Source: Nitrosopumilus sp.
GTDB taxonomy: Archaea; Thermoproteota; Nitrososphaeria; Nitrososphaerales; Nitrosopumilaceae
Reading direction: 5' to 3'
DNA length: 64,000 nt
NCBI GenBank assembly: GCA_963662625.1
Contig: OY759726.1
Location: forward strand, 1,184,001-1,248,000
Shown: piece after piece, positions 1 through 64,000 of the stretch
How the letters are laid out: every line of letters begins with the position of its first letter
Numbering within the stretch: the first letter of the stretch is position 1
Position numbers and translations under genes: made by a program
The notes under the pieces: model-generated
The model's input: the letters and a program-made list of their open reading frames with translations, nothing else
The model's database searches: none
What the model was told of the DNA's origin: nothing

Positions 1-90
1 GGCATGTCCGTGGTCAACATCGACAACGGGATAGCGGCGGGCGCGATGGCTGCAAACATCGCCAACAGGGCCTCGAGGAGGGCCGGATAG
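1..90 (+). CDS. larB: 3' end of LarB-like (PurE/NCAIR-mutase-related) nickel-pincer cofactor biosynthesis protein, partial
   Basis: Frame 1 reads GMSVVNIDNGIAAGAMAANIANRASRRAG*; VVNIDNG is the conserved LarB C-terminal motif. Confidence 0.75.
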   Translation, partial: GMSVVNIDNGIAAGAMAANIANRASRRAG

Positions 91-152
91 CTGCGGCGAC
101 CCCCAACTTTTCTCGTAAATGATATATATCATACCAGAACGAAGTTTTATGA

Positions 153-1730
153 TTGGCTGGAAAACGAATCGTGCTCACGGCGGACCGCAGTCTGATGACG
201 AACTACAGGGGCAACTTCCTCTACGGGTTCATCGCGTGCGGGCCGTACGAGGTCCTCCCGGAATGGGTGTTCGACAAGGTGTTCTGCCCGGCCGTGGAGA
301 CCGATCCCGCCACCGGGGAGTCCAAGGTAGCCCAGGTGGGGCTGCGAAGGGTGGAGAGCGCCCTGCTCCAGGGATACGACCGCCAGGACGTCTTCATCGC
401 CAACCCTGAGATGCTCGAAAAGTCGATAGGGGCCGACACCAAGGTCGTGGGGATAAACGTGATGGATCCGCTCGGGATGGCACCCGTCACCACCACGATG
501 TCGCCAGAAAAGCTGTCGTACGTCGCGATGAAGTTCAAGAAGATGTGCGCGAGCATAATCCAGCTGAAGAAGAAGTACGACTTCCACGTGGTGGTCGGGG
601 GGAACGGCGCGTGGGAGCTGGCCAAGTCGGACAGGATGAGGATCCACGGGATCGACACGGTGGTGGTCGGCGAGGCAGACGAGCTGGCCCTGGACCTGTT
701 CAACGACCTGGAGAAGGGCGACGCGCCAGAACTGATGCACTGCTTCGTGAAGAACATCCAGAACATCCCTGTCATAGAGGGCCCCACGATCAACTCCCTG
801 ATCGAGGCCATGCGGGGATGCGGGAGGGGGTGCGACTTTTGCGACGTGAACAAGAGGTCGAAGAAGGACCTGCCGCTCGACAGGCTGAAGAAGGAGGCGA
901 GGATAAACCTGGACTACGGGTTCGACTCCATCTGGCTCCACTCCGACGAGATGCTGCTGTACGGGTGCGACAACAGGGACTTTGTCCCCAACAGGGAGGC
1001 GATAACGGACCTGTGGAAGGGCCTCAAGGGCATGGGGGCGAACTTTGTCGGCACCACGCACATGACGTTTTCCGCAGTGGCGGCGGATCCGCAGCTGATG
1101 CAGCAGATCTCGAGGATCAACAGGCAGGACGAGACGGGGAGGTGGCTTGCCACCAACCTCGGGATCGAGACGGTCGCCCCGGACATGGTGAAAAAACATC
1201 TGGGGGTCAAGACGCGGCCGTTCGCTCCCGAGGAGTGGGGCAGCGTGGTGAGGGAGGGCGCGAAGATCCTCAACGAGAACCACTGGTTCCCCGCCGCGAC
1301 GATCATCATCGGGTGGCCGGACGAGACCCCCGACGACATCCAGCACACCATCGACATGATGGGGGACTTCAGGGAGATGGACTTTAGGGGGCTGGTGGCA
1401 CCGCTGCTCTACCAGGACTTCAGCGAGAAGAACTCCATGCACTTTGGGAACCTCAACGAGGCCCAGTTCACGCTGTTCTGGAGGTGCTGGGAGAACAACC
1501 TGAGGGTGATCAACGACATCATCCCAATCATCCTCCGCAACAAGACCTACGGGCCGCCGATGAAGGTCTTCATGTACGGGATCCTCAAGGCGGGGACGTG
1601 GGCGATAATGAGGTACCTGCGGGGCCTGTGCAAGGACCTCTTCAACGGCAGGACGCCAGACGAGATAATAGACAAGTACGCCAGGAGCAGGTCGGTGTCT
1701 GCGCCCAAAATCCAGACCAAGAAGCTCTGA
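153..1730 (+). CDS. B12-binding-domain radical SAM protein, possibly GDGT ring synthase (Grs family)
   Basis: 525 aa, TTG start after TATA-like GATATATAT; CGRGCDFC (CxxxCxxC) motif; N-terminal IVLTADRSLM and VVGGNGAW motifs; Grs assignment is from recalled similarity only. Confidence 0.8.
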   Translation: MAGKRIVLTADRSLMTNYRGNFLYGFIACGPYEVLPEWVFDKVFCPAVETDPATGESKVAQVGLRRVESALLQGYDRQDVFIANPEMLEKSIGADTKVVGINVMDPLGMAPVTTTMSPEKLSYVAMKFKKMCASIIQLKKKYDFHVVVGGNGAWELAKSDRMRIHGIDTVVVGEADELALDLFNDLEKGDAPELMHCFVKNIQNIPVIEGPTINSLIEAMRGCGRGCDFCDVNKRSKKDLPLDRLKKEARINLDYGFDSIWLHSDEMLLYGCDNRDFVPNREAITDLWKGLKGMGANFVGTTHMTFSAVAADPQLMQQISRINRQDETGRWLATNLGIETVAPDMVKKHLGVKTRPFAPEEWGSVVREGAKILNENHWFPAATIIIGWPDETPDDIQHTIDMMGDFREMDFRGLVAPLLYQDFSEKNSMHFGNLNEAQFTLFWRCWENNLRVINDIIPIILRNKTYGPPMKVFMYGILKAGTWAIMRYLRGLCKDLFNGRTPDEIIDKYARSRSVSAPKIQTKKL

Positions 1731-1772
1731 TCCCCGGCGCCGTCCCGAACGCGGGGCTTGGGGCCCGGCCCC

Positions 1773-2096
1773 TCACATCTTTTCGATGGCCACGTCAGCT
1801 ATCGTGTTGCGCTTGGGGGTGAGGCAGACGAAGTAGTTCTTGTCGGCCCTCTCTATCCCGCCTACCTTTTTGAAGGATCCCGACGACACGTCGAACTCGT
1901 ATATCCCCTGCTCCAGGGATCCCTTCGCGTAGATCATTAGGTAGGAGTTCCCCGACGTCGGGCTCAGGGGGATGAATGACATCACGTAGCCCTTGTACGA
2001 GTTTACCGGCATGGTGTTCTTCATGGGCGGGGCGGCCGACGCCATGTACAGGAAGATGTCCTCTATCTTGTCAAACTCCTCGTACTCTATCTGCAT
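1773..2096 (-). CDS. Conserved hypothetical protein
   Basis: 107-aa ORF with typical codon usage; TTATTATA TATA-like element about 25 bp upstream. Confidence 0.75.
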   Translation of the reverse strand: MQIEYEEFDKIEDIFLYMASAAPPMKNTMPVNSYKGYVMSFIPLSPTSGNSYLMIYAKGSLEQGIYEFDVSSGSFKKVGGIERADKNYFVCLTPKRNTIADVAIEKM

Positions 2097-2127
2097 GGAG
2101 AATGGTGGCCGGCTTCAGTATAATAAC

Positions 2128-3261
2128 CTAGAGCCTTGCGGCCGACTGCCTGGACTTGAGGTGCCTGTGCACCTTGAAGCCTACGAGCGCCGGCGCGGCG
2201 ACGTACATCCCTAGGTTCAGCGCGATCACGGAGGCGCCCAGCCCCAGCACCTCGGCCTCGGAACCGGGGTCCGCCAGGGTCATTATTGACAGGGTCGCCA
2301 TCATCGGCGTGATGAACGCGCGCACCGCCTCCCTGAATGCCTGGTTCTCCCGTTCCAGGTCGGCTACCGCCGGAGAGAACGAATAGTACCACTGGTTGAA
2401 GCCGTCCATGAACGCGGCGCCAGACGACGTGCTCATGACCACGTTGTCGCGCACCTCCCTGAGGGACTGCACCTGGTGGGCCATCTCGGAGCCGTATGCC
2501 GCAGTCGCGATCAGGCAACCGCCGCCATTCCCGTCGCCAGTCTGGACCGGCACGCACTGCCCATCTACCGCCATCGTGCCTTCGCCGCAGACCACGGAAG
2601 CGGGCTTGTCTATGCACTGCCCATCCACCAGGTCCTGGTCCGGGCCGCAGGTGACCGGCTGGGGCATCCTGTCTATGCACTGCCCATCCACCAGGTCCTG
2701 GTCCGGGCCGCAGGTGACCGGCTGGGGCATCCTGTCTATGCACTGCCCATCCACCAGGTCCTGGTCCGGGCCGCAGGTGACCGGCTGGGGCATCCTGTCT
2801 ATGCACTGCCCATCCACCAGGTCCTGGTCCGGGCCGCAGGTGACAGGCTGGGGCGCCGGCGCGGCCTCGCCCCCGGCGTACACCACGACCGTCTTGCCGC
2901 CCTGGGCGCCGAAGCGCACCTCGATGGAGTAGTCGCCGGCGGCCTTCCACATGGGGATCGCGGCCACGAACGAGGCGGAGAACGTGCCGTCTGACCCGGG
3001 CGTGACCTGCCCGATGTCCACCAGCGCGCCGTTGGGGGCCTTTATCATGATGAGGACGTCCTGGCCCGCGTCATCGGCGGGGTCGTAGTCACGTATGCTC
3101 CCGCTGACGTTTACCCGGTCGCCGTTCCCGTACGACGGGAGCTCGGTTGATACCGAGATCGGCGGTATGTTATGGGAGTCCGCAAGCGCGCTGTCGCTTG
3201 CGCCATAAGACAAAAGCGAAACGGTCAACAACATTACAGCTAAGGGCCCCCTGATCCTCAT
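2128..3261 (-). CDS. Secreted surface protein with Ig-like domain, Cys-rich tandem repeats and CFI-box-CTERM-type C-terminus
   Basis: Signal peptide from MRIRGPLAVMLL; GGGCLIATAAYGSEMA...LREVRDN motif and C-terminal TM; start chosen at 3261 by promoter spacing (ORF track extends to 3321). Confidence 0.85.
   Translation of the reverse strand: MRIRGPLAVMLLTVSLLSYGASDSALADSHNIPPISVSTELPSYGNGDRVNVSGSIRDYDPADDAGQDVLIMIKAPNGALVDIGQVTPGSDGTFSASFVAAIPMWKAAGDYSIEVRFGAQGGKTVVVYAGGEAAPAPQPVTCGPDQDLVDGQCIDRMPQPVTCGPDQDLVDGQCIDRMPQPVTCGPDQDLVDGQCIDRMPQPVTCGPDQDLVDGQCIDKPASVVCGEGTMAVDGQCVPVQTGDGNGGGCLIATAAYGSEMAHQVQSLREVRDNVVMSTSSGAAFMDGFNQWYYSFSPAVADLERENQAFREAVRAFITPMMATLSIMTLADPGSEAEVLGLGASVIALNLGMYVAAPALVGFKVHRHLKSRQSAARL
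2609..2854 (-). repeat. Intragenic tandem repeat, 63 bp x ~4 (PQPVTCGPDQDLVDGQCIDRM)
   Basis: Near-identical units starting at 2609, 2672, 2735 and 2798, plus a degenerate fifth unit (VVCGEGTMAVDGQCV). Confidence 0.95.
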
Positions 3262-3322
3262 TATTGCTCTTGAGTCGTGCTTGTGGGTATTTATGTATTC
3301 AATGAAAGAAAAATTGACCATG

Positions 3323-6300
3323 TTATACCCGAATTATGCCCTTTTTTACCAGGAACTGCACCATGCCGAGGAACTCGCCGTCGCTTATCACGCCCTTGGA
3401 CCACCACCCAGCGGCGTCCTTTGTCCAGGCGGGGACGTGCTCTGCCGTGCCGCGGCCCGCGGCCGGCGCGACTATGACCCCCTTGTCGACCAGGTGCCTG
3501 ACGCCCCCGGCGAACCCGGAGTCGGGCGCAGACGGGGAGGACCAGGCGCCGGCGGCGTCCTTCACCCAGTCGGGGATCCCGTAATCGTAGACCACGAAGG
3601 ATGCCGATCCCTCGTCCCTGTCTGCGTGGGACAGCTGGATCCTGTAGGTCCCGGGCGGCGTGTCACCCGAGATCGCAAAGGCCGCCCTGAACTTCCCCTT
3701 TGGGGAGAGGCCAGCCGCCCACGTCTCCTCGGCGCCGTCGGGATTGGTCAGGGTGACGGTCAGGGGGGCGCCCCTCTCGGGGCTTGCCACGCTACCCGAC
3801 ATGACGACCTCCGAGACGCCCCCGCCAAGCGGGACGGCCACCTCGTATGCGCTCAGCTGCGGCGAGGGCGGGATCCCCCTGGACAGCGAAAACACGCTCT
3901 GGTTGCCCGAGCCGTCGCGGTAGTCGTGGTACCTGGCGTCGATGCTGCCGCCCGCCGTGGAGACCAGCCTAGTGCCGGACCCGTTGCATATCTTCCCGGG
4001 CATCTTGAAGACTCCCGTGAAGACCCCGGAATCGGCCGACGTCTCGACCAGGGAGAACCCGGTCGCCGCCAGCCCGCCGTGCTCCACGCCGTCCACGGTG
4101 CAGCGCTTGTACCTCGTGTCCTTGATCAGGACCTCGAGCAGCACGCCCGCGCCGCCGCCGACGGTGTCCACGTACGGCGAGCGGGGATCGTCCACCACGC
4201 CGTAGGCGTCCACGACGTCGTGGCTCAGGTTCAGGTCGGGGTCGTGCAGCGTGAGGGTGACGGGCTGGCCGAAGCGGTACGTGTCGGAGTCCAGGAGGAT
4301 CCTGCCGGAGCTGGTGCCGGCGTCGGCCCTTGCCGACACGCCGGTCACCACGCCCACGTCGTCCAGGTCGGAATACGACACGGCAATCCCGCCGCTGCCC
4401 GCCAGCCTGTCTGCAACGACGAACTTCACGCCGTCGCCGATCGTCCTGACGTGCCGCGCGAACTCCGGGCCGGCGGCGTCCTGCCCGCCTGCCACGGAGT
4501 ACTCGATCGTGCCCGCAAACGTCGACGTGTCCGGGCCCGTCTCCTCCAGCTCGAAGCGGTATACCGCGTTGTTGACGGCGCCGCCGGCGGCCTCCCCGAA
4601 CGAGAAGAAGTCCATGATGATCGGGTGCACTGACCCGGAGCCCGGGACGTGCCCGGCGCCGGGGCCCCCAAAGTCCACCACGACGGAGGCCGCGCCGGCC
4701 GCGCCCCGGACGTCCGGCACGTCCAGCCGGACGAGCCCCTGCGGGGACGCGATCCCGCCGGGCGCCACGAGCGGGACCGGATCCGTGCCGGGCCCGCCGA
4801 AGAACAGGTCGATCGAGGCGCCAGAAAAGTCGGAGACCCCCAGGCCCGACTCGAGGGACCTAAAGTCGTAGTTGAGCCAGTTGGTGCCGCCGGGGCCGGC
4901 CAGGGCCGAGCCGAGCTCGGCGGCCGAGAACCCCAGGTCCAGCGAGATCCCCCTGAACGGGCCGGCGGGCAGCCCGGAGGTGTCTATGAACAGCCTGGCC
5001 GACGCCGCGTCCGGGACGGACGAGCCTGCCGGCATGCCCGCGCCGGGCGAGTCCCTGAAGAACTCGACGCCGGACGCGCCTGCCAGCGTTGGCGGGTCCC
5101 CTATCATGAGGGTCGGGATGGCAGCCGAGGCGCTAGAAGCATCCAGGGAGTCCCTTGCGCCGGAATTCAGGTTCTGATCCGCGTCGACCAGGACTACCGG
5201 GAACTCCTTCCCGGGAACCAGCGGCCTCGAGTCGTTCACGACCAGCGAGGATCCCCCGACGGCGATGCCCGCAGCCGAGGGGCCCGTCAGGACGGATACC
5301 GAGTCCCTGTCGTACGTGATGGAGCCGGCATGGCCCCTCGGGGCGCCGCCGAGGATCGATATCGTGGACATGCCGCCGTGGTCGGCGGTGTCAAACACGC
5401 CCGAGTTGGGGCCGCTCTCCACCAAGGTGACCAGCTGCGAGAACCCCGGGGCGCCGCCCAGGGACGCCCGCGGCTGCTCCGAGTTGGTCCCCAGGGAGAG
5501 CACCCTTCCGGCGCTGACGGCCAGCCTCCCGTTGTCCTCGAAGCCCAGCCCGGGGAGGCGCGTGGAGATGTCAGCCGGTTCGGCGCCGCCGCCCCGGCCC
5601 GTGCCGCCGAATGCCTGGTAGAAGACAGCCCCGGGCGTGCCGACGCCAAACGTCCACGAGTCCTCGTCTGTCGGGTCCTGGTTCAGCTGGGCGTCGCTGA
5701 CCGTCAGGAATACCTGGGCGCCCTGCGGGTAGCGCTCCCGGTCCACTCCCAGGGACGTGCCGGGGATCTCGCCGTACTCCAGCCTGACCTGCTGCGTGCC
5801 TGAGGCATGGTCGTACCTCACGGTGACGTCCCCGAAGGAGAACAACTGGATCAGGGGCCACGCGCCGGGATCCAGGCCGATCTGCCCCGGCGGGACGCCG
5901 GCGTCGGCGTTGAGGGGCCTGGCATTCCGCACCACGTTGTTGAGTCCCCCCAGGCCGTCCGGCTCCCCCGAGCACTCCGAGAGCCCGCCTGCCCCGTCTG
6001 CGAACCCGGACAGCCCGGACGGGGACGGGACGGCAAACCCGTCGGTGTCGGGGAATCCTATCCCGAACACGGCCGGGGGGGTGTCCCTGCCGCAGAAGAC
6101 TCCAAAGTCCAGCCCGCTCCCGGGGGATCCCGCGGCGGAGTCCGCCGCCCTGGCCATGTCCGCGTTTGCAAAGTACGCGTACCAGCTCCCGTCCCCTGCC
6201 TGGGCCATCCTAAGGGTCCGGCCGTTCAGGGTGACGTCGGGCTCGCCCCTGCCCTCGCCGGTGTCCCCGATGGCCGGATCCAGCACAGCCACCTCCACCA

Positions 6301-6445
6301 CCATCGACCCCGCAAAGTGGTTTCCGAACCGGGGGTTTTCGGCGGACACGTACAGGCTGGGGCCGGCCGCGTGGGCGGAGGGCAGCAGGATCGCTGCCGC
6401 GGCGGCGAGGATGGCGAGGGTCGACACCGTTTTACCGAGATGCAA
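3323..6445 (-). CDS. Large secreted S-layer-protein-like paralogue with thaumarchaeal C-terminal IPxWVK...W domain
   Basis: Signal peptide ending SAHA; N-terminus LYVSAENPRF...GEPDVTLNGRTLRM resembles Nitrosopumilus S-layer protein; repeated ETG/ESGxxSGxF motifs; TTG start inferred at 6445. Confidence 0.8.
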   Translation of the reverse strand: MHLGKTVSTLAILAAAAAILLPSAHAAGPSLYVSAENPRFGNHFAGSMVVEVAVLDPAIGDTGEGRGEPDVTLNGRTLRMAQAGDGSWYAYFANADMARAADSAAGSPGSGLDFGVFCGRDTPPAVFGIGFPDTDGFAVPSPSGLSGFADGAGGLSECSGEPDGLGGLNNVVRNARPLNADAGVPPGQIGLDPGAWPLIQLFSFGDVTVRYDHASGTQQVRLEYGEIPGTSLGVDRERYPQGAQVFLTVSDAQLNQDPTDEDSWTFGVGTPGAVFYQAFGGTGRGGGAEPADISTRLPGLGFEDNGRLAVSAGRVLSLGTNSEQPRASLGGAPGFSQLVTLVESGPNSGVFDTADHGGMSTISILGGAPRGHAGSITYDRDSVSVLTGPSAAGIAVGGSSLVVNDSRPLVPGKEFPVVLVDADQNLNSGARDSLDASSASAAIPTLMIGDPPTLAGASGVEFFRDSPGAGMPAGSSVPDAASARLFIDTSGLPAGPFRGISLDLGFSAAELGSALAGPGGTNWLNYDFRSLESGLGVSDFSGASIDLFFGGPGTDPVPLVAPGGIASPQGLVRLDVPDVRGAAGAASVVVDFGGPGAGHVPGSGSVHPIIMDFFSFGEAAGGAVNNAVYRFELEETGPDTSTFAGTIEYSVAGGQDAAGPEFARHVRTIGDGVKFVVADRLAGSGGIAVSYSDLDDVGVVTGVSARADAGTSSGRILLDSDTYRFGQPVTLTLHDPDLNLSHDVVDAYGVVDDPRSPYVDTVGGGAGVLLEVLIKDTRYKRCTVDGVEHGGLAATGFSLVETSADSGVFTGVFKMPGKICNGSGTRLVSTAGGSIDARYHDYRDGSGNQSVFSLSRGIPPSPQLSAYEVAVPLGGGVSEVVMSGSVASPERGAPLTVTLTNPDGAEETWAAGLSPKGKFRAAFAISGDTPPGTYRIQLSHADRDEGSASFVVYDYGIPDWVKDAAGAWSSPSAPDSGFAGGVRHLVDKGVIVAPAAGRGTAEHVPAWTKDAAGWWSKGVISDGEFLGMVQFLVKKGIIRV

Positions 6446-6763
6446 CAGGTACGATGGCGGCCCGCCACAAATAACCTTGTCGCACGATTCCCACCTTAAT
6501 AGGCGGGGGGCGCAACGTGGCGCGGGAGATGCGTTTTCGCGGCTGATCGGGGTGCCGCAGGCGTCGCTGGCCGCCACGTTCTCGGAGTTCCCGGCAGGGC
6601 TGGCGTTCGGACTACGGCGCGGGGACCGTGGGGGTCAGGGTGCCGGACGTGGGCATTTTCAGGATGGGGTTCGCTCACCGGATCCCCGAGGATGTGGAGC
6701 GGGGGATGCGGGACGGCGTGGGGGATCGAGCAGGCCACCGCGCACCCGGAGCCGTCGCGGGGG

Positions 6764-7939
6764 TCAGACCGCGATGCTGGTGACGTACATCACCAGCATC
6801 CCGACGGCGACGCCGGCCGCTACGGGCGCGCTTGAGAGGTTCCGGTCGCCCTCCGCCCTGATCATCCTCATGATCACCAGTATGACCTGGAATATCGCGC
6901 CGGCGCCTACCGAGAGGAACACGACGGACGCGAGCGGCGAGAACGCGAACCCGCCGGTCCACGCGCCGAGGATCGCGGGCCCCCCGGCGATCATCCCCAG
7001 GGCGGCCAGCCGGCCCAGTACGGCCTTCTCCCTGGACAGCGGCGCCGCGATGGCGATCCCCTCCGTGGTGTTGTGTATCGCAAATCCCACTATCAGGAAC
7101 GAGCTGAACGCCATGGAGCCCATCCCCACGGCGGCGCCGATGGCCAGCCCCTCGCCGAAGTTGTGCAGGCCGATCCCGACTGCGATCATCAGGGCCACCG
7201 CAAACGGCCCGCCGAGCCGGGGGTCTGCGGCCCGGGCCAGCCGGTCGCCGGAGTAGTACAGTCCCAGGAATGCCAGGACGATCACGGTGGCCACCAGCAG
7301 GACGCCGTTGAAGCTGCCCGCCAGGTTCTCGCCGGACACGGCCAGTGCCTCCTCGACGGAGTCGATCCCTAGGAACAGCAGCAGCCCGGCGGTCAGGGCC
7401 AGGAAGAAGTGGTACTTTGCCCTGCTGATCCTCCTGATGAACGGGAGCCACAGGAGGCCTATGGCCACGGGGATTACCCCGACGTATGTGCCGATTATTG
7501 CGAAGAATCCGAACAGCTCGGGGCTGGGTTCCAGCGCGGGGGCCGCGGCCTTCACCTCCCTCTCGAACCGCGTCCCGTCCTGTATGGTGAGCCCGATCAC
7601 GTACGGCTCGGCCTCGTTCCACTCGAAGGGGATCCTCACGGTGCCGGCCTCGTACCTGCCGAGGAACCTGTCGGGCTCCACGGCGGCAGGCTGTATCCTG
7701 TCGTTCACGTCGGCCATGACGACCTCCACGGGGACTGGGCCCGTGTTCCTCACGGTGACGACGATCTCCGATCCCGCAAAGTCGATCTTTTCCAGGGATA
7801 TCTCCGGCAGCGGCACCCCGAGGTCCAGCAGCTCCGAGCCCGGCCCGAAGACGTACGCGACCAGCGCCACCAGGAGCAGGAAGGGGGCGACCCCGCTTGC
7901 CACCGTCCTGCCCCTGGACGACCTTCTGCCAAGCTCCAT
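6764..7939 (-). CDS. ZIP family divalent metal transporter with N-terminal extracellular Ig-like domain
   Basis: GLHNFGEGLAIG and IHNTTEGIAI ZIP motifs; multiple TM helices; directly follows the MCO gene. Confidence 0.9.
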   Translation of the reverse strand: MELGRRSSRGRTVASGVAPFLLLVALVAYVFGPGSELLDLGVPLPEISLEKIDFAGSEIVVTVRNTGPVPVEVVMADVNDRIQPAAVEPDRFLGRYEAGTVRIPFEWNEAEPYVIGLTIQDGTRFEREVKAAAPALEPSPELFGFFAIIGTYVGVIPVAIGLLWLPFIRRISRAKYHFFLALTAGLLLFLGIDSVEEALAVSGENLAGSFNGVLLVATVIVLAFLGLYYSGDRLARAADPRLGGPFAVALMIAVGIGLHNFGEGLAIGAAVGMGSMAFSSFLIVGFAIHNTTEGIAIAAPLSREKAVLGRLAALGMIAGGPAILGAWTGGFAFSPLASVVFLSVGAGAIFQVILVIMRMIRAEGDRNLSSAPVAAGVAVGMLVMYVTSIAV

Positions 7940-7940
7940 C

Positions 7941-8981
7941 CTACGTCCCCCCGGGCGCCTCTCCGGGGCCGTCGGCGGCCAGGAAGATCCCGACCCACCC
8001 CTTCTCGGAGAATTCCACCTTGTGCGCATGGAACAGGTACTTTCCGGGGTACGCGTACTCGAACTCCATTATCCCCCGCTCCGTCTGCGACAGCGTCACC
8101 ATGTCGGTGTAAAACGAGGGCACGGTGTGGGTGCCGGTGGGGTAGTAGTAGAACAGGTTGCCGTGCAGGTGGAAGTTGTTGATCGGGTCAAACTCCACCA
8201 TGTTTACCACGTAGACGCGGATCAGCTCGTTGGTGCTTATCTGGATCGGGTGGTGCTGGTAGTAGAACGGGATCGTGTTTGCGGCGTAGAAGTTGTTCTC
8301 GGTGTCAAAGTCGGTGTCCAGCCCGTTGAGCACCATCACCATCTCGTCGGCCGGAGCACGCCCCTCCTTGGGATCGACGATGTAGACGCCGTACAGCCCG
8401 TGCACGATGTGCTCCTCCAGCGGCATCACGTGGCAGTGGTACGGGTGGACGCCCACCGGCCCGGCCACGAACTCGTAGGTGAACTTCCCGCCTCCCGGCC
8501 CCACGGGCTCGAACACGCCGTCCATCCCGGCCGGGTGGATCCCGTGAAAGTGCATTGTGTGGGTCTTGGAGCCGTTGTTCACGAAGTTGATCCGCACCAG
8601 GTCGCCCTCGGTGGCCCTGATGGTCGGGCCGGGCACCGACCCGTTGAACGTCCACGCGTTGTAGAACACGCCCGGCGCGACCTCCATCACCTTGTCGTCC
8701 TCGGCGACTATGGTGTATTCCCTCACCACGGTGCCGTCGGGCAGCGTGGACACCTCGCCGTAGTCAAAGTCGCGCAGGTACTCCATGGGATCAAACTCCA
8801 TGGTGGACTCTGCGTAAAGCGGGTCGATCACGTCCCCCGTAGTCTTGACTATCCCGCCGGTGTGCGTCACGAAGATCCTCTCCACCAGCTGCGCCTCGGT
8901 GACGGACGGGAGCACCGCGACCGAAAGCCCCGCCGCCATGACCACCGCGAGGCCCATTAGGAGTGATCTGCTGGGCTTCAA
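7941..8981 (-). CDS. Secreted two-domain multicopper oxidase (type-1 Cu site in domain 1)
   Basis: HTMHFHG, YHCHVMPLEEHIVHGL, FHLHG and FHAH copper motifs; TTG start at 8981 inferred from TATA box at 9005-9012. Confidence 0.9.
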   Translation of the reverse strand: MKPSRSLLMGLAVVMAAGLSVAVLPSVTEAQLVERIFVTHTGGIVKTTGDVIDPLYAESTMEFDPMEYLRDFDYGEVSTLPDGTVVREYTIVAEDDKVMEVAPGVFYNAWTFNGSVPGPTIRATEGDLVRINFVNNGSKTHTMHFHGIHPAGMDGVFEPVGPGGGKFTYEFVAGPVGVHPYHCHVMPLEEHIVHGLYGVYIVDPKEGRAPADEMVMVLNGLDTDFDTENNFYAANTIPFYYQHHPIQISTNELIRVYVVNMVEFDPINNFHLHGNLFYYYPTGTHTVPSFYTDMVTLSQTERGIMEFEYAYPGKYLFHAHKVEFSEKGWVGIFLAADGPGEAPGGT

Positions 8982-9004
8982 CTGAGATGTAAGCCGGGCC
9001 TGCT

Positions 9005-9050
9005 TATTTAAAGTTAGCATGGACTAACTTTTTTAACCCAGGCTAACTTT
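9005..9050 (-). promoter_or_regulatory. TATA box plus tandem palindromic operator (DtxR/MntR-like) for the MCO-ZIP operon
   Basis: AAAGTTAG-N6-CTAACTTT at 9010-9031 and a second TTAA-N6-CTAACTTT at 9033-9050, abutting TTTAAATA on the minus strand. Confidence 0.65.
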
Positions 9051-9107
9051 TTGGGGCCGATCCCCCCGCGAAACTAGGTTTAAACTGAGGCGCGCGCGCC
9101 ACAAGTC

Positions 9108-9605
9108 ATGCCAAAGGCAAGCGTGCTGCTGCTGTTGGTCGGCGGGATACTGGGGCTGGGGATAACGCTCTCGTTCTACGGCAACCAGGCCCTCTTCGAG
9201 GATCTGGCCGACGGGGGAGGCGACGTCAGGCCTGGGGAGAAGCTCGAGGTCAGGGCGGAACTGGAGCGGTCAGACGAGGGCGGGATCTACGCGATCCAGG
9301 TGGAAGATCCCGACGGGGGGCCGGTCTCAGTGCGGGTACTGGATCCCGGGGGCGCCGAGGTGGGCTCCGGCCTTGTCGGCGGCGAACTGTTCGAGGGGAG
9401 GTTCGCGGTGGACTCCGACGGCGCCTACACGCTGGTCGCAAGGAACGACGGGACGGGCCCAGTCAAGGTCTTCGCCGTGATGGGGCCGGAACCCGACGCG
9501 GGCACGAAGTCGTTGGGGTTCGTCTCGCTGTACGTGCTGGTCATAGGGCTGCTGGGCATGGCCGGCGTGGCGATCTTCGCGGTTAGGAACAGGAAGCGGC
9601 CCTAG
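9108..9605 (+). CDS. Hypothetical membrane protein (N- and C-terminal TM, central beta domain)
   Basis: 165-aa ORF with hydrophobic termini; TTTAAA element about 25 bp upstream. Confidence 0.8.
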   Translation: MPKASVLLLLVGGILGLGITLSFYGNQALFEDLADGGGDVRPGEKLEVRAELERSDEGGIYAIQVEDPDGGPVSVRVLDPGGAEVGSGLVGGELFEGRFAVDSDGAYTLVARNDGTGPVKVFAVMGPEPDAGTKSLGFVSLYVLVIGLLGMAGVAIFAVRNRKRP

Positions 9606-9907
9606 TTCAGGTAGCTGTCCATCTTCTCCAGGCCGCCGATCGCGGAGTCGAAATCCTCGCCCTCGACTATCCCAGCCAGCATCTCGGTGTTTGCCGAAAA
9701 GTAGGCCTTCCCGCCGTCGAGCCTCTGGATCACGAACCCCGTCTCTACCAGGTACCCGAGCCTCTGCCGGACGTCGTCCTCGGTGGTGGAGGCGGCACTT
9801 GCCAAAAACGAGCATTCCTTCTCGCCGTCCTCCAGCTCCGCGATGACGGCCGAAGTCACTGGATCAAACATGCAGTCGACCACCTTGTCCCTGTCAAAGT
9901 CGGGCAT
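9602..9907 (-). CDS. Small winged-helix (ArsR-like) protein
   Basis: 101 aa; LGYLVETGFV...KAYF wHTH-like pattern; TTAAAT upstream. Confidence 0.7.
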   Translation of the reverse strand: MPDFDRDKVVDCMFDPVTSAVIAELEDGEKECSFLASAASTTEDDVRQRLGYLVETGFVIQRLDGGKAYFSANTEMLAGIVEGEDFDSAIGGLEKMDSYLN

Positions 9908-10037
9908 CCTCTTGGAGGGGCGGGGAGGGAATTTAAGAATTTCCAGTCAGGGCGGGCACGGGCCCCGGATCGCGCAGTCGGCGCCGCCTGGGTCACGGGT
10001 GCTTGTGCACCAATAAGGTAATTAGTAAACCCCCCCC

Positions 10038-10199
10038 ATGCAACCCATGCAGAAACTGTGCGAGGGGGACGCCTCCGGGAGGGGGCAGCACTGCTTCTGC
10101 ATGGAGGTCGACCCCAGGAGCGGGGTGCGGAAGTGCTGCAGGTGCAACAGGTGGAACATCCAGGGGCGGGACTGGACAGACGACTCTGACTTCCGGTGA
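10038..10199 (+). CDS. Small Cys/His-rich putative metal-binding protein (53 aa), not in ORF track
   Basis: MQPMQKLCEGDASGRGQHCFCMEVDPRSGVRKCCRCNRWNIQGRDWTDDSDFR*; GC3-rich codons; AT-rich promoter-like stretch at 10012-10029. Confidence 0.65.
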   Translation: MQPMQKLCEGDASGRGQHCFCMEVDPRSGVRKCCRCNRWNIQGRDWTDDSDFR

Positions 10200-10263
10200 T
10201 CCCGCGCAATACCGCGGTTCCTACCGCGATATCGCGAAAACACGCGCGATCGCGCGAGCCATG

Positions 10264-10293
10264 CCTAATAGTCTGTTGCCTAATAGTCTGTTG
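10264..10293. repeat. 15-bp tandem duplication CCTAATAGTCTGTTG x2
   Basis: Exact copies at 10264-10278 and 10279-10293, directly at the IS110 left junction. Confidence 0.95.
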
Positions 10294-10329
10294 AACACAT
10301 GATAACCACCCAGGCGTAGTTGCCCCGAT

Positions 10330-10443
10330 GGATCGACCCCTGGTAGCGCGTGGGCCTGGCGCCCTTTCTGTTGAATGGGGCAATCCGAGCTGCTGTGTCA
10401 CTGGGCTTCGCGCCCTGATAGGTGTGTGCAGCTTCCGATCCGT
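10330..10443 (+). ncRNA. Candidate IS110 bridge RNA (target-binding and donor-binding loops)
   Basis: Two parallel modules GGGC-N5-GCCC-T-N-[7-nt guide]: TCTGTTG (10367-10373) matches the target flank and ATAGGTG (10418-10424) matches the right end plus core; outer stems CCCC/GGGG and AGCTGC/GCAGCT; structure deduced by eye. Confidence 0.7.
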
Positions 10444-10473
10444 CAGACATCCGAAAGGAGGTGATAGGAAAGG

Positions 10474-11565
10474 ATGAGAAAGACAAGCATAGGGATAGAC
10501 ATAGGGAAGAGAAAGTGCGACGCGTGCGTGGTGGACGGGAACGGGAAGGTTCTCGAGAGGGGGCAGTACCCCAACACCCGGGACGGCGCGGCGAAGTTCG
10601 CAGGGGTGATGGCGCGCAGGTACCTGGGCGGCGGCCCCTGCAGGGCCGCCTGCGAGACGACTGGCAACATGTGGAACAAGACGTTTGACGCCTTCGAGGC
10701 GGCCGGGATCGACATCAAACTGGCCAACACGTACAAGATGGCCCTGATAGCCAGGACCGCCAAGAAGACCGACAGGATTGACGCAGAGAAGATAGCGCAG
10801 GTGCTGAGGATGGACATGATACCGGAGTGCTACGTCCCCCCGGGCCACACCAGGGGGATACGCGCGATGGTCAGGCAGAGGGTGAGGCTGGTCCAGGACA
10901 GGACGCGCGTGATAAACCGCGTCCACAGCCTCCTGGACCGCCACGACATCCAAATGGACGCCTCCACCATGCACTCCGAAAAGGCCTTGGGGCAGCTGGA
11001 ATCTGCGGAGCTGGGCTCTGGGCACGACGGGTTGGTCCTGGGCCAGTGCGCCCGGCAGGTGAGGCACCTGACGGAGGAGATCTCCGTGACGGAGGGGCTC
11101 CTCGAGATGGAGGCCGCCCACAACGGTGACGCGAGGCTGCTGGCCAGCATGACCGGCGTCGGCACGTTCACCGCGGTGCTGATGGCCTCCGAGATCGGGG
11201 ACGTCTCCAGGTTCAGGGGGCCAAGGCAGATGGTGTCGTGGGCCGGGCTGTGCCCGGTGGTCTACCAGTCGGGGAACCAGCTGTACACGGGGAGGATCAA
11301 GAAGATCGACTCCAGCAGCCTGGTCAACTGGGCCATGTGCGAGGCCGCGAACACCGCCGTGCGGCACGACGCCAGGATGGAAGCCGTGTATGCGTCCGCG
11401 CGCCGGAGGCACGCGGACAAGCATGGGCCGGCAATCATAGTGGTGGCCCACAAGATGGTCACCATAATGTGGCACATGCTGACCACCAAGACACCCTACG
11501 AGTCCCGCAACGAGAGGCTGTACCGGCGCAAGCTGGCCAGGATGGAGAAGGCGCGCCGGGGGTGA
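10474..11565 (+). CDS. IS110-family recombinase/transposase (DEDD RuvC-like + Tnp20 domain)
   Basis: IGIDIGK, ACETTG, KKTDRIDA, MTGVG and GLCPVVYQSG (catalytic Ser) motifs; GGAGGTGA RBS upstream. Confidence 0.95.
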   Translation: MRKTSIGIDIGKRKCDACVVDGNGKVLERGQYPNTRDGAAKFAGVMARRYLGGGPCRAACETTGNMWNKTFDAFEAAGIDIKLANTYKMALIARTAKKTDRIDAEKIAQVLRMDMIPECYVPPGHTRGIRAMVRQRVRLVQDRTRVINRVHSLLDRHDIQMDASTMHSEKALGQLESAELGSGHDGLVLGQCARQVRHLTEEISVTEGLLEMEAAHNGDARLLASMTGVGTFTAVLMASEIGDVSRFRGPRQMVSWAGLCPVVYQSGNQLYTGRIKKIDSSSLVNWAMCEAANTAVRHDARMEAVYASARRRHADKHGPAIIVVAHKMVTIMWHMLTTKTPYESRNERLYRRKLARMEKARRG

Positions 11566-11609
11566 CCCCCCGCGCTGCCCGCATCCCGGATCGTCTTGCC
11601 AGCGCTAGC

Positions 11610-11616
11610 TATAAAT
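11610..11616 (+). promoter_or_regulatory. Outward-facing TATA box in the IS110 right end
   Basis: TATAAAT in an otherwise GC-rich end; predicted TSS about 11638. Confidence 0.5.
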
Positions 11617-11768
11617 CTCATGCCATGCAACCCAGTCACGGATCGGAAAAACCGCGGGATGCATTGCGGCAACTACGCCTGAGTGGTTAACATAGGTGCA
11701 CAACTGCCAGAAATTGCCGGGTCTAAACAGTTGAACCCCCGGCCCAACCATGTCAAACCGAAAAGGCC

Positions 11769-12911
11769 TTGGATCACGGCCGCGCACCGTCCCCGTTGGC
11801 TGCGACCGACAACGAGAAATACGTCAGGCGCGGGAGGGGCCTGGCTGTGTCGTATGACCCCGGCTGGGAGGACGACCTGAGGGAGGCCAACGCCGGCAAG
11901 GAGGGCGCCCCGTTCAGGTACGCCGGGGCGCTGGTCATGGCCGCCGCCGCGGTGAGGACCTCGCTCGGGGTCCAGTACAGGCAGCTGTCCGGGCTCCTCG
12001 CGGGGATGCTGGGGGGGCACGGCGCGCCGCACTACTCGGTGCTGGCCAGGAGGATGGCGCGCCTCGACGTGGACATCGGCGGGGGAGTCGTCCGCGTCTC
12101 CGGCGGCGGCCAGCCCATGACCCTGCTGGCCGACGCCACGGGCCTGAAGCAGTGCAACCGGGGCGAGTGGATACGGAAGAAGTGGAAGGTGAAGCGCGGG
12201 TTCGTCAAGCTGCACCTGCTGGCCGACGCCGACACGAAGAAGATACTCGCGGCGGTGGTGACCGACGACAGGACGGGCGACTCCCCCATGCTGAAGGAGC
12301 TCCTGGGAACCGTGGCGGGGCCGCGTGGCGGGAAGCCGGACGGGAAGCCGGCGGGGAAGCAGGGCGGGAAGCAGGACAGGCGCATGGCGCTGATCCGCGG
12401 GAAGGCAGCCGCGGCGGGGGATCCCCTGCCGCGCGTGGGCTCGCCCCCGCCCAACCTCCTCGCGAGCGGCGTGGCGCCGCTCGCGCTGCAGTGCGGCCAG
12501 CCGCCCGGCTCCCACGGGGCGCGCCTGATCGCGGACGGGGCGTACGCGTCGCGGGACAACATGCGGAGGTGCCGCGACATGGGCGTGGGGCCTATCATCC
12601 CGGTCAAGGTGGCGTCCACCGCCAGGGGCAAGGGCGCCGGCGGCGCGTGGGGCGAGGCGGTGCGGGACCAGCTGGGGGGCGGCCCGGAGGCGCGCGTCGA
12701 CAGGATGGGCACGAGGGAGAGGGAGGAGAACGTCCGGTACTGGAAGGCCAGGAAGGGGTACGGCAGGAGGTGGCTGATCGAGATAATCATATCGGCGTTC
12801 AAGAGGATGTTCGGGGACCACGTGCACTCGCGCAGGTGGGAGAACATCGTGCAGGAGGTAAGGCTCAGGGTGGCCCAGTACAACCGGTGGGCGGGGGAGG
12901 CGGGGGCGTAG
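11769..12911 (+). CDS. IS5-family DDE transposase (IS903-like group)
   Basis: LLADATGLK, KRGFVKLHLLAD, LIADGAY and YGRRWLIEIIISAFKRMFG motifs. Confidence 0.9.
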   Translation: MDHGRAPSPLAATDNEKYVRRGRGLAVSYDPGWEDDLREANAGKEGAPFRYAGALVMAAAAVRTSLGVQYRQLSGLLAGMLGGHGAPHYSVLARRMARLDVDIGGGVVRVSGGGQPMTLLADATGLKQCNRGEWIRKKWKVKRGFVKLHLLADADTKKILAAVVTDDRTGDSPMLKELLGTVAGPRGGKPDGKPAGKQGGKQDRRMALIRGKAAAAGDPLPRVGSPPPNLLASGVAPLALQCGQPPGSHGARLIADGAYASRDNMRRCRDMGVGPIIPVKVASTARGKGAGGAWGEAVRDQLGGGPEARVDRMGTREREENVRYWKARKGYGRRWLIEIIISAFKRMFGDHVHSRRWENIVQEVRLRVAQYNRWAGEAGA

Positions 12912-13019
12912 GGACTCCAAGCGGCACGGCCTGGCCACGGCCCGGGGATCGTGCCGAGTTGTGCAACAGACTAATGCCTAAGCATGGTTTTTATCGGGGT
13001 AACTGAGAATTTTGGTCAC

Positions 13020-13595
13020 TTGAGCGCTCAGGAATACAGGCACATAGTCAGGATAGTGGGAAACGACATCCCGGGGGCCAAAAAGGTCGTGGTCGGCCTG
13101 ACCCAGATCAAGGGGATCGGGCACAACTTTGCCACCGCGGTGCTGGACGTGCTGAAAATTGACGTCAATTCCAACGTCGGCTTTCTGACGGAGCCGCAGG
13201 TACATGCCATCGAAAAGCTGATCACCGATCCAAAGTCTGCCAACTTTCCCGCATGGTTCCTGAACCGGAGAAAGGACATCGATACGGGAAACGACATGCA
13301 CCTGCTCACGTCTGACATCCCGTTCACGCTGAGAAACGACATCGAGCGTGAGAGGGTCACCAACAGCTGGAGGGGGTACCGGCACCTGTACGGCCTCAAG
13401 GTCAGGGGGCAGAGGACCCGGACCACCGGAAGAAAGGGCGGCGCGGTAGGCGTCGCAAAGGGCGGCAAGGCCGCACCAGTAAAACCATCAAAGCCTGGCG
13501 CGCTGGCGTCGCCTACGGGGGAGGCCGTGGCCGAACAGGGGACTCCGGCTAAGGCAGAGGGCGAGAAGGCGGCCCCGGAGGAGACTACGTCGTAG
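13020..13595 (+). CDS. rps13: 30S ribosomal protein uS13
   Basis: IKGIGH...NRRKD...[22 protein letters not shown]; TTG start at 13020 downstream of TTTTTAT. Confidence 0.97.
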
Positions 13596-13605
13596 GTGGC
13601 CGTGG

Positions 13606-14601
13606 ATGGGAGATCCAAAATACCCGCGGCGCGTGTGGAAGAAACCGAAGAGGCCCCTGAACTATGAACTAAAGATGGACGAGCTGAAGACGCTCGGCAC
13701 GTTTGGGCTCAGGACAAAGAGGGAGCTGTGGAAGGCGCACACGGAGCTGTCCCGCGTAAGGCACCAGGCACGGTCGCTGCTTGCGCTGAGGCAGGAGATA
13801 AGGCAGGAGAAAGAGCCGATCCTGATGAGGTCGCTCGCAAGAATCGGGCTGGTCAGCGGAGACGCGACCCTGGACGACGTGTTGAACCTGCAGGTAAACG
13901 ACCTGCTTTCCCGCAGGTTGCAGACGATAGTGTCGAGGAAGCTGGGGTTTCAAACCCCGTACCAGGCAAGGCAGGCTGTCGTGCACGGCCACATAATGAT
14001 CGGGGACAGGAAGGTAACCATCCCGTCATACACCGTGACACTGGAAGAGGAAGACGCGATTCGTTTTTCCCCGGAATCCACGATTGCGGAGATGTTGGAA
14101 AAGCACAAAAAGTCAACTGAGGAACCTGCAGAGGCCGCGCCAGAGACGCCGGCAGAGGCCGCGCCAGAGACGCCGGCAGAGGCCGCGCCAGAGACGCCGG
14201 CAGAGGCCGCGCCAGAGACGCCGGCAGAGGCCGCGCCAGAGACGCCGGCAGAGGCCGCGCCAGAGACGCCGGCAGAGGCCGCGCCAGAGACGCCGGCAGA
14301 GGCCGCGCCAGAGACGCCGGCAGAGGCCGCGCCAGAGACGCCGGCAGAGGCCGCGCCAGAGACGCCGGCAGAGGCCGCGCCAGAGACGCCGGCAGAGGCC
14401 GCGCCAGAGACGCCGGCAGAGGCCGCGCCAGAGACGCCGGCAGAGGCCGCGCCAGAGACGCCGGCAGAGGCCGCGCCAGAGACGCCGGCAGAGGCCGCGC
14501 CAGAGACGCCGGCAGAGGCCGCGCCAGAGACGCCGGCAGAGGCCGCGCCAGAGACGCCGGCAGAGGAGAGTAAACAGGACGACAAGCCTTCACCGAACTA
14601 A
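13606..14601 (+). CDS. rps4: 30S ribosomal protein uS4 with long acidic repeat tail
   Basis: MGDPKYPRRVW...RRLQT...QARQAVVHGHI; C-terminal (PAEAAPET)n. Confidence 0.97.
   Translation: MGDPKYPRRVWKKPKRPLNYELKMDELKTLGTFGLRTKRELWKAHTELSRVRHQARSLLALRQEIRQEKEPILMRSLARIGLVSGDATLDDVLNLQVNDLLSRRLQTIVSRKLGFQTPYQARQAVVHGHIMIGDRKVTIPSYTVTLEEEDAIRFSPESTIAEMLEKHKKSTEEPAEAAPETPAEAAPETPAEAAPETPAEAAPETPAEAAPETPAEAAPETPAEAAPETPAEAAPETPAEAAPETPAEAAPETPAEAAPETPAEAAPETPAEAAPETPAEAAPETPAEAAPETPAEAAPETPAEAAPETPAEAAPETPAEESKQDDKPSPN
14128..14565 (+). repeat. Perfect 24-bp tandem repeat x18 (GCAGAGGCCGCGCCAGAGACGCCG)
   Basis: Identical units with no spacers, in frame within rps4. Confidence 0.97.
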
Positions 14602-14650
14602 CTACAAGGAAAGATTATCAACAAATAGCCCCAAAAAGAAGAGTTTAACC

Positions 14651-16408
14651 ATGTGTTCAATCATAGGCTATTCCGGAAAAAACACCGCGGCGCCAATTCT
14701 GGTCAAGGGACTAAAGCGGATGGAATACCGCGGGTATGACAGCGTGGGGGTGGCCACGGAGTCAGGCAACCGGATCGAACTGAAAAAGGGGACGGGCAAG
14801 GTACACGAGGTCAACGCCAGGCTCAAGCTAACGGTACTGCCGGGCAAGGTGGGGATAGGCCACACGCGGTGGGCAACACACGGAAGCATAACGGACTCCA
14901 ACGCGCACCCGCACCAGAGCAATTCCGGACGGATCGCAATAGTCCACAACGGGATAGTAGAGAATTTTGAAGAGCTGAGGGCCGGATTGAAAGACAGTGG
15001 GTACCGGTTCAAGAGCGACACGGACAGCGAGGTCATCGCCAACCTCTTGCAAAAAAACCACGAGGAATGCGGTGACGTCAAGCAGGCGATGCTCAAGACC
15101 GTGTCGGAGCTAAAGGGCCACTACTCGTTCGTGGCCATGTTCGAAGGCGGCCAGCTGGCCGCGGCGAGGTTCCACGAGCCGCTCATAATAGGGCTGGGCC
15201 GGGGGGGCTACTTCCTGTCAAGCGACGTGCTCGGGTTCATCGAGCAGACGGACGACGCGATTTACATCGACAGCATGAACCTGGCGATCGTGGACGGGGG
15301 GAGGCTGGAGATCGTCGACTTTGACGGCAACGAGGTGGCCCATGACGCCACCAAGGTCTCAAAGGAATTCGCCGACGCGTACAAGGGGGAATACGCGCAC
15401 TTTACCCTGAAGGAGATCTCCGAGCAGCCCGAAATCATCCTGAGGGCCAGCGAGGACGCTGACGCGAGCCTCAAAAAGGCAGCCGCCCTGATCAAAAGCT
15501 CCGGCAACGTCTTCATCACGGGCAGTGGCACCAGTTACAACGCCGCGCTGATCGGAAGGCAGCTGTTCTCAAAGTATGCCAAGATCAAGGCCGAGCCCGT
15601 GATTTCGAGCGAGCTGCCGTTCCTGTCGGAAGTGATAGAGCCCCGCTCCGCCCTGATTGCCATCTCGCAGAGCGGCGAAAGCGCGGACGTCCTTGAGGCG
15701 GTAAGCATCGCAAAAAAAGCCGACTGCACGATAATCTCCATAGTGAACCACCTCACGTCGTCCCTCGCCAGGGAGTCGGACGTGGTGGTGGGGATGAACT
15801 GCGGGCCGGAGATAGGGGTAGCCGCGACGAAGAGCTTCACGGCGCAGATAGCAATCCTATACAAGTTCCTGCAGGAAATGACCAGCGGGCTCGGGATAGA
15901 CTTTGCGGAAATCTCGGGGGCGGTCTCGGAGATACTGGAGGACCAGTCCGTGATCAAGGAGATCGCAGGCAGCATCAAGGAGATCACCGACATCTACGTG
16001 CTGGGACGGGGGATCCACTACCCAATCGCGATGGAGTCGGCCCTGAAGCTAAAGGAGCTGACGTACATCCACGCCGAAGGCATCGCAGGCGGGGAACTGA
16101 AGCACGGCCCGCTCGCGCTGATGGATCCCGACGTGTTTGTAGTATTCATCAACCCCGACGACTCGACATACGCCGACACGATAATAAGCGCGCGGGAGAT
16201 AAAGGCCAGGGGCGCGAAGGTCATCGGGATATCGGACGTAGAGAGCGACGTATACGACTACTGGATCCGGATTCCCAAGACGGGGAACCTGGCATACGTG
16301 ATCACCGAGATAGTGCCAGTCCAGCTGCTGTCGTACTACGCCGCGCTGAAAAAAGACACGGATCCCGACTACCCGAGGAACCTGGCAAAGTCAGTCACCG
16401 TCAAATGA
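14651..16408 (+). CDS. glmS: Glutamine--fructose-6-phosphate transaminase (isomerizing)
   Basis: MCSIIG N-terminal Cys; EYRGYDS, GHTRWATHG, SQSGE and PRNLAKSVTV motifs. Confidence 0.97.
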   Translation: MCSIIGYSGKNTAAPILVKGLKRMEYRGYDSVGVATESGNRIELKKGTGKVHEVNARLKLTVLPGKVGIGHTRWATHGSITDSNAHPHQSNSGRIAIVHNGIVENFEELRAGLKDSGYRFKSDTDSEVIANLLQKNHEECGDVKQAMLKTVSELKGHYSFVAMFEGGQLAAARFHEPLIIGLGRGGYFLSSDVLGFIEQTDDAIYIDSMNLAIVDGGRLEIVDFDGNEVAHDATKVSKEFADAYKGEYAHFTLKEISEQPEIILRASEDADASLKKAAALIKSSGNVFITGSGTSYNAALIGRQLFSKYAKIKAEPVISSELPFLSEVIEPRSALIAISQSGESADVLEAVSIAKKADCTIISIVNHLTSSLARESDVVVGMNCGPEIGVAATKSFTAQIAILYKFLQEMTSGLGIDFAEISGAVSEILEDQSVIKEIAGSIKEITDIYVLGRGIHYPIAMESALKLKELTYIHAEGIAGGELKHGPLALMDPDVFVVFINPDDSTYADTIISAREIKARGAKVIGISDVESDVYDYWIRIPKTGNLAYVITEIVPVQLLSYYAALKKDTDPDYPRNLAKSVTVK

Positions 16409-17468
16409 AGACCCTGCCGTATTCCTTCTGCGCCAGCTCCAAAAAGCACGCCGACGTGCTCCCGGTCTTGGCCATGGACGAGATGATCGTGCCGCCCGCC
16501 CCGGCGCCCTCCTTGACGTGCCCCTCGGAGAACGCCCTCAGTCCGGGAAACCTGGAGTCTTCCAGGCCGGGGTCCACCGCGATTGCCGGGATGTCGGCGA
16601 TCTCCGACACCATGCCCCTGATGTCGGCGCTCCGGTCGTCTAGTATGTACGATGTGGTGCCGAGCACGGTGTTTGACTCGTCAAATCCCACCTTCGACGC
16701 GAATGCCAGGACGGCGGCCATCTGGGTCCCGCCCGCCAGCATGACCTTGGACGCCGTGGACGCCGCGCTGAGCATGCCTGCGACGAACGCTATCATCGGG
16801 TCACCCACGTTCGCTACCACCTCGTAGGGGTTCGCGGCAGGCGACCTCTCCAGCGCCTCTTCGGCCACCCTGTTTTTCAGGGCCACGGGGTTGTCGGCCA
16901 TGCTGGAACTGACCCTCGCGTTGAACCCGAGCCCCCGCAACACAGCCAGGGCGGTGGTGGTCCCCCCCGGGATGCTCTCCCCTATCACCAGGCAGTCGGT
17001 CATGGATGCCAGCGTGCGGCCGACGATCCTGCCATAGTCTATCGCGTGGGACACCTCAGAGCCGGACATCGCGGCCTCCGCGGAGATGTTCTTCCCGCAG
17101 GCCAGCCCGGTGCTCACGTACGGCAGCTTCGGGGCAACCATGCTGCCCGCGTCGATCGCGACGTGGGGGATGCTCGATGACTCCAGGGCGGTCTTCGTCA
17201 GCAGGGCCGGCGTGGGCTTTCCGTCGGGGGTCACCGGGATCCCCCTGATGGTCTTGCAGCTGCCGTAGTAGAGGTACTCTGCGTCGGCAGCAGGAGTGAA
17301 CTTCATCGACTCCCGGTCCGCCCCGGCAAGAGTTATCCCGGGAATCTCGCAGGTCTCCGTGTAGGACATGACAAACGAGAACAGGAATCTCCCCTTCCTG
17401 GATCCCTCGACAAACTCCGAGGCCTTCTCCGAATCCCCAAAAAACGTGAAGTCGCCAAGACGGTCCAT
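16401..17468 (-). CDS. cobT: Archaeal nicotinate-mononucleotide-dependent phosphoribosyltransferase CobT
   Basis: TPAADAE, GESIPGGTTTA, LAGGTQM and VKEGAGAGG motifs. Confidence 0.88.
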   Translation of the reverse strand: MDRLGDFTFFGDSEKASEFVEGSRKGRFLFSFVMSYTETCEIPGITLAGADRESMKFTPAADAEYLYYGSCKTIRGIPVTPDGKPTPALLTKTALESSSIPHVAIDAGSMVAPKLPYVSTGLACGKNISAEAAMSGSEVSHAIDYGRIVGRTLASMTDCLVIGESIPGGTTTALAVLRGLGFNARVSSSMADNPVALKNRVAEEALERSPAANPYEVVANVGDPMIAFVAGMLSAASTASKVMLAGGTQMAAVLAFASKVGFDESNTVLGTTSYILDDRSADIRGMVSEIADIPAIAVDPGLEDSRFPGLRAFSEGHVKEGAGAGGTIISSMAKTGSTSACFLELAQKEYGRVFI

Positions 17469-17549
17469 CAGCCGTGTTTATGGGGGCCCGGGAGGTAAAA
17501 AACCTAGCCAATCACCGGATCGTTTCGGCCGGGTCCGCGGCCCGGCGCG

Positions 17550-18158
17550 TCACCCCAGGGCGCCGACAAACTCCTGCTCCGTGCGCCTCTGCAGTACTGG
17601 GTTTGACGCCTTCTCCTCGCCCATGGTGGAGGTTGCGGCGCGGCCGTAGTCGTGCCCGGGATAGAGCACGAGGCCGTCGTCAAGGGGGTACATGACGTCG
17701 AACAGGCTGTGGTACAGCTCCCTCGAGCTCCCGCCCGGGAGATCCACCCTGCCGCAGGTGCCCACGAACAGGGTGTCCCCGGAGAAGATCTTGCCGTCGC
17801 CCACCAGGCACATGCTGTCCTTGGAGTGGCCGGGGGTGTGCAGCACCTTCAGCCTCGAGTCCCCGAACTCGATCACGTCGCCGTCCCTGACCGAGATGTC
17901 GCGCTCCAGCTCCGAGGCCTCGTGCTGGATGATCTTCGCGCCCGTGGAAGCCGCCATCCCATCGTTTCCGAGCGTGTGGTCGAAATGGTGGTGCGTGTTG
18001 ACGACGTATTTCACCTTCAGGCCGTTGCGCATTATGACCCGCTCGATCTCGGGCAGGTCCCAGGACGGGTCTATGACTACCGCCTGGCCGGTACCCTCGT
18101 CTGCGACGACGTAGGTAAAGTTCTGCATGCCCCCGACCCGGACCTGATGCACCCTCAT
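17550..18158 (-). CDS. MBL-fold metallo-hydrolase (glyoxalase II-like)
   Basis: THHHFDH, HTPGH, FSGDTLF and PGHDY motifs. Confidence 0.92.
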   Translation of the reverse strand: MRVHQVRVGGMQNFTYVVADEGTGQAVVIDPSWDLPEIERVIMRNGLKVKYVVNTHHHFDHTLGNDGMAASTGAKIIQHEASELERDISVRDGDVIEFGDSRLKVLHTPGHSKDSMCLVGDGKIFSGDTLFVGTCGRVDLPGGSSRELYHSLFDVMYPLDDGLVLYPGHDYGRAATSTMGEEKASNPVLQRRTEQEFVGALG

Positions 18159-18802
18159 AGCACTCCCTCTTCCGCCTCGGGCGGGATGCCGATTTTTTCC
18201 ACCAGCAGCTCGCCCGTCAGGTCCCTCCTCCTCGGAATCCCGCGCTTCATCTTGTGGAACGTCACCGTCATGTCGGCCTTGACAAACACGTTTGCCGTCT
18301 CCCCCGTCTGCGGATCCAGGCCGGAAGGCACGTCTACTGCAAGCTTGAAACAACCCGCCTGGTTGACGTACCCTATCGCGGAGGCGTAGGGCTCCCTGAT
18401 CTCCCCCGCGATCCCGGTACCCAGCATGCCGTCCACGATCGCGTCAGGCCGGAGGTCGGCGCCGGGGGCCCCGCCGGGCACCAGCCTTACCGACGGCATC
18501 TTCTGCAGGATCGACCAGTTCCACCGGCTCTCCTCCGTCTTGATGTCCCCGGGCTGGCCCATGAGCACCACCGTGACCGCCGCGCCGTAGCCGGCCAGGT
18601 GGCGCGCCATCACCAGGCCGTCGCCCCCGTTGTTTCCCATCCCGGCAAAGACGAGGATGCTCTTGGAGCGGGGGTCGCCGAACCTCTCGACCATCCTCCC
18701 CACGGAGGCGGCGCCGGCGTTCTCCATCATGAACTTCTTCAGGAACCCCATGCGGTGCCCCCTGTCCTCGATCTGGTACATCTGGTCCACAGTGATCTCC
18801 AT
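18155..18802 (-). CDS. nnrE: NAD(P)H-hydrate epimerase (YjeF N-terminal domain)
   Basis: MENAG, GNNGGDG, DGMLGTG and AVDVPSG motifs. Confidence 0.92.
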   Translation of the reverse strand: MEITVDQMYQIEDRGHRMGFLKKFMMENAGAASVGRMVERFGDPRSKSILVFAGMGNNGGDGLVMARHLAGYGAAVTVVLMGQPGDIKTEESRWNWSILQKMPSVRLVPGGAPGADLRPDAIVDGMLGTGIAGEIREPYASAIGYVNQAGCFKLAVDVPSGLDPQTGETANVFVKADMTVTFHKMKRGIPRRRDLTGELLVEKIGIPPEAEEGVL

Positions 18803-18901
18803 GGGCTGGGATGGGACGGCGCGAGATAATAATTTATTGAAACACGCCGCGGCCGGCCCGCGCTGCAAACGGCTTTATCCTAGTTGGGCGCGCCACTAGG
18901 C

Positions 18902-19516
18902 ATGACCATGAAAGCCGCAAGGTCGTCCCTAGACAGGATTTCAAGATCGCTGTCAAAAACCCAGGACGACAGGGAGTTCCTGCTGAGGAACACGCGGGAG
19001 ATAATCGCCGCGTGCGGCAGGTCGATAATCTCGACGCACAGGGGCGACTCCAAGTCCGCAAAGGCGAGCCTCGGGCGCGCCGGCGCGCTGCTGGAGAAAT
19101 ACAGGGCAAAGGCGGCCGGGGACCTGAAGCGGTACATGATCACCCCGGAGCAGGAATACGTCGAGGCGGCGTGCCTGATCTCGATCGCGGAAAAAAAACC
19201 GATCCCGTCGGACAAGAAGCTGAACGTGATGCCGGAGGCGTACGTCCTCGGCCTGCTGGACTGCGTGGGCGAGATGAAGCGGATGGTCTTCGACCAGATC
19301 AGGGCGGGGGACGTCGGGGAGGCCTCCAGGGTCTTTGACGTCATGGAAAACCTGTACCTTGCCCTGTACCCGTTCGCGGCGTATGACAAGGTGCTCAAGG
19401 ACGCCAGGAGGAAGACCGACGTTGATCGGATCCTCGTCGACGACGCGAGGGGGGCGATCACGGAGGAGGCCAGGCGCTCCGAGCTGATCAGGGCCATGGG
19501 CGGGATCGGCGGGTAG
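18902..19516 (+). CDS. Translin-family RNA-binding protein
   Basis: QEYVEA and YVLGLLDCVGEMKR motifs. Confidence 0.85.
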   Translation: MTMKAARSSLDRISRSLSKTQDDREFLLRNTREIIAACGRSIISTHRGDSKSAKASLGRAGALLEKYRAKAAGDLKRYMITPEQEYVEAACLISIAEKKPIPSDKKLNVMPEAYVLGLLDCVGEMKRMVFDQIRAGDVGEASRVFDVMENLYLALYPFAAYDKVLKDARRKTDVDRILVDDARGAITEEARRSELIRAMGGIGG

Positions 19517-19530
19517 CAGGTGTGGGTGTG

Positions 19531-19615
19531 TGCGGGCGATGGGATTTGAACCCACGAACTCCTGAGAGACTAGCCCCTCAAGCTAGCGCCTTTGGCCAGG
19601 CTGGGCAACGCCCGC
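19531..19615 (-). tRNA. tRNA-Leu(GAG)
   Basis: GCGGGCG acceptor stem, CTAGC-TT-GAG-GG-GCTAG anticodon arm, long variable arm, GTGGG-TTCAAAT-CCCAT T arm; no intron and no encoded CCA. Confidence 0.96.
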
Positions 19616-19667
19616 AACTAGTGTGCCTTGCATGGTTTTTATAATCCTTGGTCGCCCCTTCGTTCGT

Positions 19668-19904
19668 ATGCTGATTCCGGTAAGATGTTTCACCTGCGGG
19701 AACCTGATAGCGGACAAGCATGAGGACTATCAAAGCAGGGTAAAGGCGGGCGAGGATCCCGCCGCGGTGCTGGATTCCCTGCAGATCAGCAGGTATTGCT
19801 GCCGCAGGATGCTGCTGTCTACCGTGGAGACCATCCAGCAGGTCATCCCGTTCTACGAGGCGATACACAGGAGACGGCAGGAAGTCCTGTCTGAGCTAGA
19901 ATAG
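19668..19904 (+). CDS. rpoN: DNA-directed RNA polymerase subunit N (Rpo10)
   Basis: [11 protein letters not shown]...RYCCRRMLL. Confidence 0.97.
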
Positions 19905-19905
19905 A

Positions 19906-21144
19906 TTGCCAAGGATAACCTCCGTCGACGGGCGCATTTTATACAACAGCAGGGGGGGCAGGACCGTCGAGGTTGACGTGACCGCCGACGGCGCCCACCT
20001 GGGCAGGGTCTGCGCGCCTTCGGGCGCCAGCGTGGGCAGGCACGAGGCGGTGAGTTTTCCCAACGGCAGGCCGGAAGACGGGCTGAGGATCCTGAGGGAA
20101 AACTCGCAGAGGTTCGTGGGGCTGGAACCGTCCGACCTAAAGTCCGTCCACGACGCCCTGCGGTGCATCGACCAGACCCCCGACTATTCGAAGATCGGCG
20201 GGGCGCTGGCGTTCGCGGTGACGATCGCGTCGATGGAGTCGGCCTCCAGGGAGTCCGGCCGGCCGCTGTTCCAGATGCTGTCGCCGGAGGCGCGTTTCAG
20301 GTTCCCCTTCCCGCTGGGGAACATCCTGGGCGGGGGGGCCCACGCGGGGCCGGGCACCCCGGACATACAGGAGATACTGGTATGCGCGACGGGAGCCGGG
20401 ACGGTCGTGGAGGCGATCGAGACGAACCTGTCGGTGCACGGGGAGCTCCGGCGGGTACTGGAGAGGGAAGACCCGGGGTTTACTAACGGCAGGGGGGACG
20501 AGGGCGGCTGGGCGCCGAAGCTGGACAACGAGAGGGCCCTGGAACTGTCTGCCAAGGCGTGCGAGAACCTGGGCTTCACGCTGGGAAAGGAGGTGTCCCT
20601 CGGCGTGGACTTTGCGTCGTCGACGCAGTGGAACGAGGCCAGGCAGACCTACGAGTACCGCAGGGCCGGCTTTGAGAACTCGCCGGCAGAGCAGATCGAG
20701 TTCGCCTCCAGGCTTATCCGCGACTACAAGCTGGCCTACGCGGAGGACGCCGTCCACGAGGAGGCGTTCGAGGACATGGCCGAGCTGACCTCGAGGTTCC
20801 CTGACACGCTGGTCACGGGCGACGACCTCACGGTGACGAACACGGGAATACTGAAGAAGGCGATCGGGTCAAAGTCGTGCAACGCCGCGATCCTGAAGGT
20901 AAACCAGGCGGGGAGCCTGTACGACGCGCTGGAGTTCGCGGGCGAGGCAAACTCCCACGGCATCGGGCTCGTCACGTCGCACAGGTCAGGCGAGTCTACC
21001 GACTCCCACATCTCCCACATCGGCCTGGCCACCGGCTCTAAGATGCTCAAGGTGGGCATAGTGGGGGGGGAGCGGGTGGCAAAGATAAACGAGCTGGTGC
21101 GCCTCTCAGAGCATGATTTAATATGCGGTATGGCAGAGGTTTAG
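19906..21144 (+). CDS. eno: Enolase
   Basis: APSGAS, GDEGG, LKVNQAG and SHRSGE motifs. Confidence 0.95.
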   Translation: MPRITSVDGRILYNSRGGRTVEVDVTADGAHLGRVCAPSGASVGRHEAVSFPNGRPEDGLRILRENSQRFVGLEPSDLKSVHDALRCIDQTPDYSKIGGALAFAVTIASMESASRESGRPLFQMLSPEARFRFPFPLGNILGGGAHAGPGTPDIQEILVCATGAGTVVEAIETNLSVHGELRRVLEREDPGFTNGRGDEGGWAPKLDNERALELSAKACENLGFTLGKEVSLGVDFASSTQWNEARQTYEYRRAGFENSPAEQIEFASRLIRDYKLAYAEDAVHEEAFEDMAELTSRFPDTLVTGDDLTVTNTGILKKAIGSKSCNAAILKVNQAGSLYDALEFAGEANSHGIGLVTSHRSGESTDSHISHIGLATGSKMLKVGIVGGERVAKINELVRLSEHDLICGMAEV

Positions 21145-21151
21145 AATCGCC

Positions 21152-21775
21152 ATGAGTCAGCAGGCAGAAACGACCGACATCAAAAAAAGGGTGCTCTCCA
21201 CCGGCATCAGGGTGGGGACGCAGGTCAAGACCAAGTTCATGAGGCAGTTCATAACAAAGGCCAGCCCGGAGGGGCTGTACATGCTCGACCTGGACATCAC
21301 CATGGAGAGGATCAAGACCGCCGCCAGGTTCATCAACCGCCTCGGGCCGGAAAGGCTGATCATCTGCTCGGGCAGGCAGTACGCGAACACCCCCATCGAG
21401 AAGTTCTGCGAAATGCTGGGCTCCACAAAGTCGCTGGGCAGGTTCATGCCCGGCACCCTGACAAACCCCTCGCTGCCGTACTACAAGGAACCGAAGCTGG
21501 TGCTGATCTCCGACCCGCAGATCGACGGGCAGTCGATCACGGAGGCGACGAACGCGGGCATACCTGTCATCGGGATTGCAAACACCGACAACATAACGTC
21601 AAAACTCGACGTGATAATCCCAGCAAACAACAGGGGCAGGAAGGCCCTTGCCACCATCTACTGGCTCCTCGCACGCCAGATCCTCATCGAGAGGGGGGAC
21701 CTGAAGGAAGACGAGCCGATGAAGTACGAGATAGACGACTTTGAGACCAAGATAACCGAAGAGGAACCCGAGTGA
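21152..21775 (+). CDS. rps2: 30S ribosomal protein uS2
   Basis: GRFMPGTLTNP and IPANNRG motifs. Confidence 0.97.
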   Translation: MSQQAETTDIKKRVLSTGIRVGTQVKTKFMRQFITKASPEGLYMLDLDITMERIKTAARFINRLGPERLIICSGRQYANTPIEKFCEMLGSTKSLGRFMPGTLTNPSLPYYKEPKLVLISDPQIDGQSITEATNAGIPVIGIANTDNITSKLDVIIPANNRGRKALATIYWLLARQILIERGDLKEDEPMKYEIDDFETKITEEEPE

Positions 21776-22605
21776 TGCGGGTTAGGACGCCGGCGGTGGC
21801 CGGGATGTTCTACCCGGGGGAAAGAGGCGAACTGGAGCGGTCCATCCGCGGGTGCTTCCTGCACAGGCTGGGGCCTGGCAGTGCCCCCGGGCCGCGCACC
21901 CGCAAGATTTTCGGCGCGGTATGCCCGCACGCGGGATACGCGTACTCCGGGCCGGTGGCAAGCCACGCCTTCCGCGCGATCTCCCCGGACGTCCCGGAGC
22001 TGTTCGTCATAGTGGGCCCCAACCACTGGGGGATCGGGCGCGACCTGGCAACCATGATGGACTGCGCGTGGAGGACGCCGCTGGGAGACGTCGAGGTGGA
22101 CTCGGAGGCGGCCGGGGAGATCTCCGAGTCGTCCGGCGTGGTGGACGTGGACTATTTTTCCCACGCGCGGGAGCACAGCATAGAGGTGCAGCTGCCCATG
22201 ATCCAGGACATGGCGCGCGACCCCAAGATCGTCCCCATATCGATGATCAGCCAGGACAGGGATTCTGCAAGCGCCGTGGGCCTGGCAATCGCGGGCGCGG
22301 CAGCGGCAAGGGATGCCGTGGTGATAGGATCGTCGGACTTTACGCATTATGAGCCAAACGACCTGGCGTACGAGCAGGACACGGCGCTGATCGATCCGAT
22401 CCTGAGGCTGGACGTCGGCGGGTTTTACCGCGTCCTGGGCGACAGGAAGGTCAGCGCCTGCGGCTACGGCGCGATCGCCTCCACCATGGTAGCGTGCAAG
22501 AAGCTCGGGGCGACCCGGGGGGATCTGCTGAAATACGCCACGAGCGGAGACGTCACGGGGGACATGAGTTCGGTAGTGGGATACGGGTCCATAGTGTTCA
22601 CTTGA
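21775..22605 (+). CDS. MEMO1/AmmeMemoRadiSam protein B family
   Basis: PAVAGMFYP, PHAGYAYSG, EHSIEVQLP and SSDFTHY motifs. Confidence 0.93.
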   Translation: MRVRTPAVAGMFYPGERGELERSIRGCFLHRLGPGSAPGPRTRKIFGAVCPHAGYAYSGPVASHAFRAISPDVPELFVIVGPNHWGIGRDLATMMDCAWRTPLGDVEVDSEAAGEISESSGVVDVDYFSHAREHSIEVQLPMIQDMARDPKIVPISMISQDRDSASAVGLAIAGAAAARDAVVIGSSDFTHYEPNDLAYEQDTALIDPILRLDVGGFYRVLGDRKVSACGYGAIASTMVACKKLGATRGDLLKYATSGDVTGDMSSVVGYGSIVFT

Positions 22606-23549
22606 GATCCAAGGCGTCGGCGCCCGGAAAGGTGATCCTGTTCGGGGAGCATTTCGTGGTGTACGGCGTCCAGGCGGTGCTGTGCGCGATAGACAGGCGG
22701 ATCACGGTCTCCGCCGAGACGACCCCCGGAGGCACGGTATCGATCAGGTCGGGCGTCGGCACGCTCTCGGCCGGCCCCGCGACGGGCTTGGGGGACGTGG
22801 ACCCGCCGCTGCGGCCCCTGTTTTACCTGGCAAGGAGGATCTCAGAGGAGCACGGCCACGGAGGGGGCGTTTCGCTGGACGTAGAGTCAGAGCTCCCGCC
22901 AGGGGCGGGCCTGGGATCGTCGTCGGCCGCCTGCGTGGCGGGCGCGGCGGCGGTATCGGGGCTGTTCGGGGAGCCCGACAGGGAGGAGGTGCTGGGGCTG
23001 GCAATCGAGGCGGAGAGGACCGCCTACCCTGCCTCTTCTGGCGCGGACTGCACGGTGTGCACGCACGGCGGGATCATGAGGTATTCCCGGGAGGGCGGGT
23101 TCTCGAGGGTGGTGCCGGCGCCGGGCTTCAGGCTGGTCGTCGCGAGCTCGGGCGCGGAACACTCCACGGCAGACATGGTGTCGGCCGTGAGGGGGTTCAG
23201 GGAGAGGAACGCGGAGCGGTTCTCGGAGATGTGCGGCGCCGAGGGCAGGCTGGTGGAGTCTGCGCTGCGCCTGATCGCGGAGAACGACCTGGCTGGGCTG
23301 GGAAGGTGCGTGACGGAGAACCAGGGGATGCTCGAGGAGATGGGCGTCTCAAGCGAGAGGCTGGGGGAGATGGTGGCAGTCGCAAACGAGACGTCGTTTG
23401 GCGGCAAGATAACCGGCGCCGGGGGAGGCGGGTGCATATTCGCGCTAAGCGACGAGGCAGGCGTGCGGGACGCCGTCAGGGGGTTCCGGGAAAGGGGGAT
23501 AGACTGCTTTCCCACGGGGATCGACTTTGACGGACTGAATACTTTTTAA
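22602..23549 (+). CDS. mvk: Mevalonate kinase
   Basis: APGKVILFGEH, PPGAGLGSSSA and KITGAGGGG motifs. Confidence 0.95.
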   Translation: MRSKASAPGKVILFGEHFVVYGVQAVLCAIDRRITVSAETTPGGTVSIRSGVGTLSAGPATGLGDVDPPLRPLFYLARRISEEHGHGGGVSLDVESELPPGAGLGSSSAACVAGAAAVSGLFGEPDREEVLGLAIEAERTAYPASSGADCTVCTHGGIMRYSREGGFSRVVPAPGFRLVVASSGAEHSTADMVSAVRGFRERNAERFSEMCGAEGRLVESALRLIAENDLAGLGRCVTENQGMLEEMGVSSERLGEMVAVANETSFGGKITGAGGGGCIFALSDEAGVRDAVRGFRERGIDCFPTGIDFDGLNTF

Positions 23550-23572
23550 TTGACTCGGTATTTCTGGACAAC

Positions 23573-24325
23573 ATGATCCTGCTGAAACTGGGGGGCTCGG
23601 TCATCACAAACAAGGCCAGGCCCCTCTCGCCGAGGAGGAAGGCCGTGGACGGGCTGGCCTGGTGCCTGGGGAGGATCGGCGAGCCGGTGGTAGTGGTACA
23701 CGGAGGGGGCTCCTACGGGCACCACTGGTCCGTGAAATACGACATGCACACGAAGCCAAAGAAATACGCCGCGAGGGGGGTGGCAGTGGTGAAGACCTCC
23801 ATGGTGGAGCTCAACAGGATCGTCCTGAACGCCATGCTGAGGAACGGCCTGAACCCGTACTGCCTCCCGCCGACCGACTTCATGCACGGCGGAACGCCGG
23901 TGGAGGAAAAGATCAGGGAGATCGGGAGGATCGCCAGGTCCGGCCTGATCCCAGTGACGTTCGGGGACGCGCTGTGGCACGGCCGGAACAGGACGTACAT
24001 ACTGTCGGGGGACAGGATCATGACCCACCTGGCCGGGGTCCTGAAGCCGAGGCTGTGCGTCTTCGCGCTGAACGAGGACGGCCTGTACGACGATCTCGGC
24101 TCGAAGAGGCTGGTCCGGGAGTTCAGGGGAGGGGGGCACACGGCCCGGGAGAGCCCGGCGGACGTGACGGGGGGGATGGCGCGCAAGGTGGAGGAGGCCA
24201 CCCGGATCTCGGGGGGCGGCACCAAGGTGTTCTTCGCCAACGGGTTCAGGCCGGAAAGGATCGTGAATGCAGTTAAAAACAACAGGTTTGAGGGAACCTT
24301 GTTCAGGGGAATGAGGCATGGCTGA
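23573..24325 (+). CDS. ipk: Isopentenyl phosphate kinase
   Basis: LKLGGSVIT, HGGGSYGH and DVTGGM motifs; operon context. Confidence 0.92.
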   Translation: MILLKLGGSVITNKARPLSPRRKAVDGLAWCLGRIGEPVVVVHGGGSYGHHWSVKYDMHTKPKKYAARGVAVVKTSMVELNRIVLNAMLRNGLNPYCLPPTDFMHGGTPVEEKIREIGRIARSGLIPVTFGDALWHGRNRTYILSGDRIMTHLAGVLKPRLCVFALNEDGLYDDLGSKRLVREFRGGGHTARESPADVTGGMARKVEEATRISGGGTKVFFANGFRPERIVNAVKNNRFEGTLFRGMRHG

Positions 24326-24959
24326 GGAATACGTCATACTGGTCGACGAGGACGACAACCCCGTGGGGCTGGAGGAGAAGGTGAGGTGCCACCTGCCCGA
24401 CGGCAAGCTGCACCGGGCGTTCACCGCGCTGATCTTCGACGGGGACGGCAACCTGCTGCTGACCCGGAGGGCCAGAGAGAAGATGTTGTGGCCCGGGGAC
24501 TGGGACGGGACGGTGGCCAGCCACCCGAGGGAGTCCGAGACGTACGCCTCCTCGGCCGAAAGGAGGCTACCGGAGGAGCTGGGAATCTCGTGCCCCATGG
24601 ACTACCTGATGAAGTTCGAGTACCACGCGCCGTACGGGGACGTGGGCTCCGAAAACGAGATCTGCGGCACGCTGATTGGCGTGGTGGGGGACGGCACGCG
24701 GGTCATGCCCGTCCGGGGGGAGATAGACGAGACCCGGTGGGTCTCGGCCCCCACGCTGGCGCGGGAATTGGAGGCGGCCCCGCGGGACTACTGCCCGTGG
24801 ATGCTGATCGCGCTGGCCCTGCTCGGCAAGTCGGAGGGCGGGGCGCTGGAAAGGCACGAGGGCGTCCTGCGCCAATGGCTGGACAGCGTCGTGGCCGACG
24901 CGCTTCCCGGGGCGATACGCTCGCACCTGCCGGACGACCGGTGGAGGATCGCCCGATGA
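24318..24959 (+). CDS. idi: Isopentenyl-diphosphate delta-isomerase, type 1 (Nudix fold)
   Basis: LHRAF, WPGDW...ASHP, RRLPEELGI and ENEIC motifs. Confidence 0.92.
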   Translation: MAEEYVILVDEDDNPVGLEEKVRCHLPDGKLHRAFTALIFDGDGNLLLTRRAREKMLWPGDWDGTVASHPRESETYASSAERRLPEELGISCPMDYLMKFEYHAPYGDVGSENEICGTLIGVVGDGTRVMPVRGEIDETRWVSAPTLARELEAAPRDYCPWMLIALALLGKSEGGALERHEGVLRQWLDSVVADALPGAIRSHLPDDRWRIAR

Positions 24960-25936
24960 GCGGGACCGGGGGGATCCGGGATAACGCAAGGGCGGTGAAC
25001 CGGTACCTCGGCGAGACGCTGAGCGGGAGCCCGAGGGAGCTTTACGACGCGGCTGGCCACCTCATCGCGAACGGCGGGAAGAGGCTTAGGCCGTACATGG
25101 TAGTCAAGAGCTGCCAGATCCTGGGCGGAAGGAAGTCGGACGCGATGCCCGCCGCCGGCGCAGTCGAGATGGTTCACAACTTCACGCTGGTCCACGACGA
25201 CATCATGGACAACGACGACGTGCGGCACGGGGTCCCGACGGTGCACAGGAAGTTCGGGATGCCGGTGGCGATACTTGCAGGGGACGTCCTGTTCTCGAAG
25301 GCCTACCGGGACATCGCGGGATCCGGCCTGCCCGCGGAGGCGGTCGTGCGGCTGGTCGCCAGGCTGGCCGCAGCCTGCGTGGACGTCTGCGAGGGCCAGC
25401 TGCTGGACATCAGGATGGCCGACGAAAAAAAACTCCCCTCGCAGCGGCGGTACGTCACCATGGTCCGCAAGAAGACCGCGGCCCTGTTCGAGGTGTCCTG
25501 CTCCATGGGGGCGATCTGCGCGGCGGGAAGCCCGCGGGACGTGGGGAACATGGCCTCGTTCGGGAGGAACCTGGGGATAGCATTCCAGATCACCGACGAC
25601 CTCATCGGGGTGATGGGGGACCCGAAGATCACGAAAAAACCCGTCGGCAACGACATCCGCGAGGGGAAAAAATCGCTCCCGATCCTCATGGCGGTGAGGC
25701 GGTCAGGCGGCAAGGACAGGGAGGCCATACTGGGGGCGTTTGGCAACCCGGGCGCGTCGCAGGACGAGCTCGAGAGGGCGGTGGGGGCCATACGCAGGCT
25801 GGGCATCGAGCAGGACGTGAGGGACGAGGCGCTAAAGTACGCCTCCAAGGCCGAAGGGTCGCTGGCGGGGTACTCCGGCCCGGCAAGGGACGGCCTGGCG
25901 GCGCTGCTGGATTTCGTGGTAAGAAGGAGCCTGTGA
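24956..25936 (+). CDS. Polyprenyl (geranylgeranyl) diphosphate synthase
   Basis: GGKRLRP, HDDIMD (FARM) and FQITDD motifs. Confidence 0.95.
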   Translation: MSGTGGIRDNARAVNRYLGETLSGSPRELYDAAGHLIANGGKRLRPYMVVKSCQILGGRKSDAMPAAGAVEMVHNFTLVHDDIMDNDDVRHGVPTVHRKFGMPVAILAGDVLFSKAYRDIAGSGLPAEAVVRLVARLAAACVDVCEGQLLDIRMADEKKLPSQRRYVTMVRKKTAALFEVSCSMGAICAAGSPRDVGNMASFGRNLGIAFQITDDLIGVMGDPKITKKPVGNDIREGKKSLPILMAVRRSGGKDREAILGAFGNPGASQDELERAVGAIRRLGIEQDVRDEALKYASKAEGSLAGYSGPARDGLAALLDFVVRRSL

Positions 25937-25937
25937 C

Positions 25938-27647
25938 TTGGACGCAGGACTCGGGGATGAGATCAGGAAACTGGCGCTGCAAAACGCGTTCGAGCACGGG
26001 GGGCAGACCCGCGACAAGATCGTCTTGGCAAAGGTGCTGGGCGCCCGGCCGGATCTCAGGGGCAGGGCGAGGGAGATCGCCGGGCAGATCTCCGGGGTGG
26101 TCTCGGAGGTCAACGCGATCCCGGTAGCGGAGCAGGGCAGGGAGCTCGAGGAAAGGTTCCCTGGCCTCCTGGCCCCCAAGGAAAGGGCCCCGGAGCGGGA
26201 GGGGCTGCCCCCGCTGCCCGGCGCGGAGCACGGCAAGGTGGTCACGCGGTTTCCCCCCGAGCCAAACGGGTACCCCCACATAGGGCACGCAAAGGCCGCG
26301 ATCATCAACGCCGAGTACGCGAGGATGTACGGCGGCAGGTGCATCCTGAGGATCGACGACACCAACCCCGAGGCGGAGAGGATGGAGTACCACGCGGCCA
26401 TAAAGGTGGGCCTGGACTGGCTCGGGGTGGAGTTTGACACCGTAAAGAGCACGTCTGACGACATGGACCTGCTCCATGAAAAGGGCCAGGAACTCATACG
26501 GTCCGGAAAGGCGTACGTGTGCACGTGCAAGAGGAAGGACATCAGCCGGAACCGGAGGGAGAGAAAGGCCTGCAAGTGCAGCGGGGGGGCCGTCGAGCGA
26601 AACGAGGACGGGTGGGAGAAGATGTTCCAGAAGTTCAGGCCGGAGGAGGCCGTAGTGAGGTTCCGCGGCGACATGGGGTCGGACAACGCGGTCATGAGGG
26701 ATCCCGTGCTGTTCAGGATAATCGACGAAAAGCACTACGTGCTAGGGAACAAGTACCGGGTCTGGCCAAGCTACGACCTCGCGGTGGCGGTCGAGGACAG
26801 CGCGGACGGCGTCACGCACGCCTTCCGCTCGAAGGAGTTCGAGCTGAGGGGGGAGCTGATCGAGGCCATCCTGGACGCGCTGGGCATGAGAAAGCCTGCC
26901 CAGGGGTTCTTTTCCCGGCTGGAGTTCGAGGGGATGCCAGTCTCCAAGAGGATCCTGAGGCCCCTGATCGAGGAAGGCAGGGTGTCGTGGTATGACGACC
27001 CCAGGCTGCCCACGCTGGAGGCCATGAAGCGGAGGGGAATCAGGCCCGGGGCGGTGAGGAAGTTCGTCCTGTCGCTGGGGATGACCAAGGCGGACACCCT
27101 GGCGCCGTTTGGCGCGCTGGAGGCGTTCAACCGGAGGCTCGTGGACGCGGACAGCATCCGGCTGCACATGGTGGCCAGCCCCTCCAGGATCGCGGTAAGG
27201 GGCATGCCCGCGCCCTTCGTGGACCTGCCCAACCACCCCTCCGGGGGGATGGGGACGAGGAGGGTGGAGGTCGGGGAAGGCCTCCTCGTAGCCGGCCCCG
27301 ACGCGGAAAACCTGCGCGCCGGCTCGCGCGTCAGGCTCCTGGGGCTCGGCAACGTCAAGATCACAAAGGCCGGCGGCGGGCTAGAGGGGGATTTCGAGGG
27401 GGACGGCGCGCCGGGAGACATCCCGAAGATCCAGTGGGTCCCGGAGGGCGGCGCGCACGGGCTGACGATCCTCGTCCCGCGCCCGCTCTTTGCCGGCGGC
27501 GAATTCGACGCGGACAGCCTGGAGGAGCTAAAGGTATATACGGAGCCGCACTACTTGCAGCTAAAAGAAGGGGAAGCGATTCAATTTGTCAGGTTCGGCT
27601 ACTGCAGGAAGGATTCTCAGAACCGGGCGGTATTCACGCACAAGTGA
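25938..27647 (+). CDS. gltX: Glutamate--tRNA ligase
   Basis: RFPPEPNGYPHIGH and VSKR...WYDDPRLPTL motifs. Confidence 0.96.
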   Translation: MDAGLGDEIRKLALQNAFEHGGQTRDKIVLAKVLGARPDLRGRAREIAGQISGVVSEVNAIPVAEQGRELEERFPGLLAPKERAPEREGLPPLPGAEHGKVVTRFPPEPNGYPHIGHAKAAIINAEYARMYGGRCILRIDDTNPEAERMEYHAAIKVGLDWLGVEFDTVKSTSDDMDLLHEKGQELIRSGKAYVCTCKRKDISRNRRERKACKCSGGAVERNEDGWEKMFQKFRPEEAVVRFRGDMGSDNAVMRDPVLFRIIDEKHYVLGNKYRVWPSYDLAVAVEDSADGVTHAFRSKEFELRGELIEAILDALGMRKPAQGFFSRLEFEGMPVSKRILRPLIEEGRVSWYDDPRLPTLEAMKRRGIRPGAVRKFVLSLGMTKADTLAPFGALEAFNRRLVDADSIRLHMVASPSRIAVRGMPAPFVDLPNHPSGGMGTRRVEVGEGLLVAGPDAENLRAGSRVRLLGLGNVKITKAGGGLEGDFEGDGAPGDIPKIQWVPEGGAHGLTILVPRPLFAGGEFDADSLEELKVYTEPHYLQLKEGEAIQFVRFGYCRKDSQNRAVFTHK

Positions 27648-27656
27648 GTGGGCGCC

Positions 27657-28523
27657 ATGAGGATAGCGAGGGTCTCCAAAAACGGCAAGGAGACGTACGG
27701 GCTGGTAAGGGACGGCATGCTTGCCACCAAGGACGACATCACGTACAAGACGGGCGTGCCGATACCGCGCAGCGTCAAGGACTTTCTGTTCGACGGGTGG
27801 TACGACGAGATCAAGGACAAGCTGGAGGGCCTCCGGTACGGCACGGACGTCTCAAGCTGCAGGCTGCTGGCCCCGATCCCTGACCCGAACAAGATCATCT
27901 GCCTGGCGTTCAACTACACGGACCACGCCGCAGAGCAGGGGCTGGATGCGCCAGAGGATCCCGTCCTGGTCCTAAAGCCTAGGACGGCGCTCAACTCCGC
28001 GGGGGACGACATCGTGTGCCCCGACTTTGTCACGCAGCTTGACTACGAGGTGGAGCTGGCGATAGTCGTCGGGAAAAACTGCAAAAACATAACGGCGGAG
28101 GATGCGCACGGGGCGATCTTCGGATACATGGTGTTCAACGACATATCCGCTAGGGACATCCAGTTCAAGGACAAGCAGTTCACCAGGGGGAAGGGCTTTG
28201 ACACGTTCGCGCCGTGCGGCCCCTGGATAACCACCGCCGACGAGGTGGGGGATCCGCACGACCTGGGGATGACGACCCGGATCAACGGGGAGCTGCGGCA
28301 GGACTCCTCGACGTCCAAGATGTTCATACGGATCCCGGAAATCGTCTCGAAGATCAGCGAGTGCATGACGCTCGAGAGGGGCGACATCATATCCACGGGC
28401 ACGCCGGCGGGCGTGACGCTGAACAAGCCCGACGGGGTGTTTCTCCGGGACGGGGACACGGTGGAGATGGAGATAGAGGGCCTCGGGGCCCTTAGAAACA
28501 CGGTGAGGGTGGAAAAGCGGTAG
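27657..28523 (+). CDS. Fumarylacetoacetate hydrolase family protein
   Basis: DYEVEL, NDISARD, GKGFDTF and GDIISTGTPAGV motifs. Confidence 0.93.
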   Translation: MRIARVSKNGKETYGLVRDGMLATKDDITYKTGVPIPRSVKDFLFDGWYDEIKDKLEGLRYGTDVSSCRLLAPIPDPNKIICLAFNYTDHAAEQGLDAPEDPVLVLKPRTALNSAGDDIVCPDFVTQLDYEVELAIVVGKNCKNITAEDAHGAIFGYMVFNDISARDIQFKDKQFTRGKGFDTFAPCGPWITTADEVGDPHDLGMTTRINGELRQDSSTSKMFIRIPEIVSKISECMTLERGDIISTGTPAGVTLNKPDGVFLRDGDTVEMEIEGLGALRNTVRVEKR

Positions 28524-28568
28524 CGGGCGGCAGGCTGGCTGCGGGCAAGAATGGTGAACGGCGCGGGC

Positions 28569-29408
28569 TTAGTGCCTTGGCATGATGCTGAGCCTGGACC
28601 TCGCGGTGACGGCGATTATGGATATGATTGCCACTCCAAGGATCATGGCCGCAACGGTGCCGAACTCCGGGATTACGTAGGTGCCTATTATCTCGATCTC
28701 CTCAGTGCCAGCCTGGAATTGTATCGTCAGCGTCCGGTACGAGCCAGTGATGGACTCTTCATAGTCCTGCACCTCCTCCCCGTCTACCAGCACGAAGAAG
28801 TCGTCGTCCGTGCCGTCCTCGTACAGGGCGCCCAGGATCGTCCTGGGTATGGAGAGCGTTATCGAGCCGTCTTCAGTGGAATTGATGGTGATGATCAGGG
28901 ACGTCTGGTCTTCATCCGGCATGATGCCGATCACTGTCCCGCCGGAGATCGAGTAGTCCACGGGCTCGGCCCCCTCTTCTATCGTGATGGAAATCCTGTC
29001 GTCCGGCGCCACGGGATCCGTGCCGGTCGCCAGCGCGCCGCCGTAGGCAAACGTGGCCTCGGCCGTGCGGGCCTGGCTGCCGTAGGTCACCCCCACGGTG
29101 TACGTCCCATCGACCTTCCACATGGGGCCTCCTGGCGTCAGCTCCACGGAGAACATCCCGCCGGAATCCACGTTGAGCTGCTCGATGCCTATTATGTTGC
29201 CGTTTGGAGCCGTGACCTTGAGGGCTATTGGCTGCCCCGATAGGAGATCCCTGACCTGCCCGGTCACGAGGATCTTATCGCCAGGCGCATACGAGGCCTT
29301 GTCGGTCATGACCGTCACCGGGTCTGGGATCTGCCCGGATGCCGGTGCCGCGCCGATGCCCGCGATAAAGACCGCCGCCAGCGCAAGCACCTTCAGGTTG
29401 GCGTTCAT
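28569..29408 (-). CDS. PEFG-CTERM sorting domain surface protein
   Basis: Signal peptide; C-terminal IEIIGTYVIPEFG + TM + basic tail. Confidence 0.92.
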   Translation of the reverse strand: MNANLKVLALAAVFIAGIGAAPASGQIPDPVTVMTDKASYAPGDKILVTGQVRDLLSGQPIALKVTAPNGNIIGIEQLNVDSGGMFSVELTPGGPMWKVDGTYTVGVTYGSQARTAEATFAYGGALATGTDPVAPDDRISITIEEGAEPVDYSISGGTVIGIMPDEDQTSLIITINSTEDGSITLSIPRTILGALYEDGTDDDFFVLVDGEEVQDYEESITGSYRTLTIQFQAGTEEIEIIGTYVIPEFGTVAAMILGVAIISIIAVTARSRLSIMPRH

Positions 29409-29604
29409 GTTTTTCCAGTCTTGATTTCTCTTATTTAAGGTTGTGAAATGCGTCCGCCCGCGCGGCACCCGCGCTGGTGATCGCCGGCAATCCCGCCGAG
29501 GGAGGATTGATCAGATTAGATATATATTAACCTCGGAGCGAATTCTTGACAGTTTGTGCATAGTATTTAACGTCACCTTTAGTGTTTTCAGGGGTGGTTC
29601 GTAG

Positions 29605-29856
29605 ATGGCTGCCAAAAAAAACCAGGTACTCGTGCCAGATCACATCCTCGTCCCAAAGCATGAGATCGTCTCCAAGAAGGAGGCCGAGGAGGTGCTGGGG
29701 AGGTTCAACTGCAAGCCGACCGAACTGCCGCTGATCTTCGTAAACGATCCCGCGATACTGGAGCTTGGCGTGAAGCCGGGGGACATGATCAAGATCACGA
29801 GGGCTAGTCCTACGGCCGGCGAGAGCTTCTATTACCGGTATGTGGTGGAAGTCTGA
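29605..29856 (+). CDS. rpoH: RNA polymerase subunit H (Rpo5)
   Basis: HILVPKH...LPLI..DP...YYRYV. Confidence 0.97.
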   Translation: MAAKKNQVLVPDHILVPKHEIVSKKEAEEVLGRFNCKPTELPLIFVNDPAILELGVKPGDMIKITRASPTAGESFYYRYVVEV

Positions 29857-32800
29857 TGGCCGATCCCTCCACCAAGCGCTGGCCGGTGATCCAAGACATC
29901 CTCAAGCGGGAGGGCATCGCCAGGCAGCACCTGAACTCCTTTGACGAGTTCCTGAACAACGGGCTCCAGAGCATCATCGACGAGGTGGGGCAGATAGAGA
30001 TCGAGAACGCCGAATACCCGTACAAGATACAGCTGGGCAAGGTCCGCCTCCAGAAGCCCAGGATGATGGAACTCGACGGCTCCATCACACACATCACGCC
30101 TGCCGAGGCGCGGCTGCGAAACGTGTCCTACTCCGCGCCAGTGATGATGGAGGCAAGCGTCGTCGAGGACGGCAAGGTGCTCGAGTCCAGGTTCGTCCAC
30201 ATCGGCGACGTCCCAGTCATGGCGAAGTCAAACGCGTGCATCCTGCACAACTTTTCCACGCAGAAGCTGGTCGAGCACGGCGAGGATCCGAACGATCCCG
30301 GAGGGTACTTTATCATCAACGGCTCCGAGCGGGTAGTGGTCGGGCTCGAAGACCTGTCGTACAACAAGATCATCGTGGACAGGGAGACCGTCGGGGGAAA
30401 CCCCGTGTTCAAGGCCAAGGTGTATTCCTCGATCGTGGGCTACCGGGCCAAGCTAGAGCTGGTGATGAAGAACGACGGCCTCATCGTGGCCAGGATACCG
30501 GGCTCCCCGGTGGACATACCCGTAGTCACGCTGATGAGGGCGCTCGGCCTGGAGTCCGACAGGGAGATCGCGTCGGTGGTCTCGCTGGTCGACCAGATCC
30601 AGGACGAGCTGGAGGGGTCCTTCGAGAAGGCCGGCGACGTCCAGACGTCAAAGGACGCCATAGTCTACATCAGCAAGAGGATCGCGCCCGGCATGCTCGA
30701 GGAATTCCAGATCAAGCGGGCGGAGACGCTCCTCGACTGGGGGCTGCTGCCGCACCTGGGAAAGCACACGGAGAACAGGAAGGAGAAGGCGCAGTTCCTC
30801 GGCGAGGCCACGTGCAAGCTGCTGGAGCTCAAGCTCAAGTGGATCATCCCCGACGACAAGGACCACTACGGGAACAAGGTCATAAAGTTCGCAGGGCAGA
30901 TGCTCGCCGACCTGTTCAGGACCGCGTTCCGCAACCTGGTCCGCGACATGAAGTACCAGCTGGAGCGCTCGGGCCAGAAGCGGGGGATAAACGCGGTGGC
31001 CGCGGCGATCCGCCCCGGAATCATAACCGACAAGCTGAACAACGCCATCGCCACCGGAAACTGGGGGCGGGGGAGGGTCGGCGTTACGCAGCTGCTGGAC
31101 AGGACCAACTACCTTTCCACGATAAGCCACCTGAGGAGGATCCAGTCGCCCCTGAGCAGGACCCAGCCGAACTTCGAGGCGCGGGACTTGCACGCGACCC
31201 ACTTCGGCAGGATATGCCCGAGCGAGACCCCCGAGGGCTCCAACTGCGGCCTCGTAAAGAACCTGGCGCTGTCCGGAATAATCTCCGTCAACGTGGCGTC
31301 CGCGGAGATAGTCGAGAAGCTGTACGACCTCGGCACCGTCCACTTTTTTGACGCCAAGGAGGACCTGAAAAAGGACGGGACCAGGATCTTCGTGGACGGC
31401 AAGCTGATCGGGTACTACAAGGACGGGCTGCGCCTTGCGGAACACCTGAGGGATCTCCGGAGGAGCTCCAAGATCCACCCGCACGTGGGGATATCTTTCC
31501 ACCACTCCGACATAGAGGGGTCCACCAAGCGGCTCTACGTCAACTGCAACGCGGGCCGGGTCCTGAGGCCCCTGATAATAATCAAGAACGGCAAGCCCCT
31601 GCTCACGCAGGACCTGCTTGACAAGATCTCAAAGAAGCTGCTCTCCTGGACCGACCTGCTCCGCATGGGGATAATCGAGCTGATTGACGCAAACGAGGAG
31701 GAGAACTGCTACGTGACGCTGGACGAGGCCGACGCCAAGGGGCACACGCACCTCGAGATCTTCCCCCCAGCCATCCTCGGCGCCGGCGCGTCGATCATCC
31801 CGTACCCCGAGCACAACCAGTCCCCGAGGAACACGTACGAGTCGGCCATGGCGAAGCAGAGCCTGGGGTTCTCAACCCCCATGATGAACACCAGCACGTA
31901 CGTGCGCCAGCACTTCATGCTTTACCCGCAGACCCCGGTGGTGAACACGAAGGCGATGAAGCTGCTCGGGCTCGAGGACAGGCCCGCCGGGCAGAACTGC
32001 GTGGTGGCGGTGTTGCCGTTTGACGGCTACAACATCGAGGACGCGATAGTCCTCAGCAAGGCCTCGGTGGACCGCGGCCTGGCAAGGACGTTCTTCTTCA
32101 GGATATACGACGCGGAGGCAAAGCAGTACCCCGGGGGCATGCGGGACAACTTTGAGATCCCCAACGCCGAGGACAACATCCGGGGGTTCAAGGGCGAGAA
32201 GGCGTACCGCCTGCTCGAGGAGGACGGCGTGGTCGCCGCGGAGTTCCCGGTCAGCGGGGGCGACATACTGATCGGGAAGACCAGCCCTCCCAGGTTCATG
32301 GAGGAGTACAGGGAGTTCGAGTCGACTGGTCCCTACAGGCGGGACACCTCGATAGGGATAAGGCCCTCCGAGACGGGCGTGGTCGACACCGTGGTCATGA
32401 CCCAGTCAAACGAGGGCGGCAAGATGTACAAGATAAGGGTGCGCGACATGAGGATCCCGGAGATCGGCGACAAGTTCGCCTCGCGCCACGGGCAGAAGGG
32501 CGTCCTCGGGATCCTGGCCAAGGCAGAGGACCTGCCGTACACGGCCGACGGGGTGTCGCCCGACGTCCTGATCAACCCGCACGCGTTCCCCTCCAGGATG
32601 ACGGTGGGGATGATGATGGAGTCGATCTGCGGCAAGGCCGCCTCGCTCCGGGGAAGCCAGTTCGACGGCTCGGCGTTCGTCGGGGAGAAGATGGACGAGG
32701 TGAGGGCCGTGCTGGGCGCGGCGGGATTCGAGTACTCCGGCAAGGAAAAGATGTACGACGGGAGGACGGGCAAGTCGTTCCCGGTCGACGTGTTCATCGG

Positions 32801-33203
32801 GGTCGTGTATTACCAGAAGCTCCACCACATGGTGGCAGACAAGATCCACGCGAGGGCCCGCGGCCAGGTCCAGATGCTCACGAAGCAGCCCACAGAGGGC
32901 AGGGCGAGGGGCGGCGGCCTGAGGTTCGGCGAGATGGAAAGGGACTGCCTCATCGCGTACGGGGCGTCCATGATACTGAAGGACAGGCTGCTTGACGAGT
33001 CCGACAAGTCAGACATCTACGTCTGCGAGAGGTGCGGCCTCGTGGCGTACCATGACGTCAAGCAGAGGAAGTACGTCTGCCGGGTCTGCGGCGACAAGGC
33101 CAAGGTGTCGTCGGTCTCGGTGGCGTACGCCTTCAAGCTGCTGCTGCAGGAGATGCAGAGCCTCAACGTCGCGCCGAGGCTGCTGATCAAGGAGAGGGTG
33201 TGA
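29856..33203 (+). CDS. rpoB: RNA polymerase subunit B (Rpo2, unsplit)
   Basis: GDKFASRHGQKG and GGLRFGEMERD motifs. Confidence 0.99.
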   Translation: MADPSTKRWPVIQDILKREGIARQHLNSFDEFLNNGLQSIIDEVGQIEIENAEYPYKIQLGKVRLQKPRMMELDGSITHITPAEARLRNVSYSAPVMMEASVVEDGKVLESRFVHIGDVPVMAKSNACILHNFSTQKLVEHGEDPNDPGGYFIINGSERVVVGLEDLSYNKIIVDRETVGGNPVFKAKVYSSIVGYRAKLELVMKNDGLIVARIPGSPVDIPVVTLMRALGLESDREIASVVSLVDQIQDELEGSFEKAGDVQTSKDAIVYISKRIAPGMLEEFQIKRAETLLDWGLLPHLGKHTENRKEKAQFLGEATCKLLELKLKWIIPDDKDHYGNKVIKFAGQMLADLFRTAFRNLVRDMKYQLERSGQKRGINAVAAAIRPGIITDKLNNAIATGNWGRGRVGVTQLLDRTNYLSTISHLRRIQSPLSRTQPNFEARDLHATHFGRICPSETPEGSNCGLVKNLALSGIISVNVASAEIVEKLYDLGTVHFFDAKEDLKKDGTRIFVDGKLIGYYKDGLRLAEHLRDLRRSSKIHPHVGISFHHSDIEGSTKRLYVNCNAGRVLRPLIIIKNGKPLLTQDLLDKISKKLLSWTDLLRMGIIELIDANEEENCYVTLDEADAKGHTHLEIFPPAILGAGASIIPYPEHNQSPRNTYESAMAKQSLGFSTPMMNTSTYVRQHFMLYPQTPVVNTKAMKLLGLEDRPAGQNCVVAVLPFDGYNIEDAIVLSKASVDRGLARTFFFRIYDAEAKQYPGGMRDNFEIPNAEDNIRGFKGEKAYRLLEEDGVVAAEFPVSGGDILIGKTSPPRFMEEYREFESTGPYRRDTSIGIRPSETGVVDTVVMTQSNEGGKMYKIRVRDMRIPEIGDKFASRHGQKGVLGILAKAEDLPYTADGVSPDVLINPHAFPSRMTVGMMMESICGKAASLRGSQFDGSAFVGEKMDEVRAVLGAAGFEYSGKEKMYDGRTGKSFPVDVFIGVVYYQKLHHMVADKIHARARGQVQMLTKQPTEGRARGGGLRFGEMERDCLIAYGASMILKDRLLDESDKSDIYVCERCGLVAYHDVKQRKYVCRVCGDKAKVSSVSVAYAFKLLLQEMQSLNVAPRLLIKERV

Positions 33204-36200
33204 TGTCGATCCAGGCGATAAAGTCGATCGACGGGATCAGGTTCTCGATATGGTCGCCGACCGAGGTGAGAAAGTATTCCGTGGCCGAGATCACGGCCCC
33301 CGAGACGTACGACGAGGACGGGATGCCAGTCCAGGGGGGGCTCATGGACGGGAGGCTGGGCACGCTGGAGCCGGGGCAGAAGTGCCTTACGTGCGGGAAC
33401 ACCGCCGCCAGGTGCCCTGGGCACTTTGGGCACATAGAGCTCGCCGAGCCGGTCCTGCACATCGCGTTCATCGACAACATCTACAAGCTGCTCCAGTCCA
33501 CGTGCAGGTCGTGCGCCAGGCTCAAGGTCCCGCAGGAGGATCTCGACGAGTTCAAGAGGATCAAGGCAAAGCACGCGGCGTACACCATAATCTCGCAGAA
33601 GAGGATCCCGGAGCAGATCATCGAGAAGGCCAAGAAGGCAAAGACGTGCCCGCACTGCGGCAAGGTGCAGTACGAGCTGATCTTCACGAAGCCGACCATC
33701 TTCGTGGAGAAGACCGAGATCGGCGAGCACAGGCTGCTGCCCATAACGATCAGGGAGAGGTTCTCGCAGATCCTCGACGAGGACCTCCTGCTCCTGGCAT
33801 ACGACCCGGTGACTGCCAGGCCGGAGTGGTTCGTGCTGCAGGCGCTGCCCGTCGCGCCGGTGACCGTCAGGCCGTCGATCATCCTGGAGACCGGCATCCG
33901 CTCCGAGGACGACCTGACGCACAAGATGGTGGACATAATCAGGGTAAACCAGAGGCTGAAGGAGAGCAAGGAGGCGGGCACCCCCCCGCTGATAGTCCAG
34001 GACCTGGTGGATCTCCTGCAGTACCACACCACCACCTATTTTGACAACGAGGTCTCCGGCATCCCCCAGGCGCACCACCGCTCGGGGCGACCGCTGAAGA
34101 CGCTGACGCAGAGGCTCAAGGGCAAGGAGGGGCGCTTCAGGGGCTCGCTGTCCGGCAAGAGGGTCGACTTTTCCAGCAGGACGGTGATCTCGCCGGATCC
34201 CAACCTGGACCTGTCGGAGGTGGGCGTCCCCGAGACGGTCGCCATGAAGCTGACCATCCCGGAGATCGTGACCGAGTGGAACATCGACAGGATGAGGAAG
34301 CTCGTGATCAACGGCCCGGACAAGTTCCCGGGGGTCAACTATATAGTGCGCCCCGACGGCGTCAAGATCCGGCTCGACTTCGTGGAGGACAGGTCCACGA
34401 TCGCCGAGACGCTGGAGATCGGGTACCTCGTGGAGCGCCACCTGGCAAACGGGGACATCGTCATGTTCAACAGGCAGCCGTCGCTCCACCAGATGTCGAT
34501 CATGGCCCACTACGTCAGGGTGCTGCCGGGAAAGACCTTCAGGCTGCACCCGTCAGTGTGCCCCCCGTACAACGCCGACTTTGACGGCGACGAGATGAAC
34601 CTCCACGTGCCGCAGAGCGAGGAGGCGAGGGCCGAGGCGATACTGCTGATGAGGGTCCAGGACCAGCTGATCTCCCCGAGGTACGGCGGCCCGATCATCG
34701 GCGCGCTGAGGGACTTCGTGACCGGCGCGTACCTGCTGACAAAGGACGGCACGACGCTTTCCGTCCAGGAGTTCTCCAACCTGGCGATGCTGGGCGGCTA
34801 TGCCGGAAAGCTGCCGGAGCCGGCGGCAAAGACCAAGGAGGGCCCCGCCTACACGGGAAAGCAGCTCTTCTCGCTGTTCCTGCCGAAGGACTTCAACTAC
34901 GTCATCACGTCAAAGTGGTCGAAGGGCACGAAGGGCAAGCCGAAGGACGTGGTCATCAAGAACGGCGAGCTGATCAGCGGCGTCATCGACAAGTCGTCCA
35001 TCGGCGCAGAGGAGCCCGAAAGCGTCCTGCACAGGATCGCCAAGGACTACGGGAACGACGTCGGCAAGAGGTTCCTCAACTCGATCCTGATCATGGTAAA
35101 GCAGTTCATCACCCACTACGGGTTCAGCTACGGCTACGGAGACCTGGAGGTCCCCGAGAAGGACAAGCGGCGTATCCTGGACGACATCTCTGCCACCTAC
35201 GACGTGATCTCCGATCTCACCTCCCAGTATGAAAAAGGCACACTGAAACTCACGCGCAGGATGAGGCCCGAGGAGGCGCTGGAGGCGTACATCGTAAACG
35301 AGCTCGGCAAGGCAAGGGACAAGGCCGGCTCCACCGCAGACCAGTCGCTCGACCAGGCGAACGCGGGCAGGATAATGGCCACCACCGGGGCCAGGGGGTC
35401 GGCGCTCAACATAGGACAGATGGCAGGCGCGCTGGGGCAGCAGTCCCGGCGGGGGAACAGGCTGCACGACGGGTACAACAACAGGGCGCTGCCGCACTAC
35501 CTGGAGAACGACAAGAACCCCGACGCCCACGGGTTCGTAAAGTCGAACTACAGGGACGGGCTCTCCGCGCTGGAGTTCTTCTTCCACGCCATGGGCGGAA
35601 GGGAGGGGCTCGTGGACACCGCGGTCAGGACGCAGCAGAGCGGGTACATGCAGAGGAGGCTCATCAACGCGCTGGAGCACATCCGGCTGGAGTATGACGG
35701 GACGGTACGCGATCCGCACGGGCACATAATCCAGTTCCTGTACGGCGAGGACGGGATCGACGTGGCAAAGAGCGATCATGGAGAGGCCTTCAACGTGAAC
35801 AGGCTGATCGAGTCCCAGACGATCGTGGATTCCGGAAAGAAGGCCACCAAGGCCGAGATCGAGGACCTGGCCAAAAAATACACGAAGACGTTCAACCCCC
35901 GGCTGGTAGGACTGGTGACGGAGAGCCTGCTGGACTCCAAGCTGAGCAGGGACGGCGTGGAGGCGGTGTGCAAGAAGGGCCTGCTGCTCTACAACAGGGC
36001 CAAGGTGGAGCCCGGCCAGGCGGTGGGGATAATCACCGCGCAGTCCATCGGCGAGCCCGGCACGCAGATGACGCTGAGGACGTTCCACTTTGCGGGGATC
36101 AAGGAGCGGAACGTGACCCTGGGCCTCCCGAGGCTCATCGAGCTGGTCGACGCCAGGAAGAAGCCGGTGACGCCCACCATGGACATCTACCTCGACGAGG

Positions 36201-36994
36201 AGACGAAGAACTCCCGGGAGAAGGCGATCCAGGTGGCCCGCAACGTCCTGCAGACCAAGGTCAGCTCGCTGACCTCGGACGTCGACACCGACTATTCCAC
36301 CGAGATCAGGCTGGTCCTGAGCCCCAACAGGCTCAAGGAAAGGGGGTGCTCGGCGGCCGAGGTGGAGGCGGCGCTCCAGTCCAACAAGAAGTTCAAGATC
36401 GAGGCCACCGGCGAGCTCATCGCGCTGAAACTGGTAGAGGAGTCAGACGCCCCCACGGTGATCGCGCTGCGGAACAAGGTCCTAAACACCACGGTGAAGG
36501 GCGTCCCAGACATCGAGCGCGTCACGCTGGTGCAGGAGGGCGACGAGTGGGTGCTCCAGACGACCGGCTCCAACATCGCCAGGGTGCTCGAGGTGCAGGG
36601 AATCGACAGGAAGAACGTCAGGACGAACAACGTCTTCGAGATCGCCTCCACGCTGGGGATAGAGGCCACGAGAAACGCGCTGATCAACGAGCTGAACAAC
36701 ACGCTGGAGGACCAGGGGCTCGAGGTAGACAACAGGTACATCATGCTGGTGTCCGACCTGATGTGCTCGCGCGGGTACATGCAGCAGATCGGCAGGCACG
36801 GGATCGCCGGGACCAAGGATAGCGTGCTTGCAAGGGCCGCGTTCGAGATAACTGTCCCCACCATCGCGCACGCCGCGCTCGGGGGGGAGGTGGAGATGCT
36901 AAAGGGAATAACGGAGAACGTCATAGTCGGGAGCAACATCCCCATCGGCAGCGGGACGGTGGACCTCTACATGCAGGTCTCCAAAAAGAAGTAG
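33203..36994 (+). CDS. rpoA1: RNA polymerase subunit A (Rpo1, fused A'A'')
   Basis: NADFDGDEMN and AQSIGEPGTQMTL in one 1263-aa ORF. Confidence 0.99.
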   Translation: MSIQAIKSIDGIRFSIWSPTEVRKYSVAEITAPETYDEDGMPVQGGLMDGRLGTLEPGQKCLTCGNTAARCPGHFGHIELAEPVLHIAFIDNIYKLLQSTCRSCARLKVPQEDLDEFKRIKAKHAAYTIISQKRIPEQIIEKAKKAKTCPHCGKVQYELIFTKPTIFVEKTEIGEHRLLPITIRERFSQILDEDLLLLAYDPVTARPEWFVLQALPVAPVTVRPSIILETGIRSEDDLTHKMVDIIRVNQRLKESKEAGTPPLIVQDLVDLLQYHTTTYFDNEVSGIPQAHHRSGRPLKTLTQRLKGKEGRFRGSLSGKRVDFSSRTVISPDPNLDLSEVGVPETVAMKLTIPEIVTEWNIDRMRKLVINGPDKFPGVNYIVRPDGVKIRLDFVEDRSTIAETLEIGYLVERHLANGDIVMFNRQPSLHQMSIMAHYVRVLPGKTFRLHPSVCPPYNADFDGDEMNLHVPQSEEARAEAILLMRVQDQLISPRYGGPIIGALRDFVTGAYLLTKDGTTLSVQEFSNLAMLGGYAGKLPEPAAKTKEGPAYTGKQLFSLFLPKDFNYVITSKWSKGTKGKPKDVVIKNGELISGVIDKSSIGAEEPESVLHRIAKDYGNDVGKRFLNSILIMVKQFITHYGFSYGYGDLEVPEKDKRRILDDISATYDVISDLTSQYEKGTLKLTRRMRPEEALEAYIVNELGKARDKAGSTADQSLDQANAGRIMATTGARGSALNIGQMAGALGQQSRRGNRLHDGYNNRALPHYLENDKNPDAHGFVKSNYRDGLSALEFFFHAMGGREGLVDTAVRTQQSGYMQRRLINALEHIRLEYDGTVRDPHGHIIQFLYGEDGIDVAKSDHGEAFNVNRLIESQTIVDSGKKATKAEIEDLAKKYTKTFNPRLVGLVTESLLDSKLSRDGVEAVCKKGLLLYNRAKVEPGQAVGIITAQSIGEPGTQMTLRTFHFAGIKERNVTLGLPRLIELVDARKKPVTPTMDIYLDEETKNSREKAIQVARNVLQTKVSSLTSDVDTDYSTEIRLVLSPNRLKERGCSAAEVEAALQSNKKFKIEATGELIALKLVEESDAPTVIALRNKVLNTTVKGVPDIERVTLVQEGDEWVLQTTGSNIARVLEVQGIDRKNVRTNNVFEIASTLGIEATRNALINELNNTLEDQGLEVDNRYIMLVSDLMCSRGYMQQIGRHGIAGTKDSVLARAAFEITVPTIAHAALGGEVEMLKGITENVIVGSNIPIGSGTVDLYMQVSKKK

Positions 36995-37025
36995 GGTGGA
37001 TCCTGGGGCGCTGGTGTGAGGAGAC

Positions 37026-37259
37026 GTGGCCGACGAAATATCCGATCTGATGTCGAAGAACAGGGACAAGGTGATCTCGCTCCGGCTCCGGGACGACAAG
37101 ACGCTAGAGGGCCGGCTGCGTGACTTTGACGTCCACATGAACCTCACGCTGGACGACGCCCGGGACGTCTCCGGCCCGGATCCGGTGGATCTGGGCAACA
37201 TCCTGCTGCGTGGGGTCAATATCATATCCATCTCGTTGCCCGAGGAAACCGGGGAATAG
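37026..37259 (+). CDS. Sm/LSm-like protein
   Basis: GRLRDFDVHMNLTL...LLRGVNI Sm1/Sm2 motifs. Confidence 0.93.
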   Translation: MADEISDLMSKNRDKVISLRLRDDKTLEGRLRDFDVHMNLTLDDARDVSGPDPVDLGNILLRGVNIISISLPEETGE

Positions 37260-37311
37260 CCGCGGCCGGCAGGCGCCGCGCCTCCCAAGTCTTAAATCCG
37301 GCAGGGCCCCC

Positions 37312-38541
37312 GTGAAAGCGTTGATCGACGCGCGCGTGCTTGCCGCACTGTCAGCTGCGGCACTGTCAGCTGCCTCGCTGTCGGCGGCCGCGCTGCCGCC
37401 GGCGTTCGGGGAGGGGATCCCGGACTATGGAAAGCCCTACTCCCCCATATTTACCGACAAGCCGGCGTATTCCTGGACCGACAAGATCCGCGTGAAGATC
37501 GTCGCGCCGAGCTGGAACGCGAGCAGCCACATGGTGGACTCGATAGGGGGCACCGACACGCACCCGATAAAGATATCCACGCGGGGGCATTCCCTGGAGC
37601 CGTACCGGTTTGCGGAGACGGGCCCCGACTCCGGGGTGTTTGCCGCCGAGGTGACCCTGACCGGGTTCCTGCACGACGCCGACGGGGACGGAGACTTTGA
37701 CACTGCCCCGCGCACCGCCGGGCGGGGCCCCACGGGCGGGTTTCTGGAGGCAGACCGCGGCTCGGCGGTGACGATATCATTCGAGTTCGCCGACGGCGTG
37801 GTGGTCGCGGAGTCCGTCCCGGTGCGGTGGAACGTGGGCGCGGTCGAGTTTTCAAGCGGCCGGTACCTCCCGGGCGAGCAGGCCCGGATCACGGTGGTTG
37901 ATCCCGACATGAACCTGGATCCCGAGGCGATCGATCGGGTGCGGGTGCGGGTGTCCTCCGACTCCGACGCCGCGGGAACGGACCTGGACGCGACCGAGAC
38001 CGGCGAGGGCTCCGGGACGTTCGTGGGGAGCCTCTCCTTCACGCAGAGCAGCCCCACGAGCGGAGCCGTGCTGCATGCTGTTCCCGGGGACGCCGTGTAT
38101 GCCAGGTATGACGACCACACGCTGCCCGAGCCCAGCCCCAAATCGGACAGCCTCGCCGTGGGTGCCACGGCAAGGCTGGATCCGGCCGCTGCCCCCACGG
38201 ACAGGGTCACGAACTCCGGGATCCACTTTGCGGACGGCTCGGGAACGCGCGCCACGGAATTCTCGCCGGCCGACCATGTCCAGATCGTCGGGACGCTGGC
38301 CAACGGCCAGGGGTTTTCGCAGCCGTCGGTGTACCTGTTCCAGGTGAAGGACGAATCCGGCATCGTCGTGTCGATCTCCTGGATCCAGGTGGATCTTGCG
38401 CCGGGCCAGGACCTGGCAGTCTCCCAGTCGTGGATGCCGAAGGATCCGGGGACCTACCTGGTCGAGACGTTCGTATGGGACTCGCTCTCCAGAATGTCCC
38501 CCCTGGCGCCGCCGGCGTCGGCGTCGCTCCTTGTGGGATAG
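37312..38541 (+). CDS. Secreted S-layer-related Ig-fold protein
   Basis: Signal peptide; ETGPDSGVF, DPDMNLDP and ETGEGSGTF motifs; C-terminal SWI...SQSWMP...FVW domain resembling the thaumarchaeal S-layer C-terminus. Confidence 0.8.
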   Translation: MKALIDARVLAALSAAALSAASLSAAALPPAFGEGIPDYGKPYSPIFTDKPAYSWTDKIRVKIVAPSWNASSHMVDSIGGTDTHPIKISTRGHSLEPYRFAETGPDSGVFAAEVTLTGFLHDADGDGDFDTAPRTAGRGPTGGFLEADRGSAVTISFEFADGVVVAESVPVRWNVGAVEFSSGRYLPGEQARITVVDPDMNLDPEAIDRVRVRVSSDSDAAGTDLDATETGEGSGTFVGSLSFTQSSPTSGAVLHAVPGDAVYARYDDHTLPEPSPKSDSLAVGATARLDPAAAPTDRVTNSGIHFADGSGTRATEFSPADHVQIVGTLANGQGFSQPSVYLFQVKDESGIVVSISWIQVDLAPGQDLAVSQSWMPKDPGTYLVETFVWDSLSRMSPLAPPASASLLVG

Positions 38542-38866
38542 GCCGCAGGGGAGCCGGCTGGCGCCCGGGCCGGGGGAAAGCGCCTCCCCCTGGCGCACGC
38601 GCGCCGCCCCGCCCTCGTGGGCAATCCCTGCCCGTGGCGCATGCGCCCATCAGGGCGCCCCGCCCGCCCAGCCGCGCGTTCACGCGCGTTTGCAGCCGGA
38701 TGGGCAGGCCGCCGCGCTAGTCGGGCGGGCGCCCCGCCCGCCCAGTCGCGCTGGGCCCGCCCCCGCGGTGGCCGGAGCCGCGCATGCAAACCCAGTGCCC
38801 CCCGCGCCGGGCAGGAGCGCGGCTGCGCCACAAAGCTATAAATCCCCACCAAGACGACCGATATGG

Positions 38867-39187
38867 ATGCCAGCAAACAAGGTGTTGGAAAAACTCCTGA
38901 AGGACGCCCTGAAGGAGGACGCGGTAACGGTGGGCGCCAGGCAGGTGCTGAACTCGGTGGGCGATTCCAAGCTGGTCATAGTCTCCCAGTCCGTCGGAAA
39001 GGAGATGCTCGGGCAGATAGAGTCGCACGCAAAGAAGGCGAACACGCCGCTGGTAAACTTCCGGGGGACCTCGGTCGCGCTGGGCAAGCTGTGCGGCCTG
39101 CAATTCAGGATATCGACGCTGTCGTTTACCTCGCTGCCCGACGCGAGCGTCCAGTCGATCCTAAAGGAGGCCGGGGAGGAGAAATGA
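38867..39187 (+). CDS. rpl30e: 50S ribosomal protein eL30 (L7Ae/L30e family)
   Basis: FRGTSVALGKLCG motif; upstream of nusA-rps12-rps7; TATAAAT about 25 bp upstream. Confidence 0.92.
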   Translation: MPANKVLEKLLKDALKEDAVTVGARQVLNSVGDSKLVIVSQSVGKEMLGQIESHAKKANTPLVNFRGTSVALGKLCGLQFRISTLSFTSLPDASVQSILKEAGEEK

Positions 39188-39248
39188 CGGCCGCCCCGAA
39201 TGAAAGTTTAAATGAGACACGTTTTTTTGGTGATAGAAAGGTATTCTG

Positions 39249-39713
39249 ATGACACAATCTATCAAGCTAACAACAGACCAAATGCGCATGATGTCACTTT
39301 TCCAGAGCGTTACCGGCGCGACCGCCCGGGATTTCTTTGAGGATGAAAACCAGGACCGCGTGACGTTCGTGGTCAACTCCGGGAAGATGGGGCTCGCGAT
39401 AGGCAAGGGAGGCATCCACATAAAGTCCCTGCAGAACATCCTGAAGAAAAGCGTCGATCTGGTGGAGTTCGATGACGATCCCGGGAAATTCCTGTCCAAC
39501 CTGCTCAACCCGAAGCTGGTCTCCGAGGTCAAGGTAAGCACGCGCGAGGACGGCTCAAAGCAGGCGATAGTGCTGGTGGATCCGAGGAAGAAGGGCCTCG
39601 TCGTCGGGCGGGACGGCAGGAACGCGGAGAAGGCGCGGCTGCTGGCCAAGCGGTACTTCGGCATTGCCAGCGTATTCATCAACAGCCCCGAAAAGGCGAC
39701 ACTGGAACTGTAG
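39249..39713 (+). CDS. nusA: Archaeal NusA-like KH-domain transcription factor
   Basis: AIGKGG and VVGRDG KH motifs; conserved synteny. Confidence 0.95.
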   Translation: MTQSIKLTTDQMRMMSLFQSVTGATARDFFEDENQDRVTFVVNSGKMGLAIGKGGIHIKSLQNILKKSVDLVEFDDDPGKFLSNLLNPKLVSEVKVSTREDGSKQAIVLVDPRKKGLVVGRDGRNAEKARLLAKRYFGIASVFINSPEKATLEL

Positions 39714-39716
39714 GAA

Positions 39717-40154
39717 ATGACCAAGTCACCCCTAGGCTTATTTGCTGGCAGAGTGCTCATCTCGAAGAGGAAGAGGCAGAGGTGGGCGATCTCCAGGTAC
39801 AAGCGGAGGGAGCTCGGGATCGACAAGAAGGCCGACCCGCTGGGCGGGGCCCCGCAGGGCCGCGGGATCGTCCTTGAGAAGGTGGGCATCGCCGCAAAGC
39901 AGCCAAACTCCGCGGTCAGGAAGTGCGTGCGCGTCCAGCTGATCAAGAACGGCAAGACGGTCACCGCGTTCCTGCCGCGTGACGGCGCGATGAACTTCAT
40001 CGACGAGCACGACGAGGTCCACATACAGGGGATGGGGGCGACGCAGGGCGGCGCGATGGGGGACCTCCCGGGCGTCCGGTTCAAGGTATTCAAGGTAAAC
40101 GGCACGTCGCTGCACGAGCTGGTCATAGGCAAGAAGGAGAAGCCGAGGAGATAG
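39717..40154 (+). CDS. rps12: 30S ribosomal protein uS12
   Basis: [16 protein letters not shown] and GDLPGVRF motifs. Confidence 0.98.
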
Positions 40155-40157
40155 CTG

Positions 40158-40757
40158 ATGGCGCAGACAAAAAACCTCCTGTTGTTCCGCAAGTGGGACA
40201 TGTCCTACATCGAGATCCGCGACCCGGGGCTGAAGACCGCCATATCCCTGAAGAAGCAGATCCTGCCGTACACCTACGGGCGCTCGGCGCTGAAGAGGTT
40301 CAACAAGGCGGACGTCAACATAGTGGAGCGCCTCTGCAACAAGGTGATGCATTTTGGCAAGAAGTACGCAAAGAACACCGGGAGGATGTCGGGCAAAAAG
40401 CCCAGGGTCATGAACACCGTAAGGCTGGCGTTTGACCTCATATCGATAAAGACTGGCAAGAACCCCGTGGAGGTGCTGGTTAGGGCCGTGGAGTTTTCGG
40501 CCCCAAACGAGGACACCACCAGGATCGTCTACGGCGGCACGGTATACCACGTGTCAGTCGACGTCGCCCCCATACGCAGGGTGGACTTGGCGCTCCGGTT
40601 CATCGCCGACGCGATCAAGGAGGCCACGTTCTCCAACCCGAAGCCCATAGAGGAGCACATGGCCGAGCAGCTTATCCTGGCAGCCTCAAACGATCCGGGC
40701 GCCCCGTCCGTGAAGAAGAAGCACGAGCTGGAAAGGATAGCGCAGGCCTCGCGCTAG
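40158..40757 (+). CDS. rps7: 30S ribosomal protein uS7
   Basis: NPVEVLVRA...VDVAPIRRVD...ELERIAQASR. Confidence 0.98.
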   Translation: MAQTKNLLLFRKWDMSYIEIRDPGLKTAISLKKQILPYTYGRSALKRFNKADVNIVERLCNKVMHFGKKYAKNTGRMSGKKPRVMNTVRLAFDLISIKTGKNPVEVLVRAVEFSAPNEDTTRIVYGGTVYHVSVDVAPIRRVDLALRFIADAIKEATFSNPKPIEEHMAEQLILAASNDPGAPSVKKKHELERIAQASR

Positions 40758-40777
40758 GGCGATCCGGCAGGGGCGGG

Positions 40778-43276
40778 TCACGGCACGAAGTACTCGGCCT
40801 CCGGGTGGTGCACGACCATGGCGGCAGTCGACTGCTCCGGGACTATCTGCCCCGCGTCGGTCAGGGTCATGCCGGACTCCTCGGGCGCAAGCAGCTCCCA
40901 GACCAGCCTGTGCTGCGCCGTGTCCGGGCAGCTGGGGTACCCCCAGCTGTAGCGCAGCCCGCCCTTGCCGGAGATCCCCCACTCGCCCTTGATCCTCGCG
41001 TTGATCCACGCGGCCATCCCCTCCGCGAACTCCACGGCGAGCCCGTGGAGGTAGTACGCGTCGGAGTACCTGCCGCCCTCGTTCCACTCCGTTATGGTCC
41101 TGGCGACCCTGTCCCCCACGGTCACCGCCTGGAACGCCACCACGTCCTCCCCCCCGAAATAGTCTGCCAGGCACAGGTGCCTGGGCTTCGTGGATCGTGG
41201 GAAATCAAACACGAGCTGCCCGCCCCTCGGCCGGTCTACCGCAAGCCCGTCGCCCCGCGCGTGGCACCCAAAGTACCCGTATACCGCCGTCGGCTCGAAG
41301 AGGCCCTCCTCCAGGATGCGCTCCTTCCACCGGACGAACAGCCTCTCGTGCTCCTCCTCCTGCTCCATGCCAGCCCGCCCCCGCAGGCCCCATGAGAGCT
41401 TGAACAGGGACTTTTTGTCGATCATCTCCCATACCTCCGCGGCGTCGATCTCCGACGGGCCGAGGCGCACGGGGGAGTTGATGCGCGGGGGGGCCGGAGG
41501 CTCGACCGGGACCACGCTGCTTCTCGGGACGTCCGCCTCCGGGGCGCTCGGCGCCGGCGCGTCCTTCCACCTTTCCAGCTTCTCCCTCCAGGAACGCAGC
41601 AGCAGCTGCCTTTCGTCTGACGCCAGGCCGTCCATGGTCTTGAGGCCGTCAAACATGGTGTTGCAGTAAAAGACTCCGGGCTCGTACACGCCGCCCTTCC
41701 TCGCAATCCTGTTTATGAAGTTCGTGTTGATCGCGGCGCCGCCGCACAGGATCGGTATGGTCATGCCGCTCTTCCTCGCGTGGTCCACGAAGAGTTCCAT
41801 CTGCTTTGACGTGGACACGAGCAGCGCGGAGAGCCCCACCGCGTCGGCGCCCACCTCGTCGATCTTGTCGAGGAACTTCTGCATCGGCACCTGCTTGCCC
41901 AGATCGTAGACCGAGTACCCGTTGTTCTCGAAGATCGTCTTTACGAGGTTCTTGCCGATGTCGTGCACGTCGCCGTAGACCGTCCCCAGGACGAGCTTCC
42001 CCTTCGTGGATCCCTCCTCCCTTACGAGGTACTTCTCGAGCTCGGCCACCGCCGCCTTCATGCACTCCGCGGACTTTAGCACGAACGGCAGGATCAGCTC
42101 GCCCGCGCCGAACTTGTCGCCCACCTCCTTCATGGCGGGCAGCAGGTCCTCGTTCAGCGTGGCGATGGCGCCGTCGTGCGTGGCCTCCCTGGGCTCGTCG
42201 ATGGACAGCCTCCCGTCGCCCGAGATCGATCCCGGCCTTGAGATCCTCTCGGCTATCGCCATGACGACGTCGTTTTCTATCCCGTCCCTCAGCCGGTTCA
42301 CGATCCTGAAGTTGGCCCTCCTCCCGGCGGGCCAGGAGGGGTCCACGTCGGCCTTCTTCTTGGCGCCGCCCCCCCCGGCGCCCGCCTTTTCAAAGTGCGC
42401 CACGAGCTCCGGCAGCGCGTCGGGGCGGGAGTTGAAGATCAGGTCCTCGGCGAGCCCGCGCTCCCTCCCGCCGACGTCGCCGTACGGGACGATCTCCTTG
42501 GAGTTCACGATGGCGGTGTCCAGCCCGTGCCTGACCGCGTGGTGCAGGAACACCGAGTTGAGGATCTTCCTTGCGTGGGGGGCCAGGCCGAAGCTTATGT
42601 TGCTGAGCCCGAGGGTCGTGAACGACCCCGGGAAGCGCTCCTTCACCCCCTTTATCCCCTCCAGCGTGTTTATCCCGGCGTTCAGGAACTCCTCCTGGCC
42701 GGTCGCCAGGGTGAACGTGAGCACGTCGAAGATGAACTGTTCGGGCCCCAGGCCGTGCCTCTTCCCGGCCTCGTGGAGCAGCCCCGCGGTCTCCACCTTC
42801 TCGTCGACCGTCTTTGCCATCCCGCCTGGCCCTATGCACAGCGCGATGGCCGGCACGCCGTACCTTGCCATCAGCGGGGCGAGCCTCTCGAACCTGCTCC
42901 CGTCCCCCTCCAGGTTGATCGAGTTGATCACGGGCCTTCCCGGGATCTGCAGCACGGCGGCCTCTATGACGGCGGGATCGGTCGAGTCGATCACCAGCGG
43001 CGCGTCGATCTCCAGGCTGAGCGCCTTCACCAGCCTGGTCATGAACTCCTTCTCGTCGGCGCGCTCGGTGGTGGCCACGCATACGTCCAGGCAGTGGGCA
43101 CCGTTCTCCACCTGATCGCGGGCCAGGTCCACCAGTCCGTCGAGGTCGCCGTTTAGCACCAGCTCCTTGGCCCTCCTAGAGCCCTGGGTGTTCAGGCGCT
43201 CCCCGATGATCATGGGGGGAGGCTCCTGCCTGATGTCCACTGCCTTCAATGCCGAGCTTACCCTGGGAACTGCCAA
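40778..43276 (-). CDS. metH: Cobalamin-dependent methionine synthase, pterin/B12-binding/reactivation part
   Basis: IIGERLN, GDVHDIGKNLV and RYSWGYPSCPD motifs. Confidence 0.95.
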   Translation of the reverse strand: MAVPRVSSALKAVDIRQEPPPMIIGERLNTQGSRRAKELVLNGDLDGLVDLARDQVENGAHCLDVCVATTERADEKEFMTRLVKALSLEIDAPLVIDSTDPAVIEAAVLQIPGRPVINSINLEGDGSRFERLAPLMARYGVPAIALCIGPGGMAKTVDEKVETAGLLHEAGKRHGLGPEQFIFDVLTFTLATGQEEFLNAGINTLEGIKGVKERFPGSFTTLGLSNISFGLAPHARKILNSVFLHHAVRHGLDTAIVNSKEIVPYGDVGGRERGLAEDLIFNSRPDALPELVAHFEKAGAGGGGAKKKADVDPSWPAGRRANFRIVNRLRDGIENDVVMAIAERISRPGSISGDGRLSIDEPREATHDGAIATLNEDLLPAMKEVGDKFGAGELILPFVLKSAECMKAAVAELEKYLVREEGSTKGKLVLGTVYGDVHDIGKNLVKTIFENNGYSVYDLGKQVPMQKFLDKIDEVGADAVGLSALLVSTSKQMELFVDHARKSGMTIPILCGGAAINTNFINRIARKGGVYEPGVFYCNTMFDGLKTMDGLASDERQLLLRSWREKLERWKDAPAPSAPEADVPRSSVVPVEPPAPPRINSPVRLGPSEIDAAEVWEMIDKKSLFKLSWGLRGRAGMEQEEEHERLFVRWKERILEEGLFEPTAVYGYFGCHARGDGLAVDRPRGGQLVFDFPRSTKPRHLCLADYFGGEDVVAFQAVTVGDRVARTITEWNEGGRYSDAYYLHGLAVEFAEGMAAWINARIKGEWGISGKGGLRYSWGYPSCPDTAQHRLVWELLAPEESGMTLTDAGQIVPEQSTAAMVVHHPEAEYFVP

Positions 43277-43308
43277 CTGCGTACCCTTGCCGTGATTTTT
43301 CTAAATAC

Positions 43309-44277
43309 TTAACCCTTGGCAGGATCGACCATTTCGTCAATTACTTTGCGCAGCGCCCTGATGTGGTCCGGGCCAGTCCCGCAGCACCCGCCGACGATCC
43401 TCACCCTGCCGTAGCTGCGCATAAAGTCGCCCAGCGCCCCCGCCATGTCCCCGGGGGTCATCTTGTAGACTGCCCTCCCGCCCTGGTTTTCCGGCATGCC
43501 CGCATTCGGGACGACCAGCAGGTCGTGCGCCTGGTCGTCGAGCCACCTCACGCTGGGCGTCATCTCGACGGGCCCCGTGGAGCAGTTCAGGCCGAAGACG
43601 TCGATCCCCATGCCCGACACCGTGGTGTACGCGGCCTGGATGCCGGTTCCCAGCAGCATCTTGCCGTACTGGTCCAGCGTGACGTTGGCGATGACGGGGA
43701 CCCTCCTTGCCGTCTTTTCGGCCGCGTTATGGCACGCCTCGATCGCGAGCTTCACCTCCAGTATGTCCTGGCTCGTCTCGATCAGCAGCGCGTCCACGCC
43801 GCCGCGGATCAGCCCCTCTGCCTGCAGCTCGAACGCCCGGCGGATGTCGCCCAGCGGCACCTGCCCCAGGTCAGGATCGTTGGAGCTGGGCAGGTAGCCG
43901 GAGGGGCCCATGGAGCCTATGGCGTACCGGGGCCCCTGGCACTCCGAGCAGGCCCTGGCGGCCAGCTTCGCGATCTTCTCGTTGAGGCCCACGGTCTGGT
44001 CGCCAAAGCCGTACTCGGCGAGCTTTATCCCGTTTGACCCGAAGGAGTTCGTCTCTATGCAGTCGGCCCCCGCCTCCAGGTAACTGCGGTGTACCTGCAT
44101 GATCCACTCCGGGCGGGTGATCGCCAGCCCGTCGTTGAACCCGTCCGCGCCGCCCGGAAAGTCCTCTGGCCTGGGATCGAGCTTTTGGATCTCCGTCCCC
44201 ATGGCCCCGTCAAAGAGCAGGATCCTGTCCTTCATCGCGGACAGGAACGGTTCCTTTTCAGGCAAGGCAGCATTCAA
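43309..44277 (-). CDS. metH: Methionine synthase homocysteine-binding domain (split MetH)
   Basis: DGAMGT, GLNCSTG, PNAGMP and GGCCGT motifs; TTG start inferred. Confidence 0.93.
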   Translation of the reverse strand: MNAALPEKEPFLSAMKDRILLFDGAMGTEIQKLDPRPEDFPGGADGFNDGLAITRPEWIMQVHRSYLEAGADCIETNSFGSNGIKLAEYGFGDQTVGLNEKIAKLAARACSECQGPRYAIGSMGPSGYLPSSNDPDLGQVPLGDIRRAFELQAEGLIRGGVDALLIETSQDILEVKLAIEACHNAAEKTARRVPVIANVTLDQYGKMLLGTGIQAAYTTVSGMGIDVFGLNCSTGPVEMTPSVRWLDDQAHDLLVVPNAGMPENQGGRAVYKMTPGDMAGALGDFMRSYGRVRIVGGCCGTGPDHIRALRKVIDEMVDPAKG

Positions 44278-44293
44278 ACGGCCGCGCCGCCGT

Positions 44294-45309
44294 TTAACTC
44301 TTTTCAGCCCGGCGACGAACGGCGCCAAAGCACCGCGCCGCGCCTACGTCAAGAATTTTGTTTACCATGGATTCGTATGTGTATCCTGCAGCTTTTGCGG
44401 CGTAAAAGAATGGGCCGCCCAGGCCAATGCCTGCCATGGAGTTCAACTCAAGGACGTAAAAGCCGTCGTCCTTGCCCATCCTGATGTCGGCCCGGGCGTA
44501 GTCATCAAGGCCCAGAGACGTAAACGCGTTGGTGCACAGCTGCCCCAGCTCCTCCGTCTTTTGTTTGGATAGGGGCGCGGGACACGTCTTGTCTGCACCG
44601 CCCTTCCTGGCCTTGATGCTCGTTGTCTGTATTTTGTCTGGGCCTCCAAGATTTATTTCCACAACGGGTAGAACCTCAAGGTTTGGGGAGTTTCCTATCA
44701 TGCCCACCGCAAACTCCCTGCCTGGGACGAACTGTTCTGCCAGCGCGTCCTGCTGGTACTTGTCAATCTGTTTTTTGGCCGCAACCCTGAGATCGTCCCA
44801 GTTGCGCGCAATCTCTATGCCCATGGATATGGATTCCATTCTTGGCTTTACGATTACCGGGAAAACCAGATCGTCGAACGTGTCTTCGGGTGTTTTAAAG
44901 ACCCAAAAGCCGGGGTCGGCATGTTGTTCCGTTGCAACACGATTTTGGCCATGGCCTTGTCTTGGGCTATGGCGTGTCCTGCCGGTCCTGACCCCGTGTA
45001 GGGAATGCCCAGCATCTCCATCATGGCAGGAACGTGCGTATACCTGTTCCGTCCCTGCATGCCGTATGCCATGTTAAACACCATTCCTGGATTTTCGCCT
45101 TCAGCTGCCTTGGGCATGAATTCGCGCAGCTCGCCTGCGAGGTTGATGCCTGCCTTGATGGACTTGATTGTGTGCCCCCCCTTCTCCAAGGCCCGCGCTA
45201 CCACTTCGACTGCCTCGGGGCTGTAATGTTCATTGTTGGGCATTCCAGAGACGTTGATTACGTCTTCTGGCCGTATGCGTTGATCGTTGTAGACTAGTGC
45301 CACCTTCAA
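44294..45309 (-). pseudogene. D-Ala-D-Ala-ligase-like ATP-grasp gene, frameshifted near 44912-44915
   Basis: N-part VFNMAYG...IPYTGSG...QDKAMAK; C-part FPVIVKP.MESISMG, EQFVPGRE, ARADIR, LELNS in another frame; lower GC than its neighbours. Confidence 0.8.
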
Positions 45310-45454
45310 CCCAGTGGCCCCTCCTTGCAGGTCGCCAGCCGCACGGCAGCGCAAGCGGCGGCGCGTTCCTTGTAAGGGGGTTGGGTGGGGGCTGCCCCGC
45401 GTGCGGCAGCGGATCCCTTGCCGCGCGTGGGTTCGCCCCCGTCCAGGGGAGCTC

Positions 45455-45810
45455 CACCGCCCCCATCATCCTGTCCACGGGGCGCCCCGACCTGAACATT
45501 ATGAAGGTCGGGATCGACTGCACCCCGAACCTCGCCGCGACTTCCTGGTTCCGGTCAACGTTCACCCTCGCGAACCTTACCCCCGGGTACTTCCTCGACA
45601 GGCTCTCGAACACCGGGTGCATCATCTTGCACGGGCCGCACCACTCGGCCCAAAAGTCCACCAGCGTGGGGCCCTCTGCGGAGACTGCCCGGTCAAAGTC
45701 CCGGCCGTCGAGGTCCGCGACGCCGGGCTCCGCGGGAGCCGGTTCTGCTGCCTCAGCATCTCCTCCAGCTTCCCCTGCTTTATCCTCTCGATCTCCGGAT
45801 CCTCGGCCAT
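45455..45810 (-). pseudogene. trxA: Thioredoxin, frameshifted near 45735-45745 with apparently replaced C-terminus
   Basis: MAEDPEIERIK leader in one frame and DFWAEWCGPC...SIPT...MMGAV in another; after GAV the sequence is unrelated low-complexity. Confidence 0.75.
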
Positions 45811-45940
45811 GCCACTCCTAACGTGGCGCTCTCTTAATCTGTGTTGCCTTCGGCCCTCCAAAAGCTGCCCGGATCCGGCGCCCGGGGCACGTCCCGGCGG
45901 GCCGCGCGCGGATCATGGGCGCGCCTGGCCGCCGCGCGCG

Positions 45941-46217
45941 CTAGCGCCCCCTCCCGGGCACCTTCCAGTTCCCGTCTACCACGCACGCGTCGCACTTTCT
46001 CTTCCCCATGCCTGTCCCAATGCTTGTCTTTCTCATCCTCTCCTGTCACCTCCTTTCGGATGCCTGGCGGGCCGGAAGCTGCACACGCCCACCAGGGCGC
46101 GAAGCCCAGTCACACGGCAGCCCGGATTGTCCCATTCAACAGAAAGGGCGCATGCCCACACCGTACAAGGGGCCGGTCCATCGGGGCAACTACGCCTGGG
46201 TGGTTATCATGTGTTCA
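45941..46217 (-). mobile_element. Truncated relic of the same IS110 family (left end + 31 codons of transposase)
   Basis: Reverse complement aligns with 10292-10565; reads MRKTSIGTGMGKRKCDACVVDGNWKVPGRGR*, with the catalytic Asp changed to Gly. Confidence 0.95.
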
Positions 46218-46260
46218 AGATGGTCCAATATTTAACACAGTAACTACGCCAACAGGGCCG

Positions 46261-47028
46261 TCACCGCAGCCCCCACCTGGCCATCACCTTGTTCTCCAGC
46301 CTCGCGAACACGACGCCGTCGACGATCAGGCCGATTCCCATTATGACCAGCATTATCGCGATCACCTGCGAGACGTCGTTCAGGGAGCGGCCGGCATGCA
46401 GCAGGAAGCCCAGCCCCAGGTAGGAGAACAGCAGTTCGGCGCCGATGACCCCCCTCCACGCGAAGGCCCACCCCTGCTTGAAGCCCGAGATCATGTACGG
46501 GAACGCGGCGGGGATCAGCACGCTGGTTACGAGCTGCCCCCCCCTCGCGCCCATGTTCCGCGCGGCCTCGATATAGTCCGGATCGATGTTCTTGACTCCC
46601 GTGTACGTGTTGATCGTCACCGCGAATATGGCCCCTATCGCCACGACGAAGACTATCCCCACGTCGCCGAACCCGAACCAGAGGATCGCAAGCGGCACCC
46701 ACGCTATCGACGGGATCGACTGGAGCCCGAGGACCATGGAGCCGATGGTCTGGTTGACGACCTCCACCCTGGCCATGAAGATTCCCATCACCATGCCCCC
46801 GGCGATGGCCACCGCCAGCCCTAGCGAGAGGCGCCACATGCTGGTCGCCATGCCGTAGAACAGGCTCCCGTCCGCGGCGCTGTATGCCAGGTCCTCTGCC
46901 ACCTCGTACGGGGACGGGAAGATGTTGCTGGGCCAGACCCCGGATGCCGCAACGGCCTGCCAGACGGCGATTATCCCCACGTAGAACGCGATCCTCTTTG
47001 CCGTGTAGTTCTTTGCCACGCCGCTCAC
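46261..47028 (-). CDS. ABC transporter permease (SsuC/TauC/NitT family)
   Basis: IPSIAWVP and YIEAARNMGA EAA motif. Confidence 0.93.
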   Translation of the reverse strand: MSGVAKNYTAKRIAFYVGIIAVWQAVAASGVWPSNIFPSPYEVAEDLAYSAADGSLFYGMATSMWRLSLGLAVAIAGGMVMGIFMARVEVVNQTIGSMVLGLQSIPSIAWVPLAILWFGFGDVGIVFVVAIGAIFAVTINTYTGVKNIDPDYIEAARNMGARGGQLVTSVLIPAAFPYMISGFKQGWAFAWRGVIGAELLFSYLGLGFLLHAGRSLNDVSQVIAIMLVIMGIGLIVDGVVFARLENKVMARWGLR

Positions 47029-47789
47029 CCAGGGTTCTTCTTGACCTCGGGCCTCAGCTCGGCCAGGATGTCCTGCTGGAACTGCAGGAGCGACTCGTCC
47101 TCGGTGACCCTGGGCCTGGGAAAGTCGTTCTCGAACTCTTTCTTTATCACCGACGGCCTGTTGCTGAAGATCGCGACCTTGGTCCCTAGGACCGCCGCCT
47201 CGGCTACGTTGTGCGTCACGAACAGGATGGTCTTCTTGGTCTTCTCCCAGATCAGTTGCATCTCCACCAGCAGCAGGTCGCGCGTCTGCGCGTCCAGCGC
47301 CGCAAACGGCTCGTCCATGAGCAGCATCTCGGGATCCATCACGAGGGCGCGGGCGATGGCGACGCGCTGCTTCATCCCTGTGGACAGCTGGTACGTGTAA
47401 GAGTCGGCGAACTTCGTCAGCTGCATCATGTCCAGGTACCTGCCCGATATCTTCGCGCGTTCCTCCCTCGGGATGCCTGCCATCTTCAGCCCGAACTCGA
47501 CGTTGTCTTGCACCTTAAGCCACGGAAACAGCGCGCCCTCCTGGAACACCATTATCCTCTCGGGGCCCGTGCCCGACACGGGGCGGCCGTCGAAGATTAT
47601 CTCCCCCTCGTCGTGTGTATCCAGCCCGGCCACTATGCGCAGGAACGTCGACTTTCCGCACCCGGACGGGCCTACCAGGCACACGAAGTCGCCCGAATCC
47701 ACCATGAGGTTGACCCCTCCCAGCGCCTTCAGCCTGTGGGCGTCGTGGCTGAAGTACTTTACGATGTTCCTTGCCTCCAGCTTCGCCAA
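47025..47789 (-). CDS. ABC transporter ATP-binding protein (SsuB/TauB family)
   Basis: GPSGCGKST, LSTGMKQR and LLMDEPF motifs. Confidence 0.95.
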   Translation of the reverse strand: MAKLEARNIVKYFSHDAHRLKALGGVNLMVDSGDFVCLVGPSGCGKSTFLRIVAGLDTHDEGEIIFDGRPVSGTGPERIMVFQEGALFPWLKVQDNVEFGLKMAGIPREERAKISGRYLDMMQLTKFADSYTYQLSTGMKQRVAIARALVMDPEMLLMDEPFAALDAQTRDLLLVEMQLIWEKTKKTILFVTHNVAEAAVLGTKVAIFSNRPSVIKKEFENDFPRPRVTEDESLLQFQQDILAELRPEVKKNPG

Positions 47790-48812
47790 TCACGTGCCCT
47801 CCGCGCCCGGCTCCGGGCCCGCGTCGTAAAAGATCCCGGCCAGGTCGTAGCCGTTCCTCCCGAGGTAGCCCAGCGAATCGGCGCGCTCGGCAAAGATGTA
47901 CACGGAGCCCCTGATCGGGTCGGGGGTGATCTCCAGGTTGGACATGGCGGTGTCCACCACCTGATCCGGCAGGGCCTGCCCGTACGTGTCGGCCAGGAAC
48001 CGGTTGAATATGTCCCTTGTCTCCTCCGGGTTCTGGTTGACCCACCGCGCCGTCCGCTCGTGGGACAGCAGCAGGTCCCTTATGACCCCCGGGTTTTCCT
48101 CGGCGTATTCCACGTTCCCGATCAGTAGCACGGACGCAAACTGCCCGCCGGGCCAGAGATCCTCCTCGTAGAACAGCCTGGTCCCGCCTAGGTCGGCCTC
48201 CAGTATGGTGGCCCACGGTTCCGCGACCCACGCGCCGTCGATCTCGCCCTTGACAAACAGGGTGTATATGTCGGGATTCGGCAGGTTGTACACCGTCACG
48301 CTGCCGCCCCTTTCGGCCGGCCTCATCCCGTTCTCGCCCAGATAATGCCGCAGGGACACGTCCTGGGTGTTTCCTATCTGCGGCGCCGCGATCCTCTTTC
48401 CGGGAAAGTCCGAGGTCTCCGCGATGTCGGCGTCCGGGTGTATGACGAAGCTCGCGCCGCCGCTCGCGGCTCCAGACAGTATCCTGATGCTGTTCCCCTC
48501 CGAGTTCAGAAAGCCGTTGATTGCCGGCCCGGGGCCGACGTATGCCACGTCCACCGCGTCTGCGAACAGCGACTCGATCACCTGGGGCCCGCTGTCGAAC
48601 ACCCTGGTCTCGATGACGGTCTCGGGCCCGATCTGGTCCGCGAAGAAGCCCTTCTCGACGCCGACGATCGGTATGGTGTGCCCGATGTTGGGAAAGTACG
48701 CTATCCTGAGGCGATCATCGCCACCCTGGCCGTCGGCCGACACCAGTATGGCCGCGGCTGCCGAGATTATCATGCCAGCCCCGGCCATGGTTGCCACCGC
48801 CCGCCTATTCAT
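47790..48812 (-). CDS. ABC transporter substrate-binding protein (SsuA-like)
   Basis: YFPNIGH, YVGPGPA, GNTQDV and WVAEPW motifs; N-terminal signal/anchor. Confidence 0.9.
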   Translation of the reverse strand: MNRRAVATMAGAGMIISAAAAILVSADGQGGDDRLRIAYFPNIGHTIPIVGVEKGFFADQIGPETVIETRVFDSGPQVIESLFADAVDVAYVGPGPAINGFLNSEGNSIRILSGAASGGASFVIHPDADIAETSDFPGKRIAAPQIGNTQDVSLRHYLGENGMRPAERGGSVTVYNLPNPDIYTLFVKGEIDGAWVAEPWATILEADLGGTRLFYEEDLWPGGQFASVLLIGNVEYAEENPGVIRDLLLSHERTARWVNQNPEETRDIFNRFLADTYGQALPDQVVDTAMSNLEITPDPIRGSVYIFAERADSLGYLGRNGYDLAGIFYDAGPEPGAEGT

Positions 48813-48930
48813 ACAACAGTGTTATATGTCGGGCCGTTAAATAATCATCGAATTTTAGCTCAAGCTAGCTAATCTGCCACGCGTAATCCGCCGGGCCGCC
48901 TGCCTTCCCGGGCGCGCGCTGCTTCCGGCA

Positions 48931-48990
48931 CCGGGATCCTGCCCGGCGCCCCGCGGGACCGGGATCCTGCCCGGCGCCCCGCGGGACCGG
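48931..48990. repeat. Intergenic 28-bp tandem duplication
   Basis: CCGGGATCCTGCCCGGCGCCCCGCGGGA x2 plus CCGG. Confidence 0.9.
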
Positions 48991-49100
48991 ACGCGGCCCA
49001 CCCCGGAACTGCACGTGCCGGGGCGGCCACGCGGCCGGCCGGGAGACGGGGCGGCGTATCACAAGAGATAAATTCGAAAATGCGACGGAGAATATGTTTT

Positions 49101-50300
49101 ATGACCCAAAAAGGCATTCTGGCGTTTTCAGGAGGGCTGGACACGTCAGTCGTCGTCAAATACCTCCAGGAAGAACACGACATGGACGTCATCACGGTGA
49201 CGGTGGACGTGGGCCAGGGGGACGATCGCGGGAAGATCGCCTCAAAGGCAAAGCGGCTCGGCGTAAGGAAGCACTACGACATAGACGCGCGGGAGGAGTT
49301 CGCGAGGGACTACATCATCCCGTCAATCAAGGCGAACGCCCTCTACCAGAAGAAGTACTGCCTTGCGACCGCCCTTGCGCGGCCGTTGATAGCCGAAAAA
49401 GTCCTCGAGATCGCAAGAAAGGAGCGGGTCACGTCGCTTGCGCACGGCTGCTCCGGAAAGGGAAACGACCAGGTGCGGTTCGACATAACGCTGCGTTCGG
49501 GCTCCAGCCTGCCGATCATCGCCCCGATAAGGGACAAGAACCTGGACCGGGTCACCGAGCTGGAGTTCGCAAAGAGGCACGGGATCAAGATCGACACCGT
49601 GGCAAAAAAATTCAGCATCGACCAGAACCTGTGGGGGCGCGCGATCGAGGGAGGGGTCCTCGAGGATCCGTACTCGGAGCCCCCGGAGGACGCGTTTGCC
49701 TGGGTGAGGACGAAGAACCTGCCGGAGCGCCCGGCGTACGTGGAGATCGAGTTCGAGGGGGGAGCCCCGGTGGCGGTGGACGGGAGGCCGCTGGACCCGG
49801 TGAGCCTGGTCGAGCACCTCAACAAGAGGGCCGGGGCCGCCGGGGTGGGCATCGTCGACCACATCGAGGACCGGGTGGTCGGGATAAAGTCGCGGGAGGT
49901 GTACGAGACGCCCGCGGCGGTATGCCTCATCGAGGCCCACGCGGATCTCGAGAAGATGGTGCACACCAAGCACCAGAACAAGTTCAAGTCGATCGTCGAC
50001 GACGAGTGGGCGTACCTGGTATACTCGGGGCTGTGGCAGGATCCGCTGAAGCGGGACCTGGACGGCCTCATCGAGTCCTCCCAGGCCCGGGTGTCGGGGA
50101 AGGTGAGGCTCAGGCTCCACAAGGGGGGCCTCCGGGTCGTGGGAAGGATGTCCGGCAACTCCCTGTACAGCCGCGAGGTGGCCACCTACGGGACGGAGTC
50201 CACGTTTGACCAGCGGCTGGCCAAGGGCTTCGTGGAACTGTGGGGAATGCAGTCAACAGAAGCTAATAAATTACAAAAGAAAAGGTCAACAAGAACATGA
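49101..50300 (+). CDS. argG: Argininosuccinate synthase
   Basis: AFSGGLDTS, HGCSGKGNDQVRF and KSREVYE motifs. Confidence 0.97.
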   Translation: MTQKGILAFSGGLDTSVVVKYLQEEHDMDVITVTVDVGQGDDRGKIASKAKRLGVRKHYDIDAREEFARDYIIPSIKANALYQKKYCLATALARPLIAEKVLEIARKERVTSLAHGCSGKGNDQVRFDITLRSGSSLPIIAPIRDKNLDRVTELEFAKRHGIKIDTVAKKFSIDQNLWGRAIEGGVLEDPYSEPPEDAFAWVRTKNLPERPAYVEIEFEGGAPVAVDGRPLDPVSLVEHLNKRAGAAGVGIVDHIEDRVVGIKSREVYETPAAVCLIEAHADLEKMVHTKHQNKFKSIVDDEWAYLVYSGLWQDPLKRDLDGLIESSQARVSGKVRLRLHKGGLRVVGRMSGNSLYSREVATYGTESTFDQRLAKGFVELWGMQSTEANKLQKKRSTRT

Positions 50301-50464
50301 ACTGCCCAGAATGTGACGCGACCCTGAACGTCCCAGACGATGCCTCCGTAGGGGAGATAATCTCCTGCCCTGACTGCGGCGCCGACTTTGAGATCGCAAA
50401 AAAAGACGGATCCGACGTCGAACTAAAGCAGGCAGAAAGCGTAGGCGAAGACTGGGGAGAGTAA
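50297..50464 (+). CDS. lysW: Amino-group carrier protein LysW/ArgW (canonical EDWGE), not in ORF track
   Basis: MNCPECDATLNVPDDASVGEIISCPDCGADFEIAKKDGSDVELKQAESVGEDWGE*. Confidence 0.96.
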   Translation: MNCPECDATLNVPDDASVGEIISCPDCGADFEIAKKDGSDVELKQAESVGEDWGE

Positions 50465-51321
50465 TGCCGAGGCTCTCCATCGTGTTTGACCGCCTCAGGG
50501 CGGAAGAGAAGATGCTCCAAAAGGAGGCCGCCGGCATGGGGCTGGACACGGAGATGCTGGACGCAAAGACGGCCCGCGTCGACACGGACAGCAAAAAGGA
50601 GGACCTCGGGCTGGGGGACGTGGCGCTGGAGAGGTGCGTCAGCTACTTCCGCGGCCTCCACTTCACCTCGTGCCTGGAGTTCATGGGGGTCCCGGTCCTG
50701 AACACGTTCCGCGTGGCCAGCGCCTGCGGGAACAAGATGTTCATGACGCTGCTCCTGAAAAAACACAACGTCCCGACCCCGAGGACGTACTTCTCGTTCT
50801 CGCGCCAGGGCGCCGAGGAGTGCATCAGGGAGGCCGGCTACCCGCTCGTGATAAAGCCGGTCATAGGAAGCTGGGGGCGCGGGGTAGTCAACCTGAAGGA
50901 CAGGGACACGGCAGACGCCATCTTCGAGATCAGGGACGTCACGGACAGCCCGCACGACCGGATCTACTACCTGCAGGAACTGGTCGACAGGCCCCCGAGG
51001 GACATACGCGTGATCACCGTCGGCGACGAGCCGGTGGCCGCCATGTACAGGATGTCCCAGGGCGGCTTCAAGACCAACATCGCCCTGGGGGCCGATCCAG
51101 AGCCGTGCGAGATCACGAAAGAGGTGGAGGACCTGGCGTCCAGGGCCTCGAGGGCAGTGGGCGGGGGCATCCTGGGGATCGACATGATGGAGGACAGGGA
51201 CCGGGGGCTGGTGGTCCACGAGGTGAACAACACGGTGGAGTTCAAGGGGCTGTCAAGGGTGGCCGCGCGGAACATCCCTGGGGAGATGGTCAGGTTCGCG
51301 CTGGACCACGCTAGGAAATAA
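50464..51321 (+). CDS. lysX: LysW ligase, ATP-grasp (ArgX/LysX family), copy 1
   Basis: KPVIGSWGR, PPRDIR and HEVNNTVEF motifs; directly follows lysW. Confidence 0.92.
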   Translation: MPRLSIVFDRLRAEEKMLQKEAAGMGLDTEMLDAKTARVDTDSKKEDLGLGDVALERCVSYFRGLHFTSCLEFMGVPVLNTFRVASACGNKMFMTLLLKKHNVPTPRTYFSFSRQGAEECIREAGYPLVIKPVIGSWGRGVVNLKDRDTADAIFEIRDVTDSPHDRIYYLQELVDRPPRDIRVITVGDEPVAAMYRMSQGGFKTNIALGADPEPCEITKEVEDLASRASRAVGGGILGIDMMEDRDRGLVVHEVNNTVEFKGLSRVAARNIPGEMVRFALDHARK

Positions 51322-51349
51322 ATTATACTCCGTGGCGAGGAGGTTTATC

Positions 51350-52396
51350 ATGAAGATAGGGGTCGTCGGCGCGTCTGGATACGTGGGGGGCGAGACGCTG
51401 CGCCTGTTGGTGAACCACCCGGGGGTGGAGATCGCGATGGTGACGTCGAGGCAGCACGTGGGGGAGTACCTGCACAGGGCGCAGCCGAGCCTGAAGGGGT
51501 TCACGGACCTCACCTTTTCCGAGCTGGACTATGACAGGATGTCCGACAAGTGCGACATCGTGTTCACCGCGGTGCCGCACGGCACGTCTACCGAGATAGT
51601 AAAGGCGCTGTACGACCGGGGGCTCAAGGTGATCGACCTCAGCGCCGACTACAGGCTGCACGCTCCGGAGGACTATGACAGGTGGTACGGCTGGGAGCAC
51701 CCGCACCCGGACTACCTGCCCAAGTCGGTCTTCGGCATCCCGGAACTGCACCGCGAGGAGATAAGGAAGGCGCAGCTGGTCTCCTGCCCGGGCTGCATGG
51801 CGGTAACGTCGATACTGGCAATCGCGCCGCTCGTAAGGAACGACATCATAGACACGGATCACATAGTGGTCGACTCCAAGATCGGGTCGTCCGGGGCCGG
51901 CTCGGGTTCCGGGACGGCGCACGCCATGAGGGCGGGGGTGATCAGGCCGTACAAGCCCGCCAAGCACAGGCACACGGGCGAGATCGAGCAGGAACTGAGC
52001 GAGGCCGCGGGGAGGAAGATCCGCGTCTCGATGAGCCCGCACGCGGTGGACGTCGTGCGCGGGATCCTGTGCACCAACCACACGTTCATGAAGAGGGACG
52101 TCGACGAGAAGGAGCTGTGGAAGCTGTACCGCCAGGCGTACGGCGGGGAGGCGTTCGTGCGGCTGATACGCGACAAGAAGGGGCTGTACAAGTTCCCGGA
52201 TCCCAAGTTCCTGGTCGGATCCAACTTCTGCGACATAGGCTTCGACCTGGACGAGGACAACCACAGGCTGATCGCGCTCTCCGCGTCCGACAACCTGATG
52301 AAGGGGGCCGCCGGCTCCGCCATCCAGAACATGAACGTCATGTGCGGGTTTGACGAAATGGACGGGCTCAGGTACACCCCGCTCACCCCGGTATAG
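51350..52396 (+). CDS. lysY: [LysW]-aminoadipyl/glutamyl-phosphate reductase (ArgC/LysY)
   Basis: GASGYVG, DLSADYRL, PGC and DNLMKGAAG motifs. Confidence 0.95.
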   Translation: MKIGVVGASGYVGGETLRLLVNHPGVEIAMVTSRQHVGEYLHRAQPSLKGFTDLTFSELDYDRMSDKCDIVFTAVPHGTSTEIVKALYDRGLKVIDLSADYRLHAPEDYDRWYGWEHPHPDYLPKSVFGIPELHREEIRKAQLVSCPGCMAVTSILAIAPLVRNDIIDTDHIVVDSKIGSSGAGSGSGTAHAMRAGVIRPYKPAKHRHTGEIEQELSEAAGRKIRVSMSPHAVDVVRGILCTNHTFMKRDVDEKELWKLYRQAYGGEAFVRLIRDKKGLYKFPDPKFLVGSNFCDIGFDLDEDNHRLIALSASDNLMKGAAGSAIQNMNVMCGFDEMDGLRYTPLTPV

Positions 52397-52398
52397 CC

Positions 52399-53202
52399 AT
52401 GATCACGATCAAGATCGGCGGAAGCGTCGTGGACGACCTGCACCCGTCGTTCATCCCGGACGTCAAGAGGGCCGCCGAGCGCGAGGGGCTCGTGCTGGTC
52501 CACGGCGGCGGCAAGGAGGTGACCAAGGTCTGCGGGCAACTGGGAAAGGAGCCGCGGTTCGTCACGTCGCCAAGCGGCATCAGGAGCAGGTACACGGACA
52601 AGGAGACCGCGGAGATCTTCACGATGGTGATGTCCGGCAGGGTGAACAAGGCCATAGTCAGGATGCTGCAGGGGAGCGGGATCGACGCGATCGGCCTCTC
52701 GGGCGTGGACGCCAGGGTGATCCGGGCGGACAGGAAAAAAAGGCTGCTCATCGTAAACGAGAAGGGGAGGAAGCAGGCCATCGACGGCGGGTACACCGGG
52801 AAGATCACCGGGATAAACTCGGGGCTCATCAGGTCCCTGCTGGGGCAGGGGCTGACCCCCGTCATATCGCCGATCGCGCTAAGCGAGGAGTGCGACTTCC
52901 TGAACGTGGACGGGGACCGGGCCGCGGCATACGTGGCAGGCGGCGTGGGGGCGGACAGGGTGATCTTCATCACTGACGTCGACGGGCTGCTGGTGGACGA
53001 CAGGCTCGTCCCGCGGCTGACGCTGGCCGGGGCGAGGGAGATGCGGCCGAAGATCGGCCCCGGGATGGAAAAAAAGATCCTCGCCTCCACCGAGGCGCTG
53101 GACATGGGGGTCGGGGAGGCGCTGATCGCCAACGGGCAGAGGGAAAACCCCATATCCTCGGCGCTCGCACACGAGTCATGCACGGTGATCCGGGATGAGT
53201 GA
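52399..53202 (+). CDS. lysZ: [LysW]-aminoadipate/glutamate kinase (ArgB/LysZ)
   Basis: KIGGS, VHGGG and NVDGDRAA motifs. Confidence 0.95.
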   Translation: MITIKIGGSVVDDLHPSFIPDVKRAAEREGLVLVHGGGKEVTKVCGQLGKEPRFVTSPSGIRSRYTDKETAEIFTMVMSGRVNKAIVRMLQGSGIDAIGLSGVDARVIRADRKKRLLIVNEKGRKQAIDGGYTGKITGINSGLIRSLLGQGLTPVISPIALSEECDFLNVDGDRAAAYVAGGVGADRVIFITDVDGLLVDDRLVPRLTLAGAREMRPKIGPGMEKKILASTEALDMGVGEALIANGQRENPISSALAHESCTVIRDE

Positions 53203-54370
53203 AGACAGGTACATGGGGAACCTGTACCAGAGGTTCCCCGTCACCGTGGAGAGGGGGGAGGGCGCCCGCGTGTGGGACGCCGACGGCAGGGAGTACATCG
53301 ACTGCATGGGGGGGTACGGCGTGGCCCTCGTGGGGCACCGGAACGCCAGGGTCAGGGACGCGATAAAGGGGCAGGCCGACAAGATCATCACCGTCCACAG
53401 CTCGCTGTACAACAAGACGAGGGAGGAGTTCCTGGAGGTCCTGATCGGCCTCGCGCCGCCCGGGCTGACCCAGGTCCACCTCAACAACAGCGGCGCCGAG
53501 GCGGTGGAGGCGGCCATAAAGTTCGCGAGGAAGTTCACCGGGAAGAAGGGGATGGTGGCCATGAAGGGCTCCTACCACGGCAAGTCGCTCGGGGCCCTGT
53601 CCGTCACGTTCAACCCCAAGTACCGGAAGGCCTTCGAGCCGCTCGTGGAGCGGGTCACCTACGCGCCGTTTGGCGACATCGACGCGCTGCGCGAGGCGGT
53701 CGACGGGGACACCGCGTTCGTGATCCTCGAGCCGATCCAGGGGGAGAGCGGCATCAACGTGGCGCCCGACGGGTTCCTGCAACAGGTGAGGGGGCTCTGC
53801 GACGAAAAGGGCATACTGCTGATCTTCGACGAGATCCAGGCGGGGCTGGGCCGGACGGGGCGGATGTGGGCGTGCGAGCACTGGAACGCGTTCCCCGACA
53901 TCCTGTGCCTGGCCAAGGGGATAGCGGGGGGCGTCCCGATGGGCGCGACGCTGGTGCGGCCGGACATACTCGCCGCGATGGCCAAGGGGGAGCACTCGTC
54001 GACGTTCGGCGGGAACCCTCTGTCGTGCGCCGCCGGGACGGCCGCGCTCAGGGCGTTGACCGAGGACGGCCTGGTCGAGAACTCCGAAAGGATGGGGAGG
54101 CTCTTCCGGGAGGGGCTGGAGGGGCTGAGGGAGAGGCACCCGATAATCCGGGAGGTCCGGGGCAAGGGCCTGATGATAGGGGTGGAGCTCAGGTTCGACG
54201 TCAGGGAGATCCTGATGGCGCTGATCAGGGAGGGAGTCCTGATGCTGTACTCCGGCAGGAACATCCTGCGGATCCTGCCGCCGCTGGTAATAACCGGGGA
54301 GGAGGTTGCAAAAGTTTTACAAACCCTTGATTCCGTACTTACAGCGGAGGAGCGGAAGAGGAATGCATAA
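53195..54370 (+). CDS. lysJ: [LysW]-semialdehyde transaminase (ArgD/LysJ)
   Basis: DEIQAGLGRTG, LAKG and STFGGNPL motifs. Confidence 0.95.
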   Translation: MSEDRYMGNLYQRFPVTVERGEGARVWDADGREYIDCMGGYGVALVGHRNARVRDAIKGQADKIITVHSSLYNKTREEFLEVLIGLAPPGLTQVHLNNSGAEAVEAAIKFARKFTGKKGMVAMKGSYHGKSLGALSVTFNPKYRKAFEPLVERVTYAPFGDIDALREAVDGDTAFVILEPIQGESGINVAPDGFLQQVRGLCDEKGILLIFDEIQAGLGRTGRMWACEHWNAFPDILCLAKGIAGGVPMGATLVRPDILAAMAKGEHSSTFGGNPLSCAAGTAALRALTEDGLVENSERMGRLFREGLEGLRERHPIIREVRGKGLMIGVELRFDVREILMALIREGVLMLYSGRNILRILPPLVITGEEVAKVLQTLDSVLTAEERKRNA

Positions 54371-54782
54371 GGACAAGACCGACGCCAAGATAATAGCCTA
54401 CCTGAAGGACAACTCCAGGGAGTCCTTCGTGGACATCGGGAAGAGCCTGGGCCTGTCCGAGTCGGCCATACGGAGGAGGGTGAAGAACCTGACGGAGAAC
54501 GGGACGATCAAGAGGTTCACCGTCGAGATCAGCGAGGAGGAGGCCACCAGCGCAATCGTCCTGATCTCGGTGGACTCTGCGACGGACACGGCGAAGGTCT
54601 CGCTGAAGCTCGCAAAGCTGGAGAGGGTGAAGACCGTCTACGAGATAACGGGCCAGTACGACATCACCACGATAATCAGCGCGCCGAGCATATCGGGGAT
54701 CAACTCGTGCATCGACGCGCTCAGGAAGATCCCGGGAGTGATGGACACCAACACGGTGATAATACTGAGGAAGATCGCCTAG
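54363..54782 (+). CDS. lysM: Lrp/AsnC-family regulator LysM
   Basis: HTH LGLSESAIRRRV and YEITGQYDI; located in the lys cluster. Confidence 0.9.
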   Translation: MHKDKTDAKIIAYLKDNSRESFVDIGKSLGLSESAIRRRVKNLTENGTIKRFTVEISEEEATSAIVLISVDSATDTAKVSLKLAKLERVKTVYEITGQYDITTIISAPSISGINSCIDALRKIPGVMDTNTVIILRKIA

Positions 54783-54899
54783 GGCTGGATCTCGTCCGGG
54801 ATCCGCCAGAATGGCCCGGATCGGGATCAGCGGCGGCATTTTCCAGCGATGTTAGTACGAATATGTTTATATTCCCAATTATTTATAACGAATTCTGTA

Positions 54900-56066
54900 A
54901 TGAAGGATCCGAATCACTATGCGAACCTCTACAACGCCTACGACAGGAACCCTGCGAGGATACGCGTGCTGGACAGCACCCTGAGGGAGGGTGAGCAGCA
55001 CCCGGGGGTGTCGTTTACCAACAAGCAGCGTATACAGATAGCGTGGATGCTGGACTATTTCGGCGTGGACCAGATCGAGATCTCCCCGGTCATATCGAGC
55101 GACCACAGGGAGGCCACCAAGACGATAATCAAGCAGGGGCTGACGGCCGACATCGTGTCCCACGGGAGGGCGCTCAGGGAGGACATCGACGTGTCCCTGG
55201 CATGCGACGCGCGGTGGTGCGCGGCGTACCTGGGGGTCTCGGACATACACCTGCGCGACAAGCTCCGCATCACGCGGGAGCAGGCGCTGGAGAGGGCCGT
55301 CCGGACGGTGGAATACGCAAAGTCCCACGGGCTGAAGATCCGGTTCACGGTGGAGGACGGCAGCAGGGCCGACCCGGAGTTCCTGCTGGAGGTGTGCCGG
55401 GCGATCGAGGCCGCCGGCGTGGACAGGATCAGCCTTCCAGACACGATAGGCATCCTGCGCCCGGTCGGGATGCGCAACTTTGTCAAGCTGGTGAGGGGCG
55501 CGGTAGGCGTCCCGCTCGACGCGCACGTGCACAACGACATGGGGTTCGCGCTGGCAAACGCCTTCTCGGCGTGCGACGCGGGGGTGGACCAGATACACAC
55601 CACCATAGACGGGATCGGCGAGAGGACCGGGATCCCGCCGCTGGCCGAGGTCGCGGTGGCGCTGACCTACCTCTACAAGTCCCCCAACGACTTCAGGCTG
55701 GACATGCTGCTGGACCTGTCGAGGCTGATCGAGGAGTACACCTCCATAGCGCCGTACGACTCCAAGCCGATCGTGGGCGCGTCGGCCTACAAGCACAAGG
55801 CAGGCACGCACCTCGCTGCCATACTCAGGAACCCGGCCGCGTACGAGCCCATACCCCCCAGGGCGGTGGGAAACCGGCGCAGGATAGTGTTCGGGGAGCT
55901 CGCCGGCAAGACCGGGGCCGCGTACCTCATGTCGCTGCTGGGCCTCGGGAGGGACGAGGCGCAGGCAAGGGACGTCGCGCTGGGGCTGAAGAGGCTGAGG
56001 ATGGGGGACCTGATCGAGATCCCGCTGGAGAACGCGCTTGAAAAAAAGATAATTAATGACAAATAA
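54900..56066 (+). CDS. Homocitrate synthase-like (LeuA/DRE-TIM family)
   Basis: DSTLREGEQ, HVHND, GIGERTG and HKAGTH motifs; lys cluster context. Confidence 0.88.
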   Translation: MKDPNHYANLYNAYDRNPARIRVLDSTLREGEQHPGVSFTNKQRIQIAWMLDYFGVDQIEISPVISSDHREATKTIIKQGLTADIVSHGRALREDIDVSLACDARWCAAYLGVSDIHLRDKLRITREQALERAVRTVEYAKSHGLKIRFTVEDGSRADPEFLLEVCRAIEAAGVDRISLPDTIGILRPVGMRNFVKLVRGAVGVPLDAHVHNDMGFALANAFSACDAGVDQIHTTIDGIGERTGIPPLAEVAVALTYLYKSPNDFRLDMLLDLSRLIEEYTSIAPYDSKPIVGASAYKHKAGTHLAAILRNPAAYEPIPPRAVGNRRRIVFGELAGKTGAAYLMSLLGLGRDEAQARDVALGLKRLRMGDLIEIPLENALEKKIINDK

Positions 56067-56089
56067 GGAGGAAAGGGGGATGGAAAGAC

Positions 56090-56257
56090 ATGACCAAATG
56101 CGATGAATGCGACGCGGACATCCCCGTTCCGGCCGACGCGCTGGAGGGGGAGATCGTGACGTGCCCCGAATGCGGCGCCAGCTTCGAGCTGGCAAAGGGC
56201 CAGGACGGCTTCGCACTAAAGCCCGCCCAGACGGTCGGCGAGGACTGGGGGCAGTGA
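56090..56257 (+). CDS. lysW: Second LysW-like carrier protein ending EDWGQ, not in ORF track
   Basis: MTKCDECDADIPVPADALEGEIVTCPECGASFELAKGQDGFALKPAQTVGEDWGQ*. Confidence 0.95.
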   Translation: MTKCDECDADIPVPADALEGEIVTCPECGASFELAKGQDGFALKPAQTVGEDWGQ

Positions 56258-57099
56258 GTCCTGACGTCACCGTCCTCTACGATACAATCCGCTGGGAAGA
56301 AAAGGCGCTGCTAGAAGCGGGAAGAAAGAACGGCGTCAGCGTCAGGATGGTGGACTGCAAGAAACTGTCGCTGGATCTGGAGGGGAATCCCGGGGATTAC
56401 GGGGTGGTGATCCAGCGGTGCGTGAGCTACTACAGGAACCTGCACTCGACGGCCGCGCTGGAGGGGATGGGCGTAGACGTGATCAACTGCCTCGACACGG
56501 GGATCTTCGCGGGAAACAAGCTGTTCACGCACATGCTGCTCAAGAAGGCGGGAGTCCCGACGCCGCGCGCCACGGTCGCGTTCTCCAAGGACGCCGCGCT
56601 GGAGGCGCTGGACTGCCAGGGATACCCCCGGGTGATCAAGCCCACCGTGGGAAGCTGGGGGAGGATGGTCTCCAAGCTGAACGACAGGGACTCGGCCGAG
56701 GGGATAATGGAGGGCAGGGAGTCCATGTACCCGATATACCGGGTCCACTACCTGGAGGAGTTCGTCAAGAGGCCCCCCCGGGACATCCGGGCGATCGTGG
56801 TGGGGGACAGGATCGTGGCGGCGATATACAGGTCGTCTGCGGACGGCAGCTGGAAGACCAACATGGCGCTGGGAGGCACCGCGCAGGAATGCAAGGTGAC
56901 CCCCGAGATGGAGGAGATCTGCATCAGGGCGAAAAAAGCGGTCCGGGGGGAGATCGTGGGGGTGGACCTGATGGAGAGCGAGGATGGGGGGCTGGTAGTC
57001 CACGAGGTGAACAATACCACTGAATACAAGAACACGGTCAGGGTGTGCGGGGTCGACATCCCGTCGCTGATGCTCGACCATGCGAGATCGGCAAGGTAG
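56254..57099 (+). CDS. lysX: LysW ligase, ATP-grasp (LysX family), copy 2
   Basis: IRWEEK, KPTVGSWGR, WKTNMALG and HEVNNTTEY motifs; GTG start overlaps the lysW2 stop. Confidence 0.92.
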   Translation: MSPDVTVLYDTIRWEEKALLEAGRKNGVSVRMVDCKKLSLDLEGNPGDYGVVIQRCVSYYRNLHSTAALEGMGVDVINCLDTGIFAGNKLFTHMLLKKAGVPTPRATVAFSKDAALEALDCQGYPRVIKPTVGSWGRMVSKLNDRDSAEGIMEGRESMYPIYRVHYLEEFVKRPPRDIRAIVVGDRIVAAIYRSSADGSWKTNMALGGTAQECKVTPEMEEICIRAKKAVRGEIVGVDLMESEDGGLVVHEVNNTTEYKNTVRVCGVDIPSLMLDHARSAR

Positions 57100-57101
57100 G
57101 A

Positions 57102-58244
57102 ATGGACCCCACGTTTACCGTCACTCCGCGGCTCGCAGTGAAGATGCTGGAGACGGCCCTCCGCCTGTACACCCCGTCGCTGGACGAGAAGCCTATGGCG
57201 GAGTTCCTCGAGGACAAGTGCGACGACCTGGGATTCTACGACATATCTGTAGACGAGGTCGGGAACCTGATCGCCAAGAAGGGCTCGGGCTCCCCGCGAA
57301 TAATGCTCTGCGGGCACATGGACGTGGTGCCCGGCAAGGTCAGGGTGCGCAGGGAGGGCGACGCGCTCTACGGGAGGGGGGCCTCCGACGCAAAGGCGCC
57401 GCTCATGGCGATGCTGCTCGCGGCTGCGTCCGTCGGGGAAGGAGACGGGACGATCACCTTCGTGGGGGCAGTCGACGAGGAGGGCAACGCGACCGGGATC
57501 AAGAACCTGGTGAAGAAGGAGATGGGCGTGGACTATGCGGTGTTCGGCGAGCCCAGCGGGGTCAGGCAGGTGACCATCGCGTACAAGGGAAGGCTGGCGA
57601 TCAACCTGATGATAAACGTGGGGGACAGCTCGCATGCCAGCGCTCCCTGGCTCTCCAAGAACGCGATAGAGGAGACGATGATCTTCTCGAGGGAGCTCAG
57701 GGAGGGGCTGGAGTCCGGCCAGGAGGGCAGGACCAAGGGCATGCTCCTCACTGCCACCCTCACCGAGATGGCCGGCGGGACTAGCCACAACGTGACGCCG
57801 AGGGAGTGCAAGTCCGTCTTTGACATACGGATACCGGTGGACATGGACTGCAAGGGCGTGGAGCAGAGGATCTCGATACTGGTAAAGGACATCGCCCGGA
57901 GGCGCGGGGTGGAGGCGTTCTACTCCATACTGGACGAGACCGAGCCCTTCGAGGCACCGCACGACTCCCCCATAGTCAGGGCGCTGACCCTGGGGATATG
58001 CGACGTGGAGAACGCCAGGCCGACCCTGATCCGGAAGACGGGCACGGGCGACATGAACGTACTCGGAAACCAGTGGAAGATCCCGGTAGTCACGTACGGC
58101 CCGGGCGATCCGCACGAGTCCCACACGATCGACGAGAAGGTCTCGATCGACGAGTACCTCCGCGGAATCGAGATCCTGAAGCGGACCCTGGCCCACCTGA
58201 AGAGGCTCCACGACAGGAAGGCGCGCCGATGCTCTGGTTCGTAG
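57102..58244 (+). CDS. lysK: [LysW]-lysine/ornithine hydrolase (M20 family)
   Basis: GHMDVVPG, GRGASDAK, DEEG and YGPGD..ESH motifs. Confidence 0.92.
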   Translation: MDPTFTVTPRLAVKMLETALRLYTPSLDEKPMAEFLEDKCDDLGFYDISVDEVGNLIAKKGSGSPRIMLCGHMDVVPGKVRVRREGDALYGRGASDAKAPLMAMLLAAASVGEGDGTITFVGAVDEEGNATGIKNLVKKEMGVDYAVFGEPSGVRQVTIAYKGRLAINLMINVGDSSHASAPWLSKNAIEETMIFSRELREGLESGQEGRTKGMLLTATLTEMAGGTSHNVTPRECKSVFDIRIPVDMDCKGVEQRISILVKDIARRRGVEAFYSILDETEPFEAPHDSPIVRALTLGICDVENARPTLIRKTGTGDMNVLGNQWKIPVVTYGPGDPHESHTIDEKVSIDEYLRGIEILKRTLAHLKRLHDRKARRCSGS

Positions 58245-59266
58245 GCCTGGGGATATCCGCCCCCGGGTCGATCCCGGCCGAGGCGTCGGGGATCCTCTCG
58301 GCGGCTGACGTGGTGTACGTGGAGCAGTTCACCAGCCCGGTCGCCGCGGCGGACCTCGAGCAGATCGGGGAGGCGGCCGGCGGCCGGCTCAGGCTTGCAA
58401 AGAGGTGGATGGTGGAGGACGGGAAGGAGATCCTGGGCAACGCGCGGGACAAGAACGTCGTCCTGCTCTCGTACGGGGACCCGTACGTCGCCACCACGCA
58501 CGCGGAGCTGAGGACGAGGGCCGCCAGGGAGAACATAGAGACCCGCTCGGTGCACGCCTCGTCGTCCCTGACGGCGGCGGTGGGGGAGTGCGGCCTGCAC
58601 TTCTACAAGATCGGGAGGATCGCCACGGTAATGGGGGACCCGAAGTCGCTTGCCACCCCCTACTACATCGTCTACAGGAACGCCGTCGAGGGAAACCACA
58701 CCGTCCTGCTGCTGGAGTACGACCAGGACGGGGGCTTTTTCCTTGACCCGAAGGACGCGCTAGGCGCCCTGGTGCGCGCCGAAGAGGGGCAGGGGAGGGG
58801 CGTGGTGGGCCCCTCCACCTTCGCCGTCGTGGCGTCAAGGATAGGGTCCGGGGACCAGGCCGTCACATGCGGCCTGGTGTCGAGCCTGGAGGGAGCCGAC
58901 CTGGGCAGGCCGCCGCATACCCTGATAATCCCGGGCCGGCTGCACTTCACCGAGGCCGACGCGCTGAGGGCACTCTGCACCTGCCTGGACGAGCCCCGGG
59001 ACAACGAGGTGCGGAAGATCTCCTCCCAGATGATGGAAAAGTACGTCCCGATGGTGAGGGAGGCCCTCGAGGAGGTGAGGCCGCGCTGCGAGGGCAGGGG
59101 GTACGACGGCATACTGGAGAACGCGGAGCTTTACGTGCGCGACGCCGAAAAGTTCCTGGAGGACGGCCAGGACGAGGTGGCCATACTCAGCATAGGCTAC
59201 GCCGACGGGCTGGTGGACGCGCTGAGGCTCGCCACGGGGATGGATCCGAAGTCATCGATGAATTAA
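58229..59266 (+). CDS. dph5: Diphthine (methyl ester) synthase with C-terminal DUF357-like domain
   Basis: FVGLG, GDPYVATTH, GLHFYKIG and HTVLLL motifs; tail YVRDAEKF...SIGYADGLVDA. Confidence 0.92.
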   Translation: MLWFVGLGISAPGSIPAEASGILSAADVVYVEQFTSPVAAADLEQIGEAAGGRLRLAKRWMVEDGKEILGNARDKNVVLLSYGDPYVATTHAELRTRAARENIETRSVHASSSLTAAVGECGLHFYKIGRIATVMGDPKSLATPYYIVYRNAVEGNHTVLLLEYDQDGGFFLDPKDALGALVRAEEGQGRGVVGPSTFAVVASRIGSGDQAVTCGLVSSLEGADLGRPPHTLIIPGRLHFTEADALRALCTCLDEPRDNEVRKISSQMMEKYVPMVREALEEVRPRCEGRGYDGILENAELYVRDAEKFLEDGQDEVAILSIGYADGLVDALRLATGMDPKSSMN

Positions 59267-59292
59267 AGAGAGGGTGCCCCGCAGGGAGTGCC

Positions 59293-59910
59293 GTGGACGC
59301 GCTGGAAAGATCGATCCTGACGTGCATGTACGTGGCCGGGATCAGCGGCCGGGATCCCTACGACCTACTGGGGGAGAGGAACGCGACCCCGAGGGCCGTG
59401 ATCGACTCCTGCACCGGCGGGCTCGTAAGGAACGGCCTGGTGGACGGGGACGGCAGGACCCTGACGGAACTCGGGCGGAACTCCCTGAGGGTGGTCCTTG
59501 CGGGGGGCGTGTTTGACATCATCCACCCGGGCCACATCCACACCCTGAATGCCGCCAGGGCGCTGGGGGACGTCCTGGTGGTGGTGGTGGCCACCGACAA
59601 CACGGCGGTACGGATGAAGAAGAGGAGGCCGCTCCACGATCAGGGGCAGAGGCAGGAGCTCGTCAACTCCCTCGCCATGGTGGATTTCGGCCTGGTGGGA
59701 CAGGAGGACGACATCTTCAGGACCGTGAGCCTCGTGAGGCCACAGATCATCGCGCTTGGCTACGACCAGGCGCACCAGGAGAAGTTCATCGTCGAGGGGT
59801 GCCAGAGGATCAACCTCGACGCAAGCGTCGCGAGGCTGCAGTCGCCCATCCCGGGGAGCTCCAGCTCGAAGATCGAGCGGGAGTACGGCCGATCCATACA
59901 CGGGATCTGA
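59293..59910 (+). CDS. ribL: Archaeal FAD synthase/cytidyltransferase (RibL-like) with N-terminal extension
   Basis: GGVFDIIHPGH, LGYDQ and SSSKI motifs. Confidence 0.85.
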   Translation: MDALERSILTCMYVAGISGRDPYDLLGERNATPRAVIDSCTGGLVRNGLVDGDGRTLTELGRNSLRVVLAGGVFDIIHPGHIHTLNAARALGDVLVVVVATDNTAVRMKKRRPLHDQGQRQELVNSLAMVDFGLVGQEDDIFRTVSLVRPQIIALGYDQAHQEKFIVEGCQRINLDASVARLQSPIPGSSSSKIEREYGRSIHGI

Positions 59911-59917
59911 CCGCCGC

Positions 59918-60565
59918 CTACCATACCACGTGTACCAGGTCCTTGAGGTTCCGCCTGGGCTTCGGGTGCTTCATCTTCGGCGCGTAGCCGATGCACATCA
60001 CGCAGGACGGGATCAGTTTGGTGCCGATTATGTCCGCCACCTCCTGCTCGTCAAACTTCCCGATCCATATGGAGCTGAGCCCCAGCGCGTGCGCCGCCAG
60101 CTGGGAATAAGCTGCGGCCAGGGTGGCGTCCTGTATGGCGAACTTCTTCAGGGTGTACTCGCTAAAGTCAAGCTTCACCCTGGCAGGGTTCTTGCAGAAG
60201 ACCAGGACCAGGGGCGCGTTCACGTAGGCCTGGTTGTTGCAGGCCCCGACCAGCCTCTCTTTCTTCTCGGGGCTCTTCACGTAGTAGATCTCGAACCCCT
60301 GGAAGTTCCCGGCGGTCGGCGCCGTGTCGGCCGCGGAGATTATCTTGTCCACCTTTATGGTCTCGACGGGCCTGTTGGTGAACTTCCTCGTGGAGCGCCG
60401 CTTGGCCATTATGGCAAACAGGTCGGTGTCGACCGACGCCTCCGGCGCGGACTCCAGTATGTGGTTGAGCAGCTCGTTGTGGATGCCGGGGTGCAGCTCG
60501 GGGATGGTCTCAGACGGTTCGTAGCCAAGCGGGTATATCCTTTCTGGCTCGCCGTGCTGCGCCAT
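59918..60565 (-). CDS. Nitroreductase family protein
   Basis: RRSTRKF, APTAGNFQ and GLSSIWIG motifs. Confidence 0.92.
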   Translation of the reverse strand: MAQHGEPERIYPLGYEPSETIPELHPGIHNELLNHILESAPEASVDTDLFAIMAKRRSTRKFTNRPVETIKVDKIISAADTAPTAGNFQGFEIYYVKSPEKKERLVGACNNQAYVNAPLVLVFCKNPARVKLDFSEYTLKKFAIQDATLAAAYSQLAAHALGLSSIWIGKFDEQEVADIIGTKLIPSCVMCIGYAPKMKHPKPRRNLKDLVHVVW

Positions 60566-60648
60566 GTCGCTACTCTGAATCTTGTAATATAACCTTTTGG
60601 TTGCCGCGCAGGCACGGCCGCCGGGCACGGGGCCCGGGGGCGCGGCGC

Positions 60649-61329
60649 CTAGGGATCGGGCCGGACCTCTATCAGGACCCTCGAACCGTCCTTCAGCCTG
60701 CCGGAATCCCTTATGCATGTCCCGGAGATCACCTCGATTATGGAGTCGTCGTGGTGCGTGCGTTCCAGGATCACCAGCTCGCCCCTGATGGACCCGTTCA
60801 CCGTGCAGCCAAAGCACTTTACCCACCCGTAGGTCCTCTTCCCGTCCGAGAAGCCGTTGATCCTGACTCCCTCCAAATTCCCGAGCTGCTTGATCGCGTC
60901 CCGGTGCAGCTTGCTTTCAAGCCTCACGTTGAGGGTTCCGGGGAACGGCACGTAGCCGATCTTGGACTTGAACTGCCTGGCGTACCCCCTGAGGGACATG
61001 TAGTAGGCGCCCTCGCCCATCCCGGAGACCAGCCTTCCCTCCAGTTCCACGCCGGACGTGGAACCCAGGCTCCTCTGGAGGACCGACGAGAGCTTCAGCA
61101 CCTCCGAGTGCCCCTTGGCGGTGACCCTGATCGAGACGTTCCTGCCGTCGATCGCCCTCTCCACGAACCTGCCGTTCTCCAGCTCCAGCAGGTGCCTTGA
61201 CGCCGCCTGCTGGGACTTTTTGATGCTCCTTCCGAGCTCGGCGGTGGTGACTGCGACAAAGTTGCGCCTTGCCCCCTTCGAGAGCAGGTGGGCGAGAGTT
61301 AGGATGTGCTGAATCTTTAGTTCAGTCAT
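60649..61329 (-). CDS. ribK: CTP-dependent riboflavin kinase with N-terminal HTH (RbkR-type)
   Basis: SQQAASR HTH; SGMGEG and PFPGTLNV motifs. Confidence 0.92.
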   Translation of the reverse strand: MTELKIQHILTLAHLLSKGARRNFVAVTTAELGRSIKKSQQAASRHLLELENGRFVERAIDGRNVSIRVTAKGHSEVLKLSSVLQRSLGSTSGVELEGRLVSGMGEGAYYMSLRGYARQFKSKIGYVPFPGTLNVRLESKLHRDAIKQLGNLEGVRINGFSDGKRTYGWVKCFGCTVNGSIRGELVILERTHHDDSIIEVISGTCIRDSGRLKDGSRVLIEVRPDP

Positions 61330-61336
61330 CTAGATC

Positions 61337-62479
61337 CTATGAAACGCCAAGGTCGCCGAACGTCTTCAGCTTCAACCCGTCCGAGTTGGACAGCTTTGCG
61401 ACCCTGTGGCCTATGACCACCTGGATCCCTGCCTTCTTGGCGCCCTCCAAGAGCCTCTGGGTGATTATGCCGTCCAGCAGGAGGTACTTGATCCCGGACT
61501 GGGTAGAGAGCTTGCTGACCACCTCGCTTATCGGGACCTTGAAGATCTCCTTCTGCTTGTCGTCAAGCGCGACCGCCTCGAGCGTCTCGTTCAGTTTCGG
61601 GTATATCTTCGAGACCATGTCTGCCATCGGCTTGTCGGACTCGTTTTTCAGCGTGGGCGCGGCCTTGCCGTGCTTGATCTCGTCGGCGACGGGCCTGAGG
61701 ATCTCGTCTATGCGTTTCGGGCTGAGCTCCTCCACCTCCATCCCGTTGTCCGCCCTAAGCTCGTAGTCGATCGGGACGACGGACCTGAGCTCCTTCAGGA
61801 TGAACCCGCCGGCGCGGTCGCCGTCGGTGAATGCCACCACGGTGTCCTTGGAATTGCACAGCTTCTTGATGGACTCGTCGATCTTCGCGCCCTCGATGGC
61901 AATCGAGTTGCCGTACCCTGCCCTAAGTAGGTTGATCACGTCGGCCCTCCCCTCGACCAGGATGATCCAGCCCGACTCCATCGCGCTCGGGCCGCAGGCC
62001 AGCTTGGACGGCCCGTACGCCGAGATCTTCCTGCCGTCCCCGGCATGTACGTCCTTCAGCATGCTCTCCCCCTCGCTGACGGTCTTTGTCGCCCAGCGTT
62101 GCTTGATCTCCTTTGCGCGCTTTACGATGTCGTCCTTCTTCGCGGCCCTGACGTCGTCGATCGAGTCGAGCTTGAAACTGCATTCGAACGGCCCGACCTT
62201 GTCGATGCTCTCTATGCCCGCGGCGATCAGCGCGCATGTGTCGATATCGGTGCTCATGGGGATGATCACGGCCCCGGAAGTCGTGTTGGAGGTGGTTCTG
62301 GAGGTTACCTCTATGCGGCCCACCTTGGACACGCGCTGCAGCTCGTTCAGGTTCATCTCCGGGCCCAGCAGTCCCTCTGTCTGGCCGAAGATTGCGCCGA
62401 TTATGTCTGCTCTTTCAACGAGCCCGTCAACTTCGTAGGAAAGCTTAACATGATACTTGACAATTCCCGATTGAGGCAT
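61337..62479 (-). CDS. dnaG: Archaeal DnaG (TOPRIM primase-like/exosome-associated)
   Basis: GAIFGQTEGLLG, VEGRADV and DGDRAG motifs. Confidence 0.96.
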   Translation of the reverse strand: MPQSGIVKYHVKLSYEVDGLVERADIIGAIFGQTEGLLGPEMNLNELQRVSKVGRIEVTSRTTSNTTSGAVIIPMSTDIDTCALIAAGIESIDKVGPFECSFKLDSIDDVRAAKKDDIVKRAKEIKQRWATKTVSEGESMLKDVHAGDGRKISAYGPSKLACGPSAMESGWIILVEGRADVINLLRAGYGNSIAIEGAKIDESIKKLCNSKDTVVAFTDGDRAGGFILKELRSVVPIDYELRADNGMEVEELSPKRIDEILRPVADEIKHGKAAPTLKNESDKPMADMVSKIYPKLNETLEAVALDDKQKEIFKVPISEVVSKLSTQSGIKYLLLDGIITQRLLEGAKKAGIQVVIGHRVAKLSNSDGLKLKTFGDLGVS

Positions 62480-62723
62480 AAATTATTCATCTCCTTAATT
62501 ATCATACAGTTCCATCTCAGTCTCTATATATGAGGGTATCGCAAGAAATGCCGCAAAAACCCCGAAAATTGCCCAAAATCGGGCGTTTTTTGGCCCGGCT
62601 GCCACGGCGCGCAGTCTATTGCTGGCCCGGTTTTCAGACAAAAAACAACCCGCAAAGGCAGATTTGGGCAGGGCTGTGCCACAGCCTGGCTGGGCGGGAC
62701 GGATTAAAAATGGGGGTTGTGGG

Positions 62724-63074
62724 TTACTCGGTGCTAAACGAGTGGCCGCACGAGCAGGACTTTACGACGTTCGGGTTGTTGATCTTGAACCCCGAGCCCA
62801 TGAGGCTCTCGATATAGTCCACGTTTGCACCTTTCAGGTGATCCACGCTGTAGCTGTCTACCAGGAGCTTGACCCCGTTCTCCTCCATGACTAGGTCGTC
62901 CTCTTCGGCCGCCTTCTCAAAGCCCATTCCGTAGGACAGGCCCGAACACCCGCCGCCCTGGACGTATACGCGCAGGTACTCGGGTTTCTCGGCTTCATCC
63001 TTCATGAACTCCTTGATCTTTTCGGCGGCCTTTGGCGTGACCGTGATCATCTTCTGGGTCTGTTCAGATGCCAT
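62724..63074 (-). CDS. erpA: A-type Fe-S carrier protein (ErpA/IscA/HesB)
   Basis: GGGCSG and CSCGHSF motifs. Confidence 0.95.
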   Translation of the reverse strand: MASEQTQKMITVTPKAAEKIKEFMKDEAEKPEYLRVYVQGGGCSGLSYGMGFEKAAEEDDLVMEENGVKLLVDSYSVDHLKGANVDYIESLMGSGFKINNPNVVKSCSCGHSFSTE

Positions 63075-63131
63075 ATTGACTAAGGCCGCGTTAAATTATA
63101 ATAACCTTTTTGTCAGCCCTCGCCCGTCAAT

Positions 63132-64000
63132 TGTAGGGAAAGTCGGTCCGCATCGGATCAAGAGGACGGTAGCCGGCCATTTTAGGCTGTACCGATCACG
63201 GAAGGCCATGACAGGAAGACTTGCTGAGGGGTCCCGGAAGTACCTGGTCAGGCAGCGAGAGAAGGGCGTGCCGTCATCCCAAGTGGCGCGGGATCTGGGA
63301 ATCGCCGCCAGGCACGTGCGGGGGCCGTGGGCGGGGTTCCCGGAGGCCGGAACGGCGGCGGCGGGGACGGGCAGGCCGCGCGCCTGCATGACCGCCGCCA
63401 TGATGCGGCTGGTCACCGGCGCCCACGGGAGGCGCCCTGCGGGCGTGGTGCGCACCGCGAGGCGCCCCAGGAGGGACCATGATACAAGCTGCCGCCCCGC
63501 ATGCCGGATACTGGAGAAGGCCGGGGCGGCGGCCGCGTCTGCCGCAAAACCGGGGAGGCGCGAGCGGGCGCGCCACGGGCGCAAATGCCCGGACGCCACG
63601 TGGCACGCCGGCTGGCACGGGACGAAGGACCCCCGGTTCAGGGGCCCCCGGCTGGTCGCGTACCCGGGCGGCGCCCCGCGGTGCGCGGTGGCCGCGCGCG
63701 TGCTCGCGCAGGCCACGCCGGGGAACGCCGTGCCGGCGCCCAGGGACGCGATCGGGCGGTTCGGCACGCCGGCCACCGTGCTCCCCGGCAACGGCCCGTG
63801 CTTCGTGGGCCGGAACGGACGCAGGAAGGCCCCTCCCCGGCCGTGGAAGCCCACCGCGTCCGGGGCGGAGCTGCCGGGCCTCGGGATCGAGCTCATAGAC
63901 GCCAGGCCGCACCGCCCCCAGACCAACGGGAAGGCCGGGAGGTTCTTCCGGAGCGCGGGGGACGGGACATGGCGCCACGGGAGCATGTCCGAGCACGTGG
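63132..64000 (+). pseudogene. Degenerate IS481-like (HTH + rve integrase core) transposase, running off the window end
   Basis: Frame from ATG 63208: VARDLGI HTH, WHAGW, VAYPGGAPR, VLPGNG and RPHRPQTNGKAGRFF, which are decayed WHTDW/YLDDASR/SDNG/PQTNGKxERF motifs; a possible TGT end at 63132 is tentative. Confidence 0.8.

Follow-up and report, generated by a model that had tools for sequence, protein, structure and literature searches.

The plasmid-borne bacterial elements IS4321 and IS5075 of the IS110 family target the inverted repeats of Tn21, the target being a 38-bp Tn3-family repeat, and IS1383, an IS110-family element of Pseudomonas putida H, reportedly targets the inverted repeats of IS1384 (a 2001 account by Mueller, Lauf and Herrmann). 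The mechanistic frame for such specificity is given by bridge RNA (PMC11208160) and seekRNA (PMC11187229, sections 6, 9 and 12), two sources that are drawn on here in part. A literature search for IS110 elements in Thaumarchaeota found nothing on point; the supplementary tables of both papers may list archaeal or IS-targeting elements. Here we analysed a composite locus in a 64,000-nt stretch of the genome of Nitrosopumilus sp. (the window), in which an IS110-family element was very probably inserted site-specifically into the terminal inverted repeat of a resident IS5 element under the guidance of a bridge RNA. The host, an ammonia oxidiser of the family Nitrosopumilaceae, is archaeal, as a preliminary description of this DNA had it, and its proposal that IS110 targets another transposon's end is supported, whereas the novelty it assigned to this was overrated because the IS1383/IS1384 and IS4321/IS5075-Tn21 precedents from bacteria were already in print. 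The host genome is symbiont-like and crowded with insertion sequences.

The IS110-family element occupies positions 10294-11698 of the forward strand (1405 bp including the right-hand TG core at 11697-11698), as mapped by BLAST with boundaries taken from eight full copies. It starts with AACACATG, finishes with CATAGG followed by TG, and is preceded at 10284-10293 (forward strand) by the outer 10 bp of the IS5 left repeat, TAGTCTGTTG, which comprises the left target half and the TG core at 10292-10293. IS5 resumes with CACAACTGCC from 11699, and its remainder (11699-12973, forward strand) contains the inner 7 bp of the left repeat (CACAACT), a transposase gene at 11769-12911 and the right repeat AGTTGTGCAACAGACTA at 12957-12973. 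In-silico removal of 10294-11698 yields TAGTCTGTTGCACAACT, the exact reverse complement of 12957-12973, bearing out the earlier claim that excision restores a perfect 17/17 inverted match to the IS5 right end; that IS110 splits the 17-bp left inverted repeat of IS5 at the TG core is confirmed. The whole is flanked by identical 8-bp target-site duplications (ATGCCTAA at 10261-10268 and 12974-12981), as had also been stated, but a perfect 15-bp tandem duplication beside IS110 had been overlooked (10262-10293, TGCCTAATAGTCTGT twice and then TG; family D13, 100% identity). Its two units (10262-10276 and 10277-10291) span 5-7 flank bases and the outer 10 bp of the IS5 repeat and stop exactly at the IS110 crossover, with a distal IS5 tip, TAGTCTGTTG, at 10269-10278 and a second CCTAATAGTCTGTTG at 10279-10293. 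The 8/8 target-site duplication therefore belongs to the distal tip, and the tip adjoining IS110 is preceded by TTGCCTAA. The tandem duplication was not present at the other IS110 junctions of the genome, and the window junction bearing it is present unchanged in contigs of runs X1, X2 and X3, from three samples.

The target element has the DDE_Tnp_1 transposase (Pfam; 173.5 bits against NCBIfam NF033579, cutoff 140), 17-bp terminal inverted repeats and 8-bp duplications of the IS5 family, the last of which would presumably place it in the ISH1 subgroup. Perfect 8-bp duplications are found at seven of the eight evaluable IS5 copies or composites, and the eighth has 7 bases in common. The window IS5 remainder is 98-99.5% identical to IS110-free IS5 copies, four of which carry the uninterrupted 17-mer TAGTCTGTTGCACAACT at both ends, while a fifth (i8474) has it at the right end and two changes in the left end; compared among these IS110-free copies, intact IS5 bears the left end that had been predicted for it. 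A MITE of ~83 bp, derived from IS5, also has IS5-type ends.

The IS110 gene (10474-11565, forward strand) encodes a 363-aa DEDD recombinase that matches Pfam PF01548 and PF02371 (E-values of 6e-28 and 6.5e-22, both over the gathering scores) and NCBIfam NF033542 (242.9 bits, cutoff 140). It matches the ISCro4 and IS621 transposases in the PDB, the latter weakly (E = 5e-11), and aligns with both at the motifs IGID, cET/EAT, KTDriDA/KTDtvDA and Y(q/e)SG, in which we take the aligned D, E, D and D and the C-terminal S of the SG motif to be the catalytic residues, an assumption partly supported by PMC11187229. The left end of the element measures 180 bp and the right end 133 bp, with the guides in the left end, upstream of the gene. 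The two ends form a (sub)terminal inverted repeat with 43-nt arms at 10292-10334 and 11658-11700 (81% complementary; I1), which covary among relatives. An outward-pointing, TATA-box-like TATAAAT lies in the right end at 11610-11616 (forward strand), ~85 bp before the end of the element; this region, AGCTATAAA, is kept in 14 of 15 aligned relatives and in three of the eight full copies of the genome, and may serve as a promoter.

The arrangement is not due to chance. Across the 1.86-Mb genome, TAGTCTGTTG occurs 22 times against 3.5 expected; it is followed by CACAAC in 14 cases, by AACAAC (a mutated IS5 end) in one and by the IS110 left end in six, and the remaining occurrence is the duplicated copy itself. 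All are IS5 ends or IS110 junctions. Among the 16 IS110 copies or fragments bearing a left end in this genome, 10 adjoin IS5-type ends (TAGTCTGTTG, TAGTTTGTTG, TAATCTGTTG or cAGTCTGT). IS5 interior lies on the right side of four copies, three of them in left repeats (the window copy W, c720829 and p1774206) and one, c728474, in a right repeat, and MITE interior lies on the right side of three (c476458, c1063451 and p701290). The full copies bearing the TATA-like box (W, c720829 and c728474) and the 97%-identical fragment p1774206 all sit in IS5 repeats, and although the 7-mer TCTGTTG has 65 genomic sites, the occupied ones lie only within IS5-type ends. The insertions are bordered left and right by a TG core, their left end invariably beside the outer 10 bp of the repeat, and are site- and orientation-specific without target duplication beyond the short core, as is usual for the IS110 family. 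IS110 junctions are strongly enriched in IS5-type terminal repeats, one right repeat and three MITE ends included, as the preliminary description had anticipated. Counting against the model, three full copies (c18717, c1699637 and c1508668) have an IS5-like left flank and an unrelated right flank, and a search within 6 kb rightward of them found no convincing second IS5 end; also against it, c1699637 and p1533450 stand beside AGTCTGT despite other left guides (CGCCAUG and GAGCUUG) and require an extra assumption, either trans mobilisation by a W-type RNA or a later guide change. The best repeated candidate for an alternative target of the odd guides of c1699637 and p1230215, GGCCA-TG-CCGTACA in IS-X (1351 bp, IS4/ISH3-like), was rejected, having 25 sites at ≤3 mismatches against about 14 expected, which is not significant, and no IS110 there; an IS-X/IS110 junction at 1610467 resembles a microhomology join and is not taken as target evidence.

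A bridge RNA core, comprising a closing stem, a target-binding loop and a donor-binding loop, is predicted at 10327-10444 (forward strand). The underlying alignment of 18 sequences (A2) has 27 pairs with 94.8% of cells paired and compensatory changes at 10 pairs, whereas none of 500 shuffles was as good and slid controls were 30-49% paired. Single-sequence folds of the left end (z = -0.11) and of the right end were no better than shuffles, so the structure was taken from comparison, and an Rfam scan of 10150-13050 at E up to 1 matched no family. Covariation supports the prediction of a bridge RNA encoded in the left end of IS110. The right target guide GGUAGCGCG (10342-10350, forward strand), on the 5' side of the target-binding loop, pairs with TG and the right flank (Watson-Crick and G-U) at 7/9 positions for the IS5 repeat and at 8/9 for the MITE ends, c18717 and c1508668; a random TG site reaches at least 7 with a probability of 0.085, which counts against the model, and in a guide-flank permutation the observed value was reached by 2 of 20,000 shuffles. 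The left target guide UUUCUGUUG (10365-10373, forward strand), on the 3' side of the same loop, contains UCUGUUG, the sense of IS5 TCTGT+TG, and over 12 element types left guides and flanks gave 51 matches against a shuffled mean of 23.4, with none of 20,000 permutations as high. Left guide and left flank match in W and in differently targeted relatives from Nitrosopumilaceae genomes (L001 GTCGTG, L005 GTAACTG, L006 TGGTTAG, L011 TCGCAACAG and L020 TTCATTTG) but only at 5/9 positions in the same-genus elements L021 and L033, again counting against the model. In the donor-binding loop, the left donor guide AUAGGUG (10418-10424, forward strand) is the sense of the IS110 right end ATAGG+TG and covaries with it (AUAGAUG/ATAGATG in L001, AUAGGAG/ATAGGAG in L006), while the 5' side, UGUGUCACU (10394-10402, forward strand), is a tentative right donor guide whose UGUGU is complementary to the left-end ACACA, fitting W, L001 and L032 and fitting poorly L005, L007 and L011. 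The two-loop non-coding RNA complementary to both target and donor strands that characterises the IS110 family was thus found computationally, and pairing by these guides would explain the site specificity of IS110 for IS5 repeats.

Junction precision, IS5-end enrichment, the RNA fold and guide-flank covariation are computational observations. In the mechanism that we propose, crossover would take place at the TG between repeat positions 8 and 11 (TAGTCTGT-TG-CACAACT), with one guide of the target loop having the sense of TCTGT+TG in the left half of the repeat and the other being complementary to TG and the right half, while the donor loop would match the right end of IS110 itself. Since the two ends of IS5 carry the repeat in inverted form and the derived MITE shares it, a single guide pair could then find three kinds of site, namely left IS5 ends, right IS5 ends and the ends of the MITE. 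Expression of the RNA and of the recombinase gene is probably driven by the right-end TATA-like box only where a right end is joined to a left end, as in a circle or a tandem, and both the circular intermediate and the use of this promoter are what we infer. In run X1, position 11699 is connected back to 10292 in a single contig (depth 21.6, shorter side 67 letters), a joint that has 3 letters more than a plain TG junction and would look alike for a circle and a tandem; neither an empty-site joint nor a clean TG circle junction occurred in the Logan contigs, assembled sequences in which failure to appear is no evidence of absence. Another joint, 11541 to 10372, is seen in a run X3 contig with 39 letters on the shorter side. 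It is reasonable to expect that insertion abolishes IS5 mobility in cis, and that excision restores the repeat and reactivates IS5.

Guided insertion has to be weighed against the movement of a ready-made composite, whereby the IS5 transposase carried IS5::IS110 to new sites, or the region was duplicated, instead of IS110 having targeted IS5 repeatedly. Such movement would also give each composite the 8-bp duplication of its own that we observe, and c720829 and c728474 are 100% identical, only 7.6 kb apart and inverted, but the right-repeat insertion of c728474 and the MITE-end insertions of c476458, c1063451 and p701290, in both orientations, amount to at least four independent junction types, and exactly this site is predicted by guide complementarity. 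Moreover, 44 A>G or T>C changes are present in c728474 against only 10 in its host IS5, so that the two did not age together, and we regard composite movement as very unlikely. Still harder to credit is the suggestion that TAGTCTGTTG is an extended left end of IS110 itself, recombining with IS5 ends by short homology and not by RNA guidance: IS110-free IS5 copies have this 10-mer as their own tip beside target-site duplications, relatives in other genomes begin at AACACATG or AATxxATG with very different flanks that fit their own guides, and the IS110 inverted repeat stops at TG, even though the 10-mer does lie left of copies with a non-IS5 right flank (c18717 and c1699637) or with other guides.

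RNA-guided insertion into IS5-type ends leaves c18717, c1699637 and c1508668 to be accounted for, and here the balance is even between later rearrangements and true insertions, the latter either at IS5-type ends that are solitary or diverged or at pseudo-sites that match by half. The W-type right guide pairs with the right flanks of these three copies at 8/9 (c18717 and c1508668; null probability of at least 8/9, 0.013) or 7/9 positions (c1699637, by hand count), and their left flanks have a TATA-like run ~15-20 bp upstream, like IS5 insertion sites; off-target insertion at half-matching sites is described in part of a preprint (10.64898/2026.08.31.748434). True insertion is disfavoured by the right core of c1699637, which is AG and not TG, and by a search in which neither a partner end nor a repeat family was found for these flanks.

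Compared with the window copy, nearly all differences in the other IS110 and IS5 copies are A>G and T>C, and these changes are often paired as TNNA>CNNG. Differences of this one type make up 44/44 and 89/90, with hardly any other substitutions, whereas non-IS repeats show ordinary substitution spectra without such a bias. The window IS110 is the least-changed copy in the genome, and its protein is the closest to five outgroup transposases; an opposite course of change, with C>T in the window copy, was rejected on these outgroup protein identities. General GC pressure is unlikely given the one-type spectrum, the edited copies lying above genome GC (0.775 against 0.634) and the ordinary spectra of non-IS repeats, and a sequencing or methylation artefact is unlikely as the variants lie at distinct loci and are seen again in contigs of other runs. 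With slightly less than even confidence, we speculate that a directed, dyad-symmetric hypermutation of IS110 and IS5 converts TNNA to CNNG (an A-to-G change on each strand, the two lying three bases apart) at preferred sites while sparing non-IS repeats, as a RIP-like silencing or editing process, and that the window copy is the one unedited IS110 master, whose enzyme and RNA still move edited copies in trans. A literature search on prokaryotes found nothing on point for a RIP-like A-to-G process. If true, paired one-directional A>G change limited to mobile elements would suggest that ammonia-oxidising archaea have a DNA-editing or defence activity as yet unknown.

The locus offers a clean natural example, in Archaea, of a transposon living on the ends of other transposons, with the predicted guide RNA, the target and several occupied and empty sites all readable in one genome. 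With it, the bridge/seek RNA picture would come to include a thaumarchaeal clade whose layout mixes IS110 and IS1111 traits and which forms a compact natural reprogramming set with at least 10 different left guides and matching flanks. If insertion disables an IS5 end and excision restores it, IS110 would act as a reversible switch on IS5 activity.

By the definitions given in the parts of PMC11208160 and PMC11187229 used here, IS1111 elements have subterminal inverted repeats of 7-17 bp or more, and the 43-nt arms of the window IS110 (81%) agree with this; so does its guide order, with the top-strand match 5' of the bottom-strand match (10342-10350 precedes 10365-10373; PMC11187229). By contrast, the long non-coding region and guide RNA are located downstream of the gene for the transposase in IS1111 elements and upstream here, and neither the inverted repeats nor the guide order follow the rules of the same two sources for the IS110 group sensu stricto. 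Judged from its sequence, the architecture is mixed, combining IS1111-like long subterminal repeats and guide order with a predicted RNA upstream of the transposase gene. The system resembles IS621 (PMC11208160, in part; PDB 8wt6) in having a DEDD recombinase and a predicted RNA with target and donor loops, which pair both strands around a 2-nt core without target duplication beyond it, and differs from it in the CT core, 2-3-bp subterminal repeats and REP targets of IS621. With the IS1111 seekRNA elements ISEc11, ISPa11 and ISKpn4, as covered in sections of PMC11187229, it shares the top-strand match 5' of the bottom-strand match, the long subterminal repeats and the motif GL-P----S/TG (here GLCPVVYQSG); the RNA usually lies downstream of the gene in this group, with ISMtsp17 and ISHvo10 as the exceptions named there, and ISMtsp17 shares the upstream non-coding region with the window IS110. 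ISEc21 (PMC11187229, section 12) likewise belongs to the IS110 family, has its RNA upstream and is directed at another IS family, but its target is a conserved stretch within IS3-family transposase genes instead of a terminal repeat, and its guide order is that of IS110. Like IS4321 and IS5075, which are of IS1111 type with subterminal inverted repeats, the window IS110 takes a fixed position and orientation in the end repeat of another transposon, although in those two, by the IS1111 rule (PMC11187229, in part), the transposase gene is followed by the non-coding region, and the window RNA lies upstream of its gene. The pair IS1383/IS1384 likewise joins an IS110-family element to the inverted repeats of another IS but is bacterial, whereas the host here is archaeal and a MITE that descends from the target IS is hit by the same guide pair as well.

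The host genome is closed (1.86 Mb, 63.4% G+C; the window corresponds to 1184001-1248000), and its composite at window positions 10261-12981 reads, from the left, ATGCCTAA (10261-10268), TAGTCTGTTG (10269-10278), a second CCTAATAGTCTGTTG (10279-10293), the IS110 element (10294-11698, starting with AACACATG and ending in CATAGG-TG), CACAACTGCC... from 11699, AGTTGTGCAACAGACTA (12957-12973) and a second occurrence of ATGCCTAA (12974-12981). The inner ORF (10474-11565) encodes an IS110-family DEDD recombinase and the outer ORF (11769-12911) an IS5-family DDE transposase. Excising 10294-11698 in silico yielded TAGTCTGTTGCACAACT, the exact inverse of the IS5 right end; the preliminary description, which from sequence alone had placed an IS110 precisely within an IS5 terminal inverted repeat, is therefore correct in its coordinates and its account of the composite. 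It overlooked a perfect 15-bp tandem duplication at 10262-10293, in which TGCCTAATAGTCTGT occurs twice and is followed by TG. The duplicated unit comprises flank and IS5 tip, is bounded by TG dinucleotides identical to the IS110 core and terminates exactly at the IS110 crossover. Contigs from three samples reproduced the duplication, which was not found at the other IS110 junctions of the genome and is unique to the window junction; it could have arisen through 2-bp microhomology slippage or as a by-product of IS110 recombination. Elsewhere in the window, an S4-like ribosomal protein ORF (13606-14601) has a long C-terminal run of PETPAEAA repeats.

A whole-genome BLAST map recovered eight full-length IS110 copies and nine near-full IS5 copies, each with additional fragments. 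All five IS110-free IS5 copies have perfect 8-bp target-site duplications, and in four of them the 17-mer is uninterrupted at either end (i8474 is altered at two positions of its left tip), so that intact IS5 copies share the left end reconstructed earlier for the window copy. Three IS5 copies have IS110 in their left repeat, namely the window copy, c720829 and the partial copy p1774206, which has lost IS110 positions 326-1405, and one has it in its right repeat (c728474, in IS5 731131..729877); in all four, the IS110 left end adjoins the repeat's outer 10 bp. The copies c476458, c1063451 and p701290 occupy the equivalent position in the end repeats of a ~83-bp MITE with IS5-like ends, TAG(C/T)TTGTTGC(A/G)CAAC, inserted in both MITE orientations (MITE copies at genome 1153758-1153840, 1543602-1543681, 1064855-1064931, 477861-477935, 700434-700509 and others). 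Three other full-length copies (c18717, c1699637 and c1508668) have TAGTCTGTTG or TAATCTGTTG as left flank and unrelated DNA on the right, and the fragment p1533450 has cAGTCTGT on its left. Six further left-end-bearing pieces, p1230215 and five diverged fragments, have other left flanks and, wherever it is present, a different guide region. With all copies mapped, an IS5-type tip adjoins 10 of the 16 IS110 left ends examined, which bears out the earlier proposal that this IS110 targets another transposon's end. Each of the 22 genomic occurrences of TAGTCTGTTG is an IS5 end, an IS110 junction or the one duplicated at the window junction. The genome has 65 occurrences of the bare 7-mer TCTGTTG, so a short match alone is insufficient for IS110 occupancy.

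Two arrangements were observed alongside. At genome 719425-729878, two 100% identical, inverted IS110 copies, each beside an IS5, bracket 7.6 kb, which may be a composite or inversion structure. IS5 insertions have TATA-like runs ~15-20 bp upstream (TTTAAAA, TATATA, TTAATAAT; for example, in the left flanks at genome 46148, 8484, 1674225, 728464 and 720839), which suggests that IS5 may prefer promoter-like DNA.

A bridge RNA core is predicted at 10327-10444, in the IS110 left end. In IS110 relatives from Nitrosopumilaceae genomes (49-67% protein identity), with further loci from the same genus and family, the left ends have a common conserved scaffold broken by variable stretches. On an 18-sequence alignment we drew five helices: one is the closing stem, and the others enclose two internal loops, each lying between an outer stem and a GGGC..GCCC hairpin. 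In this model 94.8% of cells are paired and compensatory changes occur in 10/27 pairs; none of 500 shuffles did as well, and pairing fell to 30-49% when the partners were slid. In the first loop, the variable 3′ side is UUUCUGUUG in the window copy, where UCUGUUG is the sense sequence of the IS5 repeat through the TG core, and the nine corresponding positions in relatives match each one's own, very different left flank (for example, GTCGTG, TTTGTG, GTAACTG, TGGTTAG, CGACCTG, TCGCAACAG and TTCATTTG). Across 12 element types, exceptions included, left guide and flank showed 51 Watson-Crick-equivalent matches at 84 non-core positions against a shuffled mean of 23.4, and 0/20000 shuffles reached 51. 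On the 5′ side of the same loop, GGUAGCGCG complements TG together with the right flank and, with G-U counted, pairs at 8/9 positions with MITE ends, c18717 and c1508668 and at 7/9 with the IS5 repeat; the permutation for the right guide, over 11 types, gave 2/20000 shuffles. The second loop contains AUAGGUG, the sense sequence of the IS110 right end (ATAGG plus TG), covarying in the related loci L001 and L006, and we tentatively place a right donor guide there. By computed pairing, the guide logic of the window RNA is that described for bridge RNAs in PMC11208160, in which left guides recognise the bottom strand and right guides the top strand, core included. In another genome, two related IS110 loci (L020 and L026) lie inside a short palindromic repeat element with ends CTG(T/C)GTCCTACA(A/G)GCA, and their right guide matches the flank TGGTTAT.

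There are exceptions among the copies. The copies c1699637 and p1533450 lie beside an IS5 tip despite other left guides, and c1699637, like L007 in another genome, has AG instead of TG at the right core. In addition, c728474 has exactly the sequence of c720829, a copy already degraded, yet its host IS5 is little changed; defective IS110 copies evidently still moved. Mobilisation in trans by an enzyme and RNA of the window type, acting through shared donor ends, would account for both the odd-guide copies beside IS5 tips and the moved defective copies. At c18717 and c1508668, the foreign right flanks nevertheless fit the right guide well and the left flanks resemble IS5 insertion sites; these sites may be IS5-type ends, either solitary or diverged, half-matching sites such as those described in 10.64898/2026.08.31.748434, or the outcome of later rearrangement. 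A separate 1351-bp IS4/ISH3-like element (genome 339825-341175, with at least six further near-identical copies; ends CCCAGTAGATCGAAATGTAC) contains an internal GGCCA-TG-CCGTACA resembling the site that the variant guides of c1699637, p1230215 and f16034 would be expected to target, although the count was not significant and no IS110 was found at this site.

At the window locus, IS110 now separates the outer 10 bp of the split IS5 repeat from its inner 7 bp, and from everything else at that end, by 1.4 kb, which should disable the end in cis. The IS5 transposase ORF is still open (380 aa vs 376-388 aa in other copies), so its product could act in trans, and precise excision at the TG cores would restore a complete IS5 repeat preceded by the extra 15 bp. 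A TATA-like box, AGCTATAAA, lies ~85 bp before the IS110 right end and is kept in 14/15 aligned relatives. Across joined ends it would drive expression of the RNA and recombinase; from an integrated IS110 it would read into IS5, sense to the transposase gene from the left repeat and antisense from the right. In sequencing run X1, compared over window 9900-13300, one contig rejoins the IS110 right end (11699) to the left (10292) at a depth of 21.6 vs ~35 for unique flanks. The joint has three letters more than a plain TG junction, in a sequence absent from the assembled genome, and may represent a circle or a tandem not in the assembly.

We compared window 10294-12973 with 719425-720829, 728474-729878, 476458-477862, 17306-18717, 718141-719424 and others, and the IS110 copies differed from the window copy almost entirely by A>G and T>C (44/44 in both c720829 and c728474, 89/90 in c476458 and 199/210 in c18717), with G+C climbing from 0.633 to 0.775 across the copies. 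Five outgroup transposases are 48-63% identical to the window product, 46-57% to that of c720829, 41-51% to that of c476458 and ~29-44% to those of the most changed copies, and in the TATA box and RNA scaffold, too, the window copy retains what the outgroups have. By sequence comparison, the change therefore runs from A:T to G:C, and the window copy is the least changed. Changed sites are shared even with c1699637, a separate lineage marked by ~60 ordinary private substitutions (39/44 vs ~12 expected), and this sharing far above chance points to preferred mutation sites. Coupled change of TNNA to CNNG affected both ends in 11/47 sites of c720829 (one end in 2), 18/47 of c476458 and 14/32 of one IS5 copy, coupled ANNT change in the same three copies being 3/54, 5/54 and 3/34; the recombinase stop codon of c720829 was lost by such a paired change, TGA to CGG. 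The bias extends to IS5 and other IS families and was not found in non-IS repeats (A:T>G:C/G:C>A:T/other = 146/151/477 and 29/67/193). GC3 of the window IS110 and IS5 transposase genes is 0.91 and 0.95 vs ~0.74 in long host ORFs, which fits long exposure of active lineages to the same pressure. Our search of literature listings found no description of such a one-directional A>G process.

The recombinase of the window IS110 passes NCBIfam's 'IS110 family RNA-guided transposase' model. It also matches the IS621 and ISCro4 transposases, whose structures are solved, and its catalytic motifs align with theirs. IS110-family elements reportedly target the inverted repeats of other elements, as with IS1383 in IS1384 and IS4321 and IS5075 in Tn21-family transposons. 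ISEc21 targets IS3-family transposase genes (PMC11187229), and 662 archaeal IS110 recombinases have been counted (10.1101/2024.06.21.599552). In searches of literature listings, neither thaumarchaeal bridge RNAs nor an archaeal IS110 inserted in the end repeat of an IS was found described. The window RNA carries its top-strand guide 5′ of its bottom-strand guide, an order unlike that of the bridge RNAs in PMC11208160 and reported for IS1111-type seekRNAs by Siddiquee et al. (PMC11187229). The subterminal inverted repeats are IS1111-like in their length as well; their 43-nt arms are 81% complementary and covary among relatives. In addition, the recombinase carries the motif GLCPVVYQSG. Despite these traits, the RNA lies upstream of the recombinase gene, as is the rule for IS110, and layout exceptions of this kind are mentioned in the same paper (PMC11187229). 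Taking the precedents in print and the literature negatives together, the targeting of other elements' repeats by IS110 is already known, and the window element is a further case of this behaviour that adds a somewhat unusual layout.

Follow-up and report, generated by a model that had tools for sequence, protein, structure and literature searches.

A probable bridge RNA gene in an archaeal IS110-family insertion sequence, with guides that covary with insertion flanks and element ends

Bridge RNAs and seekRNAs were reportedly discovered in 2024, and those that have been characterised are, to our knowledge, all bacterial. The groups described differ in the order of their guides. Siddiquee et al. 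(PMC11187229) report that seekRNAs of the IS1111 family carry the top-strand match on the 5' side of the bottom-strand match and that the IS110-type element ISEc21 has the reverse order; this difference between IS1111 and IS110 guide order is repeated in the table of a review. A few rare IS1111-type elements have a non-coding region (NCR) upstream (ISMtsp17) or NCRs on both sides (ISHvo10, ISAcp5), and the available text of that source describes no RNAs for them (PMC11187229). The terminal repeats of Tn21-family transposons serve as targets for IS4321 and IS5075, going by the title of a cited paper. Archaea have IS110 recombinases as well, of which 662 are on record (Vaysset et al., bioRxiv 10.1101/2024.06.21.599552), and a large survey of bridge RNAs comprises 86 models and 32,190 RNAs (bioRxiv 10.64898/2026.10.21.760802). 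The listings and text passages searched yielded no description of an archaeal bridge RNA; the surveys of Durrant et al. (2024) and bioRxiv 10.64898/2026.10.21.760802 may already contain the archaeal family, unnamed.

The window, which is the whole 64,000-nt stretch of DNA that was analysed, carries an IS110-family element of a Nitrosopumilaceae-type archaeon. Comparative analysis of the letters leads us to read positions 10327-10444 of its + strand as the gene of a bridge RNA (seekRNA) belonging to that element, with a probability of about 0.88. It would be a known kind of guide RNA in a new archaeal member, with a layout that mixes traits of two described groups. The comparisons establish the anatomy of the element, the conservation of the RNA structure, the covariation of four guides with flanks or ends, and an intact open reading frame (ORF) for the recombinase. 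The features are collected in Table 1.

As in IS621 (PMC11208160, PMC11208158), the predicted archaeal RNA lies in the left end (LE), upstream of the recombinase gene. It resembles the published IS621 RNA also in its pair of stem-loops with internal loops, of which the first would serve the target and the second the donor; in each, the left half of the site would be paired through its bottom strand and the right half through its top strand. It is unlike the IS621 described there in that the left guide is on the 3' instead of the 5' side of the loop, CT is replaced as the core by TG (in some relatives by AG), the subterminal repeats are 22 nt long as against 2-3 bp, and the similarity of the proteins is remote (E = 5e-11). 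The ISEc21 seekRNA, as reported in PMC11187229, likewise has an upstream NCR and a target inside another IS, but its top-strand match is 3' of its bottom-strand match. The IS110 group proper (IS621, ISEc21 type) is characterised by a long left end that contains the RNA and by subterminal repeats that are missing or span 2-3 bp; the archaeal element agrees in the former trait, with a left end of 180 nt, and departs in the latter, with repeats of 22 nt.

The elements with IS1111 seekRNAs described in the same source (ISEc11, ISPa11 and ISKpn4; PMC11187229) share with the archaeal element a DEDD transposase and long subterminal repeats, which are 7-17 bp in the IS1111 literature and have 22-nt arms matching at 21/22 positions here. 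As in that group, the guide predicted to pair with the top strand is 5' of the one predicted to pair with the bottom strand. The initial annotation had placed the directly matching guides on the 3' strand of each loop, in an order swapped relative to IS621; the placement is as observed, but the order is not new, being the one published for IS1111-type elements (PMC11187229). Unlike the IS1111 group as described, the archaeal RNA is upstream of the transposase gene, the IS110-type position, and not downstream, and its host is an archaeon. In targeting the terminal repeat of another mobile element it is like IS4321 and IS5075, going by the cited title. The archaeal element thus mixes two IS1111 features, guide order and long repeats, with an IS110-type RNA position, and it is likened to these groups by layout and not by protein clade.

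The limits of the element are set by its other copies. The source genome (1.86 Mb, one contig) has eight full-length copies with 84-100% identity, in addition to fragments. Homology among them begins at TAGTCTGT-TG/AACACATG and ends at AACATAGG-TG. In the window copy the left junction reads TAGTCTGT-TG/AACACATG, with 10294 as the first IS base, and the right junction reads AACATAGG-TG/CACAAC, with 11696 as the final base of the right end (RE); the core TG is repeated directly after the element at 11697-11698, and TG is present at both junctions. The insertion lies in the terminal inverted repeat of a different, multi-copy IS with a DDE transposase. Among 11 other sites in the same genome that have the end of this neighbouring IS, seven carry the empty target TAG(T/C)(C/T)TGT-TG-CACAACTGCC. 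The limits 10294-11696 and insertion at a TG core follow from the homology limits of the copies together with these uninterrupted sites, which also show the target and donor assignments to be correct. They bear out two identities proposed in the initial annotation, that of TCTGTTG with the left target flank plus core and that of ATAGGTG with the end of the element plus core.

The left target is tandemly duplicated, with a 15-bp unit, at 10264-10293; the second copy of CCTAATAGTCTGTTG bears the left target TCTGT and the core TG (10292-10293). Reading of the flanks places copies C, D and E of the genome either in the other repeat of the neighbouring IS or in those of short relatives resembling MITEs. 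Our explanation for this location in the terminal repeats of another IS and of MITEs is that the guide RNA would read that target. The left end of the element, which contains the RNA gene, is 180 nt, and the subterminal inverted repeats are present in most homologs for which both ends are available.

Table 1. Positions of the element, its predicted RNA gene and adjoining features (numbering of the window)
Feature	Position	Strand	Basis or remark
IS110-family insertion sequence	10294..11696	+	1403 bp; homology limits of eight full copies, empty sites
Left flank, two tandem copies of CCTAATAGTCTGTTG	10264..10293	+	direct reading; empty target sites
Left subterminal inverted repeat TAACCACCCAGGCGTAGTTGCC	10303..10324	+	21/22 match with right arm
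Predicted bridge RNA gene (~118 nt)	10327..10444	+	structure covariation; covariance model match 10326-10447
Basal stem P1	10327-35 / 10436-44	+	encloses both stem-loops
Target-binding stem-loop (loop 1), predicted	10337..10380	+	outer stem CCCC (10337-40)/GGGG (10377-80), internal loop, GGGC/GCCC hairpin 10352-64
Right target guide (RTG) GTAGCG-CG	10343..10350	+	5' strand of loop 1; register from homologs
Left target guide (LTG) TCTGT-TG	10367..10373	+	3' strand of loop 1; 7/7 against left flank + core
Donor-binding stem-loop (loop 2), predicted	10388..10433	+	outer stem AGCTGC (10388-93)/GCAGCT (10428-33), internal loop, hairpin 10403-15
Right donor guide (RDG) TGTGT	10394..10398	+	complementary to IS +2..+6 ACACA (10295-10299)
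Left donor guide (LDG) ATAGG-TG	10418..10424	+	equals RE end + core (11692-11698), 7/7
Conserved GGAGGTGA	10457..10464	+	10 nt upstream of ATG; in most homologs (uncounted)
DEDD transposase/recombinase, 363 aa	10474..11565	+	Pfam PF01548, PF02371
Putative promoter-like TATAAAT box	11610..11616	.	right end; direction and function inferred only
Right subterminal inverted repeat	11668..11689	+	22 nt, 21/22 against left arm
Right target CACAACTGCC...	11699..11718	+	remainder of terminal inverted repeat of neighbouring DDE-transposase IS
DDE-transposase ORF of neighbouring IS	11769-12911		
Decayed second RNA-gene copy	46063..46183	-	in truncated element relic 45911-46218; covariance model 85.7 bits

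Taken as a single sequence, the left end has an ordinary fold: the folding energy of a GC-rich stretch of 184 nt, an uninformative measure here, is no better than that of shuffles (z = -0.09). A scan of Rfam gave no relevant family, only a chance match to a snoRNA (18.8 bits, E = 4.3). The RNA was for these reasons compared with its relatives. Among 401 genomes of the phylum, a protein search detected the transposase in 19, and a scan with one genome per species gave 80 loci, most of them from MAGs titled Nitrosopumilaceae, Nitrosopumilus, Cenarchaeum, Nitrososphaerales or Bathyarchaeia and one from Methanosarcinales. Seven of the 80 loci were left out as they had no DBL anchor. For the guide analysis 74 of 81 loci were parsed, the other seven failing the stem parse; three of the 74 had no boundary motif and 20 had no RE end or RTG, and these were left out of the respective comparisons. 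Alignment A2 omits L105 and L122, which were mis-parsed, and alignment A3 omits the window and seven sequences with long hairpins.

The regions upstream of the relatives' transposase genes align on an invariant AGCTGC. A structure of five helices accounts for them, with 89.5% of cells paired among 56 non-redundant sequences, and 20 of its 27 base pairs have compensatory changes on both sides in the same set. The covariation score is 0.372, as against 0.146 in shuffled alignments (reached in 0/500) and at most 0.131 with slid partners. The initial annotation had quoted twin GGGC/GCCC hairpin modules with outer stems, and every string is in place; the basal stem 10327-35/10436-44 is additional to what it had listed. 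A covariance model was built from 48 sequences, none of them from the source genome. In the window it scores 121.4 bits (E = 8e-38) over 10326-10447, and in the source genome it finds 13 places; within the family it matches 29 of 151 genomes and 11 of 27 genera, a tally that includes the unpublished genome G448. A motif resembling a K-turn or C/D box was considered and dropped by eye, the UGAUGA-like string being part of P1 and missing in the Bathyarchaeia members.

The stems themselves leave the strand of the RNA undecided, with G-U and A-C counts of 65 and 63. A functional RNA from the minus strand would be compatible with these counts, and a promoter-like box in the right end may point either way; we give the minus-strand reading a very small probability. 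In all described elements the RNA and the transposase gene have the same sense. A + strand RNA would moreover belong to the IS621 pairing class, reading the left side from the bottom strand and the right side from the top strand; a minus-strand RNA would do the converse and fall in the opposite class to IS621 and the seekRNAs. The + strand reading is therefore retained below. No covariation of handshake guides was evident when the alignments were inspected by eye, both 5'-strand guides being followed by an invariant T as linker.

Evidence for guide function is that the strings in loop 1 change with the site of insertion. The LTG was defined as the 7 nt of loop 1 that lie ahead of the linker and 3' outer stem, and the left boundary of each element was placed by a rule that makes no use of the guide, 5 nt before a conserved ATG(A/T)(A/T)A about 40 nt from the first stem, which worked in 71 of 74 loci. 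For 46 distinct 7-mers the LTG agrees with the left flank at a mean of 3.98 of 5 non-core positions, compared with 1.39 +/- 0.16 when the flanks are permuted (0/10000), although this count, like those of the other guide tests, overstates independence because the sequences are related. At least 4 of the 5 non-core positions match in 37 of the 46 unique guides. Identity amounts to 0.61-0.89 over positions -7 to -3 and is at background level at -8 and -9, so that the signal is limited to -7..-1. The remaining nine LTG types match at three positions or fewer; some of these reflect errors of the boundary rule, which misplaces L103, L125 and L128 by at least one position, and others are real. Since the LTG is identical to the left flank plus core, it would pair with the bottom strand.

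The opposite strand of loop 1 behaves in the same manner with respect to the right flank. The RTG was defined as the 8 nt on the 5' strand that directly precede the invariant T linker, equal to the reverse complement (rc) of the core plus right flank, and the right end was placed by the subterminal repeat and the loop-2 guide, both of which are independent of the RTG. Among 42 distinct guides the mean agreement with rc(core + right flank) is 4.0 of 6, compared with 1.71 +/- 0.18 permuted (0/10000, with the same overstatement of independence); 28 of the 42 match at 4 or more of 6 positions, and seven loci (L082, L084, L086, L101, L133, L135 and L138) match at 8/8. The RTG of the window copy is less exact, with 5/8 against rc(TG+CACAAC) and 6/8 against the MITE-type repeats CGCAAC/CGCGAC. 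The initial annotation had looked for right-target pairing between TGGT (TTGT in the relic) and ACAA, which proves to be out of register; the homologs set the RTG at GTAGCG-CG, 10343-50. The check that it had suggested, for guide-target covariation among homologous left ends, finds that both loop-1 guides covary with the insertion flanks (0/10000 each).

Near-identical copies within single genomes give the same picture. Guide and flank change jointly between L076/L078 (TAGTTTG) and L079 (AACTTTG), between L084 (ACTTCTG) and L102 (ACATATG), and among L113, L115 and L117 (CCAAATG, CCATGTG and CCAGATG). In L068, L069, L073 and L108 the core is AG instead of TG, and it is so coherently in the LTG, the LDG and both junctions.

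The guides of loop 2 follow the ends of their own element. In 26 types the RDG agrees with IS bases 2-6 at 3.69 of 5 positions, compared with 2.29 permuted (0/10000), which upholds the complementarity between TGTGT (10394-98) and the ACACA of the IS start that had been proposed at the outset. The LDG occurs in seven forms (ATAGGTG, ATAGATG, ATGAGTG, ATAGGAG, ACAGGTG, ATGGATG and ATAGAAG). An exact copy of it is found at the element's own RE end, adjoining the right repeat, in 47 of 54 loci, a figure that is partly circular as the search tolerated one mismatch; where RE ends were placed by the repeat alone, the LDG is exact in 22 of 35. The proposal of an archaeal bridge RNA with target and donor guide loops, made in the initial annotation from one sequence, is thus supported by stem covariation, by the guide-flank permutations, by the agreement of LDG and RE, and by the covariance model.

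These results also bear on other uses of such a region. It lies directly upstream of the conserved GGAGGTGA and the ATG, and so is probably within the transposase leader; the stems and guide-like strings could in principle belong to the 5' leader of the transposase mRNA or to DNA sites for a protein, acting in translation control or end binding with no RNA guide. This we regard as improbable in the extreme, if marginally less so than the minus-strand reading, for it gives no reason why loop 1 should track both flanks and loop 2 the element's own ends, and homologous systems are reported to employ such loops as guides (PMC11208160; PMC11187229).

The ORF downstream encodes a recombinase of the IS110 family, with matches to Pfam PF01548 DEDD_Tnp_IS110 (6e-28) and PF02371 Transposase_20 (6.5e-22). 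Residues D9, E61, D100, D103, S266 and G267 are invariant in an alignment of five proteins. Its nearest relatives in the PDB are the bridge recombinases ISCro4 (E = 4e-12) and IS621 (E = 5e-11). A GLxPxxxxSG motif is present in the recombinase and likewise in ISCro4, for which reason it does not discriminate between IS110 and IS1111. The nature of the enzyme matters for a further alternative, in which the pairing partner is the single-stranded DNA of the element end, as in IS200/IS605, and not RNA. The comparative tests above cannot separate a fold of RNA from one of DNA. The enzyme is, however, a DEDD/RuvC-like IS110-family recombinase and no HUH transposase, and the solved relatives of the recombinase bear their guides on RNA in the structures as published; pairing by DNA is as improbable as an RNA from the minus strand. 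A bridge RNA transcribed from the + strand remains the preferred reading.

By analogy with the family, the + strand would give an RNA product that is bound by the recombinase, and the chemistry of the reaction would be that of the family. The RNA is predicted to fold with a basal stem that closes two stem-loops, each having an internal loop. Loop 1 would read the insertion site, and the target would be the terminal inverted repeat TAGTCTGT-TG-CACAAC of the DDE-type IS and its MITE relatives. Loop 2 would read the joined ends of the excised element by pairing of TGTGT with the start of the IS and of ATAGG-TG with its end and core. The RNA-bound DEDD recombinase would then bring the circular donor (RE-TG-LE) and the target together in a synapse, and strand exchange would take place at the TG core. 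Membership in the family further suggests that the recombinase may be programmable.

Not all copies in the genome conform to this scheme. In copies D to H the LDG is ATGGGCG and the RE ends are ATAGGTG or ATGGGTG. Copy G (G000:C1:1699624-1701046) combines the guides CGCCATG/GTATGGTG with flanks of A type and has an ORF that breaks off at 70 aa; the two loop-1 strands, CGCCATG and GTATGGTG, are able to pair mutually, and neither trans-mobilisation nor later mutation of this copy could be demonstrated. The relic within the window has the LTG TCTGTTG beside the flank CATCT-TG. When targets were predicted from the guides, the A-type guide alone recovered the IS and MITE repeats, and the variant guides of the decayed copies G, J, L, M, N and P gave no repeated site.

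Such decay raises the question of whether the family RNA is genuine and the window copy nonetheless a dead relic, immobile or moved only in trans by its sisters. Five of the eight full copies show decay, with ORFs broken at 91, 70 and 322 aa in E, G and H respectively, lost start codons in F and H, and the mismatch of LDG and RE in D to H. The window copy has a stop at codon 364 that is unique to it, copies B, C and D continuing to 402 aa, and the match of its RTG to its own right flank is just 5/8. Its ORF of 363 aa is intact all the same, covers both Pfam domains and retains the residues that are invariant in the five-protein alignment; its LTG and its LDG each match at 7/7; and its sisters B and C, 97% identical, are in the same kind of target. 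We consider the relic reading unlikely, but the most plausible of the rival readings.

Elements of this layout may be widespread in archaea. The best match among plasmid records is an IS110-family element of a Halobellus plasmid (NZ_CP134948.1, L141; 33.9% identity, E = 7e-46), which by eye has the same layout, with AATCC-ATGAAAATCCC at LE, TTTTCAT-AGG-AG at RE, and an upstream ATAGGAG equal to the RE end plus core. Covariance model R1 gave at best 9.8 bits on it (a short stem only) and 7.1 bits in the LE region (E = 0.16), the RNA being too diverged. Putative members of a common lineage come from Nitrosopumilaceae, Nitrososphaerales, Bathyarchaeia and one Methanosarcinales MAG, with the haloarchaeal plasmid added by eye. 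It is conceivable, if doubtful, that they represent an archaea-wide third architectural type, in which IS1111 guide order and long subterminal repeats are combined with an upstream RNA in a closing basal stem, and that in the Nitrosopumilaceae clade the right end contains a complete archaeal TATA-type promoter, from which expression reaches the RNA and the gene only after the circle is joined. If so, the lineage would offer a living, tractable archaeal clade in which to test whether Nop5/C/D-box guide RNPs descend, as has been proposed, from IS110-like ancestors.

The locus represents a well-delimited archaeal family, with four guides mapped, a natural range of guides and two cores (TG and AG). 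It is a starting point for tests of programmable recombination with archaeal enzymes and provides material on the proposed link between IS110 recombinases and Nop5. It also allows one to ask about transcription where there is no bacterial split promoter. In 18 of 50 distinct RE tails, all of them in the clade with long right ends, there is a TATAAA or TTTAAA at a distance of 82-88 nt from the RE end. About 25 nt beyond the box there is a conserved GGCACGGA-CGGAA-like motif that, judged partly by eye, resembles the reverse complement of the 3' tail of the RNA. In the right-end non-coding region (131 nt), guide-like matches to the target are limited to one chance 6-mer. A search for RNA runs that contain the locus gave none. 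In one of four runs, which are contigs from a single study and do not bear on transcription, a contig joins 11699 to 10292, giving RE-TG-C + TG-LE, three bases longer than a precise circle junction; the assembled genome has no such junction.

The IS110-family element and its predicted bridge RNA gene, whose loop 1 carries the target guides and loop 2 the donor guides, can be followed through the eight full-length copies of the genome that holds the window. The target of the element, in the window and at other sites of this genome, is part of an IS that is present in multiple copies and encodes a DDE_Tnp_1 transposase. Insertion occurs in both terminal repeats of that IS, and the repeats of its MITE-like derivatives of ~75 bp likewise serve as insertion sites.

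Features of the window discussed in the text
Feature	Window position	Strand	Remark
15-mer CCTAATAGTCTGTTG, exact tandem duplication	10264-10293		abuts left junction
RNA 3' tail TTCCGATCCGT	10433-10443
Stop at codon 364 of the window copy transposase	11563-11565
TATAAAT box, promoter-like	11610-11616		in right end of window copy
CACGGATCGGAAAA	11637-11650		after the TATAAAT box
Part of DDE_Tnp_1 IS (target)	11699-12911
ORF with S4-like start	13606-14601
Truncated relic of IS110-family element	45911-46218	(-)	left end and ~125 nt of gene

In copies D to H (at 476k, 1063k, 18k, 1699k and 1508k of the genome), the donor guide is ATGGGCG, with a CG core, whereas the element ends read ATAGGTG or ATGGGTG. 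In these copies, RNA and element ends have diverged from each other by drift. Copy G (G000:C1:1699624-1701046), which shares 85% identity with the window copy and has its ORF broken at 70 aa, carries GTATGGTG and CGCCATG in loop 1 instead of the usual strands. Pairing between these two strands is possible over 6 bp; comparison with both flanks gave no match to either. The RNA gene of the truncated relic retains 85.7 bits under a covariance model built from the RNAs of other genomes, but the left flank of the relic, CATCT-TG, disagrees with its own guide. Codon 364 of the transposase gene, a stop in the window copy, is CGG in sister copies B, C and D, where the ORFs continue into the right end and reach 402 aa.

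The right end contains a promoter-like box. TATAAA or TTTAAA is conserved 82-88 nt from the right terminus in 18 of 50 distinct right-end sequences of homologous elements, and the CACGGATCGGAAAA stretch that comes after the box of the window copy is similar to the reverse complement of the RNA 3' tail. The box region could act as an outward promoter, one that would reach the RNA and the gene solely in a circular form. In one contig of sequencing run X1 (depth 21.6; shorter side 67 nt), window position 11699 is joined to 10292. The junction reads RE-TG-C|TG-LE (RE and LE, right and left end), that is, a precise circle junction plus three bases, and it was not found in the assembled genome. A circle could account for this contig, as could a tandem copy or a variant carried by another strain.

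The repeat unit of the tandem duplication at the left junction consists of 5 nt of flank and 10 nt of the target repeat as far as the core. The duplication may have arisen by aberrant recombination or by slippage during replication. A haloarchaeal IS110-family element, on a Halobellus plasmid (NZ_CP134948.1, locus L141; positions 700-900 and 2090-2115 of the locus), has by eye an end structure like that of the window element, and its upstream guide, ATAGGAG, equals its own right end plus an AG core, also by eye. An IS5-family gene lies near this element. Within the window, the ORF whose start resembles ribosomal protein S4 carries at its C-terminus a long array of PETPAEAA repeats with a 24-nt period (about 14029-14628).

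What the first reader, a model, noticed from the sequence alone, without database searches (positions are those of the whole stretch)
11610..11698. Split ncRNA that can be assembled only on the excised circle
The right end has TATAAAT (11610-11616), predicting a TSS near 11638. The sequence starting there, ACGGATCGGAA (11638-11648), is the exact reverse complement of TTCCGATCCGT (10433-10443), which lies just after the donor loop in the left end. On a circular intermediate, a transcript would read right end > TG core > left end. It would fold the 26-bp IRs into a hairpin with the donor junction in its loop and close an 11-bp terminal stem around both guide loops. This couples RNA completion, and perhaps transposase expression, to excision.
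Basis: inference. Interest (0 to 1): 0.8.

Follow-up and report, generated by a model that had tools for sequence, protein, structure and literature searches.

The report
Archaeal bridge-RNA element with split leader
An archaeal jumping gene of the IS110 family carries a promoter-like box in its right end, followed by a short strand that matches the closing strand of the guide RNA in its left end, so a longer guide RNA may be made only once the two ends are joined.

Summary
TATAAAT (11610-11616), the 11-nt perfect complement (11638-11648 against 10433-10443), the 26-nt inverted repeats and the TG core are all present.

The element (10294-11696) is an IS110-family insertion sequence. Its left end encodes a two-loop bridge RNA, and it sits in the terminal repeat of an IS5-like element.

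In homologues, the TATA box lies 23-28 nt before the right-end strand (A). Strand A stays complementary to the left-end strand (C) through compensatory changes: 87.4% of cells paired against 79.0% shuffled, 9 of 11 pairs changed on both sides. In this genome TATA-like hexamers peak 29 nt before start codons, so a transcript would start at A.

"Only on the circle" is too strong. The left end has its own closing strand B (10327-10335). B pairs with the same strand C and has stronger RNA-type support: 29 G·U against 6 A·C, versus 11 against 14 for A:C.

Best reading (0.45): the right-end promoter reads across the joined ends, and A:C is an alternative closing helix. No RNA data exist. One DNA contig joins the right end back to the left end. 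This is a new variant of a known kind.

The parts
10284..10291 (+). Left half of the target (TAGTCTGT). It is the outer part of the terminal repeat of an IS5-like element.
   Evidence: Present in uninterrupted IS5-like ends. Conserved to the left of all 8 genomic copies.
10292..10293 (+). Core dinucleotide TG, left copy.
   Evidence: The empty site has one TG. The occupied site has TG at both junctions.
10294..11696 (+). IS110-family insertion sequence, 1403 bp.
   Evidence: 8 full-length copies in the genome share exactly this span. Pfam domains.
10299..10324 (+). Left subterminal inverted repeat.
   Evidence: (I1).
10327..10335 (+). Strand B: the 5' strand of the closing helix that lies wholly within the left end. 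It pairs with 10436-10444.
   Evidence: RNAalifold on 30 left ends. 6 of the 8 pairs have changes on both sides. 29 G·U against 6 A·C.
10337..10380 (+). Target-binding loop.
- Outer stem: 10337-40 with 10377-80.
- 5' guide: 10342-50.
- Inner hairpin: 10351-65.
- 3' guide: 10366-75 (TTCTGTTGAA), which equals the left flank, the core and the first two bases of the element.
   Evidence: In homologues the 3' guide matches each element's own left flank (read).
10387..10435 (+). Donor-binding loop.
- Outer stem: 10387-93 with 10428-35.
- 5' guide: 10394-10401.
- Inner hairpin: 10402-16.
- 3' guide: 10417-24 (GATAGGTG), which equals the right end plus the core.
   Evidence: The 3' guide follows the right-end terminus in homologues: ATAGATG, ATGGATG.
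10433..10443 (+). Strand C: the shared 3' strand. Positions 1-11 pair with A. Positions 4-12 pair with B.
10457..10464 (+). GGAGGTGA, a conserved Shine-Dalgarno-like box before the start codon.
   Evidence: Conserved in the alignment of homologues.
10474..11565 (+). Transposase (bridge recombinase), 363 aa.
   Evidence: DEDD_Tnp_IS110 6e-28 and Transposase_20 6.5e-22.
11603..11616 (+). Conserved box ..AGCGNTAGC-TATAAA(T); candidate archaeal promoter.
   Evidence: Conserved in homologues at 49-72% protein identity. Sits at promoter distance from A.
11638..11648 (+). Strand A: the right-end 11-mer complementary to C. The predicted transcript start falls at 11637-11640.
11668..11693 (+). Right subterminal inverted repeat.
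11697..11698 (+). Core dinucleotide TG, right copy.
11699..12911 (+). Rest of the targeted IS5-like element, with its DDE transposase ORF at 11769-12911.
   Evidence: Its end is multi-copy in the genome. Pfam DDE_Tnp_1 1.1e-21.

Best explanation
Window 10294-11696 is an active-looking archaeal IS110-family element.

- The left end encodes a complete bridge RNA. It has a target-binding loop and a donor-binding loop, closed by helix B:C.
- The right end carries a full archaeal promoter, the TATA box at 11610-11616. Transcription from it would start at about 11637-11640, which is exactly at strand A.
- In the chromosome this transcript runs out of the element.
- Once the ends are joined (excised circle or head-to-tail copy), the transcript runs through the right repeat, the TG junction and the left repeat into the bridge RNA and the transposase gene.
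- In that long RNA, A pairs with C instead of B. This ties the right-end leader to the 3' border of the bridge RNA and leaves the two guide loops free.

So high expression, and a distinct fold of the guide RNA, would be coupled to the joined state. Low-level left-end-only transcripts would use B:C.

Shown: the element, the guides, the target, the conserved box, and the conserved and covarying A:C and B:C complementarity.

Inferred: that the box is a promoter, where the RNA starts, that A:C forms in cis, and what it does.
For: 1. Family and guides.
- Pfam domains. Two-loop consensus structure with covariation.
- The 3' guide of the target loop equals each element's own left flank plus core plus AA. 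The 3' guide of the donor loop equals each element's right terminus.

2. Promoter.
- A T[AT]TAAA hexamer starts 23-28 nt before the best right-end partner of C in 23 of the 53 elements that could be anchored (57 examined). With looser boxes chosen after looking, the count is 28.
- In this 63% G+C genome, TATA-like hexamers peak at -32 to -27 before the ATG of long ORFs: 100 hits in two bins against 2-18 in each other bin. TATAAA and TTTAAA peak at -29.

3. A:C pairing.
- On 24 aligned elements, 87.4% of cells are paired against 79.0% in shuffles (0 of 500 shuffles reach it).
- 9 of 11 pairs have changes on both sides (3 of 500 shuffles reach it).
- Slid controls give 26-46% paired.
- The three pairs that B cannot make (TTC with GAA) also covary (helix 1).
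- Where B differs from the exact complement of C, A equals the complement of C at 20 positions and equals B at 6.
- A separate clade at 43-46% identity keeps the pairing with other letters.

4. Geometry. The distance from A to the right terminus is 56-61 nt in 14 of 14 elements, and the minimum-energy fold of all 14 virtual joined RNAs contains 8-12 A:C pairs.

5. Joined ends as DNA. One DNA contig in run X1 (depth 21.6; the unique flank has depth 35) joins 11699 back to 10292. That junction is absent from the assembled genome.
Against: - There are no RNA data. No RNA run is listed.
- A:C lacks the RNA signature that B:C has. A:C has 11 G·U against 14 A·C cells in 17 unique pairs. B:C has 29 against 6 in 25. 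Eight of the 14 A·C cells lie at the two outermost positions, which may lie upstream of the start.
- L109 and L142 have two central mismatches in A:C, while B:C covaries there.
- Within this genome, 4 of 8 copies changed C without a compensating change in A, and 5 of 8 have CATGAAT instead of TATAAAT. These are the diverged copies, some with broken frames.
- A clade at about 46% identity has no such box or strand.
- The inverted repeats show mostly transversion mismatches: 42, against 16 G·U-type and 9 A·C-type. The hairpin is therefore not visibly selected as RNA.
- The joint includes one base more on the right-end side (11699) and both core bases on the left-end side (10292-93), so 3 letters more than the precise junction. 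It rests on one contig whose letters I could not see.
- Sequences in the alignments are related, so the shuffle counts overstate significance.
Confidence: 0.45

Rival explanations
1. A small RNA made from the right-end promoter of integrated copies acts in trans. Its 5' strand A (and the right repeat) pairs with strand C (and the left repeat) of left-end or read-through transcripts. This either assembles a two-piece bridge RNA or blocks the closing helix or the transposase leader, as IS antisense RNAs do.
For: - It uses the same promoter and covariation evidence as the best explanation.
- In the chromosome the promoter necessarily fires outward.
- A:C (11 bp) plus the repeats (26-43 nt) would give a stable intermolecular duplex.
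- A:C and B:C compete for the same strand, which suits a regulator.
Against: - There are no RNA data.
- No terminator or defined 3' end was seen for such an RNA; the right-end-only RNA folds no better than shuffles, z 0.0.
- The repeats show no RNA-type substitution pattern.
- The known biology of the family already supplies a role for reading across joined ends.
Confidence: 0.2
2. A and C pair within the full-length transcript of the integrated element, as a contact between the 5' leader and the 3' trailer. The TATA-like box is not a promoter.
For: - Both strands lie on the same strand of the integrated element, 1.2 kb apart.
- Low-level read-through transcripts across whole IS621 elements are reported (PMC13626964, passages read).
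Against: - It does not explain why a TATA box is conserved at 23-28 nt before A, the distance used by this genome's promoters.
- It does not explain why the A-to-terminus distance is held at 56-61 nt.
Confidence: 0.1
3. The complementarity is kept at the DNA level. Three copies of one protein-binding motif (A and B direct, C inverted) change together with the recombinase; or the strands pair in a single-stranded DNA intermediate. No A:C RNA helix forms.
For: - G·U-type and A·C-type mismatches are equally common in A:C, 11 against 14, as expected for DNA.
- A and B are near-identical direct repeats.
- The element has unusually long subterminal repeats that behave as DNA features.
Against: - A follows the complement of C rather than B at 20 of 27 informative positions.
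- A extends the complementarity into TTC/GAA, where B has no likeness, and those pairs covary.
- B:C clearly behaves as an RNA helix.
- The two sites lie at unequal distances from the ends (about 140 and 49 nt), which is odd for synaptic binding sites.
Confidence: 0.15

Closest known systems
IS621 / IS110-group bridge RNA elements (Durrant et al. 2024, PMC11208160, passages read; Hiraizumi et al. 2026, PMC13626964, abstract and passages read)
   Same: - DEDD plus Transposase_20 recombinase.
- ncRNA in the left end, upstream of the gene, with a target loop and a donor loop.
- Dinucleotide core and no target duplication.
- Expression boosted when the ends are joined.
- Weak expression from integrated copies by read-through.
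   Different: - In IS621 the joined ends rebuild a sigma-70 promoter (-35 in the right end), and the RNA starts in the left end.
- Here the whole archaeal promoter-like box and the predicted start lie about 60 nt inside the right end, so the RNA would contain the right end, the junction and both 26-nt repeats.
- Its first 9-11 nt would pair with the 3' strand of the bridge RNA.
- The subterminal repeats are long (26 nt or more) instead of 2-3 nt.
IS1111-group elements and seekRNA (Siddiquee et al. 2024, PMC11187229, passages read; IS4321/IS5075 are cited there and in PMC11208160)
   Same: - Long subterminal inverted repeats.
- Targeting of a repeated sequence, here the terminal repeat of another transposon. 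By recall, IS4321/IS5075 target Tn21-family repeats.
- A circle with a promoter across the junction.
   Different: - IS1111 elements carry the guide RNA in the right end, downstream of the gene.
- Here both loops are in the left end, and only a short 5' strand and the promoter are in the right end.
Junction promoters of circle-forming IS elements (IS911, IS30, IS492; recalled, not read here)
   Same: The logic is the same: transposase expression is switched on by joining the ends.
   Different: - Those are split bacterial promoters.
- No structured RNA with a helix shared between the two ends is described for them, as far as I recall.

Membership tests
IS110 family (bridge recombinase elements) | Recombinase with an N-terminal DEDD RuvC-like domain and a C-terminal Transposase_20 domain. 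| tested here: met
   PF01548 6e-28 (residues 6-156) and PF02371 6.5e-22 (residues 220-306). D9, E61, D100, D103 and S225 are invariant among 5 homologues. Their equivalence to the IS621 catalytic residues is recalled, not tested.
IS110 family (bridge recombinase elements) | Site-specific insertion without target duplication. One core dinucleotide in the empty site, one at each junction. | tested here: met
   The empty site reads TAGTCTGT-TG-CACAAC in 7 of 11 IS5-like ends. TG is at both junctions of the 8 copies.
IS110 family (bridge recombinase elements) | ncRNA with two internal loops whose strands match the target flanks and the element termini. | tested here: met
   RNAalifold gives 27 pairs, 14 of them with compensatory changes. 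Guides match flanks and termini here and follow them in homologues. No Rfam family matched.
IS110 family (bridge recombinase elements) | Circular intermediate with abutted ends. | tested here: inconclusive
   One DNA contig in 1 of 4 runs joins 11699 to 10292, 3 letters more than the precise junction. The junction is absent from the assembly. It could be a circle or a tandem.
IS110 subgroup (as opposed to IS1111) | Guide RNA in a long left end, with only 2-3-bp subterminal repeats. | tested here: inconclusive
   The RNA loops are in the left end (180 nt, against 131 nt for the right end): met. The repeats are 26-43 nt: not met.
IS1111 subgroup | Subterminal inverted repeats of 7-17 bp and guide RNA in the right end. 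| tested here: not met
   The repeats are present but longer. Both guide loops are in the left end. Only the promoter-like box and strand A lie in the right end.
Archaeal TATA/BRE promoter | A/T-rich box about 26-30 nt upstream of a purine start, and use by the host. | tested here: inconclusive
   The box and its distance fit the genome-wide pattern and are conserved. The stretch upstream of the box does not fit the BRE consensus as I recall it. No transcript data.

The most novel reading that the evidence does not exclude
The guide RNA gene of this archaeal clade straddles the two ends of the element. Its promoter and first helix strand are in the right end; its loops and last strand are in the left end.

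The RNA would therefore exist in two forms. A short left-end form is closed by B:C and made at low level from the chromosome. A long joined-end form is closed by A:C. The choice of helix would report to the recombinase whether the element is integrated or excised, for example by biasing towards insertion.

The clade would also be a living intermediate between IS110-type elements (RNA in the left end) and IS1111-type elements (RNA in the right end).
Probability: 0.25. Interest if true: 0.8.

Novelty: new variant of a known kind. Interest (0 to 1): 0.6.

Why it matters
Bridge RNAs are being developed as programmable recombination tools, and how their natural expression and direction (excision versus insertion) are controlled is an active question.

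If the reading holds, three things follow:
- It would show how an archaeon achieves the known "express only when the ends are joined" logic. An archaeal promoter cannot be split the way a bacterial -35/-10 promoter can.
- It would add a new structural feature: a closing helix shared between the two ends of the element, competing with an internal one. That is a simple RNA sensor of DNA topology.
- It offers a concrete intermediate for the proposed move of the guide RNA between element ends in IS110 and IS1111 evolution (PMC11208160, passage read).

Even if A:C proves unimportant, these appear to be the first archaeal (Nitrososphaerota) bridge-RNA elements with defined guides and a defined target, the terminal repeat of an IS5-like element. 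My three literature searches found no description of archaeal IS110 promoters or of a guide RNA spanning the junction.

Tried and rejected
- Rfam, at permissive E-values, gave only a trypanosome snoRNA hit at E 4.3, far below threshold. There is no curated family here.
- tblastn against plasmids found only distant (34% or less) haloarchaeal and bacterial IS110 genes. These were not used further.
- No RNA holder was listed for the stretch. The four runs laid are DNA contigs, so they say nothing on expression.
- My first motif-based extraction of strands was too strict and was replaced by an anchor-plus-RNAduplex approach.
  - In that approach L107 and L091 were anchored on the wrong stem, and L066/L141 found another site. 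L066 was redone. L091 was dropped from alignment A3.
  - c006, c008, L102 and L117 could not be anchored.
- In alignment A2 four rows (L070, L099, L100, L090) are misaligned in the right end. They were left in the count, where they lower the percentage paired. They were dropped and examined by duplex instead.
- I tested whether the 26-nt repeats behave as an RNA hairpin. They do not: transversions dominate.
- I looked for a conserved pairing of B with the right-end stretch 11658-11666, as an inner extension of the repeat. It is seen in this element and in L062 only, so I rejected it as a general feature.
- Single-sequence folding statistics are weak: z -1.57 for the left-end RNA and 0.0 for the right-end RNA. 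I place no weight on them.
- A possible weak second promoter (TGATAA at 10300, 27-28 nt before B) is only my reading and was not tested.
- In my notes, left-end coordinates were 1 too high because I misread a ruler line.
- Structure prediction, complex prediction and the large protein searches were not needed and not used.

Full report
**What is there.** The ORF at 10474-11565 (+) encodes a 363-aa protein with the two domains of IS110-family recombinases: DEDD_Tnp_IS110 at 6e-28 and Transposase_20 at 6.5e-22. The genome that holds the window is a single 1.86-Mb contig with 63.4% G+C. It has 8 full-length copies of the same 1.4-kb element, at 100, 97, 97, 94, 91, 85, 85 and 84% identity to the window copy, plus fragments.

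- Aligning the 8 copies with their flanks fixes the ends.
- Likeness starts at ..TAGTCTGTTG|AACACATG.. and stops at ..AACATAGGTG|C..
- The DNA to the right of the window copy is the end of a multi-copy IS5-like element. Its ORF at 11769-12911 hits DDE_Tnp_1 at 1.1e-21.
- Of the 11 ends of that IS5-like element that I printed, 7 read ..TGT-TG-CACAACTGCC.. without the IS110-type element.
- So the target is TAGTCTGT-TG-CACAAC, the core is TG, there is no target duplication, and the element proper is 10294-11696 (coordinates).
- Record titles of homologous loci name Nitrosopumilaceae, Cenarchaeum and Nitrososphaerales genomes. The host is therefore an archaeon, which has TATA-box promoters.

**The bridge RNA in the left end.** An RNAalifold consensus of 30 left ends (alignment A3) gives 27 pairs, 14 of them with compensatory changes.

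| Helix | Window coordinates |
|---|---|
| Closing helix (strand B with strand C) | 10328-10335 with 10436-10443 |
| Target-loop outer stem | 10337-40 with 10377-80 |
| Target-loop inner hairpin | within 10351-65 |
| Donor-loop outer stem | 10387-93 with 10428-35 |
| Donor-loop inner hairpin | within 10402-16 |

The loop strands behave as guides:

- The 3' strand of the first loop (TTCTGTTGAA, 10366-75) equals the left flank, the core and the first two bases of the element. In homologues it equals each element's own left flank. For example, flank ..GTCGTG goes with guide ..GTCGTGAA, ..ATCATG with ..ATCATGAA, and ..TAGTTTG with ..TAGTTTGAA.
- The 3' strand of the second loop (GATAGGTG, 10417-24) equals the right terminus plus the core. 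It follows that terminus in homologues (ATAGATG, ATGGATG).
- The 5' strand of the second loop (TGTGTCAC) is the complement of core plus left terminus, less one base. It follows changes there (AATAC goes with GTAT).

This is the architecture described for IS621 (PMC11208160, passages). No Rfam family matches.

Every element of it is in the sequence:

- TATAAAT at 11610-11616.
- ACGGATCGGAA (strand A) at 11638-11648, an exact complement of TTCCGATCCGT (strand C) at 10433-10443.
- 26-nt inverted repeats at 10299-10324 and 11668-11693.
- The TG core.

It forms 11 A:C pairs at the outside and a long repeat hairpin with the junction in its loop.

**Is the right-end box a promoter?** RNA data are lacking, so this rests on comparison.

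- Homologues were collected from 8 of 61 related genomes, from 80 loci of the species-representative genomes and from 2 close metagenome contigs.
- I examined 57 elements: 49 loci plus the 8 genomic copies. 53 could be anchored.
- For each I asked, without alignment, which stretch within 230 nt after the gene pairs best with the 14 nt that follow the donor-loop stem.
- In 23 of the 53, that stretch begins 23-28 nt after the start of a T[AT]TAAA hexamer. With looser boxes chosen after looking, the count is 28.
- The box and the bases before it (..AGCGNTAGC-TATAAA) are the best-conserved part of the right end among homologues at 49-72% protein identity.
- In this G+C-rich genome, TATA-like hexamers are rare. 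They pile up at -32 to -27 before the ATG of long ORFs: 100 hits in those two 3-nt bins against 2-18 in each other bin, over 1736 ORFs.
- TATAAA and TTTAAA both peak at -29. This pattern fits leaderless mRNAs.
- Applied to 11610, it predicts a start at about 11637-11640, the first bases of strand A.
- Against: five of the eight genomic copies read CATGAAT instead. These are the diverged copies, several with broken frames, and nearly all their differences are A>G and T>C. I read this as decay.

**Is the A:C complementarity selected?**

- On an alignment of 24 elements running from the target loop to the right end (A2), the 11 pairs are 87.4% paired against 79.0 ± 1.1% in shuffles (0 of 500 reach it).
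- 9 of the 11 pairs have changes on both sides (3 of 500 reach it).
- The covariation score is 0.395 against 0.261 (0 of 500 reach it).
- Sliding one strand by 1-3 columns drops pairing to 26-46%.
- Four misaligned rows were left in and count against the pairing.
- Examples: AGACCGGAA/TTCCGGTCT, GGATCAAAA/TTTTGATCC, GTGGATCAGAG/CTCTGATCCAC, GTGAGACGGA/TCCGTTTCAT.
- A clade at 43-46% identity keeps the pairing with quite different letters..CAGATAAAGT/AGCTTTGTCTG.., and GGATAAAGT/AGCTTTATCC in L086.
- The distance from A to the right terminus is 56-61 nt in 14 of 14 elements tested, and all 14 virtual joined RNAs have 8-12 A:C pairs in their minimum-energy fold.

**What limits the claim.**

- *B competes with A.* The left end has its own partner for C. 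Strand B (GATGGATCG, 10327-10335) pairs with 10436-10444, and 6 of its 8 pairs have changes on both sides.
  - Counting unique sequence pairs, B:C has 157 Watson-Crick, 29 G·U, 6 A·C and 8 other cells in 25 pairs. That is the asymmetry expected of an RNA helix on this strand.
  - A:C has 158 Watson-Crick, 11 G·U, 14 A·C and 4 other cells in 17 pairs. It shows no such asymmetry.
  - Eight of the 14 A·C cells lie at the two outermost positions, which may lie upstream of the start.
  - So the left end alone encodes a complete bridge RNA, and A:C and B:C exclude each other.
- *A is not merely a copy of B.* Where B departs from the exact complement of C, A equals the complement at 20 positions and equals B at 6, with 1 neither, over 19 unique triples that are not independent. 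A also pairs with TTC (10433-35), which B cannot reach, and those pairs covary (helix 1).
- *Exceptions.* L109 and L142 have two central A:C mismatches while B:C covaries. A clade at about 46% identity has neither box nor strand A.
- *The repeats look like DNA features.* Their mismatches are mostly transversions: 42, against 16 G·U-type and 9 A·C-type, in 21 unique pairs.

**Joined ends as DNA.**

- Laying the contigs of four DNA runs of one study on 10200-11800 gave one contig in X1 (depth 21.6; the unique left flank has depth 35) that goes from 11699 back to 10292.
- The precise junction would be 11698 to 10294, so this form has 3 more letters. I could not see them.
- Neither form occurs in the assembled genome.
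- It shows that a right-end-to-left-end junction exists in the sample, as a circle or a tandem. It says nothing about RNA.

**Most likely mechanism (confidence 0.45).**

- The right end holds a complete archaeal promoter that fires outward.
- Only when the ends are joined does its transcript run into the bridge RNA and the recombinase gene.
- This achieves, with a promoter type that cannot be split, what bacterial relatives achieve by rebuilding a -35/-10 promoter at the junction (PMC11208160; PMC11187229; PMC13626964).
- In that long RNA the 5'-terminal strand A takes strand C from B. The right-end leader with the repeat hairpin then becomes a separate arm, and the two guide loops stay intact.
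- Transcripts of integrated copies use B:C. These could come from read-through, as shown for IS621 in PMC13626964, or from a weak box in the left repeat.
- Rivals: trans-acting right-end RNA (0.2), DNA-level motif (0.15), leader-trailer contact in the integrated transcript (0.1).

**Comparison and novelty.**

- The element is a member of the IS110 family by every feature I could test. It mixes subgroup traits: guide loops in the left end as in the IS110 group, and long subterminal repeats and a transposon-end target as in IS1111.
- The junction-dependent expression logic is known.
- Three things are not described in the papers found by my searches, of which I read passages only, with supplements closed. 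These are a full promoter inside the right end, a predicted start 60 nt before the junction, and a covarying helix between the two ends that competes with an internal one.
- I rate it a new variant of a known kind, interest 0.6.

Noticed in passing
window 10262-10291: There is a perfect 15-bp tandem duplication, TGCCTAATAGTCTGT x2, directly left of the element. It duplicates the flank plus the outer 8 nt of the IS5-like terminal repeat, which is the left half of the target (D4). It may be a footprint of an earlier insertion or excision, or replication slippage. Unexplained.
   Followed up: no
window 10294-11696 against genome copies L004-L008; table 1: Differences between the window copy and the older copies are almost all A>G and T>C. 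In run X1, 39 + 34 of the 88 listed places are of these kinds. The older copies are G+C-enriched, which also turned TATAAAT into CATGAAT. This is either a strong AT-to-GC mutation bias on dead copies or a recent arrival of an AT-richer element.
   Followed up: partly
window 11563-11565 and copies L002, L003, L004, L006, L007, L008: The TGA stop of the window copy is CGG in 6 of 8 genomic copies. Their open frame (404 codons) runs on through most of the right end, including the TATA box and strand A.
   Followed up: no
L007 (genome copy at G000:C1:1699624-1701046): The two guide strands of the target-binding loop are replaced by mutually complementary sequences (..TATGGTG.. / ..CGCCATG..). The loop would collapse into a stem. 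Even so, the copy sits at the usual TAGTCTGTTG site.
   Followed up: no
window 10372-10445: In the four DNA runs the donor-binding-loop segment has far higher summed depth than the rest of the element (for example X4 718 against about 8-95). It continues upstream into unrelated letters at 10372 in all four runs (tables 2 and 7). Other elements with a different target loop but nearly the same donor loop seem abundant in the samples, which fits modular guide loops.
   Followed up: no
window 11699-12911 and at least 7 other places in the genome: The IS5-like element whose left terminal repeat is the insertion target is itself multi-copy. In the window and in L002 the IS110-type element sits at its left end in the same orientation as its transposase gene. 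The right-end promoter would therefore read into that gene.
   Followed up: no
window 10300-10305: TGATAA, inside the left inverted repeat, lies 27-28 nt before strand B. That is the same distance as TATAAA before strand A. It may be a weak second promoter whose transcript would start at B. This is my reading only.
   Followed up: no
window 11541 to 10372 (table 5): One contig in run X4 (depth 16.9) goes back from 11541, near the end of the recombinase gene, to 10372 in the target loop. This is a rearranged or deleted derivative of unknown form.
   Followed up: no
L073 and L097: L073 has a G-rich insertion of about 20 nt between the two loops. L097-type elements show a tandem duplication of the right terminus (GGGTGTTTTTACATGAAT x2).
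   Followed up: no
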